From a bacterium (GTDB lineage Bacteria > Patescibacteriota > Minisyncoccia > Phycocordibacterales > UBA9973), in contig JBBCGN010000002.1 of the NCBI GenBank assembly GCA_037200905.1, forward strand, positions 22,879-86,878: a stretch of DNA of 64,000 nucleotides. The letters run 5' to 3'. Each line of letters starts with the position of its first letter. The stretch's first letter is position 1. Under the pieces are notes generated by a model, which was not told where the DNA came from, did no database searches, and saw only the letters and a program-made list of their open reading frames with translations. Positions 1 through 64,000 of this stretch are shown here, one piece after another. The position numbers and the translations under genes were made by a program.

Positions 1-7976: not shown

Positions 7977-7989
7977 GGGTCAGGTACCT
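7977..7989. repeat. Solo REP half-site
   Basis: GGGGTCAGGTACC shares the GGGGTCAG core. It sits at the island/core-genome boundary, just before the comFC stop. Confidence 0.45.
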
Positions 7990-8001
7990 TTTTGATTTTT
8001 G

Positions 8002-8652
8002 CTAATGCGCGACGGTGAAAGCTATGACTTTTTTCGCGCCGGAGGCTTTGAGGACTTTCTTGGCTTCGGACAATGTGGCGCCGGTAGTGGTGACGTCGTC
8101 GATCAGGATGATATTCCTGTTCTTGATACGTTCAGCGTGTTTCACCGCGAAAGCCCCGACGATGTTCTGCAGGCGTTCCGAGCGGTTTCCGATGCGGGCC
8201 TGATGCACGCCGTCCTTGGTTCGTATCAGAGCGTGTTTTTCCAATTTGAAATTTTTTCCATTATCGAGCGCCGCTAATTCTCTGCACATGAGCAGGCTCT
8301 GGTTGAAGCCGCGTTCGCGGTGGCGCTTGCGCGAGAGGGGAATGGGCACGAGCAGGGCGTCATGGAAATTCTCGAACTGTCCGAGGTCGGAGAGTTCCTC
8401 AAGCATCCTGCCATAGAGGGCCTGGGCGAAGACTGTGGCGAGCGGCCGCTTGCGGCTGTACTTGAGGAGCCAGACGGCCTTTTTTATTTTCTCTTCCCGA
8501 TAATCGTACAAGGGGAAAATCCAGTCCGCGCTCTCGCGCTCGGCGCCGCGGACGCCCGAGAGGCAGGCGAAGCAGAGGTCGGCGCCTTCCGCGCCGCAGG
8601 AGAGGCAGTGCGTGGGGAAAACTATGTCGAGCAGTGCGTTCCAGAGCTTCAT
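8002..8652 (-). CDS. comFC: ComF family protein (phosphoribosyltransferase-like competence protein ComFC)
   Basis: The N-terminal zinc finger reads HCLSCG...CFAC and the C-terminal PRTase motif reads IILIDDVTTTGATL. Confidence 0.9.
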   Translation of the reverse strand: MKLWNALLDIVFPTHCLSCGAEGADLCFACLSGVRGAERESADWIFPLYDYREEKIKKAVWLLKYSRKRPLATVFAQALYGRMLEELSDLGQFENFHDALLVPIPLSRKRHRERGFNQSLLMCRELAALDNGKNFKLEKHALIRTKDGVHQARIGNRSERLQNIVGAFAVKHAERIKNRNIILIDDVTTTGATLSEAKKVLKASGAKKVIAFTVAH

Positions 8653-8767
8653 ATCCGGTTAGAAATTTATATAATAGAATTTATCCGATTGTCCTAGCGT
8701 CTCGTTAATTTCTAACGGGACAGGTATATGGTATACTTGGGGCATATTCTAACACGATAATTCGCAT

Positions 8768-9880
8768 ATGGCATTTTCATTTTCCAGCATTTTTTCAAGC
8801 AACAAAGAGGTCAAGGCGGTCGGCATCGACATCGGTTCTTCGTCCATCAAGATCGTCGAGATAAAGAAGAAGGGCCCGAAAGCCGTGCTCACCACCTATG
8901 GCTCGATCGCCCTCGGCCCGTACGCCAAGACCGACGTCGGCCGGGTCACCAATCTGCCGATCGAGCAGATTGTCGCGGCCCTGAAGGAAGTCATGAAGCA
9001 GTCGGGCACCACCACGAGCCAGTCCGCGCTCTCCATACCGGTGCAGTCGAGCCTGATCTTCACCGTGGAGCTGCCCGTCGAGATCAAGGAAGCGGATATC
9101 GCGGCCGTCATCCCGACCGAGGCCCGCAAGCACATACCGGTGGCCATCAGCGAAGTGTCGCTCGATTATTTCCTCCTGCCGAAGAAGGAGAAGTCCTTCG
9201 AGGAGGCGAACGATCCCGACATGCCGGCCGGCCCGCGCGACAAGAAGACCGAGGTGCTCGTGGTGGCCATCCAGAACAATGCCATCGCCATGTACCGCTC
9301 GCTCGTGTCGCAGTGCGCGCTCGCGGTCTCGTTCTTCGAGATCGAGATCTTCTCCTCGCTCCGCGCGAACTTCGAGCACGAGCTCGCGCTGGTGCTGCTC
9401 ATGGACTTCGGCGCGTCGCGCACCAAGCTCACGCTCGTCGAGTTCGGCATGGTGAAGAGCTATCATACGGTGAACCGCGGAGGGGCGGACATCAGCGACG
9501 CCATATCGAAATCGCTCTCCGTCCCGTTCGCCCGCGCCGAAGAACTGAAGAAAGAATACGGCCTGACCGGCGCTCCGCCCGACGCGGAGATCGCGGAGAC
9601 CATCAAGACGCACGTGAACTATATCTTTTCCGAGACCAATAATGTATTATTAGGGCACGAGAAGAAGTACAATCAGACTATCAGCAAGGTCATACTCACC
9701 GGCGGCGGCGCTCTCATGAAAGGCTTGAAAGAGATGGCGGCGGCGAACTTCCGCGCGGACGTCGAAGTCGGCCATCCGTTCTCGAAAGTCGGCGCGCCGG
9801 GATTCCTGGAGAAAGTCTTCGAGGCGACCGGCCCGGAATTCGCCGTGGCTCTCGGCGTGGCTTTGAGAAAATTACAATAA
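8768..9880 (+). CDS. pilM: Type IV pilus assembly protein PilM (actin-like ATPase fold)
   Basis: The motif VGIDIGSSSIKIVEI is followed by the rest of an actin-like fold; 370 aa. Confidence 0.9.
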   Translation: MAFSFSSIFSSNKEVKAVGIDIGSSSIKIVEIKKKGPKAVLTTYGSIALGPYAKTDVGRVTNLPIEQIVAALKEVMKQSGTTTSQSALSIPVQSSLIFTVELPVEIKEADIAAVIPTEARKHIPVAISEVSLDYFLLPKKEKSFEEANDPDMPAGPRDKKTEVLVVAIQNNAIAMYRSLVSQCALAVSFFEIEIFSSLRANFEHELALVLLMDFGASRTKLTLVEFGMVKSYHTVNRGGADISDAISKSLSVPFARAEELKKEYGLTGAPPDAEIAETIKTHVNYIFSETNNVLLGHEKKYNQTISKVILTGGGALMKGLKEMAAANFRADVEVGHPFSKVGAPGFLEKVFEATGPEFAVALGVALRKLQ

Positions 9881-9913
9881 GTGCGATAATGCGAGGAGGA
9901 AGAGAGAGCAAAA

Positions 9914-10528
9914 ATGGATAAAGATTTCCAAACATCGTTCATACCGAAGAAACCGATGACAGAAAAACGCTCAGGGGGGGACACGCCCGTGCATTTCCTG
10001 ACGGTCATCTCGCTCTTCGTATTCTTCACCGTGCTCATCGCCACCGGCGCGCTCTTCTTCTACAAGGCGGCGGTGGCCAAGAGCATCGCCAGCATGCAGA
10101 ACGACCTCGAGCTCACCAAGAACCGCTTCCAGCCGGAGAAGATCGCCGAACTGCAGACCCTCGACAAGCGCCTCAAGGCGGCGGGCGAGATTCTCGGCCA
10201 GCACATCAGCGTCACGCCGATCTTCGAGGCCCTCGAAGCCCTGACCATGAAGAGCGTGCGCTACACCAAATTCACCTATGCCCTCGCGAGCCAGGACAAC
10301 CCGAACATCTCCGTGAAGATGAGCGGCACCGCCGTGGGCTACCGCTCCATCGCGCTCCAGTCCGACCTCTTCGCCAAGAACAAGAGCATCATCGACCCGG
10401 TCTTTTCCAAGCTCACCCTCGACGATTCCGGCAACGTTTCCTTCGATCTCGACTTCTCGGTCGATCCGGCATTCGTCAATTACAAGGCAGATAGCGCGGC
10501 CGCGGCTCCGGATGCCGCCACGAATTAG
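9914..10528 (+). CDS. PilN-like bitopic pilus assembly protein
   Basis: It has a single N-terminal TM followed by a coiled-coil, and it sits directly after pilM. Confidence 0.6.
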   Translation: MDKDFQTSFIPKKPMTEKRSGGDTPVHFLTVISLFVFFTVLIATGALFFYKAAVAKSIASMQNDLELTKNRFQPEKIAELQTLDKRLKAAGEILGQHISVTPIFEALEALTMKSVRYTKFTYALASQDNPNISVKMSGTAVGYRSIALQSDLFAKNKSIIDPVFSKLTLDDSGNVSFDLDFSVDPAFVNYKADSAAAAPDAATN

Positions 10529-10531
10529 CAT

Positions 10532-11110
10532 ATGGCCAGATTCCTCACAGCCCTGGTTCTCGTCGCTCTCGCCATCGCGGGATTCTTCATGCTGACCAAG
10601 CCGCTCTATGGCGACGTCATGGCTCTCCGCGCCGAGGCCGCGTCGTACGACGCGGCCCTCTCGAACGCGAAATCCCTCGAGGCCGAGCGCGACAAGCTCA
10701 CCGAGAAGTACAACGCCATGTCTCCGGAGAATCTCACCAAGCTCGGGAAGCTCGTGCCCGACAACGTGGACAACATCCGCCTCATCCTCGAGATCGGCAA
10801 GATCGCCCTGCCATACGGCATGATACTCAAGGAGGTGAAGTACGACACCCCGAGCGAGGACCCGAACGCCACCGTCGATGCCGGCATGCCGGAAGGCGAC
10901 GCCTCGGCGCTCAAGGATTACGGCAGCTGGAGCCTCGAGTTCACCACGACGGGGAACTATGACAACTTCATGGCCTTCCTGAAAGATCTGCAGAGCAATC
11001 TCCGCATCGTCGACATCTCTTCCATTGATTTCTCGTCGGACAACGGCACGGGAGCCGCAGGGTCGTACGCGTATCATTTCAAGATCAGGACGTATTGGCT
11101 GAAGAATTAA
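10532..11110 (+). CDS. PilO-like bitopic pilus assembly protein
   Basis: An N-terminal TM is followed by a coiled-coil (LRAEAASYDAALSNAKSLEAERDKL). Gene order also supports the call. Confidence 0.6.
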   Translation: MARFLTALVLVALAIAGFFMLTKPLYGDVMALRAEAASYDAALSNAKSLEAERDKLTEKYNAMSPENLTKLGKLVPDNVDNIRLILEIGKIALPYGMILKEVKYDTPSEDPNATVDAGMPEGDASALKDYGSWSLEFTTTGNYDNFMAFLKDLQSNLRIVDISSIDFSSDNGTGAAGSYAYHFKIRTYWLKN

Positions 11111-11111
11111 C

Positions 11112-11600
11112 ATGATGGCAAAAACGAAAAACATAATAATCGTCGCAGTGATCATCGTGGTGTTGGCGGCCGGGTATGCCGTGTTCTTCAGGCAGGCTCC
11201 GGGCGACGAGGCGAACCTGGTCTCGAGCGCCGACGGCACCATGATGCCCGCCGACAGCGGGCCGGCCGATGTCGCCGGCGGCGTGGCGAGCGACTTCCTG
11301 AATCTCCTGCTCTCCGTCAAGAGCATCACCCTCAACGACGCCATCTTTTCCGATCCGGCTTTCGCTACTCTCCGCGACTCGAGCATCTCGCTCGTGCCTG
11401 ACGGCACCGAAGGCCGGCCGAATCCGTTCGCTCCGATCGGCACTGACCCGGTCGCGCCTGCTCCCGTGACGCCGGCCCAGGCTCCGGCGGCTCCGGGTTC
11501 CGCCGCGACCGATACCAAAGCTGCTGCGCCGGCAAAAGCCACGACGGCTCCGGCGACCACTGCGCCTGCGGCGACCGGCGCTCCGAAGCCGGCCAATTAA
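11112..11600 (+). CDS. Membrane-anchored protein with a Pro/Ala-rich tail (PilP-like position)
   Basis: It has an N-terminal TM, an RPNPFAPI motif and a PAPA-rich C-terminus. Confidence 0.45.
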   Translation: MMAKTKNIIIVAVIIVVLAAGYAVFFRQAPGDEANLVSSADGTMMPADSGPADVAGGVASDFLNLLLSVKSITLNDAIFSDPAFATLRDSSISLVPDGTEGRPNPFAPIGTDPVAPAPVTPAQAPAAPGSAATDTKAAAPAKATTAPATTAPAATGAPKPAN

Positions 11601-11603
11601 CCT

Positions 11604-13368
11604 ATGAGTTTTTTAGAAGAATTAGCAAAAAAAGGCTTATTGAAAGAAAGCCAGATAAGCCAAGTCAAGAGCCTTGCCAACGACAAGCACGGCGGCGATG
11701 TCGATGACGCGCTCATAGAGCTCGGCGTCAAGGAAGACGACATCCTCAAGACGAAAGGGGAGTATTTCCTCATGCCGACGAAGAAGCTCGACGGCAAGGG
11801 CGTGTCCACCGACGTGCTCAAATACGTGCCGGAAGATTCCGCTACGTATTACCACTTCGTCCCGTTCGCCATGACCGACGGCGTGCTCGAAGTGGGCATC
11901 ACCAATCCGGAAAATATCCAGGCCATGGACGCCCTGCAGTTCATTTCTGCCAAGATCGGCATTCCGTTCAAGATCTTCCTCATCTCCAAGAGCGATTACG
12001 AAGCCGTCATGAGCACCTACCGGGGCCTCTCCGGCCAGGTCGGCGAAGCCCTCGATGCTCTCGGCCAGGAAGAGATGATGGACGTCATGGATCAGAAGAG
12101 CCTGAGCGAATCCATGGACCTCTCCAAGGAGATCAAGGACGTGAAGGCCGGCGCGACCGACGCGAAGATCGTCGAAGACGCGCCGATCATCAAGATCGTG
12201 GCGGTGATACTGAAGAACGCCATCGAGGGCAACGCTTCCGACATCCACATCGAGCATACCGGCGACAAGGTGAAAGTGCGCTACCGCGTGGACGGCACGC
12301 TCTACACCACGCTCACCCTGCCGATAAGCGTGCACTCGGGCATCGTGGCCCGCATCAAGATCCTCACCAAGCTCCGCCTCGACGAGAAGCGCAAGCCGCA
12401 GGACGGATCGTTCTCCGCCACCATCGAAGGGGGCCAAGATCGACTTCCGCGTCTCCACCATGCCGGGCTATTACGGCGAGAAAGTGGCCATCCGCATCCT
12501 CGATTCCGAGAAGGGCGTGAAGCCGCTCGGCGAGCTCGGCCTCTCGAAGACCAACCTGGAACTCATCCGCGAGGCCATCAAGAAGCCCTACGGCCTGATA
12601 CTGATCACCGGCCCGACCGGGAGCGGCAAATCCACCACCCTTTACTCCATGATGAACGAGCTCGACAAGGAAAAGGAGAACATCGTCACCCTCGAAGACC
12701 CGGTGGAATACCACATGCCCGACGTGAACCAGTCGCAGATGGTGCCGGAGATCGGCTACACCTTCGCCTCGGGACTGCGCTCCATCCTCCGCCAGGACCC
12801 TGACGTCATCATGGTCGGAGAGATCCGCGACAAGGAGACGGCCCAGCTCGCCATCCAGGCGGCGCTCACCGGCCACCTGGTGCTCTCGACGCTCCACACG
12901 AACAATGCCATCGGCGCCATTCCGCGCCTCGTCGACATGGGCGTCGATCCGTATCTCATCGCCCCGACGCTGATCCTCTCCGTGGCCCAGCGCCTGGCCA
13001 AGCTCACGTTCCCGGCCGCCCGCAAGAAAGTGCCGATGGACCCCTCCATCAGGCTGCAGATCGAGAACCAGATCGCCGACCTGCCGGCGGAATTCAAGAA
13101 GGACATCAGCATCGGCGACGAGATGTACGAGACCGTGTCCGTGCCGGAGTGCCCTTCGGGCACCCGCGGCCGCATCGCCGTGTACGAGATGCTCAAAGTG
13201 GATGCCGAGATCCAGAGCGTGATATTGAAGAATCCCGTCTACGCGGACATCTACAAGGCCGCCCGGCAGAAGGGCATGCTCTCGATGAGGGAAGACGCCA
13301 TGCTGAAAGCCATCGACGGCGTCATACCGTTCCGCGAAGTGTACAATTTCGTGGACGAGAAGGAATAA
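11604..13368 (+). pseudogene. pilB: Type IV pilus assembly ATPase PilB (GspE family), split by one +1 frameshift (possible sequencing indel)
   Basis: The N-terminal part (11604.. frame) reads up to ...QDGSFSATIEGG. The C-terminal part (12460.. frame) continues KIDFRVSTMPGYYGEK and carries Walker A GPTGSGKST. Dropping 1 nt in the GGGGGCC run at 12429-12435 restores a single ORF. Confidence 0.9.
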
Positions 13369-13454
13369 TCAGAGTTGTCCACACGCCGGGTGCCAGGGCG
13401 GCGATTTTGTCATATAATGAAGGTAATTAGACATAACGGGCGCGATATAACTAT

Positions 13455-13847
13455 ATGGAAGAAAAAAGAAAAATATTAATAGTCGACGACGATACCTTTC
13501 TCCTCGACATGTACGCGTTCAAGTTCAGCCAGAACAATTTCGAGGTCTACACCGCCCAGAACGGCGTGCAGGCCATCGAGAAGCTCAAGGGCGGCCTCGT
13601 GCCGGCCATCATCCTCATGGACATCATCATGCCGGAGATGGACGGCTTCGAGATGCTCGAGAAGATCAACGCCGAGAAGATGTCGCCGGACTCGGTGAAG
13701 ATCGTGCTCTCGAACAAGAACGAGCAGGCCGACATCGACCGCGGCAGCGCGCTCGGAGTGGCCGGCTATATCGTGAAGGCCAACTCCACGCCGGCGGAAG
13801 TCATCGACCAGGTCATGGAGATACTGACGAAGAAAGCGGCGAAATAA
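13455..13847 (+). CDS. Single-domain CheY-like response regulator (receiver only)
   Basis: It has KILIVDDD and ILMDIIMPEMDG (the phospho-acceptor Asp context); 130 aa. Confidence 0.85.
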   Translation: MEEKRKILIVDDDTFLLDMYAFKFSQNNFEVYTAQNGVQAIEKLKGGLVPAIILMDIIMPEMDGFEMLEKINAEKMSPDSVKIVLSNKNEQADIDRGSALGVAGYIVKANSTPAEVIDQVMEILTKKAAK

Positions 13848-13859
13848 GAAGAATTCATA

Positions 13860-14930
13860 ATGCCAGATCCAAATTCAAAAAGATTGCTTGAAAGCCTGAT
13901 CGAGAACGTCATACGCGAAGGGGGTTCGGACCTCCATCTCGGGGTGGGGCGCGTGCCGGCCATGCGCGTCTCGGGCGAGCTGATATTCCTCGCGAATAAT
14001 CCCGTGATCAGCAAGGAGGACGCCATGGGCATCCTGGGCGAGATCCTCGACAAGCCCAAGATGGAGCGCTTCCTCGAAGAGCAGGAGATGGATTTCTCGT
14101 ACGACTACAACGGGGGCGAAGCACGCCTGCGCGGCAACGTCTTCTATCAGAAAGGCTCCATCAGCATGGCGTTCCGCCTCGTGCCCTCCATCAAGAGCTT
14201 GGCCGAGCTCCATCTGCCGGACATCATCGCCGAGCTCGCCCGCAAGAAGCAGGGCTTCTTCCTCGTAGTCGGCCCCGTCGGCCAGGGAAAGTCCACCACG
14301 CTCTCCTCGATGATAAACCTCATCAACAACGAGCAGACCAAGCATATCGTCACCATCGAGGACCCGATCGAGTACGTCTTCGCCCCGAACAAGTGCATCA
14401 TCGACCAGCGCGAAGTCGGCATCGACACCAAGAGCTTCCAGGTGGCCCTCAAGTCCGTATTCCGCGAGGACGTGAACGTCATCATGATCGGCGAGATGCG
14501 CGGGCCGGAAACCATTTCCACGGCGGTCACCGCTGCGGAAACCGGCCACCTCGTGCTCTCCACGCTCCATACCAACAACGCGTCCCAGACCATCGACCGC
14601 ATCATCGACTCGTTCCCGGGCGACCAGCAGGACCAGATCCGCTCCCAGCTCGCCTCGTCGCTCCTCGGCATCTTTTCCCAGCGCCTCGTGCCGCGCATCA
14701 ACGGCGGACTGATTCCCGCATTCGAGCTGCTTCTCAACAACAACGCCGTGGCGAACCTCATCCGCGAGAAGCGCACGCACGAGATCGACGTGGTGATAGA
14801 GACGGGTTCGGAGTCGGGCATGGTGGACATGAACCATTCGCTCATGGAGCTCGTGCGCTCCGGGGAGATCACCATGGAGAACGCGTACCAGTACTCGCTC
14901 AACCCGAAGGGCCTTGAGCGCATGCTGTAA
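13860..14930 (+). CDS. pilT: Twitching-motility/retraction ATPase PilT
   Basis: It has GSDLHL, Walker A GPVGQGKST, and LVLSTLHTNNASQTIDRIID. Confidence 0.9.
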   Translation: MPDPNSKRLLESLIENVIREGGSDLHLGVGRVPAMRVSGELIFLANNPVISKEDAMGILGEILDKPKMERFLEEQEMDFSYDYNGGEARLRGNVFYQKGSISMAFRLVPSIKSLAELHLPDIIAELARKKQGFFLVVGPVGQGKSTTLSSMINLINNEQTKHIVTIEDPIEYVFAPNKCIIDQREVGIDTKSFQVALKSVFREDVNVIMIGEMRGPETISTAVTAAETGHLVLSTLHTNNASQTIDRIIDSFPGDQQDQIRSQLASSLLGIFSQRLVPRINGGLIPAFELLLNNNAVANLIREKRTHEIDVVIETGSESGMVDMNHSLMELVRSGEITMENAYQYSLNPKGLERML

Positions 14931-14942
14931 TAAATTCATATT

Positions 14943-16148
14943 ATGTTATTCATATACAAAGCAGTAGACACGGAGGGCAAGAGCAGGGAGGGCGAAGTGG
15001 ACGCGGGCACCCGCGACATGGCCATCAGCGCCCTGCAGCGCCGCGGCCTGATCATCATCTCCATCAAGGACGTGGAGGACAAGAAGGCCTTCATGCATTT
15101 CTCGTTCCTCGACAAGGTCTCGGCGCGCGACGTGGTGATATTCTCGCGGCAGATCGCCACGCTCTTCGAGGCCCAGGTCTCGGCCCTCAAGGCCTTTACC
15201 ATGCTCTCCGCCAACTCCGAGAACAAGCTGCTCGGCAGGAAGCTCGCCGTCATCGCGGACGACCTGCAGGCCGGCGTCTCCATCTCCGACGCCCTGGCCA
15301 AGCATCCGGACGTCTTCACCGAGTTCTACGTGAACATGGTCAAGGCCGGCGAGGAGATCGGCAAGCTCAACCAGACGTTCACGCATCTGGCCGAATACCT
15401 CGACCGCCAGTACGCCCTGACCGCCAAGACCAGGAACGCCCTCATCTATCCGGCCTTCGTCGTCATCACTTTCATCGTGGTCATGAGCCTGATGTTCGTG
15501 GTGGTCATCCCCAAGCTCTCCGAGATCATCCTCGACTCCGGCCAGACCGTGCCTTTTTATACCCAGATCATCATCAGCATCTCGAATTTCTTCGTGCATT
15601 ACGGCTTCCTGCTGCTCATCTTCGTGGTGCTCCTCGGCGCGTACCTGTGGTGGCTCTCCACTTCGGAGCGCGGCAAGCACTATCTGGACAAGGCGAAGCT
15701 CGACGTGCCTCTGCTCGGCGCCCTCTACCGCAAGCTGTATCTCTCCCGCATGGCCGACAACCTCGACACCATGCTCACCTCCGGCATCCCCATCGTCCGG
15801 GCCATCGACGTGACTTCCAAAGTGGTCGGCAACCGCGTCTACAAGCAGATCCTCGACGAAGTGGCGGACGGCGTGAAGTCGGGCCTGGCCCTGTCGGCGG
15901 CCTTCGAGAAGCATCCTGAAGTGCCGAACATCATGGTGCAGATGGTGAAAGTGGGCGAGGAGACGGGCGCCGTGGGCTCTATTTTGAAAACGCTGGCCAC
16001 CTTCTACAAGCGCGAAGTGGACGATGCCCTCGACACCCTCGTGTCGCTCATCGAGCCGGTGATGATCGTGGTGCTCGGCATCGGCGTGGGCATATTGCTC
16101 GTCTCCGTGCTCATGCCTATCTACAACATCGCCGGCAGCATCAGCTAA
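14943..16148 (+). CDS. pilC: Type IV pilus platform protein PilC (GspF family)
   Basis: The 401-aa product is a polytopic protein with two GspF-type repeats. Confidence 0.9.
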   Translation: MLFIYKAVDTEGKSREGEVDAGTRDMAISALQRRGLIIISIKDVEDKKAFMHFSFLDKVSARDVVIFSRQIATLFEAQVSALKAFTMLSANSENKLLGRKLAVIADDLQAGVSISDALAKHPDVFTEFYVNMVKAGEEIGKLNQTFTHLAEYLDRQYALTAKTRNALIYPAFVVITFIVVMSLMFVVVIPKLSEIILDSGQTVPFYTQIIISISNFFVHYGFLLLIFVVLLGAYLWWLSTSERGKHYLDKAKLDVPLLGALYRKLYLSRMADNLDTMLTSGIPIVRAIDVTSKVVGNRVYKQILDEVADGVKSGLALSAAFEKHPEVPNIMVQMVKVGEETGAVGSILKTLATFYKREVDDALDTLVSLIEPVMIVVLGIGVGILLVSVLMPIYNIAGSIS

Positions 16149-16184
16149 TCATCTGACTGTGGATAACCATATTGCGCCTCGATA

Positions 16185-16193
16185 TGGTACAAT
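16185..16193 (+). promoter_or_regulatory. Extended -10 promoter candidate for pilin 1
   Basis: TGGTACAAT fits TGn plus TACAAT and lies ~60 nt upstream of the ATG at 16252. Confidence 0.4.
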
Positions 16194-16251
16194 TGGGGTA
16201 TTAAAATAAGTTGAATAAGTCGAAAGATTATTATCAGGTAATATTTTAAGT

Positions 16252-16722
16252 ATGAAAAAAATTAACTTTAAAAAAGGCTTCACCCTGATCGAACTCTTGG
16301 TCGTCGTGGCCATCATCGGTATTCTGGCATCGGTCGTATTGGCATCTCTCAATTCTGCACGAACTAAGGGTTCAGACGCCGCTATCAAAGCCGCTATGAG
16401 TAACGCTCGCGCTCAGGCTGAGCTTTACTACGATTCTGGTGCTACATACCTTGGTGTGTGTACAAATGCTACAACTGGGGTGTTGAATATGATTACCAAC
16501 GCTGCTCAGAAACTTGCTTCTGGTCTTACGCCAACAGCAAATACATTTGCATACAGCGCTTCAGGTGCCACTAACTCTTCGGTTTGTCACGATACTGCCG
16601 GGGGTTGGGCTGCTATCACTTCGCTTAAGGGCTCTACTACGAGCTCTGGCTGGTGCGTCGACTCTACGGGCGCTTCCAAGGAAGCGATCGCTCTTGTGTC
16701 AGGCGACGTTACTTGCGACTAA
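16252..16722 (+). CDS. Type IV major pilin paralog 1 (prepilin-type N-terminal methylation domain)
   Basis: The N-terminus reads [24 protein letters not shown] and the C-terminus has a Cys pair (SVCHD...GWCVDSTG...VTCD). Confidence 0.9.
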   Translation: MKKINFKKGFTLIELLVVVAIIGILASVVLASLNSARTKGSDAAIKAAMSNARAQAELYYDSGATYLGVCTNATTGVLNMITNAAQKLASGLTPTANTFAYSASGATNSSVCHDTAGGWAAITSLKGSTTSSGWCVDSTGASKEAIALVSGDVTCD

Positions 16723-16738
16723 TGAAAATTTAGCCTTA

Positions 16739-16780
16739 AACCACCCCGGAGTTTTGCACTTCGGGGTGGTTTTGCTTTTC
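16739..16780 (+). terminator. Rho-independent terminator after pilin 1
   Basis: The stem AACCACCCCG/CGGGGTGGTT is followed by TTGCTTTT. Confidence 0.75.
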
Positions 16781-16788
16781 AATTTGGA

Positions 16789-16797
16789 TGGTATAAT
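16789..16797 (+). promoter_or_regulatory. Extended -10 promoter candidate for pilin 2
   Basis: The sequence is TGGTATAAT. Confidence 0.45.
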
Positions 16798-16860
16798 GGG
16801 AAAAGAGGTGTTTATTATTATCAAATTAATTTATCCCGTACAGGGAAAGTCTTTCATTAT

Positions 16861-17349
16861 ATGAAGAATAAAAAGCTATTACAAAGAGGTTTTACGCTCA
16901 TCGAATTGCTCGTGGTCGTGGCTATCATCGGCATTCTCGCTTCGGTCGTCCTTGCTTCGCTTAACTCCGCTCGCTCGAAGGGTACGGATGCCGCTATCAA
17001 GGCCGCTATGGCCAACGCTCGCGCTCAAGCCGAGCTCTTCTACGACGGCGGACAGACATATGCATCCGTATGCCAGTCGGGAACCACAGGCGGCGTATAT
17101 CCTATGATCCTGAACGCTGCCCAGAAGCTGCTTGCTACGGCTGCTCCCGTCACCGACGGTACTGCGGCTACCTATAGCGCAGCGGGTGCGAATGGATCAT
17201 CAGTCTGTCACGACTCCGCAGGCGCATGGGCTGCCTGGACGTCCTTGAAAGTTCCTGGGACCGCCGGCAACGGCTGGTGCGTGGACTCCGCAGGCGCTTC
17301 GAAGGAAACAACCCCTCTCGGCGCAAGTGCTACGGCATGTCCGGCATAG
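16861..17349 (+). CDS. Type IV major pilin paralog 2
   Basis: The N-terminus reads [52 protein letters not shown]. It shares its architecture with paralog 1. Confidence 0.9.
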
Positions 17350-17377
17350 TGAGATCGGCTTTTGCTTGATTGTCCTC

Positions 17378-17415
17378 AAAACACTCCGACCAGCATCGGA
17401 GTGTTTTTGCTTTTT
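17378..17415 (+). terminator. Rho-independent terminator after pilin 2
   Basis: The stem AAACACTCCGA/TCGGAGTGTTT is followed by TTGCTTTTT, the same tail as the pilin-1 terminator. Confidence 0.75.
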
Positions 17416-17420
17416 AGCTG

Positions 17421-17429
17421 TGATATAAT
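17421..17429 (+). promoter_or_regulatory. Extended -10 promoter candidate for pilin 3
   Basis: The sequence is TGATATAAT. Confidence 0.45.
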
Positions 17430-17476
17430 ATACGGGAAAGATTTATTATAAGAACTAACTCGACTCCGGGAATGTC

Positions 17477-17968
17477 ATGAAAAATCAAAAAGCGCTTCAC
17501 AAGGGTTTCACTTTAATCGAGCTTCTCGTCGTGGTGGCCATCATCGGCATCCTGGCGGCCGTGGTGCTCGCGGCGCTCGGTTCTGCCCGCAACCGCGGCG
17601 GCGATGCGGCCGTGCAGAGCAACTTGAACACCGTCCGCAACCAGGCGGAGATCTTCAACTCGAACAACGGCTATTCCTATCTGCCGAAATCCGGTTCCAT
17701 ATTTTCCGTCGGTCCGTGCCCGGCATACAACGCGAACGGCACGAACATGATCTCCCGCGACAAGCAGATCAACGCGGCCATCGTCGAGGCGGTGAAGCGC
17801 GGCGGCAACGGCAGCTCGTGCTACAACTCGGCCACGGCCTGGGCCGTGGCGGTGGGCCTGAAGACCAAGGCCAGCAATTCCTGGTGCGTCGATGCGGCCG
17901 GCAAGTCGAAGCTCGAGAATTTCGCCCCGAACGCCGCCATCAATGCGGCGACCGGCGCGTGCAAGTAA
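17477..17968 (+). CDS. Type IV pilin paralog 3 (more divergent)
   Basis: The N-terminus reads [34 protein letters not shown]. The C-terminus has WCVDAAGKSK and ends in GACK. Confidence 0.9.
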   Translation: MKNQKALHKGFTLIELLVVVAIIGILAAVVLAALGSARNRGGDAAVQSNLNTVRNQAEIFNSNNGYSYLPKSGSIFSVGPCPAYNANGTNMISRDKQINAAIVEAVKRGGNGSSCYNSATAWAVAVGLKTKASNSWCVDAAGKSKLENFAPNAAINAATGACK

Positions 17969-17978
17969 CGCATTCTTC

Positions 17979-18776
17979 ATGATAGCCATCCTCACAATCA
18001 TCTTCTTCGTTTTCGGCACCATCATCGGGAGCTTCTTGAACGTCGTCATCCTGCGCTTCAACACCGGCAAGACCGTGTCCGGCCGGAGCGCCTGCATGTC
18101 CTGCGAGCGGCAGCTCGCCTGGTACGACATGGTGCCCATAGCGAGCTATGCGGCCCTCCGCGGCCGCTGCCGCATGTGCAAGACCCGCATCTCCGCCCAG
18201 TATCCGCTCGTCGAGCTCGCCACGGGCCTCGTCTTCGCGGCCCTCTTCCACAAATTCGCCTACCTCTTCTTCGTGTCGACCTTCGCCTTCACGCTCTCGT
18301 ACGCCTACTACGGCGCCATGTTCGCCCTGCTCATCGTCATCGCCGCGTACGACCTGCGCCACAAGATCATCCCCGACGCCCTGTCATACGCCTTCGGCGT
18401 GCTGGCTTTCCTCGGCCTCTTCTTCTTCAGCCCGGGCAGTATCGGCATCCATATGCACGTGCCCACGCTCTCCGAAGCCCTGGCCGGCCTCGTGCTCTCG
18501 GTGCCGTTCGCCCTGCTGTGGTTCTTTTCCCGCGGGGCATGGATGGGCCTCGGCGACGCCAAGCTCGCCGTGGGCCTCGGGTTCCTGCTCGGCACGTCGC
18601 GATTGCTCTCGGGCGCGGTGCTCGCGTTCTGGGCCGGGGCCATCATCGGCATCATCCTGCTCGCATTCTCGAAGAAATACGGCATGAAGACCGAGGTCCC
18701 GTTCGCGCCGTTCCTGGTGCTCGGCGCCGTCATCGCCTTCTTCTGCCAGCTTTCCTTCTTCGCCATCGGCTCATAA
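17979..18776 (+). CDS. pilD: Prepilin peptidase / N-methyltransferase PilD (A24 family)
   Basis: I place the start at the ATG at 17979, in the frame of ORF 17892... It has a C-x2-C...C-x2-C zinc motif (CMSCERQ...CRMCKTR) and is a polytopic membrane protein. Confidence 0.85.
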   Translation: MIAILTIIFFVFGTIIGSFLNVVILRFNTGKTVSGRSACMSCERQLAWYDMVPIASYAALRGRCRMCKTRISAQYPLVELATGLVFAALFHKFAYLFFVSTFAFTLSYAYYGAMFALLIVIAAYDLRHKIIPDALSYAFGVLAFLGLFFFSPGSIGIHMHVPTLSEALAGLVLSVPFALLWFFSRGAWMGLGDAKLAVGLGFLLGTSRLLSGAVLAFWAGAIIGIILLAFSKKYGMKTEVPFAPFLVLGAVIAFFCQLSFFAIGS

Positions 18777-18778
18777 CA

Positions 18779-19438
18779 ATGATGAATTTTTCGCATGACA
18801 GAAAGGGAATACGGACGGACGAGGGCCTGCCGGCGCCCCGGCTGCGCGGGCAGGAGGCAGGCATGACCCTCATCGAGCTCGTGGTGGTGCTCTCTATCTT
18901 CGCGGTGCTCGCGTCCGTCATCATCTTCAACTACCAGAAGTTCCTGTCGAAGGTGAACATCAAGGTCCTGGCCAACGACATGGCACTCAAGCTCGTCGAG
19001 GCCCAGAAGAACGCCACCTCCGGCAAGCAGAACGCGGCCGCATCCTCGAGCTGGCGCCCGTCGTACGGCGTGTACTTCAACCTCGCGAGCGGCGGCAATA
19101 CCAGCAGCAAGATCTTCTATTCTTTTGCCGATCTCAATCAGAACAAGGCTTTCGACCCGGGTTCGTACAATTGTCCGGCGGGCGAGTGCGTCGAGCGCGT
19201 GAACATCACCAAGAACGATTTCGTCTCGGGCATGCGCGTGGTCTATACCGACAATTCCGCCACCGCGGTGAACAGCCTGAGCATCAGCTTCACCAGGCCG
19301 GACGCGAGCGCCACCATGCGCTCGAGCACGGCCCTCGGCTCGAACATATCCTACGCGGAGATCACCGTCGCCAGCCCCGATGCCGCCATCAAGGCCCTCG
19401 TCAAGGTCTACGCCTCGGGCAGGATCCAGATAAATTAA
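18779..19438 (+). CDS. Minor pilin/pseudopilin (GspH/FimT-like)
   Basis: I place the start at the ATG at 18779, within ORF 18176... The N-terminal motif is GMTLIELVVVLSIFAVLA. Confidence 0.75.
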   Translation: MMNFSHDRKGIRTDEGLPAPRLRGQEAGMTLIELVVVLSIFAVLASVIIFNYQKFLSKVNIKVLANDMALKLVEAQKNATSGKQNAAASSSWRPSYGVYFNLASGGNTSSKIFYSFADLNQNKAFDPGSYNCPAGECVERVNITKNDFVSGMRVVYTDNSATAVNSLSISFTRPDASATMRSSTALGSNISYAEITVASPDAAIKALVKVYASGRIQIN

Positions 19439-19442
19439 AGAT

Positions 19443-20090
19443 ATGAAGAAAGACGTATTGCAAGCGAATAGGAAAAAGGCAGCCTGTCCCGCCAAGGGCG
19501 GGGGAGGCTACACCATACTCGAGACCATGGTGGCCATTTCGCTGTTCCTCGTCATCATCACGCGGGCATGAGCGCGCTCTTGAACGCCAACGCCCTGCAG
19601 CAGAAGTCGCAGGACATGCGCTCCATCATGGACAGCCTCTCCTTCATCATGGAAGAGATGTCGCGGAACCTCCGCACCGGCTATGCCTATCACTGCTTCG
19701 GCCAGGGCGAGAGCGTCTCGCCCGCCGTGGCGGCGAATCCCAAGAGCTGCCAGAACGGCTACGCCATCGCCTTCGAGAACCAGTTCGGCGACAAGGATGA
19801 CGACGGCGACCAGTGGGCGTACAAGATCCAGTCCCAGGACGGCGGCAAGACGTTCAACATCTACAAGTCCGTAAACGGCGGGGCGAGCTTCATCCAGCTC
19901 AACCCGAGCGAGGTGAGCCTGAAATCGTTTTCCCGGATTCTCCGTCCTCGGGGCCGAGCCGCCGACCGCCGACCGCCAGCAGCCGCTCGCCGTCATCCGC
20001 CTCGTCGGCACCATCACTTTCAAGTCCGTCGTGACGCCGTTCGCCCTGCAGTCGTCCGTCACAGAGCGGCTGATAGACACCGATCAATAG
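19443..20090 (+). pseudogene. Minor pilin with two frameshifts (possible sequencing indels)
   Basis: The gene reads in three frames. The N-terminal piece from the ATG at 19443 is ...GGYTILETMVAISLFLVIIT. A -1 shift follows near 19560-19567. The middle piece is ORF 19568.. (MSALLNANALQQKS...). A +1 shift follows near 19931-19938. The C-terminal piece is FSVLGAEPP...FALQSSVTERLIDTDQ*, with the stop at 20088-20090. Confidence 0.75.
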
Positions 20091-20091
20091 C

Positions 20092-20677
20092 ATGAACACT
20101 TTTCACCGTACAAAAGAAAAGAGAGAGAATGGGGGATTTACCCTTGTCGAGACGCTTGTGGCCATCTCGATCTTCACGCTGTCCGTGCTCATCATGCTCT
20201 CGGTGCTGTCGAAGGGCATCTCCGACACCGCGTACGCCAAGAAGAAGCTCATCGCCTCGTACCTGGCCCAGGAGGGCATCGAGTACATGCGCAACATGCG
20301 CGACACGTACATGCTCTACTCCGCCACCCGCCGACGCGGGCTGGAGCGACTTCCGCAACAAGCTCGTCGGCGCCTCCTGCCAGTCCGCGAACGGCTGCTA
20401 TTACAACGCCGACAGCCTCTTCTCGCTCGGCGCCCCGATGCCCGTCACCAGGATGCCGATGTCCTCCTGCGCCGTCTCGTGCCCGCAGATGAAATATGAC
20501 GCGGCTACCGGCGCATACGGCTATGGCGCCGGCGCCGCGGCCGGGTACGTGCGCCGCGTGCGGGCCGTGCAGGTCAGCCCGAGCGAGATGAAGATATATT
20601 CCACCGTCTTCTGGGCGCAGGGATCGGGCACGTACAGCGTCAATTTTTCCGAGAGCGTGTATAACTGGATAGAATAG
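20092..20677 (+). pseudogene. Minor pilin (GspI/PilV-like) with one +1 frameshift
   Basis: The N-terminal piece is GGFTLVETLVAISIFTLSVLI...YMLYSAT. An extra C in ACCCG at 20326-20330 shifts the frame. The C-terminal piece continues ADAGWSDFRNKLVGASCQ...VYNWIE*. Confidence 0.75.
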
Positions 20678-20678
20678 T

Positions 20679-21240
20679 ATGAAAAAAATAGATTTTCAGA
20701 AAACAAAAAACCCGCCCGACCGAATGACTTCGTTCGTTCGGTCGGGGGATAAGGCCTGCCCGAATCGCGAAGCGAGGCGGGGATTCGTCATGCTCTTCGC
20801 CATCGTGCTCGTCTCGATCATCGTGGCCATCGCCCTCGGCGTCAGCAACGTGGCGCTCAAGGAGATCAAGTTCGGCACGTCGGCCATCGCCACCAACGAC
20901 GCGTTCTTCGCGGCCGACACGGGGGCCGAGTGCGTGCTCGCGAACGACAAATTCACCGCCAACAAGTTTCCCCTGGCCGGGCCGGCCGTGCCGATCACCT
21001 GCTCGGGCGCGAGCTTCACTCCGTCGTTCTCGAAAACGGGAAACTCCGCCAATTACAGCTTCACGCTCGCCGGCCTCGGCAGCACGTCCCGGGCCTGCGT
21101 CAAAGTGAACGTCTTCAAGGACAACAGTACGCCGCCGCAGAAGACCCGCCGTGGTGGCCAAAGGCTATAACATCGGCGATCCGTCGTGCAATTCCACGAG
21201 CACGGGCCGCGTCGAGCGCGAGCTCCACGTCGATTACTAG
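20679..21240 (+). pseudogene. Minor pilin (PilX-like N-terminus) with one +1 frameshift
   Basis: The N-terminal piece is RRGFVMLFAIVLVSIIVAIALG...KDNSTPPQKTR. An extra nucleotide in ACCCGCC at 21144-21150 shifts the frame. The C-terminal piece continues VVAKGYNIGDPSCNSTSTGRVERELHVDY*. Confidence 0.7.
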
Positions 21241-21297
21241 AGATTTCCATACGGTTTTTCTCCTGTAAAAACAGCCAGGATCTGCTATTATTACTCT

Positions 21298-23324
<2,027 letters not shown>

Positions 23325-23401
23325 ACCGGCCTGCGTTAGGCAAGACCTAACGGCAGGCACACTGATTTTCTTTTCGCAAAAATAGGTAGATTAAGACATA
23401 C

Positions 23402-23486
23402 GGAGGCGTCGCATAGCGGTCTAGTGCGCACGCTTGGAAAGCGTGTGTGGGGCAACCCACCGAGAGTTCGAATCTCTCCGCCTCCG
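23402..23486 (+). tRNA. tRNA-Ser(GGA): tRNA-Ser (anticodon GGA), class II with a long variable arm
   Basis: The hand-folded cloverleaf has acceptor stem GGAGGCG/CGCCTCC. The anticodon stem is CACGC/GCGTG with loop TTGGAAA. The variable arm is GTGGGgcaaCCCAC, the T arm is GAGAG-TTCGAAT-CTCTC, and the discriminator is G. Confidence 0.9.
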
Positions 23487-23567
23487 CAGTTTTTCGAAAA
23501 GCATTTCCGAACCCCAAGTGTTGTGTTATAATCCAATTGTCAGATTCCTGAGAATTCCGTACTCGTA

Positions 23568-24168
23568 GTGACGTCAAAGATAGTGGCCCTCGCAGAGGGC
23601 CGCACTGCTGTTTTTACTGACAAGGCACAGAAGACTGCTTTGATAAAGAAAGAATCCCAATTCGCACTCGAGACGAAATACGTCTGGCTCACTATCAAGG
23701 ACGGTATGGTGATGGCCTCTGCGGGCATAGACGAATCAAACGCAGCAGGCAAGCTGATACTCCTGCCGAAGGACAGTTTTCGCGCCGCGGAATCTATACG
23801 AAAAGATTTGAAAAAAATATTCAAGCTGAAGAAGCTTGGAGTGCTCATCACTGACAGCCGGATTTTTCCCCTTCGTTCCGGCGTTGTCGGAGTTGCGCTC
23901 GGTTATGCCGGATTCAAGGGTATCAGGGATTACCGGGGCAAGAAAGATATTTTCGGCAGAGTCCTGAAGATGTCTCAGACCGATGTAGCAGACAGTCTTG
24001 CTACTGCGGCAGTGCTTTCTATGGGGGAAGGCAGGGAACAGCAGCCGCTCGCCCTCATTCCTCGGCGCGCCGATTGAATTTACGGAAAAGACCAATCGCA
24101 AGGAGCTGATCATCGATATCAAGGACGATCTCTACGCTCCGCTGTTCCAGAGCATCAGGAAAAAGTAG
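23568..24168 (+). pseudogene. CofE/F420-0:gamma-glutamyl-ligase-like protein, N-terminally truncated and frameshifted near the 3' end
   Basis: Family-like sequence (ENSVLVV)TSKIVALAEGR already starts upstream of the GTG at 23568, but an in-frame TAA sits at 23529-23531. A +1 shift at ~24057-24066 joins ...QQPLALI to (L)GAPIEFTEKTN...DDLYAPLFQSIRKK*, with the stop at 24166-24168. Confidence 0.55.
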
Positions 24169-24248
24169 ATTCTCATTTCTTTACTTTCAGGATGCCCGAT
24201 GATAGGGTAGGGGCAAACAACATTTCGAAAACTTAAAAAGGAGGTAGT

Positions 24249-24695
24249 ATGAAATTACGCGTTTACTTTGCCTGTGCCTTGACTCATTCGCCGCCTGATT
24301 TCCAGCAAAAAATAGCCAGCGTCAAAGAATGCTTAAAGGCTTTACCAGATGTAGAACTGCTCGATTTCGTCGGGCTGGTGGATGGTTCGCCTCAAGATGT
24401 GTACGAACATGATATTCATACTTGCGTAAAAAGCGCGGACCTTATCATTGCAGATTGTACGCATCCTGCCATTGGTTTGGGATGGGAACTTGGTGCTGCT
24501 ACTGAAGCATTCAGAAAGCATGTCTTTATCGTAGCGGCAGATGGTTCGCATCTCAGCCGATTGATTCATGGCGCAGTATCGCCGAGAAACTCGGATCTTG
24601 CATTTGCAACGTATGGTTCGCAACACGATCTGTTTATGATCTGTAAGGAGAGAATCGAATATGTTCAGGTACGCATTTCTAATTACGCAGAGTGA
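24249..24695 (+). CDS. Nucleoside 2-deoxyribosyltransferase-like Rossmann protein
   Basis: The pattern is RVYFACAL...SADLIIADCTHPAIGLGWELGAA...KHVFIV. It is one of the few genes here with a canonical SD (AAGGAGG at 24237-24243). Confidence 0.6.
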   Translation: MKLRVYFACALTHSPPDFQQKIASVKECLKALPDVELLDFVGLVDGSPQDVYEHDIHTCVKSADLIIADCTHPAIGLGWELGAATEAFRKHVFIVAADGSHLSRLIHGAVSPRNSDLAFATYGSQHDLFMICKERIEYVQVRISNYAE

Positions 24696-24697
24696 GC

Positions 24698-24726
24698 AAA
24701 AGCCAGCAATATCCGCTGGCTTTTTT
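24698..24726 (+). terminator. Rho-independent terminator
   Basis: The structure is AAAA-GCCAGC-aatatcc-GCTGGC-TTTTTT. Confidence 0.75.
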
Positions 24727-24750
24727 AATTTTCCGGAGTATATTTAAGGA

Positions 24751-25270
24751 GTGAAAAAGGCAACGCCGAAGAAAAAACTCATCGTATCGAAATACATGCG
24801 TCCGTCATGGGACGAGTATTTCATCGGCATGGCGAACTATGTCGGCACCCGGGCCACCTGCGACAGGGGGACGAAGCGGCTGCGTCATCGTGCGGGACAG
24901 GCATGTCATCTCGACCGGCTATGTCGGTTCGCCTCCGGGGCTGCCGCACTGCGACGACGTCGGGCACGAGATGCATACGGTCATGAACGCGGACGGCACC
25001 AAGAGCGAGCACTGCATCCGCACCACTCACGCCGAGCAGAATGCCATGATCCAAGCCAGCCGTTTCGGCGTGGCCCTCGAAGGCGCGACGATATACTGCC
25101 GCATGGTGCCGTGCTATGTCTGCGCCAAGCTCGCCATCACCGCGGGCATCGCGCGCATCGTGGCGGAGAACGACTATCATGCTTCCAAGCGCTCGAAAGA
25201 GATCTTGAAGAAAGCGGGAGTGAAATTGGAAATTATCAATAATCAGGTCGAGAGATATACTCGGCAATAA
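24751..25270 (+). pseudogene. dCMP deaminase (ComEB/Dcd-type cytidine/deoxycytidylate deaminase) with one +1 frameshift
   Basis: The N-terminal piece is RPSWDEYFIGMANYVGTRATCDRG. An extra nucleotide in the G-run at 24865-24872 shifts the frame. The C-terminal piece is SGCVIVRDRHVISTGYVG...HAEQNAM...PCYVCAKL, which carries the zinc-binding HAE and PCxxC motifs. Confidence 0.85.
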
Positions 25271-25275
25271 TTTTT

Positions 25276-25605
25276 ATGGTAGACCTAAACGCACTGCAGA
25301 AAGAAGTGATGAGGAACAAGCTCGAGAAGGGCTTCAATACGACCGACGTGGCCGAAGAATTCTGCCGCGCGCACGAAGAGCTGTCCGAAGCTTTCAAGAA
25401 GTACTTCCACAGGGAAGAGGGCGTAGCTGAAGAGTTCGCCGACGTTGCCGTATTCCTCCTTGGCATGGCGGAAATTCTCGGATTCGATCTCGAGAAGGAA
25501 CTGATACGAAAGATAGAGATCAACAAGAAGAGAAAATATCAGAAATCGAAATCTCCCGAAGGCAAAGATATCTTCATACGCATCAAGACTGATGAGGATC
25601 CTTAA
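25276..25605 (+). CDS. MazG-like nucleotide pyrophosphohydrolase
   Basis: The 109-aa product has EELSEAFKK...EEFADVAVFLLGMAEILG, an EExxE/D-type MazG helix pattern. Confidence 0.7.
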   Translation: MVDLNALQKEVMRNKLEKGFNTTDVAEEFCRAHEELSEAFKKYFHREEGVAEEFADVAVFLLGMAEILGFDLEKELIRKIEINKKRKYQKSKSPEGKDIFIRIKTDEDP

Positions 25606-26090
25606 TTCGTCTTCTCGTATATCCTGAACGTGAAATTATAGGCATGACTCTCATCCTTGGGGTGGAATTCTTCCGCAGTCATTTTCCAAGCCATGATGTT
25701 GAATGTTGGGAAGAATGAGTCTGCGGGAACTTCTGCTTGGACAAAAGTCAGGTACATCTTGTTCGCGTAGGGAAGGGCGAGCTTGAATATCTCCGCGCCT
25801 CCGATAACAAAGACCTCGGAGTCGCCTTCGCACTGCTTCAGAGCTTCTTCGATGCTGTGCGCGACAAGGGCGCCGTCGACAGAAAAGCCCGCATCCCGAG
25901 TGATGATGATATTCTTGCGGTCGGGCAGCAGGCGCCCGATGGACTCATAGGTCTTTCGGCCCATGATAACCGAGTGGCCGCGAGTGATTTCTCTGAAGCG
26001 CTTCAGGTCGTCAGGAAGGTTCCAGGGCAATTTGTTGCCGAAACCGATTCCTCTGTTTGCTCCGAGCGCTGCGATGAATGAAATAGTCAT
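25602..26090 (-). CDS. folA: Dihydrofolate reductase
   Basis: The sequence reads ISFIAALGANRGIGFGNKLPW..PDDLKRFREIT.GHSVIMGRKTYESIG. Confidence 0.9.
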   Translation of the reverse strand: MTISFIAALGANRGIGFGNKLPWNLPDDLKRFREITRGHSVIMGRKTYESIGRLLPDRKNIIITRDAGFSVDGALVAHSIEEALKQCEGDSEVFVIGGAEIFKLALPYANKMYLTFVQAEVPADSFFPTFNIMAWKMTAEEFHPKDESHAYNFTFRIYEKTN

Positions 26091-26096
26091 AGGAAT

Positions 26097-27056
26097 TTAT
26101 ACGGCGATAGGGGCACGGATGGCTTCATGCGGATTATAATCTGTTAATTCAAAATCACCGATGACGAAATCATCGAGATTATTCTTTTCAGGATTTATCT
26201 TCATCTTCGGCAGGGGACGAATATCATTTTTTCGCGAGAGCTGCAGCTCTACCTGCTCAAGATGATTCAAATACAAGTGCGTATCGCCGCCGGTCCAGAC
26301 GAATTCGCCCGGTTCCATGCCGACTATCTGAGCGATGATCATGACAAGCAGGGAATAAGATGCGATGTTAAACGGCACGCCGAGAAAAGTGTCGCATGAG
26401 CGTTGGTAGAGCTGGCAGGAGAGCTTCAATTTTCCGGTTTCCGGATTCGGCGCGGTATAGAACTGGAAGAGGCAATGGCACGGCGGCAGGCCGGCCTTTG
26501 CCATCTCGTCGATGTATTTCACATTCCATGCGGAGACGATCATGCGGCGGGAATCAGGGCTTTTCTTGAGAGTCTCGATGACGCTCGTAATCTGGTCGAG
26601 GCAGACATTGTCTTCGCCCGGCCAGCAGCGCCATTGCGAGCCGTAAATCGGACCCAAGTCGCCGTATTCTTTGGCAAAATTCTCGTCCGATTTTATCTTT
26701 TCCACGAATTCCTTGAGGCCCTGGTTCCACTCGTCGCTCCCGACTTTCGGCAGCTCTTTGCCGCTTTTGACGAGATACGCCTTGAACGGCCATTCGTCCC
26801 AGATGTGCACATTGTTCTCGGCCAGATATTTCAGATTGGTGTCGCCGCGGAGAAACCACAGAAGTTCGTGGATAATGGCCTTGATGGGAACTTTCTTGGT
26901 AGTGAGGAGAGGGAAGCCGTCGGCCAGGTTGAAACGCATCTGGTACCCGAAGACGCTTTTCGTGCCCGTGCCGGTGCGGTCGGTCTTTGTCTCGCCATTT
27001 TTCATGATGTGCTCGAGGAGTTCGAGATATGATTCGTCTGCATGTTTGCCTTTCAT
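26097..27056 (-). CDS. thyA: Thymidylate synthase ThyA (long form with an insert)
   Basis: It has [12 protein letters not shown] and the catalytic [11 protein letters not shown] prefer the ATG at 27056 over the upstream GTG at 27089. Confidence 0.9.
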
Positions 27057-27093
27057 GGATACAGTATACAGTCCGCTCACGTGCGCCACAAAG

Positions 27094-27122
27094 TTGACAA
27101 ATGAGCCTCATAGTGCTACACT
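27094..27122 (+). promoter_or_regulatory. Sigma70-type promoter candidate for the DEAD-box helicase gene
   Basis: The arrangement is TTGACA-N17-TACACT. Confidence 0.45.
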
Positions 27123-27180
27123 CTTAGTAATCATTCTCACCTTATTATTTAACGAGAACTGACGATTGTGGAAATTAGCA

Positions 27181-27216
27181 TTGTTTGTCATCACAGCTAG
27201 TGTCCATGACAAACAA
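27181..27216 (+). promoter_or_regulatory. 5'-UTR hairpin (11-bp perfect inverted repeat) ending 7 nt before the helicase ATG
   Basis: The structure is TTGTTTGTCAT-(14 nt)-ATGACAAACAA. Confidence 0.5.
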
Positions 27217-27222
27217 AGCAAT

Positions 27223-28530
27223 ATGAACACACGCACTACTAGTGCTGCTCCGAAGCGATTCGGACGCGCACCATCTACCTACCGAGCCGAACCTAGTTTC
27301 GGCAGGAAGCCAGCAGCCCGCTCCGGCGGATCATTTAATAATCGCGGCGGCTTCAAGCCCCGTTTCCAAGGCTCTAACCGTGGAGGCGGACGCGGCGGCG
27401 CAAAATCTCGCGGCGAACGCATCGACTTTTCCCGATTTATCCAGAAAGGGGTGTACGTCGAAGAAAAGCCGTATATAGCAAAGCACACCTTTGCAGACTT
27501 TCCCTTCAACGCTCAGCTCCACAAGAATATCGAACGGGCCGGCTACACCAGCCCTCGTCCGATCCAGGACCAGTCTATCCCGAGCGTACTCGCAGGCAAG
27601 GACGTCTTCGGCATGGCCAATACCGGTACCGGCAAGACCGCGGCATTTCTCCTGCCGCTCATCGAGAAGATCGCCAAGACCAAAGGCATGAACAAGCGGG
27701 AGATGGTACTCATCATGGCGCCGACCCGCGAGCTCGCCCTCCAGATCGAATCCGATTTCCAGAAGCTTTCTTTCGGCCTCGGCATGTTTTCCGTGGGCTG
27801 CGTCGGCGGACTGCCGATGGGCAAGCAGATCTCCGAGATCAGACAAGGAGTCTCTTTCGTCATCGGCACGCCGGGACGGCTGACCGACCTCATCAAGCAG
27901 AAGGTCCTCGACCTCTCTACCTGCCACTCCGTCGTCCTCGACGAGGCTGACCGCATGCTCGACATGGGCTTCCGCGACGATATGGTATTCATCATCGGCA
28001 AGACAGCAGAGGAGCGCCAGACCCTATTCTTTTCCGCTACGCTCTCTCCAGAAATCCGTAAGCTTACCACTCAGTTTCTCAAAGATCCTGAATTCATTTC
28101 AGTCATTTCCGGCGAGACTGCCAAGAACATCGACCAGAATATCGTCCGTGCGGGCACCAAGGAAGACAAGCTCGAGAAGCTTGCCGAGATCCTCAGGAAA
28201 GACGGTTCCGACAAGGTGCTGATCTTCCGCGAGATGAAGCACAGCGTCGACAGCCTGGCCAAGGACCTCGCACACATGGGCTTCAAGGTGGGCGGCATCC
28301 ATGGCGACAAGAGGAGCCGTGAGCGCATCCGCATCCTCGACCAGTTCAAGCGCGACCAGATCAACATCCTCATTGCCACCGACGTGGCGGCCCGCGGACT
28401 CGATATCCCGGACGTGACGCACGTCATCAACTTCGACGTGCCGCAGACCTATGACACGTACGTGCACCGTATCGGCCGAACCGGCCGCGCGGGCAAGAAG
28501 GGGACAGCGCTGACCTTCGTACCGGCATAA
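27223..28530 (+). CDS. DEAD-box ATP-dependent RNA helicase with an N-terminal RGG-rich extension
   Basis: It has a Q-motif, Walker A (ANTGTGKT), a DEAD box (VLDEADRMLD), SAT and HRIGRTGRAG. The N-terminus reads RGGFKPRFQGSNRGGGRGGAKSRG. Confidence 0.9.
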   Translation: MNTRTTSAAPKRFGRAPSTYRAEPSFGRKPAARSGGSFNNRGGFKPRFQGSNRGGGRGGAKSRGERIDFSRFIQKGVYVEEKPYIAKHTFADFPFNAQLHKNIERAGYTSPRPIQDQSIPSVLAGKDVFGMANTGTGKTAAFLLPLIEKIAKTKGMNKREMVLIMAPTRELALQIESDFQKLSFGLGMFSVGCVGGLPMGKQISEIRQGVSFVIGTPGRLTDLIKQKVLDLSTCHSVVLDEADRMLDMGFRDDMVFIIGKTAEERQTLFFSATLSPEIRKLTTQFLKDPEFISVISGETAKNIDQNIVRAGTKEDKLEKLAEILRKDGSDKVLIFREMKHSVDSLAKDLAHMGFKVGGIHGDKRSRERIRILDQFKRDQINILIATDVAARGLDIPDVTHVINFDVPQTYDTYVHRIGRTGRAGKKGTALTFVPA

Positions 28531-28531
28531 T

Positions 28532-28559
28532 AAAAAACCTCCCGAGCGGGAGGTTTTTT
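28532..28559. terminator. Bidirectional rho-independent terminator between the helicase gene and rpmB
   Basis: The structure is AAAAAA-CCTCCC-gagc-GGGAGG-TTTTTT. Confidence 0.8.
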
Positions 28560-28579
28560 ATTGAGCAAATTTACTTTTG

Positions 28580-28831
28580 TTATTTTGCTTTTACGAGGCC
28601 GGCCTTGAGGAGGGTGGCGTATGCGCCGTTCTTCTTCATGGTGCGGAGGCCGCGGGTAGAGACTTCTACGATGACAGTCTTGCCGAGCTCGGGAACAAAC
28701 ATCCTCTTTTTCTGGAGGTTGATGTGCTTGCGCTTCTTGCCGGTCGGGTTGAATTTCGTAGCACGGGTGCGGTTCGAGTATCCGCCGCCGACGATCGAGC
28801 TCTTTTCAGTTATTACGCATGTTTTCGCCAT
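28580..28831 (-). CDS. rpmB: 50S ribosomal protein L28
   Basis: The sequence reads MAKTCVITEKSSIVGGGYSNRTRATKFNPTGKKRKHINLQKK. Confidence 0.9.
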   Translation of the reverse strand: MAKTCVITEKSSIVGGGYSNRTRATKFNPTGKKRKHINLQKKRMFVPELGKTVIVEVSTRGLRTMKKNGAYATLLKAGLVKAK

Positions 28832-28862
28832 AGGTTTTCTATGGTATCATAGATTTGCAAAT

Positions 28863-29480
28863 ATGCAAGCGACCAATGCCGTATTCTACATAGCCATAGT
28901 CATCATGTCGGTCGTCATCCATGAAGTGTCTCACGGGTTCGTGGCCGAGCTCTTCGGCGACAACACCGCCCGCGACGCGGGGCGCCTGACGCTCAACCCG
29001 CTCAAGCACCTCGACGTCTTCGGCTCCATCATCCTGCCGATCCTTCTCTACCTCTCTGCCGGATTCACTTTCGGCTGGGCCAAGCCCGTGCCATATAATC
29101 CGAACAATCTCTCGAACCGGAAGTGGGGGACCGTATTGGTAGCCGCGGCCGGCGTGCTCGCCAACTTCTTCATCGCTTTCATCTTCGGGCTCGTCATCCG
29201 CTTTGCCGGCCCCGCAGCCGCTTCGGAGAATTTCTATTTCATCCTTTCTACTATCGTCATCGTCAACATCGCTCTCGGCCTGTTCAACCTCGTGCCCATT
29301 CCGCCGCTCGATGGCTCGAAGATCCTTTTCACGCTTCTCGGCAGGCCGTTCTGGCGCGCGGCGCGCTTTCTCGAGACGTACTCCCTTGTTTTCGTCGTTG
29401 TCTTTATTGCCTTTTTCGCCGATCGGCTCTATCCGCTGGTAGCCTCGCTCTTTCACGCTTTTACCGGCCTTGCCCTCTAG
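28863..29480 (+). CDS. Site-2 protease family (M50) membrane metalloprotease
   Basis: I place the start at the ATG at 28863, within ORF 28605... It has the HEVSHG zinc motif and NLVPIPPLDGSK. Confidence 0.85.
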   Translation: MQATNAVFYIAIVIMSVVIHEVSHGFVAELFGDNTARDAGRLTLNPLKHLDVFGSIILPILLYLSAGFTFGWAKPVPYNPNNLSNRKWGTVLVAAAGVLANFFIAFIFGLVIRFAGPAAASENFYFILSTIVIVNIALGLFNLVPIPPLDGSKILFTLLGRPFWRAARFLETYSLVFVVVFIAFFADRLYPLVASLFHAFTGLAL

Positions 29481-29491
29481 CGGCTCGGGAG

Positions 29492-29520
29492 TTGCATTTT
29501 TAAACGATATATAGTAGATT
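29492..29520 (+). promoter_or_regulatory. Promoter candidate for rpsL-rpsG
   Basis: The arrangement is TTGCAT-N17-TAGATT. Confidence 0.4.
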
Positions 29521-29608
29521 ACTCAGACCACGAGAGTCTTTCCCGCTTTCTGCGGGACCCCGCCACAGGCGGTGGCGGATTCTTTTGCGTTATACAAGTT
29601 AGACAGAA

Positions 29609-30022
29609 ATGCCAACAATAAATCAGCTCATAAAGAAAAACCGCAAGAAAGTCACCCGCAAATCAAAGACGGTGGCTTTGGCGCGCGGATTCAACGTCTT
29701 GAAGAACAAGCCGATCTTCTATCCGGCTCCTTTCAAGAGAGGCGTGTGCACGAAAGTCACTACCACCACCCCGAAGAAGCCTAACTCCGCGCTCCGCAAG
29801 ATCGCCCGCGTCCGTCTCACCAACGGCATGGAAGTCACCGCATACATCCCAGGAGAAGGACACAACTTGCAGGAACACTCCGTGGTCATGCTCCGCGGCG
29901 GCCGCGTCAAGGACTTGATCGGAGTCAGGTATCACATCGTCCGCGGCGTGCTCGACACCCAGGGCGTTGAGAAGCGCCGACAGGGCCGCTCTCTCTACGG
30001 CAACAAGAAGCCGAAGAAATAA
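29609..30022 (+). CDS. rpsL: 30S ribosomal protein S12
   Basis: The sequence reads [14 protein letters not shown]...[19 protein letters not shown]. Confidence 0.97.
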
Positions 30023-30037
30023 TTTTAGATACTATTT

Positions 30038-30508
30038 ATGCGAAGAAAAATAACCAACAGAAATATCGTCCAGCCTGATTTCGTCTACAACTCGCAGAAG
30101 TTGGAGAAGTTCATAAACTACGTCATGTGGTCCGGCAAGAAGGAGACTTCACGCAAGATCATGTACAAGGCCTTTGACGTCATCAAGGAAAAGACAGGCA
30201 ATCCGAACCCGCTCGAAGTCTTCGACCTGGCCATGAAGAACGCCGGTCCGCTCACTGAAGTGCGCTCGAAGCGTATCGGAGGCGCGAACTACCAGGTGCC
30301 TCGCGAAGTCCGCCCTGAACGCCGCCTGGCTCTCGCCATGCGCTGGATCCGCGACGCAGCCCGCGCCAAGAAAGGCTCACCGATGCATTTGAAACTCGCT
30401 GACGAGATCATCGCAGCATCGAAGAACGAAGGCTCTGCCATCAAGAAGAAAGAAGATACTCACAAGATGGCCGAAGCGAACAAGGCGTTCGCCCACTTCG
30501 CTTGGTAA
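30038..30508 (+). CDS. rpsG: 30S ribosomal protein S7
   Basis: It is an S7 family sequence ending in ...[10 protein letters not shown]. Confidence 0.97.
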
Positions 30509-30524
30509 TATAAACGACAGATCA

Positions 30525-30560
30525 CCAAAGAGCCCCGCGAGGGGCTCTTTGGTTTTGTTT
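30525..30560 (+). terminator. Strong rho-independent terminator directly after rpsG
   Basis: The structure is CCAAAGAGCCCC-gcga-GGGGCTCTTTGG-TTTT. Confidence 0.8.
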
Positions 30561-30586
30561 GACACTTTCTCCGCAATCAGTAGACT
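30559..30586 (+). promoter_or_regulatory. Promoter candidate for the 100-aa orphan gene
   Basis: The arrangement is TTGACA-N16-TAGACT. Confidence 0.5.
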
Positions 30587-30603
30587 AAAAGAAAAGTCGT
30601 ACA

Positions 30604-30906
30604 ATGGCAAATCTAAGAGAACTAGCAGGCAAGCTCCGCAGAGTCCAGAAAGAGGACCCTGGCAGTACGGAGCAGCAGGTCGTGCTGTGTTTTGAGATAA
30701 TGGAATTGTATTCTGCGATCGGAGCCAAGTTTCGGACCAAGCAAGATCAGGAGAATTGCATATACGCGGCAATCACATTATCGCATCTCAGACAGGAGGG
30801 TTTGGCGGCAAGGGTTATGGTTCTGTTGAATGATTCTCATTTGCCCACTCGGGCTGAGCAGATACTCAACGCCAATCTTCCGAATATGGCACCTATCAAG
30901 CAATAA
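30604..30906 (+). CDS. Hypothetical protein (100 aa), an orphan unit between rpsG and fusA
   Basis: The ORF has its own promoter-like and terminator-like signals and lower GC. I recognise no family. Confidence 0.5.
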   Translation: MANLRELAGKLRRVQKEDPGSTEQQVVLCFEIMELYSAIGAKFRTKQDQENCIYAAITLSHLRQEGLAARVMVLLNDSHLPTRAEQILNANLPNMAPIKQ

Positions 30907-30927
30907 CTCCCGCAAGGGAGTTTTTTG
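30906..30927 (+). terminator. Rho-independent terminator after the orphan gene
   Basis: The structure is ACTCCC-gcaa-GGGAGT-TTTTT. Confidence 0.75.
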
Positions 30928-30928
30928 T

Positions 30929-30985
30929 TTGCAAAACCATGCTATATGTTATATAGTACTCACAGCGCACGAGGCGCTATTTTTG
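30929..30985 (+). promoter_or_regulatory. fusA promoter candidate plus a promoter-proximal hairpin/U-tract
   Basis: The promoter is TTGCAA-N17-TATAGT (30929-30957). It is followed by AGCGC-acgag-GCGCT-ATTTTTG (30964-30985). Confidence 0.45.
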
Positions 30986-31026
30986 TTATCAAAAACATTA
31001 TTATTAATTACTAATTAGCAATATTT

Positions 31027-33174
31027 ATGGACAGAGATTATCCACTGGAGAAAGTTAGAAATTTCGGCATCATCGCTCACATCGATGCGGGCAAGACCAC
31101 CACGACCGAGCGCGTGCTGTATTACACCGGCGTATCACACAAGATCGGCGAAGTGCACGACGGCGAGACCACCACTGACTGGATGGAGCAGGAGCGCGAG
31201 CGCGGCATCACCATTACCTCCGCGGCGGTGACTTGTTTCTGGACTCCCACCTATGCCCTGACCGACAAGACCAAGAAGCAGCGTTTCAATATCATCGATA
31301 CTCCCGGGCACATCGACTTCACTGTGGAAGTGAAGCGCTCTCTGCGCGTGCTCGACGGCGCAGTCGTCGTGTTCGACGGCGTGGCCGGCGTCGAACCTCA
31401 GTCCGAGACCAACTGGCGCTATGCCGACGAAGCGAAAGTGCCTCGTATCTGCTTCATCAACAAGCTCGACCGTACGGGCGCCTCGTTTGAACATTCTTTC
31501 GCGACCATTCTCGACCGCCTGAACAGGAACGCGGTCCGCATGCAGATTCCGATCGGCCTCGAAGAGAAGCACGAGGGCGTCATCGACCTTCTGAAGATGA
31601 AGGCCTACTATTTCGAAGGCGACATGGGCAACAAAGTCATCGAGAAGGAAATCCCTGAAGAATTGAAGAAGGAAGCGGAAGGCTACCACGCAGAACTCAT
31701 CGAGAAGATCGTCGAACAGGATGACGTCCTCATGACGCAGTATCTCGACGGCATTGTTCCTGACGTTGAGACCCTCAAGAAGACTCTCCGCAAGGCTGTC
31801 ATCGCGAACGCAATCTTTCCGGTCTTCGCAGGATCTGCTCTCAAGAACAAGGGCGTGCAGCTCGTGCTCGATGCCGTTATCGACTACTTACCGTCGCCGC
31901 TCGACATTCCGCCGATCCCTGGCATCAATCCCGACAACGACGAGCCTATGGTCCGCCATGCCTCCGATTCCGAGCCGTTCGCGGCCCTCGCTTTCAAAGT
32001 GGCTACCGACCCGTTCGTAGGACAAATCATCTTCTTCCGCGTCTATTCCGGTACATTGACCGCAGGCTCGTACGTCTACAATCCTCGCACTCGCAACAAA
32101 GAACGCATCGGACGTATTCTTCGCATGCATGCCAACGACCGTGAGGAAGTGAAGAAAGTCTATGCCGGAGAAATCGCTGCCGCTGTGGGGCTGAAAGACA
32201 CCATCACTTCCGACACCATTTGCGATGAAAATGCTCCGGTAGAATTGAATCGCATCGTCTTCCCGGAACCTGTTATCTCTCTCCGCATCGAGCCGAAGAC
32301 AAAGGCTGACCAGGAAAAAATGGGCATGGCACTCAACCGTCTCGCTCAGGAAGATCCTACTTTCAAAGTCACTACCGACCAGGAAACAGGGGAGACTATC
32401 ATCGCCGGCATGGGCGAACTCCACTTGGAAATCATCGTTGACCGCATGAAGCGCGAGTTCGCCGTCGAGGCGAATGTCGGCAAGCCGCAGGTGGCTTACC
32501 GCGAGACCATCAACGGCTCTGCGGAAGCCGAAGGCAAATACATCAAGCAGTCCGGCGGCCGCGGTAACTACGGTCACGTGAAGATCAAGATCAAGCCGAT
32601 GGTAGCGCTTACCAAAGAAGAGGTGGAAGACCTGCCGAAGAACACCAAGCGCTCCGACGGATTCGAGTTCATCAACAACATCAAGGGTGGCGTCATTCCT
32701 CAGGAATACATCGCTCCGTGCGAAAAGGGCTTCAAGGAGGGCCTCGACCGCGGCATCCTCGCGGGCTTCAAGATGGTCAACGTTTCCGTCGACCTCTGGG
32801 ACGGCTCATACCACGAAGTGGACTCGAACGAAATGGCCTTCAAGATCGCCGCATCTATGGCTATCCAGGACGCTGCGCGACGCGCGAACCCGGTCATCCT
32901 CGAGCCGATGATGAAGGTGGAAGTCGTCACTCCGGACAAGTTCATGGGCGACGTCACAGGAAACCTGTCGTCGAAGCGCGGACTGATCGAAGGCATGGAA
33001 GACAGGGGATTGAACAAGGTGGTGAAAGCCATCGTGCCCCTTTCCGAGATGTTCGGCTACATGACCGGACTCCGCTCCATGACCGAAGGCCGCGCCGGCT
33101 TCACCATGGAATTCCTCCGCTACGACATCGTGCCGCAGAACGTGGCCGAGACTATCATCGCCGCAAGGAAATAA
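31027..33174 (+). CDS. fusA: Translation elongation factor G
   Basis: It has the [10 protein letters not shown]1 motif and DTPGHIDF; 715 aa and full length. Confidence 0.97.
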
Positions 33175-33195
33175 CAAGAAAATTCTTACTGCATA

Positions 33196-33230
33196 AAAAG
33201 CGCCCGCCGATGGGCGCTTTTGACTTTTTG
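33196..33230 (+). terminator. Rho-independent terminator after fusA
   Basis: The structure is AAAAGCGCCC-gccgat-GGGCGCTTTT. Confidence 0.75.
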
Positions 33231-33264
33231 CGTATAAGGACTAAGGTATACAAAACAGTTATTT

Positions 33265-33615
33265 ATGACACTTATAGATTTACCCCAATTTCCTGTTTTA
33301 CCAACTGCCCTGCAGGATCAATTACTCCAATCTGATGCGCAGATGATATCCGGTAACTACCGTCTCGCCAATTTTAAGAAAGATGTCTCTATAGATATCG
33401 AATTGTATGACGCAAACGGCATGATGATAGATACGATTACGAAATCACTTTTTGTGCGAGAACGAGGCACAGTCATCATGCTGAAGGGAGTAGTGGAACT
33501 CGGATATCAATATGTGGCCGGAAAAAAGGTAAGCATCCATCTCTATAATGTAGGGGAATATGGTTCTTATACAAATTTCGGACACTTTATTCTTTTTCTC
33601 GAAAAGGAAGGATAG
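33265..33615 (+). CDS. Hypothetical protein (116 aa), low GC
   Basis: The ORF has a downstream terminator. I recognise no family. Confidence 0.5.
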   Translation: MTLIDLPQFPVLPTALQDQLLQSDAQMISGNYRLANFKKDVSIDIELYDANGMMIDTITKSLFVRERGTVIMLKGVVELGYQYVAGKKVSIHLYNVGEYGSYTNFGHFILFLEKEG

Positions 33616-33636
33616 GCAGGAAAAACCAAAGAATTT

Positions 33637-33663
33637 AAACACCTCACGAGAGGTGTTTTTTTG
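33637..33663 (+). terminator. Rho-independent terminator
   Basis: The structure is AAACACCTC-acga-GAGGTGTTT-TTTTT. Confidence 0.75.
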
Positions 33664-33669
33664 TTTGCG

Positions 33670-33697
33670 TTGACAAAATCAGAAATTAATGTAATTT
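33670..33697 (+). promoter_or_regulatory. Promoter candidate for the pyrE-pyrF fusion gene
   Basis: The arrangement is TTGACA-N16-TAATTT. Confidence 0.45.
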
Positions 33698-33742
33698 GAT
33701 GAGTGACAAGAAACAAATTTGTAACTTTAAAAATCAATAAAA

Positions 33743-35314
33743 ATGAAAGAACAGTTTATCCGCGGGATACTGAACCGCAAGCTTACTACCATAGCTTTCA
33801 GGCTGCCTATTATTTTTAAGATAGGCCTGCCCTCGCCGGTATACGGGGATTATAGATCCGTATTTTCGTATCCCGAACTCCGGGAAATGGCATGCGAAAT
33901 GATGTATGACTCTTTGGAAAGAACCAATATCGACGTTGTGTACGGTGTTTCCGAAGGAGCATTATCAGCGGCAGCGGTGTTCGCCCATGTGTACGGGCTT
34001 GATTATGGCTTTATCAGAAAAGATGCCAAGGTAAAAGATTATGGCTTGGGCAAACTCATTGAAGGTGCCAGTGTGGCAGGTCGCGATGTGCTTCTTATCG
34101 AGGATCTCGTAACGAGCGGCTCGAGCGTTATCAATAACGCTCTTATCCTATTAAAGTCTGGCGCGCGATCAGTCACTATCCGCGTGCTTTTCTCTTATGA
34201 TATGGCTATCGCACAGAAAGAATTCCAGGAAGCCGGTCTTTCGTATAAAGCGCTTATCACTGTTTATGATGTCATGCCGTATCTCAAAGAGATACTGAGT
34301 GTGCCCGAGTATGACAGCCTCGAAGACTGGTTGAAAGATTCTGCCGGATGGTTCGAACGGCACAAGCTGGAGTTCCAGTTCGGCTTCCTGACGGACCTGC
34401 GCATTTCTGCAGAACGCACTGGTAGTCTCATCTGTGCCGGTATCGATCCCGTATTGGAATCGCTGCCAGCAGGCCGCACCAGGAGTATTGCCGGATTCGC
34501 CGCGCATATGGAGGACGTATTTTCCGAGATGAAAGCGCAGGGCGTGCCTTTGGGCATGATAAAGCCCAATCACGGATTTTATGAAATCCATAACCGACCC
34601 TGGGACAGAAAACAGGAAGGAGACCACGCCCTGCTGCGCATCATGCAGGCGGCGAAGAAAAATTTTCCCGATATAAAGATCAATACAGATGCAAAAAGAG
34701 GGGACATCGGGAAAAGTTCCGAAAATTATGCCCAGGCATGGCTTGGCGAAAATGGCTGGCGGGCGGATGCGGTGACAGTGCACGGATACATGGGCACTGA
34801 TTCGGTGGAGCCGTTTACAAAATTTTGTAACGACAAAGACCGCAAAGGAGCTTATATACTATGCCTGACTTCGAACCCGGGTTCGAAAGATGTCCAGAAG
34901 CTGGAACTTGGCAATTGGAAGTATGTGTATGAAGCCATGGGTCAGAATATCATCAAGTGGGCGGCAAAGAAGCCGGGCGTGGGCGCTGTTATTCCCGGCA
35001 ATTCGCCGAAAGAATTATCGGTGCTTGCAAGATTATTTGCGGGTAAGAGCATTCCGACCCTGCTGCCCGGCATCGGATCGCAGGGAGGCAGAGCGGATGT
35101 AGTGATGCAGAATTTGCACGATGCGAAATTCGAAGTCGAGCTTGCTCGCCTGAGCGTCTCGAGCCACTTCACGCATCCCTGGTATTCGGAAAAGAAGCCC
35201 AATGCGCCGATCCCTCCGAGGAACGAGTGCATCGAAATGTCAGTGAACGCTATAAAGGAATTGAACGAACAGGTAGGATACAAGCAAAACCTGCCGACTG
35301 ATTTTCTTGATTGA
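33743..35314 (+). CDS. pyrE-pyrF: Bifunctional orotate phosphoribosyltransferase / OMP decarboxylase (UMP-synthase-like PyrE-PyrF fusion)
   Basis: The N-terminal half has the PRTase motif VLLIEDLVTSGSSV. The C-terminal half has type-2 OMPdecase motifs: ICAGIDP, KPNHGFYE, DAKRGDIGKSSENYA, LTSNPG and PGIGSQGG. Confidence 0.85.
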   Translation: MKEQFIRGILNRKLTTIAFRLPIIFKIGLPSPVYGDYRSVFSYPELREMACEMMYDSLERTNIDVVYGVSEGALSAAAVFAHVYGLDYGFIRKDAKVKDYGLGKLIEGASVAGRDVLLIEDLVTSGSSVINNALILLKSGARSVTIRVLFSYDMAIAQKEFQEAGLSYKALITVYDVMPYLKEILSVPEYDSLEDWLKDSAGWFERHKLEFQFGFLTDLRISAERTGSLICAGIDPVLESLPAGRTRSIAGFAAHMEDVFSEMKAQGVPLGMIKPNHGFYEIHNRPWDRKQEGDHALLRIMQAAKKNFPDIKINTDAKRGDIGKSSENYAQAWLGENGWRADAVTVHGYMGTDSVEPFTKFCNDKDRKGAYILCLTSNPGSKDVQKLELGNWKYVYEAMGQNIIKWAAKKPGVGAVIPGNSPKELSVLARLFAGKSIPTLLPGIGSQGGRADVVMQNLHDAKFEVELARLSVSSHFTHPWYSEKKPNAPIPPRNECIEMSVNAIKELNEQVGYKQNLPTDFLD

Positions 35315-35320
35315 AATAGT

Positions 35321-35352
35321 AAAGACCGAACGAATCCGTTCGGTCTTTTTCA
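35321..35352 (+). terminator. Rho-independent terminator after pyrE-pyrF
   Basis: The structure is AAAGACCGAACG-aatc-CGTTCGGTCTTT-TT. Confidence 0.8.
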
Positions 35353-35356
35353 TTTT

Positions 35357-35396
35357 ATAAATAAAAAACCGCTTTGAATGAATATTCAAAGCGGTT
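35357..35396 (-). terminator. Rho-independent terminator of a minus-strand mini-unit
   Basis: On the minus strand the structure is AACCGCTTTGAAT-attc-ATTCAAAGCGGTT-TTTTATTTAT. Confidence 0.75.
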
Positions 35397-35405
35397 CGAT
35401 GCAGT

Positions 35406-35591
35406 TTATCGCATCATTGCAGGTTCAACATCCGAATTATCATCGCTTTGGCGATTTCGAAACCCTTCAAAGGATTCGAATTTGAACCGGTTGGTTCTGG
35501 GCCATGAAGGGGCGCAAGGCGATGTCGGACGAGTCAGATCCCAAATTCCCATGAGGATAAGGGCTCCAAACAAGATCAAAGCTACTGTCAT
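35406..35591 (-). CDS. Small protein (61 aa) with an N-terminal TM helix, or a non-coding transcript
   Basis: The ORF MTVALILFGALILMGIWDL... lies between a minus-strand TTGACA-N17-TATACT promoter (35640-35668) and the minus-strand terminator. I see no SD. Confidence 0.4.
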   Translation of the reverse strand: MTVALILFGALILMGIWDLTRPTSPCAPSWPRTNRFKFESFEGFRNRQSDDNSDVEPAMMR

Positions 35592-35639
35592 AGTCTGCTG
35601 GTTTTTTGAGATTAATAATAAAGGAACTTGTACAGGCGT

Positions 35640-35668
35640 AGTATATCACAATTAATTCATTTTGTCAA
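35640..35668 (-). promoter_or_regulatory. Minus-strand sigma70-type promoter
   Basis: TTGACA is the reverse complement of 35663-35668 and TATACT is the reverse complement of 35640-35645, with N17 between them. Confidence 0.55.
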
Positions 35669-35727
35669 CTACAACATAGCTTTGCCTAGGCCGTCAACAG
35701 GGGGCAGGCCGGGGCGAAAAAGAGGGT

Positions 35728-35781
35728 TTGACATTGTTTTATAATCTGCTAATATGGCTTCAAAGCCCCTTCGGGTTTTTT
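35728..35781 (+). promoter_or_regulatory. tuf promoter candidate (TGn-extended -10) plus a 5'-proximal UUCG hairpin/U-tract
   Basis: The promoter is GGGTTTGACA-N16-(TGC)TAATAT at 35728-35755. It is followed by AAAGCCC-CTTC-GGGTTTTTT at 35762-35781. Confidence 0.55.
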
Positions 35782-35906
35782 CTATTGCCAATTTTGGCAG
35801 TTGACCACTGGTTTATTATAAATTATTAGTTTAAGTACGTTAGTAGGCAGGCCTTAGCAACTGGTTATCGTATGCTGAGTCTTACTTATTAGCCCAATAA
35901 AAGAAT

Positions 35907-37100
35907 ATGGCAGAAGAATTTAAAAGAGACAAGCCACACATCAACGTCGGTACTATCGGTCACGTCGACCATGGTAAGACCACGCTTACTGCGGCTATTT
36001 TGCACGTGTTGAGCATCGCTGGAAAGCAGGTCCGCTTGAAGGACGTGTCCCAGATCGACAACGCTCCCGAGGAAAAGGCTCGTGGAATCACCATTAACAT
36101 CTCCCACAACGAATACTCTACTGATGCCCGCCACTACGCGCACATCGACGCTCCTGGACACGCTGACTACATCAAGAACATGATAACTGGTGCAGCACAG
36201 ATGGACGGTGCGATACTCGTCGTCGCAGCTACTGACGGCGCCATGCCGCAGACCCGCGAACACGTTTTGCTCGCAAAACAGGTTGGCGTGCCGAAGATCA
36301 TCGTTTTCCTCAACAAGTGCGACATGGTTGACGACAAAGACATGCTCGACCTCGTCGAAGAAGAAATCCGCGAACTCCTCACGAAGCAAGGCTTTGACGG
36401 CGCTGGCGCCCCGGTTATCCGGGGATCTGCTCTCAAGGGCCTCGAAGCAGCTACCGTTGACGATGAATGGGCAAAGAAGATCCTTGAATTGACCGACGCT
36501 CTCGATACGTACATCCCGGTCCCGGAGCGCGATGTCACCAAGCCTTTCCTCATGCCTGTCGAAGACATCTTCTCTATCGAAGGCCGCGGCACAGTCGTGA
36601 CCGGTAAGATCGAGCGAGGTATCGTCAAAGTCGGCGAAGATATCGAAATCGTCGGTATCAAGGCTACCCAGAAATCTACCGTTACCGGTATCGAGATGTT
36701 CAACAAGAACCTCCAGGAAGGCATGGCTGGCGACAACGCCGGAATACTGCTCCGCGGTCTCAAGAAGGAAGACATCACTCGCGGACAGGTCCTCGCAAAG
36801 CCGGGAACCGTTACTCCGCACGATAACTTTACTGCAGAAATCTACGTCTTGAAGAAGGAAGAAGGCGGTCGTCACACTCCATTCTTCAAGGGTTACAAGC
36901 CTCAGTTCTACATCCGCACCACGGACGTGACCGGAGATGTGACCCTCGCTGAAGGCACTGAGATGGTCATGCCTGGAGATACTGTAAAGATCACCGTCAA
37001 GCTCGTTACCCCTGTCGCTCTCGAAGAGAGCCAGCGCTTCGCTATCCGCGAAGGCGGCAAGACTGTCGGCGCAGGAGTCGTCACCAAGATCATCGCGTAA
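35907..37100 (+). CDS. tuf: Translation elongation factor Tu
   Basis: It has [13 protein letters not shown] and DAPGHADY; 397 aa. Confidence 0.98.
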
Positions 37101-37133
37101 GCTAATCGTTCAATAAAGATTCTTTAAAATTCA

Positions 37134-37550
37134 ATGGCAACTAAAGAGACAACAACAAAAAAGCCCAAGGAACCCAAAGCTGCAAAGCCGGGGGAAGCAA
37201 AGGTTGCCAAAGCTCCGCGGGCGTCCTCGAAGAAAGAAGAGGCAAAAGTAGTGCTCCGCATTCGCGTCCGCGCCTATGAGAGCAAGATTCTTGACGCATC
37301 TATCAAGCAGATCATCGACACGGCTCTCCGCTATGATGCGGAGGTCGTCGGTCCGGTGCCGCTGCCGACGGAGATCAAGAAATACACGGTGAATCGGGCG
37401 TCTTTCGTGTACAAGAATACCCGAGAGCAGTTCGAGATCCGCGTACACAAGAGACTGATAGACATCATCAATCCGAATCCGAAAACTGTCGAAGCATTGA
37501 CCAACTTGTCATTGCCTTCGGGAGTCGATATCGACGTGAAGATGCTGTAA
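37134..37550 (+). CDS. rpsJ: 30S ribosomal protein S10 with a ~38-aa Lys/Ala-rich N-terminal extension
   Basis: The S10 core is LRIRVRAYESKILD...IDVKML. It is preceded by MATKETTTKKPKEPKAAKPGEAKVAKAP... Confidence 0.95.
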   Translation: MATKETTTKKPKEPKAAKPGEAKVAKAPRASSKKEEAKVVLRIRVRAYESKILDASIKQIIDTALRYDAEVVGPVPLPTEIKKYTVNRASFVYKNTREQFEIRVHKRLIDIINPNPKTVEALTNLSLPSGVDIDVKML

Positions 37551-37565
37551 GACCGCACGACGAGT

Positions 37566-37609
37566 GCGTCGCGCCGAAAGGACTGGCGCGACCTGATTCG
37601 CAAAATCAT
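37566..37609 (+). promoter_or_regulatory. Conserved two-hairpin leader element, copy 1, abutting the rplC start codon
   Basis: The GC hairpin is GTCGCGCC-GAAAGGACT-GGCGCGAC. The second hairpin is TGATT-CGCAA-AATCA, followed by T and then ATG (37610). Confidence 0.7.
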
Positions 37610-38224
37610 ATGAAATTCATTTTGGCAAAAAAAGAAAACATGGCGGAATTTTTCTCTGAAGAGGGAGTGGTTTTCCCCGTGACCATCCTCTCTGCCGGAC
37701 CTGTCACCGTCACCCGCGTCTTCGAGCATGCCAAGGACGGCTACGATGCCGTACAGGTAGGTTATGGCACGCAGAAGGAGCACCGCATCTCAAAAGCCCG
37801 CAAGGGCCAGATGAAGGGCGTGCTCTACCGCGACCTCAAAGAATTCCGACTGAAGCCGACCGATACGACCGAAGCCAAAGAAGGCGACGTCGTGGATGTC
37901 TCTGCATTCGAAATTGGCGATAGACTCCAGGTTTCGAGCGTCTCGAAAGGTAAGGGCTTCCAGGGCGTGGTCAAGCGCCATGGCTTCAAAGGCGGTCCTC
38001 GATCTCACGGTCAGAAGCACTCCGAGCGCGAGCCGGGTTCTATCGGCGGAGGCTTGCGCACGCACGTGCCGAAGGGCATGCGCATGGCAGGCCGCATGGG
38101 TTCCGACAGAATCACTCAGAAAAATCTGAAAGTAGTCTTTGTCGACAAAGAGAATAATCTCTTGCTCGTCAAAGGCGCTATCACCGGCAAGAAAGGCACC
38201 TTGGTTGAGATAGTTTCAAGATAA
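37610..38224 (+). CDS. rplC: 50S ribosomal protein L3
   Basis: It is an L3 family sequence (...KGKGFQGVVKRHGFKGGPRSHG...). Confidence 0.97.
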   Translation: MKFILAKKENMAEFFSEEGVVFPVTILSAGPVTVTRVFEHAKDGYDAVQVGYGTQKEHRISKARKGQMKGVLYRDLKEFRLKPTDTTEAKEGDVVDVSAFEIGDRLQVSSVSKGKGFQGVVKRHGFKGGPRSHGQKHSEREPGSIGGGLRTHVPKGMRMAGRMGSDRITQKNLKVVFVDKENNLLLVKGAITGKKGTLVEIVSR

Positions 38225-38228
38225 ATAT

Positions 38229-38888
38229 ATGGACGCAAAAATTTACAACCAAAAAGGAGCTGAAGCAGGAACCATCGCGTTGCCGGCAAAAGTTTTTGCC
38301 GCGAAGTGGCGCGCTGATCTCGTGCACCAGGTAGTGGAAGGCATGCGCTCGAACAAGCGCGCAGGCACCGCTGACACCAAGGATCGCGGCGAAGTCCGCG
38401 GCGGCGGCAAGAAGCCGTGGAAGCAGAAGGGTACCGGCCGCGCCCGACACGGTTCGTCCCGCAGCCCTATCTGGGTCGGCGGAGGCGTGACCCACGGCCC
38501 GCTTTCCGCGAAGAATTACAAGCGCACCATCTCGAAGAAGATGCGCGCGCAGGCTCTCTTCTCCGTGCTTTCGAAAAAATTCAAGGACGGCGAAATCCTT
38601 TTTGTTGACTCTCTTGCTCCGACTGAAATCAAGACAAAGGCTGCAGCCGGCGTCGTAGCGAATATCGCAAAGGCTTCAGGCTGGAAAGTGAATGCCGCTT
38701 CGAAGAAGGCGAGAATTTTGACCGCTTTTTCCGGACGTAACGACAAGACAGAGAAGAGCTTCCGGAACATCTCGTCCCTTCAGACCGTATTCGTGAACAA
38801 CTTGAATCCGCTCGATATCTTGAGCTACCAGTTCTTGGTCATCGAGAATCCGGCAGAGTCCGTAAAATTCTTCGAATCCCGCGGATAA
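38229..38888 (+). CDS. rplD: 50S ribosomal protein L4
   Basis: It has the L4 motif GGGKKPWKQKGTGRARHGS. Confidence 0.97.
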   Translation: MDAKIYNQKGAEAGTIALPAKVFAAKWRADLVHQVVEGMRSNKRAGTADTKDRGEVRGGGKKPWKQKGTGRARHGSSRSPIWVGGGVTHGPLSAKNYKRTISKKMRAQALFSVLSKKFKDGEILFVDSLAPTEIKTKAAAGVVANIAKASGWKVNAASKKARILTAFSGRNDKTEKSFRNISSLQTVFVNNLNPLDILSYQFLVIENPAESVKFFESRG

Positions 38889-38902
38889 TTATTTTTACTT
38901 AT

Positions 38903-39172
38903 ATGACACACATCATCACAAACCCAAGAGTCACTGAAAAAGCATCTATGCTCATGGAAGGCAATGCCTATGTTTTTGATGTGGCAGCCAATGCGAACAA
39001 GACCGAGATAAAGAAAGCCATATTCCAGATATACAAGGTAAAGCCGGTGCGCGTGAACATGCTCTCCGTCAAGGACAAGGAGATCGTCGTCCGCGGGAAG
39101 AAGGGCATCAAGAGCGGCGGCAAGAAAGCTGTCGTGTACCTGAAAGCTGGCGATAAGATAGAATTCATTTAG
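38903..39172 (+). CDS. rplW: 50S ribosomal protein L23
   Basis: It is an L23 family sequence; 89 aa. Confidence 0.95.
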   Translation: MTHIITNPRVTEKASMLMEGNAYVFDVAANANKTEIKKAIFQIYKVKPVRVNMLSVKDKEIVVRGKKGIKSGGKKAVVYLKAGDKIEFI

Positions 39173-39209
39173 GCACTAGATATAGAATTTATATAATAAA
39201 TAAACTGCA

Positions 39210-40058
39210 ATGAAAAAGTACAAGCCTACAAGTAAATCCCGAAGACAGATGTCGAACGTTACGTTCCGCGGCGTCCTCACTGCTACCCGACCGCAGAAAT
39301 CTCTGACCTACGGCTTCAAGCGTTCTGTCGGCCGCAATAGCGCCGGACGCATCACCATGCGCCACAAGGGCGGCGGACACAAGCGCCTCTTCCGCGATGT
39401 TGATTTCATGTACGACAAGAAAGATATTCCTGCGAAGATCACTTCCGTCGAATACGATCCGAACCGTTCCGCATTCGTCGGCCTGGCAGTCTACAAGGAC
39501 GGCGAGAAGCGATATGTCGTTCTGCCGAAGACGGTAAAGCCCGGAGATTCATTTATCGTATCCGAACACGCTGAACTCAAAGCGGGAAATCGCCTTCCTC
39601 TCAAAAATATTCCTGTGGGCACCTTCGTGTATAACGTTGAGCTAAAGCGCCATGGCGGCGCAAAGATCGGCCGCTCGGCTGGAATCTTCGCCCAGGTTGT
39701 GGCAAACGCTGACGGTTACACCAACTTGAAGATGCCTTCGACAGAAGTGCGAAAAGTTTCCGAGGAGGCTTGGGCATGCGTCGGCACGGTTTCCAACGAA
39801 GAATACCATTTGCAGAATTTCGGAAAGGCCGGACGTTCTCGCTGGAAGGGTATTCGTCCTACGGTCCGCGGTACTGCCATGAACCCGGTAGACCATCCGT
39901 ACGGAGGCGGCGAAGGCCGACAGGGCCGCGGTACCAAGCGCCCGAAGACTATGTGGGGCAAGGTCACCGGCGGACGAAAGACCAGGACTCCGAAGAAGTA
40001 TTCGAACGTCTTCATCGTCTCCCGCCGCAAGACCGGCAAGAGCCGAAAGAGCCAGTAA
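39210..40058 (+). CDS. rplB: 50S ribosomal protein L2
   Basis: It has the L2 motifs ...GGGHKRLFR... and MNPVDHPYGGGEG. Confidence 0.97.
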   Translation: MKKYKPTSKSRRQMSNVTFRGVLTATRPQKSLTYGFKRSVGRNSAGRITMRHKGGGHKRLFRDVDFMYDKKDIPAKITSVEYDPNRSAFVGLAVYKDGEKRYVVLPKTVKPGDSFIVSEHAELKAGNRLPLKNIPVGTFVYNVELKRHGGAKIGRSAGIFAQVVANADGYTNLKMPSTEVRKVSEEAWACVGTVSNEEYHLQNFGKAGRSRWKGIRPTVRGTAMNPVDHPYGGGEGRQGRGTKRPKTMWGKVTGGRKTRTPKKYSNVFIVSRRKTGKSRKSQ

Positions 40059-40087
40059 TTACGATAGGGCCGAAAGCCTTACGGTAT

Positions 40088-40147
40088 TTGACATTTTAGC
40101 CCGATTTGCTAATATGAAACTCCAAGCTCGTTGAGAGCTTTTTGTTT
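40088..40147 (+). promoter_or_regulatory. Internal promoter candidate in the rplB-rpsS spacer plus a 5'-proximal hairpin/U-tract
   Basis: The promoter is TATTTGACA-N16-(TGC)TAATAT at 40088-40115. It is followed by AAGCTC-gttga-GAGCTT-TTTTG at 40124-40147. Confidence 0.5.
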
Positions 40148-40178
40148 AGGTTTTCGTTCAATCGCAGCCAAAAAACAC

Positions 40179-40535
40179 ATGACACGGTCAATAAAAAAAG
40201 GAATATTGCTTGATGAAAGACTGCTAAAGAAGATAGCAGGCAAAAGCCCGATGCAGACTCCCATGGTAAAGACCTGGAAGCGCGCAGCACAGATCGCTCC
40301 CGAGATGGTGGGCTTCACATTCGGCGTATACAACGGCAAGACGCATGTGGAAGTCATCGTGACCGAAGACATGGTGGGCCACAGGCTCGGCGAATTCTCT
40401 CCGACCAAGAAATTCATGAAGCACGGCGGTAAGATGCAGAAGGAGCTCGAACAGAAGAAGAAGGAAGCTGAGATCACTGCCGCGAAAGCCGCGACTGCGA
40501 CCGCCGCAGATTCCGCTGCGGCCAAAAAGAAATAA
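40179..40535 (+). CDS. rpsS: 30S ribosomal protein S19 with a Lys/Ala-rich C-terminal tail
   Basis: I place the start at MTRSIKKG (ATG 40179). The S19 core has GFTFGVYNGKTH. The tail reads ...QKKKEAEITAAKAATATAADSAAAKKK. Confidence 0.93.
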   Translation: MTRSIKKGILLDERLLKKIAGKSPMQTPMVKTWKRAAQIAPEMVGFTFGVYNGKTHVEVIVTEDMVGHRLGEFSPTKKFMKHGGKMQKELEQKKKEAEITAAKAATATAADSAAAKKK

Positions 40536-40563
40536 GAAGAAATAATTTATATAACACGAACCC

Positions 40564-41013
40564 ATGAAAGCCTTTTTGAAAAATTACAGACAGTCTCCGA
40601 GAAAAGTCCGCGTCGTCGCGGGCCTCGTTCGCGGCAAGAACGTCGACACGGCTATGACTTCGCTCAACTTCCTCGCCAAGCGGGCAGGGGATCCGGTCAA
40701 GAAGCTCCTGGCTTCAGCCGTAGCGAATGCCAAGAACATGGGCATCGAGCGCGAGAATCTGATCATCAAAGAAATCCGCGTGGACAAAGGCATCGTCATG
40801 AAGCGCATGATGCCAGCAGCCATGGGTACCGGCCACCGCATCAACAAGCGCACCAGCCACATCACTATCGTGCTCGCAGAAAAGGGATCCGTGATCGTCA
40901 AAGCTGGCAAAAAGAATAAAGAGGAAAAGAAAGCTGAAGCGAAGCCCGTAGCAGCGAAAGCTGAAGCGGCTCCCAAGAAGACCCGAGTAGCGAAGGCGAA
41001 AGCAGTAAAATAA
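40564..41013 (+). CDS. rplV: 50S ribosomal protein L22 with a Lys/Ala-rich C-terminal tail
   Basis: The L22 core is followed by ...KAGKKNKEEKKAEAKPVAAKAEAAPKKTRVAKAKAVK. Confidence 0.95.
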   Translation: MKAFLKNYRQSPRKVRVVAGLVRGKNVDTAMTSLNFLAKRAGDPVKKLLASAVANAKNMGIERENLIIKEIRVDKGIVMKRMMPAAMGTGHRINKRTSHITIVLAEKGSVIVKAGKKNKEEKKAEAKPVAAKAEAAPKKTRVAKAKAVK

Positions 41014-41018
41014 ATTTT

Positions 41019-41696
41019 ATGTCAAAAATCGTACACCCATATGCACATAGATTGGTAACGCTGAGAGACTGGAGGTCCCGCTGGTTTGCCGAGCCGAAGA
41101 AATACCGCGACTATCTCGCGGGGGACGTATTGATCCGCGAATACCTCGAGAAGAAGCTCCGCGGCATGTACGTGTCCGCGATCGAGATCGAGCGCAACCA
41201 GAAATCAACCCGTTTCATCATCAAGACTTCACGACCGGGCCTGATCATCGGCCGCTCCGGCGAAGGCGCAGTCAAGCTCAAGGAAGAGATCATGAAGAAG
41301 CTCGACAAGTCCAAGCTCGCGAAGATCGAAGACTTCAAGCTCGAAGTAGTAGAGGTGCCGAACCCGGAAGCAGACGCGTCCATCGTCGCCTACATGGTGG
41401 CTGAAGGCTTGGAGAAGCGCATGCCGTACCGCCGAGTCATCAAGCAGATCGTAGAAAAAGTCATGTCAGCCCGCGGCGTCCAGGGAGCTCGTATCGTTCT
41501 TTCCGGCCGTCTCGGCGGCGCAGAAATCGCCCGTACGGAAGAGCTCAAGCGCGGTTCTATTCCGCTTCAGACTTTCCGCGCGGATATCGATTTCAAGCGC
41601 GAGCGCGCAACGCTCTCGTACGGCGTGATCGGCATCAAGGTCTGGATATACCGCGGAAAGATTTTTGCCGACAAGAAAGCGGCGCCAAAGAATTAA
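41019..41696 (+). CDS. rpsC: 30S ribosomal protein S3
   Basis: It has an S3 KH domain and C-terminal domain; 225 aa. Confidence 0.97.
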   Translation: MSKIVHPYAHRLVTLRDWRSRWFAEPKKYRDYLAGDVLIREYLEKKLRGMYVSAIEIERNQKSTRFIIKTSRPGLIIGRSGEGAVKLKEEIMKKLDKSKLAKIEDFKLEVVEVPNPEADASIVAYMVAEGLEKRMPYRRVIKQIVEKVMSARGVQGARIVLSGRLGGAEIARTEELKRGSIPLQTFRADIDFKRERATLSYGVIGIKVWIYRGKIFADKKAAPKN

Positions 41697-41699
41697 TAT

Positions 41700-42125
41700 A
41701 TGTTGATACCAAAGAAAGTAAAATTCAGAAAGTGGCAGACCCAGCGCAAGAATCCGAAGGCGATGACTCCTGACACGCGCGGCAACAAGCTCGCATTCGG
41801 CTCTTTCGGCATCAAGTCCACTTCACAGGCCCGCATCAAGTCGAAGCAGATCGAATCCGCCCGCAAGGCCATGTCCCGCGCCCTCACCAAGACCGGCAAA
41901 TACTGGATCCGCATCTTTCCTGACCGACCATATACCGCAAAGGCGGCAGAGGTGGGCATGGGAAAGGGAAAAGGCGATCCGCAGGGATACTGCTTTGACG
42001 TATTGCCTGGCCGCATGATTTTCGAAGTCGACGGCGTAGAGGAATCGATCGCGCGCGAGGCGCTCCGCAAGGCGGGCACCAAGCTTCCTGTCACCACGAG
42101 AATCGTAGCTCGCCAAGCGAAGTAA
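41700..42125 (+). CDS. rplP: 50S ribosomal protein L16
   Basis: The sequence begins MLIPKKVKFRK. Confidence 0.97.
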   Translation: MLIPKKVKFRKWQTQRKNPKAMTPDTRGNKLAFGSFGIKSTSQARIKSKQIESARKAMSRALTKTGKYWIRIFPDRPYTAKAAEVGMGKGKGDPQGYCFDVLPGRMIFEVDGVEESIAREALRKAGTKLPVTTRIVARQAK

Positions 42126-42142
42126 GATAAAACAATAATCAT

Positions 42143-42331
42143 ATGGCAAAGAAAACAGACAATTTCAAAGGCATGGCGAAGGAAGACCTCAAGAAAAAGG
42201 TTGAGTCTATCCGCGAGGAAATCCGAGTCATCCGATTCAAGGGACAGGGCGGCAAGTCAAAGAACGTCAAAGAGACCGCGAACTTGAAAAAGCAGGTCGC
42301 CCGAGCGTTAACAGCAATGAACAGCAAATAA
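42143..42331 (+). CDS. rpmC: 50S ribosomal protein L29
   Basis: It is a 62-aa L29 family sequence. Confidence 0.9.
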
Positions 42332-42338
42332 TATTTAT

Positions 42339-42611
42339 ATGGCAGCAAAAGCAACAAAGAAAAATAAAAGCGAAATAGTCAGTGGCAAAGGAAACGTGCT
42401 TTCAGGCGTGGTTGTTTCCGACAAGATGGACAAGACCGTCGTCGTTTCCGTATCCCGATTCCTCAAGCACCCGCTCTACGGCAAGTACTACAAGGTCAGC
42501 AAGAAGTACAAGGTGCACGATGAAACCAATTCGTTTAAAATTGGCGATAGAGTGGAAATCACCGAGACCCGCCCGATTTCCAAAGACAAGCGTTTTACCA
42601 TAGCAAAGTAA
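42339..42611 (+). CDS. rpsQ: 30S ribosomal protein S17
   Basis: It has the S17 motif [17 protein letters not shown]. Confidence 0.95.
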
Positions 42612-42615
42612 TTTT

Positions 42616-42987
42616 ATGATACAGAACGAAACATTGGTCAAAATAACAGACAACGCCGGAGGCACCGTAGGAAAGGTGTTCAAGATTCTTGGCAGTTCCA
42701 AGAAGCGCTACGCAGAACTCGGCGAGATCGTCATCATCTCCGTAAAGGTGGCTTCTCCTCGCAAGGCCGTCAAGAAGAAGGACGTGCATCAGGCAGTAGT
42801 CGTCCGCACTAGAAACGCTTATAGGCGCAAGGACGGTTCGTATATCCGATTCGACGACAATGCCGTGGTTATCCTTGAAAAGGGCAAGAAGGATCCGAAA
42901 GCCGGACGCGTCTTCGGTCCGATTCCGAGAGAGCTTGCAGAAAAGGGATTCCAGAAGATTATTTCCCTCGCACCGGAAGTCATTTAA
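42616..42987 (+). CDS. rplN: 50S ribosomal protein L14
   Basis: It begins MIQNETLVKITDNAGG. Confidence 0.97.
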   Translation: MIQNETLVKITDNAGGTVGKVFKILGSSKKRYAELGEIVIISVKVASPRKAVKKKDVHQAVVVRTRNAYRRKDGSYIRFDDNAVVILEKGKKDPKAGRVFGPIPRELAEKGFQKIISLAPEVI

Positions 42988-43002
42988 TATTTCAATACTG
43001 AT

Positions 43003-43308
43003 ATGAAACTCAAAAAAGGAGACAATGTAATAATCATCGCAGGCAAGGACAAAGGAAAGTCCGGCAAGATCGTCCGCGTGCTTGTGGAGAAGAACAAGGT
43101 AGTCGTCGAAGGCGCAAACGTCATGAAGCGCCACCAGCGTCCGAAGAGTTCGAACGAAAAGGGCCAGATCATCGATTTCTCGATGCCTCTTCACGCTTCG
43201 AATGTCATGATCGCGGACCCGAAAGGAGGCAAGCCGACCCGTATCGGCAAGAAGAAAGTCGGGGACAAGAACGTCCGCATCGCCCGCGGCAGCAAGCAGG
43301 AACTCTAA
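43003..43308 (+). CDS. rplX: 50S ribosomal protein L24
   Basis: It has the KOW motif KKGDNVIIIAGKDKGKSGKI. Confidence 0.95.
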   Translation: MKLKKGDNVIIIAGKDKGKSGKIVRVLVEKNKVVVEGANVMKRHQRPKSSNEKGQIIDFSMPLHASNVMIADPKGGKPTRIGKKKVGDKNVRIARGSKQEL

Positions 43309-43318
43309 TACAATCAAT

Positions 43319-43885
43319 ATGAAACACTTAACTGTAAAAGAAAAAGGAGAGGGAAGCTACGAAGCCATGAAGGCAGCGTTCGGCTACAAGAACAAGATGT
43401 CCGCTCCGAAGCTGGAGAAGGTCATTATCAACGTCGGTACCGGCACGATGGTCAAGAAGGACAAGAACAAGAATACCGCTATCAGCGACCGCTTGGCAAA
43501 GATCACCGGGCAGAAGACCGCTCTCCGCGGCGCGAAGCAGTCTATCTCTTCCTTCAAGATCCGCCAGGGCGACCCAGTCGGCGTCATGGTAACCATGCGC
43601 GGCAAGCGCATGTATGCCTTCCTCGAGAAGCTCATCAACGTAGCTCTGCCTCGTACCAAGGACTTCCGCGGCATCAATCCGGGCGCTGTGGATGACATCG
43701 GCAATATCACCATCGGCATCAAGGAACACACGATCTTCCCTGAAACTGCGGACGAAGATATCCGCGACGTGTTCGGCCTCGCTATCACCATCGTCTCATC
43801 CGCCAAGAGCAAGAAAGAAGGCAAGGCTTTCTTCGAATTCATCGGCATTCCGTTCAAAAAGGAAGAGGATAAGAAGAAGAGATAG
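43319..43885 (+). CDS. rplE: 50S ribosomal protein L5
   Basis: It is an L5 family sequence; 188 aa. Confidence 0.95.
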   Translation: MKHLTVKEKGEGSYEAMKAAFGYKNKMSAPKLEKVIINVGTGTMVKKDKNKNTAISDRLAKITGQKTALRGAKQSISSFKIRQGDPVGVMVTMRGKRMYAFLEKLINVALPRTKDFRGINPGAVDDIGNITIGIKEHTIFPETADEDIRDVFGLAITIVSSAKSKKEGKAFFEFIGIPFKKEEDKKKR

Positions 43886-43888
43886 GGG

Positions 43889-43917
43889 TTTGACTAACAG
43901 GCGAGAGTCTGCTAGTA
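43889..43917 (+). promoter_or_regulatory. Internal promoter candidate in the rplE-rpsN spacer
   Basis: The arrangement is GGGGTTTGACT-N17-(TGC)TAGTAT. It shares the GGTTTGAC...TGCTAnTAT pattern with the tuf promoter candidate; the rpsS candidate reads TATTTGAC at the -35 end and shares only TTTGAC...TGCTAATAT. Confidence 0.5.
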
Positions 43918-44035
43918 TGGGAACACGTGAGATGCAGATCCGTTCTTCTCCTTAAGCGCCCAAGTGATATTGATTTATAAGGGTATTTAAGAAATAGAAC
44001 GAGATATCGCACTTCGCAGAAGGGGAATTAATTTT

Positions 44036-44079
44036 GCGTCGCGCCAAATCGACTTGCGCGACGTGATTTGCAAAATCAT
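44036..44079 (+). promoter_or_regulatory. Conserved two-hairpin leader element, copy 2, abutting the rpsN start codon
   Basis: The GC hairpin is CGTCGCGC-CAAATCGACTT-GCGCGACG. The second hairpin is TGATT-TGCAA-AATCA, followed by T and then ATG (44080). Confidence 0.7.
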
Positions 44080-44265
44080 ATGGCAAAAACATCAGTATTA
44101 GCTAGAAATGCAAAGAAAAAGAAGTTTTCTACTCGCGAGAAAAACCGATGTTTTCGCTGCGGCCGCGGCAACGGCTATATGAGAGACTTCGGCATCTGCC
44201 GCATCTGCTTCCGCGAGCTTGCCAACGAAGGCATGCTTCCGGGCGTCCGCAAGTCTAGCTGGTAA
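44080..44265 (+). CDS. rpsN: 30S ribosomal protein S14, type Z (zinc-binding, 61 aa)
   Basis: It begins [16 protein letters not shown] and has the CFRCG...CRICF zinc motif. Confidence 0.93.
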
Positions 44266-44276
44266 TACAAAATACT

Positions 44277-44663
44277 ATGGATTCAATCTCAAACATGATC
44301 ATAATGCTCAAGAACGCGTCACTCGCAGGCAAGGCGGAAGTAGCGGTGCCGTATTCAAAGCTCAAGAACGCTATCGCTGTCTGTCTCGAGAAGGAAGGCT
44401 ACGTGAACGGCGTCGCGAAGAAGACCAAGAAAGGCCTGCCGGTCATCGAGATGACTCTCGTGTACGTGGACAAGAAGCCGAGAATTTCCGACGTTGAGCG
44501 AGTGTCAAAGCAGTCAAAGCGCGTATATTTCGGCATGAAGGACATCCACACGGTAAAGAGCGGCACAGGCGTGCTCGTGCTTTCGACGCCGAAAGGAATC
44601 TTGTCCGGGAGAGATGCCCGCAAGGAACAGGTCGGCGGGGAAGCGCTGTTTAAGATCTGGTAA
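44277..44663 (+). CDS. rpsH: 30S ribosomal protein S8
   Basis: It is an S8 family sequence; 128 aa. Confidence 0.95.
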   Translation: MDSISNMIIMLKNASLAGKAEVAVPYSKLKNAIAVCLEKEGYVNGVAKKTKKGLPVIEMTLVYVDKKPRISDVERVSKQSKRVYFGMKDIHTVKSGTGVLVLSTPKGILSGRDARKEQVGGEALFKIW

Positions 44664-44668
44664 AATAT

Positions 44669-45202
44669 ATGTCACGAATAGGCAAACAAGAAATAGAAAT
44701 ACCCAAAGGAGTAACTGTCACCCAGGACGGACCGCTTTTCAAAGTGGCCGGCCCGAAAGGCAATCTCGAAAAGACGTTCCGCGACGATGTCGCGATCGCT
44801 ATTGCCGACGGCAAGATCACTCTCTCTATCAAGCGCAATGACAAATTCTCCCGCTCGCTCTGGGGCACCTATGCTTCTCATATCAAGAACATGATCGCAG
44901 GCGTCGAGACTCCGTACGTGAAGAAGCTTATCCTCGAAGGCGTCGGCTACAAGTCCGAAGTCAAAGGCAAAGAGCTCCATCTCGCGCTCGGCTTCTCGCA
45001 TCCCGTAGTCGTGGCTATCCCTGAAGGCCTCACCATGACCGCAGAGAAGAACAATATGACCGTCACCGGCATCGACAAGGAACTCGTGGGCAGCTTTACC
45101 GCGAGCATCCGAGCCTTGAAGAAAGGCGAGCCGTACAAGGGCAAGGGCATGCGCTACGAGGGTGAGGTCATCCGCCGCAAGCAGGGTAAGAAGACCGCGT
45201 AG
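44669..45202 (+). CDS. rplF: 50S ribosomal protein L6
   Basis: It begins MSRIGKQEIEIPKGV. Confidence 0.95.
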   Translation: MSRIGKQEIEIPKGVTVTQDGPLFKVAGPKGNLEKTFRDDVAIAIADGKITLSIKRNDKFSRSLWGTYASHIKNMIAGVETPYVKKLILEGVGYKSEVKGKELHLALGFSHPVVVAIPEGLTMTAEKNNMTVTGIDKELVGSFTASIRALKKGEPYKGKGMRYEGEVIRRKQGKKTA

Positions 45203-45216
45203 TAATTTCAAAACAT

Positions 45217-45558
45217 ATGCAAAACAAACTGGAAAAAAGAACACGATTGAAGACAAGAATACGGGCAAAAGTATCCGGCACTTCGGAGCGCCCTCGCCTT
45301 TCCGTTTTCCGCTCGAACAAATTCATCTATGCGCAGGTCATCGATGACGCTACCGGCAAGACTATCGTCCAGGCGAGCGATATCGGCGTGACGCGCGGCA
45401 CCAAGACCGAACGCGCTACGGAAGTAGGCACGGCTATCGGCGCCGCATGCAAGACCGCGAAGATCAGCAAGGTAGTATTCGACAGAAACGGATTCAAGTA
45501 CACCGGTCGCATCAAATTAGTAGCCGATGCTGCCCGTGCAGCAGGCTTGGCTTTTTAA
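45217..45558 (+). CDS. rplR: 50S ribosomal protein L18
   Basis: It is an L18 family sequence (RLSVFRSNKFIYAQVIDD). Confidence 0.95.
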   Translation: MQNKLEKRTRLKTRIRAKVSGTSERPRLSVFRSNKFIYAQVIDDATGKTIVQASDIGVTRGTKTERATEVGTAIGAACKTAKISKVVFDRNGFKYTGRIKLVADAARAAGLAF

Positions 45559-45562
45559 TATT

Positions 45563-46147
45563 ATGGATAAACCAATGGACAACAATCAGAGACCAGGAGG
45601 AGATCGCAGGAACAGCCGACGTCCGTCGTCTTTCGACCGGCCGAAGCCGGAATTCGACCAGAAGATCCTCAATATCCGCCGCGTCACCCGCGTCGTCGCC
45701 GGCGGCCGCCGCTTCTCTTTCTCCGTAGCGCTCGTCGCAGGGGACAAGAAGGGTTCCGTAGGCCTCGGCCTCGGCAAGGCAGGAGATACTGCCCTCGCTA
45801 TCAACAAGGCTCTCCGCAACGCCAAGAAGAACATGATCAAGCTCAAGCTCACCAAGACCATGTCCATCCCGTACGAGCTCGAAGCGAAATTCTCGAGCGC
45901 CCAGGTGAAGCTCATCCCGAACAAGGGCCGCGGACTGGTGTCCGGTTCTGTCATGCGCGACATCATCAAGCTCGCCGGCGTCAAAGACGTCACGGGCAAG
46001 ATCCTCTCCAAGACCAAGAACAAGCTCAATAACGCGAAGGCAGTCATGCTCGCATTCTCTCAGATCTCTTCGAAGTATACAAAGCCAGTAGCAGAAGCTC
46101 CGGCTGCGGTGATAGCTCAAGCAGGAGAGAAAGCGCCAGTAAAATAA
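45563..46147 (+). CDS. rpsE: 30S ribosomal protein S5
   Basis: I place the start at the ATG at 45563 (MDKPMDNNQ). It has the S5 dsRBD motif (RRVTRVVAGGRRFSF). Confidence 0.93.
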   Translation: MDKPMDNNQRPGGDRRNSRRPSSFDRPKPEFDQKILNIRRVTRVVAGGRRFSFSVALVAGDKKGSVGLGLGKAGDTALAINKALRNAKKNMIKLKLTKTMSIPYELEAKFSSAQVKLIPNKGRGLVSGSVMRDIIKLAGVKDVTGKILSKTKNKLNNAKAVMLAFSQISSKYTKPVAEAPAAVIAQAGEKAPVK

Positions 46148-46151
46148 TTTT

Positions 46152-46451
46152 ATGCAAATACACAACGTAGTACGAAAACACAAGAACAAGAAAGACCGCA
46201 TCGTGGGCCGCGGAGGCAAGCATGCCAAGACCTCGGGCCGCGGAGGCAAGGGCCAGACCGCTCGCGCCGGAAACAAGCGACGTCCGGAGCTTCGTGATAT
46301 CATTAAGAAGCTTCCGAAGCACCGCGGATACCGCACGCCGTCAGTACGCCGCCCAGTGATAGTGAAGGGCGACAAGGTACAGAAAGGCGAGGCATTCTCT
46401 GCTATGCGAAAGCGCCTCGCGATCAAGGGAGGCAAGATCGTGGTAAAGTAA
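46152..46451 (+). CDS. rplO: 50S ribosomal protein L15 (short, 99 aa); no L30 gene precedes it
   Basis: It has the L15 N-terminal motif GRGGKHAKTSGRGGKGQTARAG. It starts only 4 nt after the rpsE stop. Confidence 0.85.
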   Translation: MQIHNVVRKHKNKKDRIVGRGGKHAKTSGRGGKGQTARAGNKRRPELRDIIKKLPKHRGYRTPSVRRPVIVKGDKVQKGEAFSAMRKRLAIKGGKIVVK

Positions 46452-46455
46452 GCCA

Positions 46456-47727
46456 ATGCAAAACTTCCTGAAAAAAATAAAACTCATCTGGACGGACAGG
46501 ACATTGCGCAAGAGGCTCCTGTTCGTGCTGTTTTCGCTCATAGTCTTCCGATTATTGGCGGCTATCCCGATTCCGGGCATCGACACGCTCGAGCTCAACC
46601 GTTTTCTCGCCAATAACCAGTTCTTCGGCATCCTCAACATCTTCTCGGGAGGCGGCCTGACGAACCTTTCCATCATCATGCTCGGCGTAGGCCCCTACAT
46701 CACGAGCTCCATCATCATGCAGCTCCTCACCATCATGGTGCCTGCGCTCAAGCGCCTGTACCACGAGGAAGGGGAAGCGGGACGCCGCAAGTTCACCCAG
46801 TACTCCCGCATCCTGACCATCCCGCTCGCGGCTATCCAGGGCTTCTCGCTCCTCGCCATCCTCGAGAGCCAGAGCATCCTCGCGAATCTCACCATGTTCG
46901 ACCGTATCACGAACCTCATCATCGTCATCGCGGGCTCGATGCTGCTCATGTGGATGGGCGAGCTCATCACCGAGTTCGGCATCGGCAACGGCGTCTCGCT
47001 CATCATCTTTGCCGGCATCGTGTCGAAGATCCCTTCGGAAGTCGGGCAATTGCTCTACACCTTCGATCCCTCGCAGATCCCGCTCGTCATCCTCTTCGCG
47101 GCCGTGGGCATCCTGATCATCGCCGGAGTGGTGGTGGTCACCGAGGCCGAGCGCCCGATCCCGGTCACGTATGCCAAGCGCGTCCGCGGCATGAAGATGT
47201 ACGGCGGCGGCTCTACCTACCTGCCGCTCCGCGTGAACCAGGCCGGCGTCATCCCGATCATCTTCGCATTGTCCATCCTGCTCTTCCCTCAGATGATCGG
47301 CGGCTTCCTGGCCCGGTATTCGAGTCCCCTATTGATGAAGATCTCGGCCACATTGCTCTCGTTCTCGCAGACATCGCTCCTCTACGCGGTGCTGTACTTC
47401 GTCCTGGTCTTCCTCTTCACGTACTTCTACACCGCGGTGACCTTCGACCCCGAAGCCCTTTCTACGAACCTCCAGAAGAACGGGGCGTTCATCCCGGGCA
47501 TCCGCCCGGGCCAGTCCACGTCGGCATACATCTCGAAAGTCGTCAGCCGCATCACCCTTCTCGGGGCGGTCTTCCTCGGCTTCATCGCGGTCCTGCCGCT
47601 CATCATGCGCTCGGTCACGGGCATCACCGCCATCGCCCTCGGCGGTACGGCGCTCCTCATCGTGGTCTCTGTCGTGCTCGACCTCATCAAGAAAGTCGAC
47701 GCGCAAGTGTCCATGAGGGAATACTAA
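46456..47727 (+). CDS. secY: Preprotein translocase subunit SecY
   Basis: The 423-aa product has 10 TM segments and SecY motifs. Confidence 0.97.
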   Translation: MQNFLKKIKLIWTDRTLRKRLLFVLFSLIVFRLLAAIPIPGIDTLELNRFLANNQFFGILNIFSGGGLTNLSIIMLGVGPYITSSIIMQLLTIMVPALKRLYHEEGEAGRRKFTQYSRILTIPLAAIQGFSLLAILESQSILANLTMFDRITNLIIVIAGSMLLMWMGELITEFGIGNGVSLIIFAGIVSKIPSEVGQLLYTFDPSQIPLVILFAAVGILIIAGVVVVTEAERPIPVTYAKRVRGMKMYGGGSTYLPLRVNQAGVIPIIFALSILLFPQMIGGFLARYSSPLLMKISATLLSFSQTSLLYAVLYFVLVFLFTYFYTAVTFDPEALSTNLQKNGAFIPGIRPGQSTSAYISKVVSRITLLGAVFLGFIAVLPLIMRSVTGITAIALGGTALLIVVSVVLDLIKKVDAQVSMREY

Positions 47728-47761
47728 AAAGTATTCCCATCTGAGCCTCGATGCGAGAATA

Positions 47762-48334
47762 CTAATTCTCAGAAATCCACTTCGTATAAGCTTGTACGAT
47801 GATTGAAACAACCTCGCTGAGGTTGTTTTTATTCGTGTCTATGACGAGATCGTAATTTTTCGGATCGGTATAATCGACCGCGTACAGCTCGCGATACCTC
47901 TTCTTCTCGCTCTCGAGCCGCGCGCTGATCTTTCGGTAGATTTCTTCGGCAGTACCGCCACCCTCGCTTTCTCTCCTGAAGGTGTTCGTTTCCAGGTTGC
48001 TCAATATCCTGTCTTTCGAGATTTCGAGCGGCAGGTCGAGAAATACTTTGAAGGAATCGGGAATCCAATGGAAGGCCAGTCTCGAGTCTATGATGATGTG
48101 TTCGCCGCGGCCCGTCTTCCTGACTTCGTCATCGATAGCGCGGTCGATGTCTCCGCCATCCTGCTCCGCCACGGCCGAAAGCTCGTTCAGGGTGACGCCG
48201 CGATCCTTTGCGATCTTGCGCATGAAGTCTCCGGAGGAGAAGCGGGTGAATCCGAGCTCTTTTGCCACCGTATCGGCAGTGCTCGACTTGCCGGAACCGG
48301 GAACGCCCGCAATAGTGATGATTTTTTTCCTCAT
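47762..48334 (-). CDS. Cytidylate-kinase-like NMP kinase (P-loop)
   Basis: It has the P-loop IITIAGVPGSGKSS and DSRLAFHWIP; 190 aa. Confidence 0.7.
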   Translation of the reverse strand: MRKKIITIAGVPGSGKSSTADTVAKELGFTRFSSGDFMRKIAKDRGVTLNELSAVAEQDGGDIDRAIDDEVRKTGRGEHIIIDSRLAFHWIPDSFKVFLDLPLEISKDRILSNLETNTFRRESEGGGTAEEIYRKISARLESEKKRYRELYAVDYTDPKNYDLVIDTNKNNLSEVVSIIVQAYTKWISEN

Positions 48335-48421
48335 ATGAGGATAATTAAATCATATTCGCCCCGGAAAAGATATCTTCTGCTTCTGATTGATTTTTGCGGT
48401 TTTTTCCGCTATCCTGAACCT

Positions 48422-49009
48422 ATGCAAGGACAGACATATGTATTTTTCGGCATGACCGGTTCCGGCAAGGGAACCCAGGTCAAATTATTGATGGAATACC
48501 TCAAGGATCGCGGTGCAAGCGATATGGTCTATGTCTATCCGGGCGACGAGTATCGCAAGCTCCTCGATGCCGGCACCTATACCGCGTCCATCCTCCACGA
48601 ATACGTCCCGAAGGGCAGGCTCGTGCCGGGCTTCATGACCGACGCCATCGTGGCCAATATCCTCATCGCTTCCCTCAAGAAGGACAGCATCCTCATCACC
48701 GACGGCTATCCCCGGGCCCTCGAGCAGTCGAGGAATTTCGAGGAGATGGTGAACTTCTACGAGCGCAAGGACGTGGAGATCGTCTATATCGAGATCAGCA
48801 AGGAGGAAGCCGTCAGGCGCATGAAGCTCCGCGGCCGCCACGACGATACGGATGAGGGCATCGCCACGAGGTTCGACGAATACGTGAAGAACGTCGTGCC
48901 GTCGATGGATTATTTCAATAATAACGGGAATTACAAGATCCGCACCGTCAACGGCGAGCAGAGCCCGGAAGACGTGCACAAGGAAATCATCTCCGCATTG
49001 CGCATATAA
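48422..49009 (+). CDS. adk: Adenylate kinase (short-LID type)
   Basis: I place the start at the ATG at 48422, within ORF 48068... It has FFGMTGSGKGTQ and ITDGYPR. Confidence 0.85.
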   Translation: MQGQTYVFFGMTGSGKGTQVKLLMEYLKDRGASDMVYVYPGDEYRKLLDAGTYTASILHEYVPKGRLVPGFMTDAIVANILIASLKKDSILITDGYPRALEQSRNFEEMVNFYERKDVEIVYIEISKEEAVRRMKLRGRHDDTDEGIATRFDEYVKNVVPSMDYFNNNGNYKIRTVNGEQSPEDVHKEIISALRI

Positions 49010-49086
49010 GCATTCGGGCATGCGGATGTTCTCGCTCGCAAGACGAAGCCAGCACTCGCCGCGAAAATCCGTATGCCCTCGTACAA

Positions 49087-49854
49087 ATGATAATCATCAA
49101 GACACCTGAAGAGATAGAGAAACTGCGCGAGGGCGGCAAGCACCTCGCGGCGGTTTTGCATAAGGTGAAGGAGAAAGTGGCTCCGGGCGTCTCCACCTGG
49201 GAGCTCGACCAGTACGCGGAGCAATTGATTCGCGAGTACGGCGACACGCCGGCATTCCTCCACTACAAGCCGGAAGGGGCCACCAGCCCGTTCCCGGCGT
49301 CGCTCTGCGTCTCGGTCAACAACGAGATCGTGCACGGCATACCGAGCAAGGAAAAGATCCTGCAAGAAGGCGACATCGTCTCCATCGACCTCGGGCTCAA
49401 GCATGAAGGATTGTTCACCGATATGGCCATGACCGTGCCGGTAGGCGTTGTCAGCGCCGCCTCGGCGAAGCTCATGCAGGCTACGGAGAAAGCCCTCGAG
49501 ATCGGCATCGATGCCGCGGTAGCGGGGGACACGGTTGGCGACATCGGCTATGCCATCGAGAGCTACGTGAAGCCGCACCATTACGGCATCGTAGAAGTGC
49601 TCTCGGGCCACGGCGTGGGCCGGGCCATCCATGAAGATCCCTACATCCCGAATTACGGCCGCCGCGGCCGCGGCGCCAAGCTCGTGCCCGGCATGGTCAT
49701 CGCCATAGAACCGATGCTCAACAACGGCACCAAGAACGTCGTGCTCGCCGACGACGAATGGACTATCCGCACGGCCGACGGCAAGCGCAGCGCCCATTTC
49801 GAGCACACGGTGCTCATCACCGAAAACGGCCCGGAAATCCTCACGAAAGTTTAA
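49087..49854 (+). CDS. map: Methionine aminopeptidase, type I
   Basis: Metal-ligand contexts are present (DIVSIDLG, GHGVGRAIHE, AIEPM, EHTV). Confidence 0.95.
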   Translation: MIIIKTPEEIEKLREGGKHLAAVLHKVKEKVAPGVSTWELDQYAEQLIREYGDTPAFLHYKPEGATSPFPASLCVSVNNEIVHGIPSKEKILQEGDIVSIDLGLKHEGLFTDMAMTVPVGVVSAASAKLMQATEKALEIGIDAAVAGDTVGDIGYAIESYVKPHHYGIVEVLSGHGVGRAIHEDPYIPNYGRRGRGAKLVPGMVIAIEPMLNNGTKNVVLADDEWTIRTADGKRSAHFEHTVLITENGPEILTKV

Positions 49855-49877
49855 TTTTTACGGTATAATATTCCGTA

Positions 49878-52649
49878 ATGGAAGAGCCGTACTTAAAACA
49901 GATGCTCAAATTCAAGACTCCCGAAGAGGAGCTCGAATATCTGCGCGCCCACGTGGCGCGCCGTGAAGAAGAACTGATCAAGGCGGGACATTTCGAGCAC
50001 GGCGTAGATGCGCACGGTGCTGCTGTCAAAGAGATGGTACAGGAATACAAAGAAGTGCCGGCGCAGCATGTCGTGCATAAAGACAATCTCGTAAGCGAAA
50101 AGGAGGCCAAAGGTCTCGTTCTGAAATTGAAGCCTGAAACGCACGATGTCATCATGGAAGAACTGCTCGGCCTCGTCATCACCAAGGGCGTCAGGAACGC
50201 CCTTTCCGTCGTGGCGAACATGGCCAACCCGCACATCGACGACGACTTCCACCGCCTGCTCATCCAATACATGAGGACCGGCGAGATCCTGCCGGAGCTC
50301 AAAGCCGGCAGTACCCTCGCCAAGTCGCTCGACATGGCCCTCTTCGAAGTGACCCTGCCGCCGGCCTCGGACGAGCCGGGGCAGCAGAAGGGCTTCAAGG
50401 AGTTCATCGGTGCCATGGAGCAGTTCTATGCCGGCATGCAGTCCATCGCCGAGGACAAGCGCAACGAGAAGCAGTACTATTTCACGCTCGAAGTGGCGCT
50501 CGGCAACCAGGGCGACGAGCTGGTCATCTATGCGGCGGTGCCCCGCAGGCACACGTCGCTCTTCGAGAAGCTGGTGCAGTCCTTCTATCACAATGCCAAG
50601 GTGAACGAAGTGCCCGACGACTATAACATCTTCCATGAAGGCGGAGGGTCGGCCGGCGCGTACGCGCATTTCGCCGAGCGCTCGGTCCTGCCGATCAAGA
50701 CCTACGACGCGATCGATCATGATCCGATGAATACCATCTTGAACGTATTCTCGAAGTTGAAGACGACGGGCGAAGGGGCGGCCATCCAGCTCGTGGTGGC
50801 GCCGGCGGGGGACAAATACATAAACGAATTCCATATGATACTCGACGACGTGAAGAGCGGCACTTCCGTCAAGCATGCGGACGATCAGGTGCATAAATTC
50901 GGCCAGGCTTTCTTGAAAGCTTCCAAAGACATCATCTTCGGCTACAAGAAAGAGGAGAAGAAGGAGGAGAAGTATGTCGCCGGCAGGCGGGCGGTGGACG
51001 AAGGAGCCGTGGAGAAGATCACGAACAAGATGAAGAGCTCCATCATGAAGGCCAATATCCGCATCATCGCGTCCGGCGAGACGAAAGAGCGCGCCGAATC
51101 CATACTGAAGGAGATCGAATCCTCCTTCAACCAGTTCTCCGAGGCGGCGGCGAACTCCCTCGTCTTCGAGAAGGCTTCCGGTAGCGAGCTCAAGGAACTC
51201 TTTCATGACTTCTCATACCGGGCCTTTTCCGACAGCCATATCCTGCCGATGAACTTGAAGGAGCTCGCGTCGGTCTTCCATTTCCCGGTGGGCATCGGCT
51301 CGCAGCCCCAGCTCAAGGAGGCGAAGGCGGGCATCGCGCCGGCGCCGATGGAGATGGGGCAGGAAGGCATCGTGCTCGGCGTCAACGACTATCGCGGCAA
51401 AGAGACTCTGATACACATGTCCCGCGAAGACCGCGTGCGCCATTTCTATGTCATCGGCCAGACGGGTACCGGCAAGACCAATATCCTCCTGAACATGATC
51501 ACCCAGGACATCAAGAACGGCGACGGCTGCTGCTATATCGACCCGCACGGCACCGATATACAGACCATCCTTTCGCGCATCCCGAAAGAACGCCTCGACG
51601 ACGTCATCTATTTCGATCCGGCATACACCGCGCGCCCGATGGGCCTCAACATGCTCGAGTACGATCCGAAATATCCGGAGCAGAAGACCTTCGTGGTAAA
51701 CGAGATGATGGGCATCTTCAACAAGCTCTTCGACATGAAAGCCGGCGGCGGCGCCATGTTCGAGCAGTACTTCAGGAACAGCGCCTTCCTCATCATGGAG
51801 GATCCGGAGTCCGGCTCGACCCTGCTCGAGATCACCCGGGTGCTCTCCGACAAGGCCTTCCGCGACATGAAGCTCGCGCGCTGCAAGAACCCGATCATCA
51901 AGCAGTTCTGGGTGAGCGCCGAGCAGACCACGGGGGACCAGTCGCTCGCGAACTTCGTGCCGTACATATCTTCGAAATTCGACAACTTCATCTCGAACGA
52001 TATCATGCGCCCGGTCGTGCTGCAGCAGCATTCCGTCTTCGATTTCAGGAAGATCATGGACGAGAAGAAGATCCTGCTCGTGAACCTGTCGAAGGGCCGG
52101 CTCGGCGACATCAACGCGAACCTGATCGGTCTCGTGCTCGTGGGCAAGATCCAGATGGCGGCGCTCTCCCGCGTCGACATGTTCGGCAAGCCGATGAACG
52201 ATTTTTATCTCTATATCGACGAGTTCCAGAACGTCACCACGGATTCCATCTCGTCCATCCTCTCCGAGGCCCGCAAGTACCGGCTCTCGCTCAACATCGC
52301 CCATCAGTACATCAGCCAGCTCGACGAAGGCATCAAGAACGCCGTCTTCGGCAACGTCGGCTCGATGGCGGTCTTCCGCGTCGGCACCGAGGATGCGCAG
52401 TTCCTCGAGGCGAAGTTCAAGCCGACATTCACCGCGTCCGACATCGCCAAGCTCGACAACTACAATGCCTACGTCAACATGCTCGTCCGCGGCCAGCCGT
52501 CGAAGCCGTTCAACATCAAGACCATGGCGCCGGAAGCGGGGAATGCGGCCATCGTCGACGACCTGAAACAGCTCTCGTACATGAAATACGGCCGCGACCG
52601 CGACGAAGTGGAGGCGGAAATCATGGCCCGCTATACCGGCGCGCAATAG
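49878..52649 (+). CDS. TraD/VirD4-like (FtsK/HerA-superfamily) P-loop ATPase with a ~520-aa soluble N-terminal region
   Basis: It has Walker A (GQTGTGKT), a Walker B-like YLYIDEFQ, and the coupling-protein-type ARKYRLSLNIAHQYISQL. I see no obvious TM helix. A TATAAT (49864-49869) sits only 8 nt before the ATG. Confidence 0.75.
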   Translation: MEEPYLKQMLKFKTPEEELEYLRAHVARREEELIKAGHFEHGVDAHGAAVKEMVQEYKEVPAQHVVHKDNLVSEKEAKGLVLKLKPETHDVIMEELLGLVITKGVRNALSVVANMANPHIDDDFHRLLIQYMRTGEILPELKAGSTLAKSLDMALFEVTLPPASDEPGQQKGFKEFIGAMEQFYAGMQSIAEDKRNEKQYYFTLEVALGNQGDELVIYAAVPRRHTSLFEKLVQSFYHNAKVNEVPDDYNIFHEGGGSAGAYAHFAERSVLPIKTYDAIDHDPMNTILNVFSKLKTTGEGAAIQLVVAPAGDKYINEFHMILDDVKSGTSVKHADDQVHKFGQAFLKASKDIIFGYKKEEKKEEKYVAGRRAVDEGAVEKITNKMKSSIMKANIRIIASGETKERAESILKEIESSFNQFSEAAANSLVFEKASGSELKELFHDFSYRAFSDSHILPMNLKELASVFHFPVGIGSQPQLKEAKAGIAPAPMEMGQEGIVLGVNDYRGKETLIHMSREDRVRHFYVIGQTGTGKTNILLNMITQDIKNGDGCCYIDPHGTDIQTILSRIPKERLDDVIYFDPAYTARPMGLNMLEYDPKYPEQKTFVVNEMMGIFNKLFDMKAGGGAMFEQYFRNSAFLIMEDPESGSTLLEITRVLSDKAFRDMKLARCKNPIIKQFWVSAEQTTGDQSLANFVPYISSKFDNFISNDIMRPVVLQQHSVFDFRKIMDEKKILLVNLSKGRLGDINANLIGLVLVGKIQMAALSRVDMFGKPMNDFYLYIDEFQNVTTDSISSILSEARKYRLSLNIAHQYISQLDEGIKNAVFGNVGSMAVFRVGTEDAQFLEAKFKPTFTASDIAKLDNYNAYVNMLVRGQPSKPFNIKTMAPEAGNAAIVDDLKQLSYMKYGRDRDEVEAEIMARYTGAQ

Positions 52650-52659
52650 CTCGCGCTGA

Positions 52660-52688
52660 TTTTACAAAACGGCCATTTCCTGCTACAA
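52660..52688 (+). promoter_or_regulatory. Promoter candidate for ndk
   Basis: The arrangement is TTTACA-N17-TACAAT. Confidence 0.4.
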
Positions 52689-52762
52689 TAGGCGTATTAC
52701 TAGCATTAGTGGCGGAAGCCCTGCCTGCGTCAAGCGGGTATTTTTATTCAAATTATAAATTT

Positions 52763-53347
52763 ATGAAACATCCAAAAGAAGAGCAGACATACGTGATGGT
52801 CAAGCCGGACGGCGTCAAGAAGGGCCTGACGGGGGAGATCATCAAGCGTTTCGAGCAGCGCGACCTGAAGATCGTAGCCCTCGAGATGTTCATGCCGACG
52901 CACGAACTGATAGACAATCATTACCCGAAAGACGAGAAGTGGATCACCCGGCTCGGCGAGAAGACTCTCTCCACGTACGAGAAGTACGGCTATGACGCCA
53001 TGGCTGACTTCGGCACCGCCGAAGCCGCGAAGATCGGCCCGGAAATCCGCAAATGGCTCATCGACTACATGCAGTCCGCGCCGCTCGTGAAGATGATCGT
53101 GCAGGGCGTGCACGCCGTGGACGTCGTCCGCAAGATCGCCGGCCCTACCATGCCGTACATCGCCGACATGGGCACCATCCGCGGCGATTATTCCATCGAT
53201 TCTCCCGCGCTCGCCAACAAGGAGAAGCGCGCGGTCATGAATATCGTGCACTGCTCGGAAACTCCCGAGGAAGCGGCGCACGAGATCAGCCACTGGTTCG
53301 ACGACAAGCCTGCCTGCGACTACAAGCGCTTCGGGGTGGACGAATAA
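52763..53347 (+). CDS. ndk: Nucleoside diphosphate kinase (long form with an internal insertion)
   Basis: I place the start at MKHPKEEQTYVMVKPDG (ATG 52763). The active-site context is NIVHCSE. Confidence 0.88.
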   Translation: MKHPKEEQTYVMVKPDGVKKGLTGEIIKRFEQRDLKIVALEMFMPTHELIDNHYPKDEKWITRLGEKTLSTYEKYGYDAMADFGTAEAAKIGPEIRKWLIDYMQSAPLVKMIVQGVHAVDVVRKIAGPTMPYIADMGTIRGDYSIDSPALANKEKRAVMNIVHCSETPEEAAHEISHWFDDKPACDYKRFGVDE

Positions 53348-53365
53348 ATTCTGAATTAAATCTTG

Positions 53366-53391
53366 AAAAGCCCGCGAAAGCGGGCTTTTTG
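53366..53391 (+). terminator. Rho-independent terminator after ndk
   Basis: The structure is AAAA-GCCCGC-gaaa-GCGGGC-TTTTT. Confidence 0.8.
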
Positions 53392-53484
53392 TTATCAACT
53401 TGCCAAAATTTTCCTTTGTGCGTCGCAAAGTTGCGATATTGATGAGTTACATCACTCGAAAACAGAAAATTTTCCTTGTCCATG

Positions 53485-53512
53485 TTGCAGAAATGAGAGG
53501 GGGGAGTATAGT
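53485..53512 (+). promoter_or_regulatory. Promoter candidate for the ORF-free transcript
   Basis: The arrangement is TTGCAG-N16-TATAGT. Confidence 0.45.
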
Positions 53513-53517
53513 TAACG

Positions 53518-53684
53518 CAGGGTTATTTTTGATTATTACTTAGAACACTATTTTTTGGGAGCTTCGATCGTTCACGACCTTGGTCCTGAGCGTCTGGCAC
53601 CCACGTAGCCTAAAAAGCTATAGTAATAGATTGGAAATAGCCCTAAGAATGCACCGCTCTTGTCATGCGAAGAGCGGTTTTTTC
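53518..53684 (+). ncRNA. Candidate structured small RNA or cis-regulatory leader (class unknown)
   Basis: The region holds no credible ORF. Two nested helices are present: GGGTTATTT (53520-53528) pairs with AAATAGCCC (53635-53643), and TATTACT (53534-53540) pairs with AGTAATA (53622-53628). An intrinsic terminator ACCGCTCTT-gtcatgcg-AAGAGCGGT-TTTTT lies at 53653-53684. Confidence 0.45.
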
Positions 53685-53785
53685 TTTCCACGGCGCCCGT
53701 GGTAAGATAAGCGTATCATTATGAATCCCGTTAGAGATAACTTAATACGTGTTTCAGCTCATATAATAATGCCTATAAAATATAT

Positions 53786-54211
53786 ATGAAAATCTCTAAC
53801 GGTATGAACAGGAACAAACTCTCCAAACAGCTTGCTGCCCTCGTTTTTTTTATTTTCATAGCCAATACAGTCTCGCAGAGGTTCTACTGGTATACCTCGA
53901 TCTGGTATTTCGACATGTTCATGCATTTTATCAGCGGTTTCTGGCTCGGACTGGCTTTCTCCTGGCTGTGGTGGCCGCGCAGCGGGGCCAGAGGAAGCAA
54001 ACTGCTTGCCAAGATCGCCGTATCCGTCTTTGTCATCGGCTTGTCGTGGGAGGTATTTGAATACTTTTTCTATAATGTTGTCGACAGCAATACGTTCAAT
54101 CCGATAGATACGGTTTCAGACCTCTGCTTTGACCTGGCCGGAGGCTTTACTGCCCTGTGGTACCTCCGCCGATCCCTTATTTCAGATAAAGAAAATGCTA
54201 TAATTAGCTGA
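53786..54211 (+). CDS. Hypothetical polytopic membrane protein (141 aa)
   Basis: It has four hydrophobic segments and a WEVFEYFFY motif. Confidence 0.6.
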   Translation: MKISNGMNRNKLSKQLAALVFFIFIANTVSQRFYWYTSIWYFDMFMHFISGFWLGLAFSWLWWPRSGARGSKLLAKIAVSVFVIGLSWEVFEYFFYNVVDSNTFNPIDTVSDLCFDLAGGFTALWYLRRSLISDKENAIIS

Positions 54212-54215
54212 TCAT

Positions 54216-55579
54216 ATGGCATATACGGCAAAAATAACATTTTGCGGGGGAACAGGCTCGTAACAGGAGCTAATTTTTTATTCGAGGCCGACGGCAAAAA
54301 GATCCTGATCGACTGCGGGCTGACGCAGGGCCAGAAGATGGCCGACGATATCAACTGGGAGCCCTTTCCGTACGACGTGAAGTCCGTCGATATTCTCTTC
54401 ATCACCCATGCCCACGTCGACCATGTCGGCCGCATTCCCAAGCTCATCCATGAAGGCTTCCGGAGCAAGATCTGGTCCACGCACCCGACCAAGGCCTTGG
54501 CCGGTCCCATGCTCGACGATACCGCCGGCATCTTGGGCAAGAGCGCGGAGCACGACCTCGACGAGATCTACGGCGAAGAGCACATCAAGCTCGCCCTGTC
54601 GCTGTGGGAGGGATTCCCGTACCGCGAGAGCATCAAGCTGACCGACAACCTCTCCGTGTCGTTCCACGATGCCGGGCACATCCTCGGTTCGGCCATGATC
54701 GAGTTCATCTATCACGGCAAGAAGATCGTCTTTACCGGCGACCTCGGCAACAGCCCGTCGCCGATATTGCCCGATACTGAGGCCATTACCGATGTCGACT
54801 ACCTCGTCATGGAGTCCGTCTACGGCGACCGCAATCACGAGAGCCGCAACGAACGCAAGAAATTCCTCGAAGAGACTATCGAGGACAACTACAAGAGGAA
54901 AGGGGCGCTCTTGATTCCTACCTTTTCGCTCGAGCGCTCGCAGGAGCTCCTGTTCGAGCTCAACGACTTGGTGGAGAACAAGCGCATCCCGGTCATGCCG
55001 ATATTCTTCGATTCGCCGCTCGCCATCCGCCTGACGGAAGTCTTCAAGCAGTTTCGGGAATATTTCAACGAGGCCGCGCAGAAGGCCATGAGCCATGACA
55101 AGTACATCTTCGACTTCCCGGGGCTGCATTCCACGCTCAAGTCCGAAGAGTCGCGCATGATAAACGAGATTCCTAATCCGAAAGTCATCATCGCGGGCTC
55201 AGGCATGTCTTCCGGGGGGCGCATCGTGCATCACGAACAGCACTATCTGCCTGATCCGAACAATACACTGCTCCTGACCGGATATCAGGCGGTAGGCACT
55301 CCAGGCCGCTTGATACAAGAGGGACTGAAGTCCGTGAAAATCTCCGGCGAATACGTGCCGGTGCGCTCGCACATCGTCACTATCTCGGGCTATTCCGGCC
55401 ACAAGGATTCCGACGGCCTGCTGAACTTCGTCGAAGGCAGCCAGGAGACGCTCAAGAAGATATTCGTGGTCATGGGCGAGCCGAAATCTTCGCTCTTCCT
55501 GGTGCAGAAGATCAGGGACAATCTCGGCCTCGATGCCTCTGCGCCGGAACTGGGGGATAGCGTTTCCCTTGAATGTTAA
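54216..55579 (+). pseudogene. MBL-fold/beta-CASP ribonuclease (RNase J/CPSF-like) with a -1 frameshift 15 codons into the gene
   Basis: The ATG at 54216 gives MAYTAKITFCGGTGS and then TAA. The rest (VTGANFLFEADGKKILIDCG...HAHVDHVG...) is in the frame of ORF 54242... One nucleotide is missing at ~54258-54261. Confidence 0.8.
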
Positions 55580-55674
55580 CCCTGGTATATGGAGTACCAT
55601 ATGGCAACGGCATTCGGATATCACACAAGTAAGCTTGTGCATACTCCTCACTTGTTGCTATACTAACCTCTACT

Positions 55675-56280
55675 ATGGACGCACTTGCAAACAATCCGTA
55701 TCTTAAACATGGCCATCAGCAGATAAAGATCTGCGTTTCCGGCGCGGCCGACACCGGCCACTGCGGCGTGGACGCCCTCGAGAAGGCCAAGGAGCTCGGC
55801 CGGGAGATCGCCCGTCAGGGCGCGGTGCTCGTCACCGGCGCCACCACGGGCTTCCCGCTCTGGGCCGCCATGGGCGTGAAGGAAGTCGGCGGCATATCTA
55901 TCGGCTTCTCTCCGGCATCGAACGAGAAAGAGCACGTGGAAGTCTACAAGCTGCCGCTCGACTACATGGATCTGATCGTCTATACCGGCTTCGGCTATCC
56001 GGGCCGCGACCTCTTGCTCACGCGCTCCTGCGACGCCGTCATCTGCGGCTGCGGGCGCATCGGCACCATTCACGAGTTTACCATTGCTTTCGAGGACGGC
56101 AAGACCATCGGCATCTACGAAGGGCCGTGGGAGATGGGCGACGAGCTGAAGCAGATACTCGAGAAAGGCCACCGGCCGAACGACAACATCGCCATCGGCG
56201 ACGACCCGAAGAAGATGGTGTCGGACGTGCTCGCCCTCGTGCATAAGCACAAAGTAGACGAATTCAAGATCGCTCCGTAG
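55675..56280 (+). CDS. LOG/TIGR00725-family Rossmann protein (SLOG-type)
   Basis: The sequence reads ICVSGAADTGHCG...AVLVTGATTG...GGISIGFSP...DAVICGCGRIGTIHEF. Confidence 0.65.
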   Translation: MDALANNPYLKHGHQQIKICVSGAADTGHCGVDALEKAKELGREIARQGAVLVTGATTGFPLWAAMGVKEVGGISIGFSPASNEKEHVEVYKLPLDYMDLIVYTGFGYPGRDLLLTRSCDAVICGCGRIGTIHEFTIAFEDGKTIGIYEGPWEMGDELKQILEKGHRPNDNIAIGDDPKKMVSDVLALVHKHKVDEFKIAP

Positions 56281-56354
56281 GCGCAAGACCAAAGGTCGGG
56301 CGTGTAGGAGAAAATTGCTGCTTTGAGTCTTTAGCAGCGAAGAATATGCTCCGT

Positions 56355-56379
56355 CACTTGGACATCGGATGTCCAAGTG
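56355..56379. promoter_or_regulatory. Perfect 12+12 palindrome (candidate operator) abutting a -35 box
   Basis: CACTTGGACATC-G-GATGTCCAAGTG ends 2 nt before the TTGACT at 56382. Confidence 0.5.
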
Positions 56380-56381
56380 CC

Positions 56382-56409
56382 TTGACTTTATGTATATAAA
56401 ATGTATAAC
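56382..56409 (+). promoter_or_regulatory. Promoter candidate for the 56508 gene
   Basis: The arrangement is TTGACT-N16-TATAAC. Confidence 0.45.
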
Positions 56410-56507
56410 ACATAGATAGGCTGAATAAGAGCTATGCCTATGCCCGCTCTGGTTTTCTTCGGGACTTCCCAGCTCTCTCTTCTTTGAAAATTTAAAATTG
56501 GTGCAAA

Positions 56508-57172
56508 ATGTCAGACAACAACACTGCACGCGGCAACAAGCGCGTTGACAAGCTCATCAAGAGCATCCGTCAGAAAGTTGCAAGCAATGATCTGCGCTAT
56601 CGGGCGCATAACAAAGTGAATCACTTCACGCAATCGGAGCTTTTGGAATTTCTGGGCGAACGGGAAGACAGGGTTCTCGTCTCCCTGGCTCTCATTGTCA
56701 CGGGAACGGTCAGGAAGACTGACGAGTTCATGGTGGAAGAAAAATTCCAGCATCGGGCAAAGAGCGCTACCGGCATAGATCTGTATATCTGGGAAGACTT
56801 TCAGGAAAGGATCTTGGACCCGTTGCGGGGCAGGAAAGTGAAGCTTGCCAAGAACCGCACGCTGGACAAGCTCAAGCTCTCCATTGACCGGCATGACACG
56901 GAAATGCAGGCCGAAGTCGGCCACAAGCCGTTCAAGATCGGGGAATTCGTGCCGATGCTATGGGGCATGCTCTCGGAGCAGAAAAACGGCGAGGAAGGAT
57001 TCCTGCTCACAACGATTACGTGAACATCTTCCATGTCGCATTGGAAGACGGAAGCGTTGTCGCTGTGAGCGTCCACTGGGATGACGACAAGTGGCGCCTC
57101 TTTGCCAGTCCGCTCGGCTACGGTGGTCGTTGGCGTGATGGCAGCTGTCTGTTTGTTCCCGCTACTTTGTAA
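56508..57172 (+). pseudogene. Hypothetical protein (~221 aa if repaired) with a -1 frameshift
   Basis: ORF 56508..57023 (...NGEEGFLLT) continues in ORF 56960..57172 (NDYVNIFHVALEDGSVVAVSVHWDDDKWRLF...). One nucleotide is missing at ~57009-57013. I recognise no family. Confidence 0.55.
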
Positions 57173-57250
57173 ACTTTGTACTTTGGTTATTCCGGACCCT
57201 TTGATTCTCTGAATCTTGGGTCCTTTTTCTTTTTCCGAACAAAAAAATCC

Positions 57251-57649
57251 CTAGGCGGGGATCTTTGCTGTCTTTGCGATCTTTGCCTCGCCCGTAGGGC
57301 TATGGCCGAGGGCGGCGTCCATGACTTTCGTGAAGGTCGATGGATGATGCTCGGCGAGGTCGGAGAGGATCTTGCGGTCGAGGGCGATACCCTTCTTGTG
57401 GAGGGCATCGATGAGCTTGGAGTAGCTCATGCCGTTCACGCGGGCGCCGGCGTTGATCTTGATGTTCCAGAGCTTGCGGTTATGGCTCTTCTTGTCCTTG
57501 CGGTGCGCGAAGGAATAGCTGCCGGCGTGGAGCAGGGCGTCCTTGGCCTGGCGCTCCTTGGTGCTGCGGCCGTGGCGCATGCCTTTGGTCTGCTTCAGCA
57601 CGCTTCTTCGTCTCTTCAATGCATGTACTCCTTTTTTAACTCTTGTCAT
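57251..57649 (-). CDS. rplT: 50S ribosomal protein L20
   Basis: It begins MTRVKKGVHALKRRRSVLKQTKG; 132 aa, with a C-terminal extension. Confidence 0.95.
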   Translation of the reverse strand: MTRVKKGVHALKRRRSVLKQTKGMRHGRSTKERQAKDALLHAGSYSFAHRKDKKSHNRKLWNIKINAGARVNGMSYSKLIDALHKKGIALDRKILSDLAEHHPSTFTKVMDAALGHSPTGEAKIAKTAKIPA

Positions 57650-57705
57650 GTGTGATTTTGCGAATCACGTCGCGCAAGTCCTTTTGGCGCGACGCTTTCT
57701 AATTA
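57650..57705 (-). promoter_or_regulatory. Conserved two-hairpin leader element, copy 3, between rpmI and rplT
   Basis: On the minus strand it reads GCGTCGCGC-CAAAAGGACTT-GCGCGACG, then TGATT-CGCAA-AATCA, then CAC-ATG. Confidence 0.7.
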
Positions 57706-57712
57706 TTTTTAA

Positions 57713-57907
57713 TTAACTGAACGGCATCAAATGGCTCTTCGGCTTGTTCTTGATGACGAAGTTTTCGCCCTTGCGGCCGGCGAGCTGGGTGTTTCTCGAC
57801 TGCTTGGCGTTGAAATGGTTGAAGCCGGGCTTGCGCGAGATCACCTTGCCATTCTTCGTGACTTTCAATCTCTTGCTGAACGATTTGTTTGTTTTCATTC
57901 CTTTCAT
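57713..57907 (-). CDS. rpmI: 50S ribosomal protein L35
   Basis: It begins MKGMKTNKSFSKRLKVTKNGK. Confidence 0.9.
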   Translation of the reverse strand: MKGMKTNKSFSKRLKVTKNGKVISRKPGFNHFNAKQSRNTQLAGRKGENFVIKNKPKSHLMPFS

Positions 57908-57919
57908 ATGTTTTTTTCG

Positions 57920-58423
57920 TTATTTCTTCTCTATGGTGGCTATCAGCCCTTTCGGACCCCGCTTGTACGAATCCGACATCTTATAATCCTCGGTGATCAG
58001 ATGGAGCACTCTGTCGAGCCGTTCCCTCAAAAATTTCTCATCCATATACTTCGCGCGGCCCGAGAGGAAGAGTTCTACCTTGATGCGGTGGCCTTCCTTC
58101 AGCCATTTCGAAGCGGTCTTGGCCTTGAGCCCGAGGTCGTGGTCGCCGGTGCCGATCTTTATCTGGATCGACTTGGTCTCCGTCGGCTTCGCCCCCGCCT
58201 TGGCCTTCTTCAATTTCTTGCTGGCCTCGTACTGGTACTTGCCGAAATCCATGATCTTGGCGACCGGGGGATTGCCGTTCGGCGATATCTCGATCAGGTC
58301 CAAGCCCTTGCCGGTGGCGAGTTCCAGAGCTTCTTTGAAGCTCAAGACCCCGAGATTCTGATTTTCATTGTCTATGACCCGCAGTTCTTTGGCCCGTATT
58401 TGATTGTTTATTCGTTCGCGCAA
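57920..58423 (-). CDS. infC: Translation initiation factor IF-3 (non-AUG start)
   Basis: It has RINNQIRAKELRVID, and both the N and C domains are present. The start codon is TTG at 58423 or the in-frame ATC at 58438; there is no in-frame ATG after the upstream stop at 58472-58474. Confidence 0.9.
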   Translation of the reverse strand: MRERINNQIRAKELRVIDNENQNLGVLSFKEALELATGKGLDLIEISPNGNPPVAKIMDFGKYQYEASKKLKKAKAGAKPTETKSIQIKIGTGDHDLGLKAKTASKWLKEGHRIKVELFLSGRAKYMDEKFLRERLDRVLHLITEDYKMSDSYKRGPKGLIATIEKK

Positions 58424-58463
58424 TTGGTATCTATGGATGCTAACTACGGCATATAGTAGCGTA

Positions 58464-59855
58464 TTATGCCCCTAAAGTCAACCTGACCTGTTCAAATATA
58501 GCGTTTATGCGGTTTTGGTCCAAAGCTTCGCCAAAAGCCCGTACGATAGGCTCGGTATTGGAGGGGCGGATGTGCACCCATGAGTTATCGGCCCAGTCAA
58601 AGCGCACGCCGTCGAGTGTGTTGATTTCAGCATCGGCAAATTTTTCCTTGAGCTTGGCATAGACGGTACTCAGGTCGCCTTGGAAATCGAACTTATCTTT
58701 TTGCATGACGTATTTCGGGAAGCTGGCGACAATCTCGGAAATTTTTCTGCCGTCGCGAGCGAGGAGGTCGAGGACGAGCGCCATGCCGGAAAGGCTGTCG
58801 CGGAAATAGCCGACAGCAGGGAATATCGCGCCGCCCGAACCTTCGCCGCCGACATGCGCGCCGACCTCGATCATTTTCTGCACGACATTGGCTTCGCCGA
58901 CTTTTGTGCGATAAAACCGCGCACCGTATTCGCGGGCGACATCTTCGCAGACGCGAGTAGTAGAGAGATTTACCACGGTAGCGCTCTCGTGCTCTTCTTC
59001 TTTTGCCCGCGACAGGACGCTTTTTATGACGAGCGAGACCATCAGTTCTTCCAAGATGAATTCGCCGCGCTCGTTCACGAGCACGAGGCGGTCGGCATCG
59101 GGGTCTTGGACGAAGCCGACATCATGAGTGACTGACTTCATGAAGGCCAGGGTGTCGGTCAGGTTTTTCTCGAGCGGCTCGGGCGTGTGGGCGAAGTTGC
59201 CGTCAGGCGTCTGGTTTATGCCGTGAACTTCGCAGCCGAGCCGAGCGAGGAGTTCTTGAGCGAACGGGCCGCCGCCGGAGTTTATGGAGTCGAGGGCGAC
59301 TGTGAATTTCTTGCTGCGTATCAAATCCGCATCGACATGTTTCAAAACTTCCTGCGCATGAATCATGCGGAATTCGGCATTATCGGATGCTGGTTCTGCG
59401 CTGTCTGGCGGCAGGCTTGGGATCTTATCGGCGCCGGCCAATGCGGCTCGCCATTTCTCTATCTCGGCCGTCTGCGCCTCGTTCGTGAGCATGCCGTCGG
59501 GCATGATGAATTTCACGCCGTTGTATTCGGGAGGATTGTGGCTCGCGGTAATCATGATGCCGCCGTCAAAGCCCAGCTTCTTGGTGAGCAGGAGCATGGA
59601 CGGGGTAGGCAGGATGCCGGCGTAGGTGACTTCGATATGTTCTTTCTCAAGCGCTTCTTCGGCGGCATGGAAGATGTTCGGGCCGGAATGGCGGGCATCG
59701 CGGCCGACGAGGACTTTTACTTTGTCTTTGCCCTTATTGGCATCGGCGATCATGCGCGCAAAAGAACGCGCATATTCGAAAGCGATCTGCTCGTTCAAAT
59801 CCTGGCCCCAGATAGCCCGGTAGCCGGTGACCGATAATTTTGGTTTTTGCGACAT
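58464..59855 (-). CDS. Alpha-D-phosphohexomutase (phosphomannomutase/phosphoglucomutase/GlmM family)
   Basis: It has the active-site loop ITASHNPPEYNGVKF and the metal site FVQDPDADR; 463 aa. Confidence 0.88.
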   Translation of the reverse strand: MSQKPKLSVTGYRAIWGQDLNEQIAFEYARSFARMIADANKGKDKVKVLVGRDARHSGPNIFHAAEEALEKEHIEVTYAGILPTPSMLLLTKKLGFDGGIMITASHNPPEYNGVKFIMPDGMLTNEAQTAEIEKWRAALAGADKIPSLPPDSAEPASDNAEFRMIHAQEVLKHVDADLIRSKKFTVALDSINSGGGPFAQELLARLGCEVHGINQTPDGNFAHTPEPLEKNLTDTLAFMKSVTHDVGFVQDPDADRLVLVNERGEFILEELMVSLVIKSVLSRAKEEEHESATVVNLSTTRVCEDVAREYGARFYRTKVGEANVVQKMIEVGAHVGGEGSGGAIFPAVGYFRDSLSGMALVLDLLARDGRKISEIVASFPKYVMQKDKFDFQGDLSTVYAKLKEKFADAEINTLDGVRFDWADNSWVHIRPSNTEPIVRAFGEALDQNRINAIFEQVRLTLGA

Positions 59856-59920
59856 GGGGTCATTCTACCACTTCGCAATCAACTATCAAGAACGCTGCCC
59901 CGCGTGGTACTATTTCAGAT

Positions 59921-60606
59921 ATGGAAATACCGGAGCCGAAACTCGGAGACTACGGCATCGACGCCTTTCTCTACAAGAACTACAAGGACGACCTGTTCGT
60001 CTTCCTGAAGTACAAGATCAGCCTGAAGAAGGAGCTCGAGCACAACAGCTGGTTCTGGCCGAGCTTCATCGCCGTCATCGTGCTTACGATTGCGAGCATC
60101 TACGTCTTCGGCGAGCGCTGGTTCTGGGTGGCTATCGTGGTGTATTTCGCCGTGTACTATCTCGGGCTCCTGAAATCGCAGGGCTACAAGAAGATCGAGG
60201 ACGCTATCGCCGAGATCGACGGGCAGCTCGACCGTACGAGGCGGAGATCAAGAAGAAAGTGGCGCCCTTCGAGGAAGCCACGGCGAGATACTATCAGGCG
60301 AAGCTCGAAGAATATTTCGAGAAGAATATTTTCAAGAAGGACGACAAGAGCGACCAGTTTTCGCACATCGCCTCAGAATTCGCCGTCATGCTCGAAGAGG
60401 CCAGGGAAGTGAACAAGATACTCATCACCACGCGCATCCACATCGGCCGCTATGAGCGCTATCTGAGGGGCGTGAAATACACGCCAGTGTCTACCGGCGG
60501 CAAGACCAACGCCTTCGTCAAAGCCGTGAAAGAGCTCGACGAGAACCTCGAACTCCGCAAGAAGACGACAGATCATCCAGAAGCCTTCAACCTGCCGAAG
60601 GCATAA
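59921..60606 (+). pseudogene. Hypothetical two-TM membrane protein with a -1 frameshift
   Basis: The N-terminal piece is MEIPEPKLGDYGID...two TM...AEIDGQLD (frame of ORF 59840..). It continues PYEAEIKKKVAPFEE...AFNLPKA* (frame of ORF 59827..). One nucleotide is missing at ~60230-60234. Confidence 0.55.
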
Positions 60607-60639
60607 ATAAAAAAGCCGGTATCAATAATTGATACCGGC
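60605..60639 (-). terminator. Rho-independent terminator (minus-strand orientation) for 60648..61040
   Basis: On the minus strand the structure is GCCGGTATCAAT-t-ATTGATACCGGC-TTTTTTATTTAT. Confidence 0.7.
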
Positions 60640-60647
60640 CTGATGTC

Positions 60648-61040
60648 TTACCCAATCATAAGTTCTGCGGTTCTTGCCTCTTCGGTGGCTTCCACTTTTA
60701 TAAGCGGAAAATGCGGTCCGAAAAAATACGGTTGCGGAGGAAGTAACTCAATGTTTTCTTCGCTAATCCATGCATGCCGTACAATGTCGTGCGGACGGAT
60801 CGGCCTTTCCCCGAATAATTTCGTAGAGATTAGAAAAAGCCTTTTCTGTGGTGTTTCTTCTCTCAGAATCGTACAGGTTTTGTCGGTGTATACGACAAAG
60901 TAGAAAACCTTCGGTAACCTGTTCGTACTGGTACGCATCTGGCCTCGTAAGCTACGAGCCAATCCGGAGCCAATCAACAAGAATACCAACGCAGCGACAC
61001 TAATCCATGCTGCGAACCAAATGGGAGTCATCTGAATCAT
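60648..61040 (-). CDS. Hypothetical membrane-anchored protein (130 aa)
   Basis: The ORF has one N-terminal TM, low GC and its own terminator. Confidence 0.5.
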   Translation of the reverse strand: MIQMTPIWFAAWISVAALVFLLIGSGLARSLRGQMRTSTNRLPKVFYFVVYTDKTCTILREETPQKRLFLISTKLFGERPIRPHDIVRHAWISEENIELLPPQPYFFGPHFPLIKVEATEEARTAELMIG

Positions 61041-61250
61041 ACAAACTGTGTTGTGCAGGCAAAAAGATAGAATGCAGTAAGGGCCGAAGCCGTTAGTGCT
61101 GGCATGTTTCCGCCTGCGGTTATAAAAGAATGTTTACTAATGCACTATAGCATTTATCATAGATAAGTCAATAATGGCTATTGCAGTTCTTATCTAGTGG
61201 TGATAATCTGATAGTGACAACCGATTTCTTCATAATTTAAAACTTTTAGT

Positions 61251-61682
61251 ATGAAAAGTTTAGTGTTGGCGGAGGCTCCGCAGTCCGACGTGCTCAAGCG
61301 CGAGATGGAGAGAGCAAAAATTTCTCATGGACAGCGGGTCAGCGCGATTCTCTCGAATGTCCGCGTCGCAGTGGACAATCAGGGGCAGTTTGTCCTCTTT
61401 TTCTGCCCGATGAAAAAGGTACAGAAAATCGCCGTGCTGGAAGAAGGCGACGGCGGCGAATTGCCTGAAAAAGCTGTACTGGTAGGTTCGCTTCCTATTA
61501 CCGAAACGGGAGACTATGACTTCCATAATGTAGAGCTTTACTCGAACGGCAAGATGCAAGTAATTTTCAGGGAGAATTCGTATTTCCTGCCGCATGGGGA
61601 GTCGCTGCAGGCGGAGAGGCAGAGAGCAAGAGTCTTGTGCCAAGGCGCGGATCCTGGCGGTCCGTCGAGCAATTGTTTTTAA
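61251..61682 (+). CDS. Hypothetical protein (143 aa)
   Basis: The ORF is followed by a terminator at 61693-61726 (AAAAGTTCCCG-actatg-CGGGGACTTTT). Confidence 0.5.
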   Translation: MKSLVLAEAPQSDVLKREMERAKISHGQRVSAILSNVRVAVDNQGQFVLFFCPMKKVQKIAVLEEGDGGELPEKAVLVGSLPITETGDYDFHNVELYSNGKMQVIFRENSYFLPHGESLQAERQRARVLCQGADPGGPSSNCF

Positions 61683-61734
61683 ATCGTATGCAAAAAGTTC
61701 CCGACTATGCGGGGACTTTTTTATTTGTAGAGCC

Positions 61735-61773
61735 AAAATAAAAAATGGCAGATACTATGATAGTATCTGCCAT
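61735..61773 (-). terminator. Rho-independent terminator (minus strand) for 61802..63064
   Basis: A 13-bp perfect stem (ATGGCAGATACTA-tga-TAGTATCTGCCAT) is followed by a T-run on the minus strand. Confidence 0.75.
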
Positions 61774-61801
61774 TGATGATTATCTTTCGATCATGATCGA
61801 A

Positions 61802-63064
61802 CTATTTCTTATTCTCGATGAGAATGAGAATCGGAGAACAGGTTGATTTGATTTCTTTCAACAATCCTTCGTAGCCAGTAAAATCTTTGTATGGCTCGAG
61901 AAATGCGAGAAAGCTCTCTACTTGTTTCATAAATAGCTCGAGCGTGTCATCATTATAGGATCGCACAGCGGCATTACTGATGAATTTGAGCGCTGTGATC
62001 AAGTCATCTGTCCATACCAGATGCCTCTTCATCTTGGAGATGGTCACGAGTTGCGACAATGGTGTCGCTGCGATGCGTGCGGCCCCGAGAGCAGTGATGC
62101 TGCGGGAGTCATTGGAGTAATGCCTGATAGGAATGAGAAGATTGATCCAATGCTGGTCAGTATTTCTACTGATTTCTGCCATTACCATCTGAACCGTTTC
62201 CTCGCGTGCCTTGTCTGCTAACTCTTTTTTTCTCTTCTGCTCTTCGGCTTCGGCTTTTCTTTGAGCTTCCTGCCGCTGTTCCTCCGCAGATTCTCTTTCT
62301 TTCTTCGCAGTTGCCATTTGACGCCCGCGAAGAAAGATCATAACTCCAGTTGCGAATCCCAAGGTACCAATGGGCACTACGATGTGCCACAGCGGTACTG
62401 ACAAAACAGTGGTAAACCAAAATTGACAGAGCGTACTGACAGTACCGATTATCGGAAAGGCAAATACAAGATTGGAAGCATCCCATTTTTCTTCCAAGAA
62501 TTCGTCGATAGACGGTTCGTCGAGGAATGTAATGCTGAAGAAGAATCCGGCAAGCGCGGGAACCCAGACGAATTGAGTGCCGAAGTGCTTGTACAGCCCG
62601 ACAACCATGGAGATGATCGTGCCGATTGCCAGGGCTTTGCTGTACGTCTGGTAATAATACTTGTCATAGCGATTTTTGAAACCGTTATGGAAGGATAGAA
62701 CGGCGACCAGCACGCCGATACCTGTTGCGAGCGTCAGCACTGTCGGGCTAAGCTCATTTTGAGCATCATTGTAACGGTTTGCCAATGCCACCCAGCCAGC
62801 GCCTCCTGCAGAAAGTATTAGCAAATTTCGCAGAGAGATTTCTGAATTAGATTTATTGTCGGTAGCTCTTTTACTGTTGCCCACGATGAGCGAGATGATC
62901 GTAGCTATGATGACGACAATTGTTCCGGGCCAGAAACCGGTGAATCGTGCGCTTGCGTGCACCAAGAAAAGACAGATGAGAGGGAAGACGGCCAAAGGGA
63001 TCAAATACATGATTTGATCGAGAACTTTTGAGAACGCATTGCGTTCTCCGAATGAGTTGTTCAT
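61802..63064 (-). CDS. Hypothetical polytopic membrane protein with a charged coiled-coil and a C-terminal soluble domain (420 aa)
   Basis: It has about 8 TM helices. These are followed by KKERESAEEQRQEAQRKAEAEEQKRKKELADKAREE and a ~140-aa C-terminal domain. Confidence 0.6.
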   Translation of the reverse strand: MNNSFGERNAFSKVLDQIMYLIPLAVFPLICLFLVHASARFTGFWPGTIVVIIATIISLIVGNSKRATDNKSNSEISLRNLLILSAGGAGWVALANRYNDAQNELSPTVLTLATGIGVLVAVLSFHNGFKNRYDKYYYQTYSKALAIGTIISMVVGLYKHFGTQFVWVPALAGFFFSITFLDEPSIDEFLEEKWDASNLVFAFPIIGTVSTLCQFWFTTVLSVPLWHIVVPIGTLGFATGVMIFLRGRQMATAKKERESAEEQRQEAQRKAEAEEQKRKKELADKAREETVQMVMAEISRNTDQHWINLLIPIRHYSNDSRSITALGAARIAATPLSQLVTISKMKRHLVWTDDLITALKFISNAAVRSYNDDTLELFMKQVESFLAFLEPYKDFTGYEGLLKEIKSTCSPILILIENKK

Positions 63065-63175
63065 TGTGTAATGTTTTTTTGTAAAGGAACTGCGGGAGTA
63101 TTCTCGTACTTGTAATCGTACGTGGCCATATTCCTATGACTTTTACTTGGCACCCGGTTACCCCAAGATGTTTAT

Positions 63176-63204
63176 ATTATATCACTATTTTATGTAAAAG
63201 TCAA
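63176..63204 (-). promoter_or_regulatory. Minus-strand consensus-like promoter for 61802..63064
   Basis: TTGACT is the reverse complement of 63199-63204 and TATAAT is the reverse complement of 63176-63181, with N17 between them. Confidence 0.55.
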
Positions 63205-63206
63205 TA

Positions 63207-63239
63207 CAAAAAAGAGGCCGTAATTACGGCCTCTTTTTT
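63207..63239. terminator. Bidirectional terminator immediately downstream of the tmRNA 3' end
   Basis: The structure is AAAAAAGAGGCCG-taatta-CGGCCTCTTTTTT. Confidence 0.8.
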
Positions 63240-63244
63240 GTATG

Positions 63245-63646
63245 TGGAGATGGCGAGAATTGAACTCGCGTGCAGAAGGGTTTTGCAGAGAAGTCTACGT
63301 GCGTAGCGCGCTTTTTGTTTTAAATCGGAAAGCTAATAAGCGGGCGAAATATTTTCCGATCGAGCCCTAGGTTTTCGTCTCCGACCTCAAGCCGGGTCGG
63401 AGCTTATCCCGATAATATTATGCCCGTGCCGTATATATCGGAAGTCTATACGTCGGACACCAGCTCGCGCGCTTACGCGAAGGCTGGAGCGAATGCGAAG
63501 TCCGCCTTACCGAAGTAAGGTGAAAGTCGAGCAAGCGCTTTGGAAGCTGATTTTGCAATTAGCTTGAGAACGAATTTTTACGAGATTACGTTCATGCTCG
63601 GCATGCATCAATGGCAAAATTCCAACTGTCTATGCCTGGCATCCCC
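63245..63646 (-). ncRNA. ssrA: tmRNA (SsrA), ~402 nt
   Basis: On the minus strand the 5' GGGGATG pairs with the 3' CATCTCC, giving a G3:U wobble, with discriminator A. The T-arm is GCGAG-TTCAATT-CTCGC. The block GCATGCCGAG...CTCGTAAAAA resembles E. coli tmRNA. The tag ORF is GCA AAA TCA GCT ... GCC TTC GCG TAA, encoding AKSASKALARLSPYFGKADFAFAPAFA*. Confidence 0.85.
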
Positions 63647-63654
63647 AGGTATCC

Positions 63655-63729
63655 GAGAGCGGCTATAAAATTTTTTTGCCCGCAAAAACGCAGCCAGTTG
63701 CGCGCTGCAAAAACTTTATAGCCGCTCTC
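63655..63729. repeat. 15-bp perfect inverted repeat between the smpB stop and the tmRNA 5' end
   Basis: GAGAGCGGCTATAAA (63655-63669) pairs with TTTATAGCCGCTCTC (63715-63729). The spacer is 45 nt and contains smaller hairpins. Confidence 0.7.
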
Positions 63730-63737
63730 TTTTATTT

Positions 63738-64000
63738 TCAACGTGCTTTGTATTCGCGCCTGATCTCTCGGTCCGTGTCGCGTTTCTTTATCGTCTCGCG
63801 CTTGTCGAATTTCTTCTTTCCTTTGACCAGGGCGATCTCGATCTTTACTTTGCGGCCTTTATTATACAGTGAAAGTGGCACTATTGTCAAACTCTTGTTG
63901 GTGCCGCTCGCGGCGAGCTCTTCGAGTTCTTTCTGCGTCAGTAGGAGTTTGCGGTTAGCGAGGGGATCATAATCCTTGGCAGCGTTCTTCGCCTGATACG
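63738..64000 (-). CDS. smpB: SsrA-binding protein SmpB, 3' portion only (the gene continues beyond the window)
   Basis: The minus-strand translation is ...KLLLTQKELEELAASGTNKSLTIVPLSLYNKGRKVKIEIALVKGKKKFDKRETIKKRDTDREIRREYKAR*, with the stop at 63738-63740. It is absent from the ORF track because it has no start codon in the window. Confidence 0.85.
   Translation of the reverse strand, partial: YQAKNAAKDYDPLANRKLLLTQKELEELAASGTNKSLTIVPLSLYNKGRKVKIEIALVKGKKKFDKRETIKKRDTDREIRREYKAR

Follow-up and report, generated by a model that had tools for sequence, protein, structure and literature searches.

A recurrent two-hairpin leader motif at start codons of ribosomal-protein and other genes in a Paceibacteria lineage

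Ribosomal-protein operons are commonly autoregulated through mRNA structures that mimic rRNA sites, and each known regulator has its own site. In the 64-kb stretch of DNA analysed here (the window), three near-identical elements of 44-47 nt lie on the start codons of three different ribosomal-protein genes, with the ATG of rplC, rpsN and rplT 1-3 nt downstream, which raises the question of what a single motif does in front of several such cistrons. By its L3 homologs the host belongs to the Patescibacteria (CPR) and is of the Paceibacterota/Nomurabacteria type; positions 27640-48224 of the window are 100% identical to part of contig JBBCBH010011367.1 (GCA_037975565.1). The CPR/Patescibacteria are uncultured bacteria with reduced genomes; to our knowledge, almost nothing is known of their translation start or of how they regulate ribosome synthesis.

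A pattern for the first hairpin (hairpin 1) matched at these three sites and nowhere else in the 64-kb window, against 0.01 matches expected from shuffles, and the 15-nt tail TGATTYGCAAAATCA had exact matches at the same three window sites only. A covariance model run with its filters off found no fourth copy anywhere in the 64-kb window. Each element consists of hairpin 1, one junction nucleotide and a second hairpin tract (hairpin 2, UGAUU(U)-loop-(A)AAUCA), with the AUG 0-3 nt further on. The window copies read GCGUCGCGC (5' arm), a loop of ~10 nt, GCGCGAC (3' arm) and 1 junction base, followed by UGAUUYGCAAAAUCA, 1-3 nt and the AUG. The copies and their neighbours are as follows.

37566..37612, forward strand: copy 1, leader of rplC (pattern and tail match; covariance model 64.2 bits); hairpin 1 at 37568-37592, junction C at 37593, hairpin 2/tail at 37594-37608, T, ATG at 37610-37612
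37610..38224, forward strand: rplC (L3, 204 aa; Pfam PF00297), ATG abutting copy 1
43890..43918, forward strand: promoter-like TTGACT-17-TAGTAT (TG-extended), just past the rplE stop and ~110 nt upstream of copy 2
44036..44082, forward strand: copy 2, leader of rpsN (type Z S14; pattern and tail match; covariance model 75.7 bits); hairpin 1 at 44037-44063, hairpin 2/tail at 44064-44078, T, ATG at 44080-44082
44080..44265, forward strand: rpsN (S14, 61 aa; Pfam PF00253), ATG abutting copy 2
57251..57649, reverse strand: rplT (L20, 132 aa; Pfam PF00453), ATG 3 nt past copy 3
57647..57695, reverse strand: copy 3, leader of rplT (pattern and tail match; covariance model 68.5 bits); hairpin 1 at 57694-57668, hairpin 2/tail at 57667-57653, CAC, ATG at 57649-57647
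57702..57730, reverse strand: promoter-like TTGATG-17-AATAAT (consensus match only), its -10 ending 6 nt short of the first G in copy 3

The original prediction had placed copies 1 and 2 exactly; its end for copy 3, 57705, took in 10 nt of flank. It had also named the junctions rpsJ|rplC, rplE|rpsN and rpmI|rplT, and Pfam agreed (S10|L3, L5|S14 and L35|L20, L35 itself being preceded by IF3). The rpsJ stop and copy 1 are 15 nt apart, and the rplC start is that of close L3 homologs, all of which have 204 aa and share the N-terminus. The statement that all three copies are operon-internal is doubtful for rpsN: copy 2 may not be strictly internal, because the rplE|rpsN spacer of 194 nt holds a promoter-like site.

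The host uses few Shine-Dalgarno (SD) sites, as had been predicted. An SD core at -20..-4 was present in 4 of 75 predicted genes, compared with 11% of random positions. Ahead of the genes, A is abundant at -11..-5 and T is favoured at -1, and TAnnnT hexamers ending 6-12 nt before the ATG were found at 19% against a background of 6.6%, an enrichment that points to the geometry of leaderless mRNAs. The element's tail fits this profile; other host genes have diverse A-rich leaders. An SD site within the element was rejected, the tail being without GGAG, GAGG or AGGA (complementarity to CCUCC, 5-13 nt before the AUG, was the criterion). The tail's GUGAUU could pair with GAUCAC of 16S rRNA, but its distance from the AUG is 16 nt; the window and the related loci collected contained no rRNA or 16S sequence. 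The suggestion that the element replaces the SD is too strong, because almost no gene here has an SD, with or without the element.

Copies elsewhere were sought in metagenomes with a pattern that fixed the tail arms and a portion of the 3' arm, leaving the 5' arm, the hairpin 2 loop and the ATG free. The scan gave 18 loci, 7 of them chance matches in G+C-rich DNA and 11 real copies, which lie in one orientation in AT-rich DNA of related Paceibacteria/Nomurabacteria-like bacteria. Although none of these was required, all 11 have the 5' arm AGCGUCGCGC, the hairpin 2 loop UGCAA and an ATG 0-1 nt after AAUCA. The downstream gene is nusA at four loci (at one, L125, the ORF stops after 13 codons) and encodes a cupredoxin-like small membrane protein at three orthologous loci; the others are rpsK (S11), tktC (the C-terminal subunit of a split transketolase) and genes for a DUF5679 zinc-ribbon protein and a secreted Ala-rich protein. 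Six metagenome and three window products were identified by Pfam, and those of the related genome L154, described below, by called genes and N-termini. The element is not specific to ribosomal proteins, and the premise of the original prediction, a motif of their cistrons, was not supported.

With 3 copies in the window, 11 in metagenomes and 3 in L154, the total is 17; every one is in sense orientation, has an ATG 0-3 nt after AAUCA and opens an ORF with that ATG. About half lie between cistrons, 3-17 nt past the end of an ORF on the same strand (rplC, rplT, the cupredoxin genes, tktC). At nusA, the element follows a canonical terminator and ~25 nt of AT-rich DNA, and at L131, L134 and L137 a TATAAT lies 4-7 nt before it. 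Because copies occur both between cistrons and after a terminator and AT-rich region, their common denominator is the downstream AUG and not a promoter. In a scan of genome contigs with the loose pattern GCGTCGCGCC-N10-GCGCGAC, the matches listed were chance ones in high-GC genomes, and none among those listed had the tail. No copy was found in the viral contigs scanned.

Relatives at the ribosomal-protein junctions were found through their proteins, free of the bias of a DNA pattern. Six of them, with L3 80-86% identical to that of the window, have 5-30 nt between rpsJ and rplC and no element there; one of the six carries a small unrelated hairpin followed by ACAAACAU and AUG. Unrelated leaders made of a hairpin and an A-rich tail occupy the same places as the element in L143, L144 and L148. 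By contrast, the element is conserved, and covaries, in L154 (GCA_040384245.1; 45% GC), whose ribosomal proteins are ~80% identical to those of the window (L3 80%, S14 92%). This genome was found via an S14 homolog miscalled at 82 aa, the N-terminal extension being translated element. Copies precede its rpsN (72 bits), rplB (34 bits) and rplC (34 bits) genes, and these three were the only additional or diverged ones detected when the covariance model was run with filters off over ~158 kb of related loci. Apart from the element, no repeated leader family was found in the relatives.

The rpsN copy of L154 (10020-10066) matches that of the window at 44 of 47 positions. Since the neighbouring leader of ~110 nt is only partly alignable, the element's sequence at rpsN appears to be under selection; at the place equivalent to 43890..43918, L154 has TTGACT...TAATAT. 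The hairpin 1 loops are locus-specific and common to the orthologs of both genomes (AAAGGAC at rplC, AAAUCGACUU at rpsN), which points to vertical descent at both junctions after the lineages of the window and L154 split. Elsewhere orthologous sites are patchy: the nusA locus is filled in L125, L129 and L136 and empty in L146 within otherwise alignable flanks, with no target-site duplication visible at the filled and empty nusA sites compared. Two of the three window copies also share a private C in the tail loop, found in 0 of the 11 metagenome copies at a position left free in the pattern. Together, the patchy sites and the private variant show that copies have been gained, lost or converted, and because the element is absent from the same junctions in most relatives, it is dispensable there.

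Hairpin 1 has a G+C-rich stem of 8-9 bp, as predicted, though not an all-GC one (there is one U-A pair), and a loop of 8-15 nt, usually with AA..GAC; the arms are kept across this range of loop lengths. It is robust, at -8.7 to -16.5 kcal/mol with a pairing probability of at least 0.83 in 15 of 16 copies. The window copies reach -13 to -16.5 kcal/mol with a probability of ~1, and hairpin 1 of copy 1 alone gives -16.5 kcal/mol. Hairpin 2 lies where it had been predicted, ending 1-3 nt before the AUG, but is energetically marginal, at -0.5 to -1.5 kcal/mol in isolation and with a pairing probability of 0-0.85 in context. RNAalifold predicted both hairpins without an imposed structure. In a 16-copy alignment, which was fitted to the model and in which every compensatory event falls in one of the three L154 copies, 4 of the 8 pairs of hairpin 1 changed on both sides with pairing kept (C-G to U-A twice, C-G to A-U, U-A to C-G), and 97% of cells were paired. 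The observed value was reached by 0 of 500 column shuffles, and slid controls collapsed. The compensatory stem changes and the locus-specific loops in L154 indicate that hairpin 1 is a selected RNA structure.

Hairpin 2 keeps its arms unchanged in 16/16 copies, also where the stem of hairpin 1 has changed, an invariance that is partly one of ascertainment, most copies coming from a pattern that fixes the 3' arm and the tail arms and only those of L154 being unbiased. Without variation in the arms, the 16-copy alignment gave hairpin 2 no covariation support. Its loop varies (GCA, CGCA, UGUA, CGCAA), with the arms intact and indels confined to the loop. Given its marginal energy and the constancy of its arms, hairpin 2 could instead be a motif of linear sequence. 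The variable loop lengths of both hairpins are more in keeping with RNA hairpins than with a dimeric DNA operator of rigid build. On inspection, a pseudoknot joining the loop of hairpin 1 to the tail was rejected, its pairing being inconsistent between copies and the linker sterically too short. A coding role was rejected as well: the frame across the element shifts with the spacing of 0-3 nt, and the sole 'protein' evidence is a gene caller reading through it.

The element matches no catalogued family. Rfam at gathering thresholds gave only tmRNA and a tRNA in the window, and in E-value mode the three sites gave only chance matches (E>0.2), so that comparison with the r-protein leaders in Rfam yielded no match. 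In the literature collection searched, no paper had the tail sequence and nothing turned up on CPR leaders. The description of a structured, non-random and uncatalogued motif on start codons thus holds. It is a new motif whose known general kind is the cis-regulatory 5' leader, and compensatory substitutions, the mark of structured cis-regulatory RNAs in general, were seen in hairpin 1 in events from L154 only. What is unusual is that, in an SD-free lineage of the CPR, many cistrons have one sequence-defined cassette in common, placed exactly on the start codon.

Known r-protein leaders (L20, S10/L4, spc S8, alpha S4; Rfam; Eckert & Weinberg 2020, PMC7247131) likewise place structured RNA at or near a r-protein start codon, and copies of the element fall in the classically autoregulated S10, spc, alpha and IF3-L35-L20 operons. 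Those leaders, however, serve one operon and one protein through rRNA mimicry, whereas the element is spread over several operons, nusA and non-ribosomal genes. A leader of a single r-protein operon was rejected on this ground, the motif preceding rplC, rplB, rpsN, rplT, rpsK, nusA, tktC and the cupredoxin-like, DUF5679 and secreted-protein genes. Another likeness is to the multi-target operators of phage T4 RegA, the MS2/R17 coat-protein hairpin and CsrA, in which a short common RNA signal likewise overlaps or abuts the initiation codons of different mRNAs; these have binding proteins, whereas a factor for the element is putative. A CsrA-type site was rejected: GGA occurs in some hairpin 1 loops but is not conserved, most copies having UGA or CGA. 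Among SD-independent leaders are the structured leader of E. coli rpsA and the Kozak-like A-rich leaders of Bacteroidetes. The element resembles them in its SD-rare host, its A-rich, G-poor tract before the AUG and its hairpins flanking single-stranded A/U stretches; unlike the element, they are not a repeated, sequence-invariant cassette common to many genes.

On balance, the element, which occupies the final ~45 nt before a cistron in an SD-poor clade of Paceibacteria, is probably an RNA module acting in cis on initiation at the AUG next to it, possibly as the operator for a common factor. We favour this reading because the constants are the downstream AUG, the orientation, a selected hairpin and an invariant A-rich tract ending on the AUG. 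The invariance of the tail arms, even where the stem has drifted, suggests sequence-specific recognition of the tail by a common protein or by the ribosome. We infer an action on initiation at the RNA level, a toggle and the existence of a factor, which would work together as follows. Hairpin 1 would stay folded as an anchor and insulator, and possibly protect the 5' end. When open, hairpin 2 would expose the A-rich, G-poor leader preferred by the host's SD-independent initiation; when closed, or clamped by a factor recognising the two stacked hairpins, it would bury positions -1 to -16 and block the AUG. Co-ordinated control by one common factor would then be possible across the S10, spc, alpha and L20 operons, nusA and a few further genes. 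Counting against this reading, the genes that carry the element do not make up a clean regulon, most relatives lack it at the same junctions, and hairpin 2 is marginal. The two candidates put forward in the original prediction, a common regulator and a structured element for initiation, are still the best readings, and the gain, loss or conversion of copies makes a mobile-cassette component compatible with them.

Were the element a common operator, it would offer an alternative to the model of operon-by-operon r-protein autoregulation. A bolder version, which we regard as doubtful, is a bacterial counterpart of the eukaryotic 5'TOP, in which one factor or the ribosome would recognise the common two-hairpin leader and co-ordinate S10, spc, alpha, IF3-L35-L20 and nusA in place of operon-specific loops. 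If true, it would mean co-ordinated synthesis of the translation and transcription machineries in SD-free, genome-reduced CPR bacteria.

The rival explanations rank in the order of a constitutive stabiliser or landing-pad cassette, a selfish repeat, a processing site and a DNA-level or BoxA function. The first is possible, if clearly less probable than an RNA module acting on initiation: a leader cassette with no dedicated factor, in which hairpin 1 would block 5'-dependent decay (of the RNase J/RNase Y type) and insulate the start, the tail would be an SD-independent landing pad, and copying between loci would account for the identity of the copies. In its favour are the promoter-like -10 ending 6 nt before copy 3, the TATAAT boxes of L131, L134 and L137 and the nusA copies that follow a terminator and AT-rich stretch, but the rplC, tktC and cupredoxin copies are intercistronic and have no clear promoter. 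RNase Y is encoded in a relative, the unrelated hairpin and A-rich-tail leaders of L143, L144 and L148 occupy the same places, and the hairpin 1 stem tolerates compensatory change. The tail is harder to accommodate, since its arms are unchanged even in diverged copies and an unstructured landing pad would not need that, other genes having diverse A-rich leaders.

It is improbable that the copies are a selfish miniature mobile repeat (a REP/REPIN-like, MITE-like or IS200/IS605-type palindrome) tolerated beside start codons. Like REP, BIME and REPIN sequences and MITEs such as the Neisseria Correia elements, they are short, G+C-rich, palindromic, dispersed, near-identical and present or absent between relatives, with filled and empty orthologous sites both at nusA (L125, L129 and L136 against L146) and at rplC (the window and L154 against the six relatives), and the private tail-loop C of two window copies is in keeping with such a repeat. 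Typical REPs and MITEs, however, occur in both orientations and varied positions, frequently at 3' ends or in inverted pairs, and a generic scattered REP, the alternative named in the original prediction, was rejected: all 17 copies are sense, 0-3 nt from the ATG, with no inverted pairs found and none at 3' ends or between convergent genes. The lack of a visible target-site duplication and of copies in the viral contigs, the locus-specific loops inherited vertically in the window and L154, and the compensatory stem changes also stand against it. Putative mobile promoters (Matus-Garcia et al. 2012, PMC3488235) likewise are highly similar sequences before unrelated genes, within and across genomes. 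The element shares their identity of at least 80% and their unrelated genes; its length of 44-51 nt is at or below the lower limit of their 50-100 nt, and it contains no usable promoter and sits between any promoter and the ATG or between cistrons.

Quite improbable, too, is an RNA processing site, at which an endonuclease would cut in or next to the tail and free downstream cistrons with very short or no leaders. An AU-rich tract beside a stable hairpin resembles RNase E/Y-type sites, many host genes have leaderless-type promoter geometry, and many copies are intercistronic; on the other side, the nusA copies come after a terminator and an AT-rich region of their own and need no processing there. 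An RNase III-type site is unlikely, since a stem of 8-9 bp is below the usual requirement of RNase III substrates.

A role in transcription has several forms. An intrinsic terminator was rejected: GUGAUUUGC follows the stem with no U-tract and a terminator scan flagged 0 of the 3 sites, in a lineage where canonical terminators with T-runs are present. An internal sigma-70 promoter giving a leaderless mRNA was rejected too, since with a -35/-10 spacer of 16-18 nt and a start 6-8 nt after the -10, on the A of the ATG, as the criterion, the start would fall at or beyond the ATG, and a promoter scan flagged none; the sole internal promoter-like pair is a TTGACT-like loop hexamer with CAAAAT, and its -35 is not conserved (GGACUU, CGACUU, UUGGCU). 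BoxA and Nus-factor autoregulation offer a likeness, in that a short conserved RNA element lies near the start of Nus-factor genes and translation can be repressed by a BoxA no more than 50 nt from the start codon (Baniulyte et al. 2017, PMC5725501), but the canonical BoxA was rejected because GYTCTTTAANA (R allowed at position 8) had zero matches in the window; a lineage-specific BoxA, which the host's own rRNA leader would share, is possible. Taken together, a DNA-level or transcriptional role, as the operator of a dimeric factor, an attenuator or terminator, or a diverged BoxA (NusB/S10 site), is very unlikely: the tail is palindromic (6-N3-6 with a Fur-like outer TGAT..ATCA) and copies lie before nusA and just after rpsJ (NusE), but the tail half-site spacing (3-4 nt) and the hairpin 1 loop (8-15 nt) both vary and no copy among the 17 is antisense.

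As a compact, synthesisable leader, the element gives a handle for testing SD-independent initiation, and it could be used to pull down a possible global regulator. Gene callers are misled by it: the L3 start was misplaced, and S14 was either skipped or extended through the element. It is usable for correcting such calls for L3 and S14.

The element, a two-hairpin leader that adjoins the ATG, disturbs the public gene calls in both genomes that bear it: L123, the public record identical to window 27640-48224, and L154, a contig of a relative (GCA_040384245.1) with copies at rpsN, rplB and rplC. In both, L3 was annotated as 194 aa with a start 30 nt too late. The S14 gene is absent from the calls of L123, and in L154 it was annotated as 82 aa, the call running through the element. 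L123 is given as positions 67846-88430 of record JBBCBH010011367.1, reversed; on that placement the 64-kb window does not fit into the 92.5-kb record whichever way it is turned, and it may belong to a different assembly of the same organism.

The sequence ahead of the rpsN copy was compared between the window and L154, with the following features.

Window 43886-44035, + strand: promoter-like TTGACT-17-TAGTAT, immediately 3' of the rplE stop, plus leader
L154 9867-10019: equivalent rpsN upstream region in the relative
Window 44024-44035, L149 1238-1249 and L150 317-328: 12-mer GGAATTAATTTT, next to the element or the rplC ATG

A leader of ~110 nt lies between the promoter-like site and the rpsN element, and it holds islands conserved in the window and L154, e.g. 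ATCCGYTYTTCTCCTTWAA and AAGAAA..GAGATAT. On this sequence comparison, the ~110-nt region may be a separate rpsN/spc-operon leader. The 12-mer stands immediately 5' of the rpsN element in the window, and immediately 5' of the rplC ATG in another genome (loci L149 and L150). Its recurrence could be a coincidence, or the element could have been added to a leader of earlier origin.

Two other hairpins of the window were compared with the element.

Window 8697-8730, + strand: hairpin AGCGTCTCGTTAATTTCTAACGGGACAGG, directly 3' of TATATAAT, within the divergent intergenic region 8652-8768
Window 27180-27222, + strand: 9-bp hairpin GTTTGTCAT..ATGACAAAC, then AAAGCAAT, then the ATG of gene 27223-28530

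The first gave a weak match when the covariance model of the element was run against the window (10.9 bits, E 0.36), and its opening bases resemble the 5' arm of the element; judged by sequence, it may be a distant cousin. The second has the same arrangement of a hairpin plus an A-rich tail, in unrelated sequence.

Many window genes carry a TATACT, TAGAAT or TATAAT box 6-10 nt 5' of the ATG, as in these examples.

Window 26097-27056, - strand: gene with -10-type box before its ATG
Window 58464-59855, - strand: the same
Window 49878-52649, + strand: the same
Window 55675-56280, + strand: the same

Given these boxes and the near-absence of Shine-Dalgarno sequences, many genes of the window look leaderless.

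In the metagenome locus L125 (1724-1765, - strand), the nusA frame 3' of the element ends at 13 codons (MLDIKTFKSALNS, then stop); the gene may be frameshifted or a pseudogene, or the assembly may be wrong here.

In relatives, foreign genes break up the r-protein operons. Between rplB and rpsS, L120 (12544-13888) has unknown ORFs and a gene for a HicA toxin, and in L154 (8774-9866) rplE and rpsN are separated by an opposite-strand unknown ORF and a pilin-like N_methyl gene.

The window also contains two RNA genes.

Window 63242-63646, - strand: tmRNA gene, tag AKSASKALARLSPYFGKADFAFAPAFA
Window 23402-23487, + strand: tRNA-Ser(GGA) gene

Follow-up and report, generated by a model that had tools for sequence, protein, structure and literature searches.

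A two-hairpin mRNA leader element recurs directly upstream of start codons in Paceibacteria-type genomes

Results

A 43-nt unit in front of three ribosomal protein genes

We analyzed a 64-kb stretch of bacterial DNA, hereafter the window, in which a repeat unit of 43 nt occurs in three copies, directly 5' of the ATG codons of rplC, rpsN and rplT. The neighboring genes were identified by Pfam as encoding S10, L3, L5, S14 (61 aa), S8, IF3, L35 and L20. The unit consists of two hairpins, P1 with its loop A and P2, and the features discussed below are located as follows.

37566-37608, + strand: copy 1, which fills most of the 59-nt rpsJ-rplC spacer; covariance model score 61.5 bits
37568-37575 paired with 37585-37592, + strand: P1 of copy 1
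37594-37608, + strand: P2 of copy 1; the rplC ATG is at 37610 and the P1-ATG distance is 17 nt
43886-44035, + strand: upstream 150 nt of the rplE-rpsN spacer, outside the repeat, containing a promoter-like site
44036-44063, + strand: P1 of copy 2, with stem CGTCGCGC (44037-44044) paired with GCGCGACG (44056-44063)
44045-44055, + strand: loop of P1 in copy 2, CAAATCGACTT
44064-44078, + strand: P2 of copy 2, in which TGATT(T) pairs with (A)AATCA around a GCA loop; weak and AU-rich
44079-44082, + strand: spacer of 1 nt (T), then the rpsN ATG (44080)
44080-44265, + strand: rpsN, encoding a short 61-aa S14 with CxxC motifs (Pfam Ribosomal_S14, E = 4.7e-23)
57695-57653, − strand: copy 3, between rpmI and rplT; covariance model score 72.9 bits
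57650-57695, − strand: region holding copy 3, flanked by the rpmI stop codon, which ends at 57713, and the rplT ATG at 57649-57647

Copy 2, at 44036-44082, reads GCGTCGCGC-CAAATCGACTT-GCGCGACG-TGATT-TGCAA-AATCA-T-ATG, letter for letter as in the initial annotation, and the two-hairpin leader proposed there, ending at the rpsN start codon, was borne out in both hairpins and in position. So was the claimed homology of the rpsN, rplC and rplT copies: pairwise identities were 86–93%, and a 23-nt core with up to three mismatches matched exactly three sites in the window, compared to an expectation of 0 from 100 dinucleotide shuffles. The stem pattern matched four window sites against 0.13 expected. 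An unfiltered covariance model run over the whole 64-kb window scored the three copies at 61.5–72.9 bits and the runner-up at 12.6 bits, with no additional copies. The rplE-rpsN spacer has the length of 194 nt (43886-44079) first given for it. Its upstream 150 nt had no relatives in the window or at any locus examined, and a larger repeat or cassette that would include them was rejected because only the 43-nt unit is repeated. Gene callers place starts wrongly here: the rpsN open reading frame had been listed with a TTG within P2 as its start.

The element is found across Paceibacteria-type genomes

Outside the window, about 85 further places hold the element among the matches listed, in Paceibacteria and Nomurabacteria-type genomes and in metagenomes. 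A scan of representative genomes, one per species, with the pattern CGACNTGATTNGCAAAATCA returned 109 stretches, made up of 45 full copies, a few variants, and chance matches in unrelated organisms. The metagenome scan, which was anchored on hairpin 1 and left hairpin 2 free, gave at least 38 true copies among at least 120 stretches listed, the others being matches to GC-rich coding sequence. In the representative-genome scan, the copy-bearing assemblies listed with a record title were labeled Nomurabacteria, Paceibacterota, Taylorbacteria, Minisyncoccia or ‘Patescibacteria group’ (Paceibacteria-type), while eight of the copy-bearing records were labeled Saccharibacteria (third-party assemblies) and two merely ‘bacterium’. 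The L3 protein of the window is 100% identical to a protein labeled ‘MAG: bacterium’ and ~80% identical to L3 of Nomurabacteria and Paceibacterota, and the window therefore belongs to this group. Two pattern scans of viral contigs returned chance matches only and no copies, on which basis a phage origin of the element was rejected; a further, third scan for 16S tails in viral contigs likewise gave a chance match only.

Strict-pattern copies numbered one to three per representative genome, a lower bound on copy number, and three in the 64 kb of the window. Identity was 0.91 for copies within one genome versus 0.86 between genomes. Orphans that lack an ATG account for ~10% of copies. One lies between a stop codon and a terminator (L192), one is antisense to both neighboring genes (L044) and one is inside an open reading frame (L015), and further orphans occur at L182, L232 and L223. 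There are also compound copies, whose loop A holds a complete second unit; orthologues carry a simple copy at these sites.

Both hairpins show compensatory changes

P1 was present in every predicted fold and is stable across the family, with energies of −10 to −13 kcal/mol (−13.1 kcal/mol in copy 2), while P2 is marginal at −0.5 to −3.8 kcal/mol (−0.5 to −1.0 in the window copies; −1.0 in copy 2). We accept the P2 hairpin because covariation in relatives supports it, and not on its energy. In an alignment of 74 distinct copies, 95.5% of cells held standard pairs and 7 of 13 pairs showed double compensatory changes (25 cells), counts that are supportive and do not amount to a formal test, since the copies are related and the search patterns fixed part of each hairpin. 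P2 was free in the metagenome scan and the 5' arm of P1 in the representative-genome scan. None of 500 shuffles reached the observed pairing and covariation, and pairing fell to 15–52% when the 3' partners were slid by one to three columns.

Within P1, the foot GUCG/CGAC is conserved and the upper stem varies with compensation (CGCG/CGCG, AGU/ACU, CAU/AUG, UGUU/AACA and CGCAC/GUGCG), such that three of the seven stem pairs have double compensatory changes in the family alignment. P2, which directly adjoins P1, has double changes in four of six pairs among relatives: the scan that left hairpin 2 free recovered both UGAUUU-CGCA-AAAUCA and UGAUUC-CGCA-GAAUCA, the sixth pair being C-G in 11 cases versus U-A in 48, and inner copies have CGAUUC/GAAUCG, CGGUUU/AAACCG and UAAUUU/AAAUUA. 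The loops are conserved in sequence. Loop A follows the consensus C-A-A-A-W-N-G-A-C-U-U, with variation confined to two central positions (AG, UC, UU, UG) and variants that include AAAGGAC, AAAUUGAC and AAAUCGAC, and its GGA becomes UGA or CGA in about one third of copies; the P2 loop follows YGCA. The compound copies have the AAAGGAC loop relocated to the inner hairpin, where it is still displayed. A mutual-information scan for a partner of the variable loop A positions found none and flagged neighboring loop positions only, and a pseudoknot formed by pairing of loop A with P2 was rejected on the many A·C mismatches seen by eye.

The element is thus a cis-acting structure at the RNA level, with the compensatory pairs and fixed position of a structured mRNA element. 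An intrinsic terminator was rejected given the loop of 11–13 nt, the downstream sequence GUGAUUUGCAAAAUCA and a terminator scan that called none of the three window copies. With Rfam 15, the whole window at the gathering threshold gave a tmRNA and one tRNA only, the interval 43880-44110 at E ≤ 10 gave two chance-level matches only (to a microRNA model and a lncRNA model), and five AT-rich loci holding copies had nothing matched at the element. Full-text literature searches, with many subscription papers beyond reach, returned nothing on the element sequence or related topics. We rate the element as undescribed, lying outside any Rfam family at the thresholds tried, and as a cis-acting structured mRNA leader that resembles those found at ribosome-binding sites.

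Downstream genes are diverse and mostly non-ribosomal

Assessed by Pfam and N-terminal sequences for the copies outside the window, the element precedes at least 35 gene families, most of which are not ribosomal proteins. About 90% of copies are in sense orientation with an ATG only a few nt downstream. The downstream genes encode the following products.

Transcription and translation: NusA (at least nine copies), a sigma-region-4/HARE-HTH protein, S12, S11, L10, L7/L12, EF-Ts
Chaperones, division and replication: DnaK, cyclophilin, FtsZ, GyrA, SSB, HU, a DnaQ-like exonuclease, a ribonucleotide-reductase-like protein
Secretion and membrane: SecE, SecF, TatC, a small mechanosensitive-channel-like protein
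Energy and metabolism: AtpA, transketolase C-terminal subunit, cupredoxin, CutA
RNA processing and modification: RNase III, RsmH
Others: a VirD4/HerA-like ATPase, DUF5679, DUF134, PIG-L, ComM

By gene name, these include nusA, dnaK, ftsZ, gyrA, atpA, secE, secF, ssb, tsf, rnc, rplJ, rplL, rpsL and rpsK. Host genes are housekeeping genes and often the second of a pair (secD-secF, rplJ-rplL, rpsB-tsf, atpH-atpA, the transketolase N and C subunits, rpmI-rplT and rpsJ-rplC). None of the ~85 other copies listed precedes rplC, rpsN or rplT. At seven loci with L3 80–84% identical to that of the window, the covariance model found no element across the S10/spc regions, and the rpsJ-rplC spacer measured 5–29 nt versus 59 nt in the window. 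Set against the spacers of relatives, the window rplC copy substitutes for the 20 nt adjoining the ATG, and no target-site duplication was seen there.

The initial annotation had interpreted the element as a ribosomal protein leader, with S14 or S8 as the possible binder. In such an autogenous system S14, S8, L3 or L20 would bind a mimic of its rRNA site and repress its own operon, and all three window copies do front ribosomal protein genes, as do the other copies at rpsL, rpsK, rplJ and rplL. An autogenous operator, however, is expected to stay with its own operon, so the diversity of hosts, with non-ribosomal genes in the majority and only the window copies at rplC, rpsN and rplT, and the absence of the element at rplC in relatives leave this interpretation unsupported. 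Moreover, an identical element at three unrelated operons is unlike a mimic of one protein's rRNA site, and no Rfam leader family matches. Autogenous control by a ribosomal protein is therefore largely refuted already by the distribution, and we regard it as very improbable; what survives of the earlier interpretation is a two-hairpin leader that ends at the start codon and has homologous copies.

The distance from P1 to the start codon is conserved

Nothing in the family is kept better than the spacing between the P1 foot and the ATG: of 62 distinct copies, 39 have 17 nt here and 49 have 16–18 nt. The spacer between element and ATG is 0–3 nt in 58 of these 62 copies and 0–1 nt in 46. Spacer and P2 length are associated: copies with the 15-nt form of P2 have a 1-nt spacer in 32 cases versus 0 nt in 4, while those with the 16-nt form have a 0-nt spacer in 7 cases versus 1 nt in 2 (hypergeometric p ~2e-4, relatedness ignored). 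Since P2 length is offset by the spacer, the conserved quantity is a nucleotide count from P1 and not the gap after P2, a compensation that fits an unfolded P2. Window copies 1 and 2 follow the 17-nt rule, which in copy 2 is measured from the end of P1 (..CGAC) to the A of the rpsN ATG, while copy 3 has the spacer CAC and a distance of 19 nt. Upstream of 158 other genes, stable hairpins are rare at up to 16 nt from the ATG and common from 17 nt, so that P1 lies at the boundary, a placement that this profile weakly supports.

Transcription context

The promoter-like signal noted earlier in the rplE-rpsN spacer, TTGACT-17-TAGTAT, is present at 43890-43918, ~120 nt upstream of copy 2, and carries a TG just 5' of the second hexamer. 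Promoter scanning returned 11 promoter-like sites compared to 5.5 ± 2.6 in shuffles, which makes a promoter at 43890-43918 plausible rather than proven. Strong extended −10 boxes lie 5–7 nt before P1 in 17 of 67 copies, where P1 would consequently be a 5'-terminal hairpin, and otherwise 21–29 nt upstream. About one third of copies start 0–25 nt past the stop codon of a same-strand upstream open reading frame, and the element therefore often constitutes the whole intercistronic spacer, as is true of window copies 1 and 3. The element is used both in 5' untranslated regions and at tight intra-operon junctions, and is predicted to be transcribed from the upstream −10 boxes and the same-strand upstream reading frames.

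Readings of the element itself as a promoter (sigma-70, sigma-54 or leaderless) were rejected, as the hexamers at the required positions are unlike the clade's own −10 boxes. Action at the DNA level more broadly, be it as a promoter or through a palindromic operator bound by a transcription factor dimer, would account for the inverted repeats in both halves and for the resemblance of TTGACT loop variants to a −35 box. Yet the stems vary from CGCG/CGCG to CAU/AUG or UGUU/AACA with complementarity kept, which would destroy half-sites, and orientation is strictly tied to the gene, both of which argue for an RNA feature rather than a DNA operator. There is also no −10-like hexamer where the clade's own promoters have one, and many copies sit inside operons, immediately 3' of a stop codon, such that we give a DNA-level role hardly any credence.

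Loss of the anti-Shine-Dalgarno sequence and leaderless genes in the lineage

The genes of the window make no use of Shine-Dalgarno motifs: similar 4-mers precede 6 of 56 window genes, compared to 19% for randomly placed positions. In the 25 nt before window starts, A+T content is 68% (genome, 53% G+C). A 16S gene was recovered near the element at one metagenome locus (L183) and three more were recovered via a conserved neighboring phosphatase gene. All four related 16S genes end ...CUGGUCGUG-GAAUAAUUCAAUUUGAAAAA (...GUG-GAAUAAUUCAAUUUGAAAAA) and then diverge, and the CCUCC anti-Shine-Dalgarno is absent from all four, in agreement with a Parcubacteria subgroup reported to lack the anti-Shine-Dalgarno motif (PMC9297842). 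Across three 20-kb loci around 16S, 20 of 53 genes have a −10-like (extended) hexamer whose end lies 6–7 nt before the ATG. So sharp a peak in position implies that mRNAs are leaderless, and the window shows it on a smaller scale (7 of 57 genes). No paper describing leaderless initiation in this group was found in the literature searched.

At L183, the loop CAAAUUGA is a perfect 8-nt complement of UCAAUUUG in the 16S tail, AAAUUGA being the only loop variant that pairs perfectly with the tail, over 8 nt. For duplex energies against the tail GGAAUAAUUCAAUUUGAAAAA, which was derived from four related contigs and may differ from the window genome's own, 19% of shuffled tails did as well as the real one with loop A, and 68% with the linker plus P2. 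A ‘new Shine-Dalgarno’, in which the altered 16S tail would find its complement in loop A or the linker, was rejected because family-wide it did no better than shuffled tails. The 16S tail was not complementary to gene upstream regions in general either. That the element resembles 16S helix 45 plus tail was likewise rejected, the model having no match on the four 16S 3' ends.

The candidate phyla radiation (CPR) includes the Paceibacteria. Both RNase J and RNase III are kept by CPR bacteria (PMC12641178), and two of our loci, L247 and L250, carry an RNase J gene.

Discussion

The element described here is very probably an RNA that governs the translation start of the gene behind it, without being specific to ribosomal protein genes. 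How it would do so is less certain. Tentatively, we favor a module that is portable and starts translation independently of a Shine-Dalgarno sequence, with P1 anchored where the mRNA leaves the ribosome, a mechanism that we infer from the conserved distance and the contrasting stabilities of the hairpins. Upstream of the P-site codon, the mRNA channel of the 30S subunit has room for roughly 15 nt. P2, which is weak and AU-rich, would melt during initiation, and its 15–16 nt together with the spacer would occupy the upstream part of this channel, while the stable P1 with its conserved loop A would remain folded at the channel exit, on the platform. Anchored there, P1 would position the mRNA with the ATG in the P site and so do the job that the Shine-Dalgarno/anti-Shine-Dalgarno helix does elsewhere, and the downstream cistron would then be initiated in its own right, relying neither on the upstream gene nor on an ATG at the 5' terminus. 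Both the compensation between P2 length and spacer and the gap in stability between P1 and P2 are consistent with anchoring, as is, weakly, the hairpin profile upstream of the 158 other genes. A stricter version, an IRES-like ‘hairpin ruler’ in which structured RNA replaces the Shine-Dalgarno for non-leaderless genes and P1 docks exactly 17 nt upstream, is rather doubtful.

Several observations sit uneasily with anchoring. Contact with the ribosome is putative, and pairing of loop A or the linker with the 16S tail is no better than chance. Occupancy is patchy between close relatives, each genome seemingly holding few copies, whereas a core initiation device would be expected to be more stable, and about 10% of copies are orphans without an ATG. 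Some copies have their own promoter just upstream, where leaderless initiation would suffice, and the element must therefore add something beyond a start site. A sequence-specific protein operator would also be expected to keep P2 and loop A strongly conserved in sequence. An operator for a lineage-specific global RNA-binding regulator, which would bind loop A and P2 and block or license ribosome entry at the ATG, would explain the conserved loop and P2 sequences, including the unpaired nucleotides (C-A-A-A-W-N-G-A-C-U-U in loop A, YGCA in the P2 loop), at least as well as an anchor does. The growth-related gene set would fit co-regulation of growth genes as by CsrA or phage T4 RegA; the commonest host, nusA (at least nine copies), encodes an RNA-binding protein; compound copies still display the AAAGGAC loop on the inner hairpin; and the orphan 5' of a terminator (L192) could be a decoy RNA. 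On the other hand, there is no candidate protein, the host set shifts between close relatives with few copies per genome, the loop GGA is replaced by UGA or CGA in about one third of copies, and an operator has no need of the exact 17-nt P1-to-ATG rule that holds independently of P2 length; control by such a regulator is on balance unlikely.

A signal for RNA processing or stability appears distinctly unlikely, although the lineage offers a suitable setting, being widely leaderless and without an anti-Shine-Dalgarno. P1 could block 5'-to-3' decay by RNase J, or a nuclease cut could free a leaderless mRNA at the ATG, which follows the element after 0–1 nt in 46 of 62 copies. Many copies lie at intra-operon junctions, where in the RNase J version the downstream cistron would be stabilized after cleavage of the polycistronic RNA, and the −10 boxes 5–7 nt before P1 would make P1 5'-terminal in a subset. 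The retention of RNase J and RNase III in CPR bacteria (PMC12641178), the RNase J of L247 and L250, and the presence of the element before rnc itself in L160 would also be in keeping with processing. Against this, what is kept is a nucleotide count from P1 and not from the 3' foot of P2, which is awkward for a structure-measuring nuclease; P1 (8–9 bp) and P2 (5–6 bp) are short for RNase III; a plain stabilizer hairpin needs neither a conserved loop nor P2; and promoter-bearing genes could simply be leaderless, so that processing fits the distance rule less well than anchoring does. A selfish or neutral palindromic repeat of the REP or MITE kind, spread by duplication or gene conversion and tolerated before start codons, is improbable as well. 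It would account for the patchy occupancy at orthologous sites, the orphans (one antisense to both neighbors and one within a reading frame), the compound copies with a complete second unit in loop A, and the slightly higher identity within genomes (0.91 versus 0.86). However, ~90% of copies share one orientation and a position 0–3 nt before an ATG and obey the 17-nt rule, unlike REP or MITE sequences, and copy number is low. The marks of those repeats, namely both orientations, many copies, target-site duplication and a transposase, do not characterize this family: at rplC the copy takes the place of the final 20 nt of the spacer and adds none, no target-site duplication was detected, no transposase was seen nearby, and viral contigs held no copies. 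The compensatory changes show selection for pairing, and together with the fixed orientation and position they argue that most copies are under selection.

There is a real chance that the element represents a new mode of start-site selection, a function at which we arrive by inference. Start-codon choice on internal cistrons without an anti-Shine-Dalgarno is a question to which the element gives a concrete handle, with the uncultured, ultra-small Paceibacteria as an extreme case. It also marks the true start of mis-called genes such as rpsN. With 43 nt, a defined sequence and a nucleotide-exact distance rule, the element can be synthesized, and whether it proved to be a ribosome-positioning module or a protein operator, it would be a compact part for translation control without Shine-Dalgarno pairing. 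If the hairpin ruler were true, it would amount to bacterial IRES-like start-site selection on a portable 43-nt cassette.

Comparison with known systems

Like Shine-Dalgarno anchoring, the hairpin-bridged ribosome-binding site of T4 gene 38 and standby sites, the element lies in cis at a fixed distance upstream of the start, and Shine-Dalgarno-type systems likewise provide internal cistrons with their own initiation site. The Shine-Dalgarno helix is intermolecular and located 5–9 nt upstream, whereas the putative anchor of the element is an intramolecular hairpin 17 nt upstream, without above-chance complementarity to the 16S tail and in a lineage that lacks CCUCC. Ribosomal protein leaders (Rfam L20_leader, the S10 leader bound by L4, the S8 site of the spc operon) are also structured RNAs before ribosomal protein cistrons, internal ones included, but the element differs in being one near-identical unit at 35 or more unrelated families that is not conserved at orthologous sites and has no Rfam match. 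CsrA/RsmA sites, with A(N)GGA in hairpin loops, and T4 RegA operators share with it the multi-gene occurrence and an A-rich GGA loop displayed on a hairpin near the start. Unlike in CsrA sites, the GGA of the element is variable, and the element is much larger, far more conserved and subject to an exact spacing rule.

REP/BIME sequences and MITEs are similarly short, GC-rich intergenic palindromes, found within operons too, with patchy occupancy, nested copies and orphans, while the element differs from them in its orientation and position fixed to the ATG, few copies per genome, covariation in pairing and no transposase seen. Mitochondrial tRNA punctuation and T7 RNase III sites likewise place a structure directly before the start, in a leaderless system without Shine-Dalgarno sequences. 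The element has no tRNA-like fold (no tRNA or Rfam match) that would align it with the former, and its stems are too short for classic T7-type RNase III sites, cleavage here being only hypothetical. Finally, 5'-terminal stabilizers such as the E. coli ompA leader and B. subtilis aprE also have a stable hairpin at or near the 5' end, with RNase J present, and it is the conserved loop, the second hairpin and the fixed distance to the ATG that set the element apart from these.

16S rRNA 3′ ends and start-codon contexts

We compared the 16S rRNA genes of four Paceibacteria loci, namely a metagenome locus that also bears the two-hairpin leader element (L183) and three loci reached through a conserved neighbouring phosphatase gene (L247, L248 and L250), and located a 23S rRNA gene in a further element-bearing locus (L078).

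L183, 1-1620, minus strand: 16S rRNA gene
L247, L248 and L250, ~2 kb upstream of the gene at 10001: 16S rRNA genes
L078, about 1-4000, minus strand: 23S rRNA gene, directly after an element-bearing membrane-protein gene

All four 16S rRNA genes had the tail GGAAUAAUUCAAUUUGAAAAA after helix 45, replacing GAUCACCUCCUUA, and CCUCC was absent from each of these 3′ tails. The sequences were identical through the end of GGAAUAAUUCAAUUUGAAAAA and diverged past that point, which suggests that this is the mature, constrained 3′ end of the 16S rRNA. No 16S gene was found upstream of the 23S rRNA gene in L078, and the rRNA genes are therefore unlinked in that genome.

In 20 of the 53 genes of L247, L248 and L250, only 6–7 nt separated the end of an extended −10 box (TGnTATAAT-like) from the ATG, and several window genes shared this arrangement (starts at 7167, 8768 and 24751, plus strand, and 59855, minus strand). 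Such proximity of promoter and start codon implies that leaderless mRNAs would be widespread in the clade of the window and these three loci; a literature search returned no paper reporting this for this Paceibacteria clade. One window gene, with its ATG at 24249, is preceded by a textbook Shine-Dalgarno sequence (AAAAAGGAGGTAGT-ATG, 24230-24250), an exception in a genome that otherwise avoids such sequences. Its presence would be hard to square with a ribosome lacking the anti-Shine-Dalgarno sequence, and may mark the gene as a recent acquisition.

A low-GC island in the window (37–43% G+C vs. 50–62% elsewhere) may be acquired DNA; several short ORFs lie in it, and the sequences upstream of them are AT-rich. 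A whole-window search found no Rfam families besides tmRNA and one tRNA.

4001-8000: low-GC island
23402-23486, plus strand: tRNA gene (Rfam)
63242-63646, minus strand: tmRNA gene (Rfam, 110 bits)

Leaders and gene order at nusA and ribosomal-protein genes

A terminator-like hairpin (GAGUCCUGUCGNAACAGGRCUUUUUU) is conserved in the nusA leader ~20 nt before the element (L002, L066, L091, L109, L140, L162 and L208), sometimes preceded by a −10 box, and could be a NusA-dependent attenuator. In a single contig, L174, the element precedes both rplJ (L10) and rplL (L7/L12), ~600 nt apart.

L174, 4588-4633: element at rplJ
L174, 5179-5225: element at rplL
Window, 44068-44265: mechanical rpsN ORF call, 65 aa, starting at a TTG inside the weak second hairpin (P2)

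The TTG start puts an extra LQNH ahead of the conserved MAKTS N-terminus. An exact protein look-up of the 61-aa S14 gave no record, possibly because gene callers picked another start.

Foreign genes break the S10/spc cluster of relatives at the rplB-rpsS and rplE-rpsN/rpsH junctions; they encode a pilin-like N_methyl protein, HicA and an RHS/SpvB toxin of 2373 aa.

L110, 12544-13888: foreign genes
L112, 4026-11668: foreign genes
L116, 12557-13159 and 16860-18295: foreign genes

The window's long rplE-rpsN spacer sits at one of these insertion hot spots.
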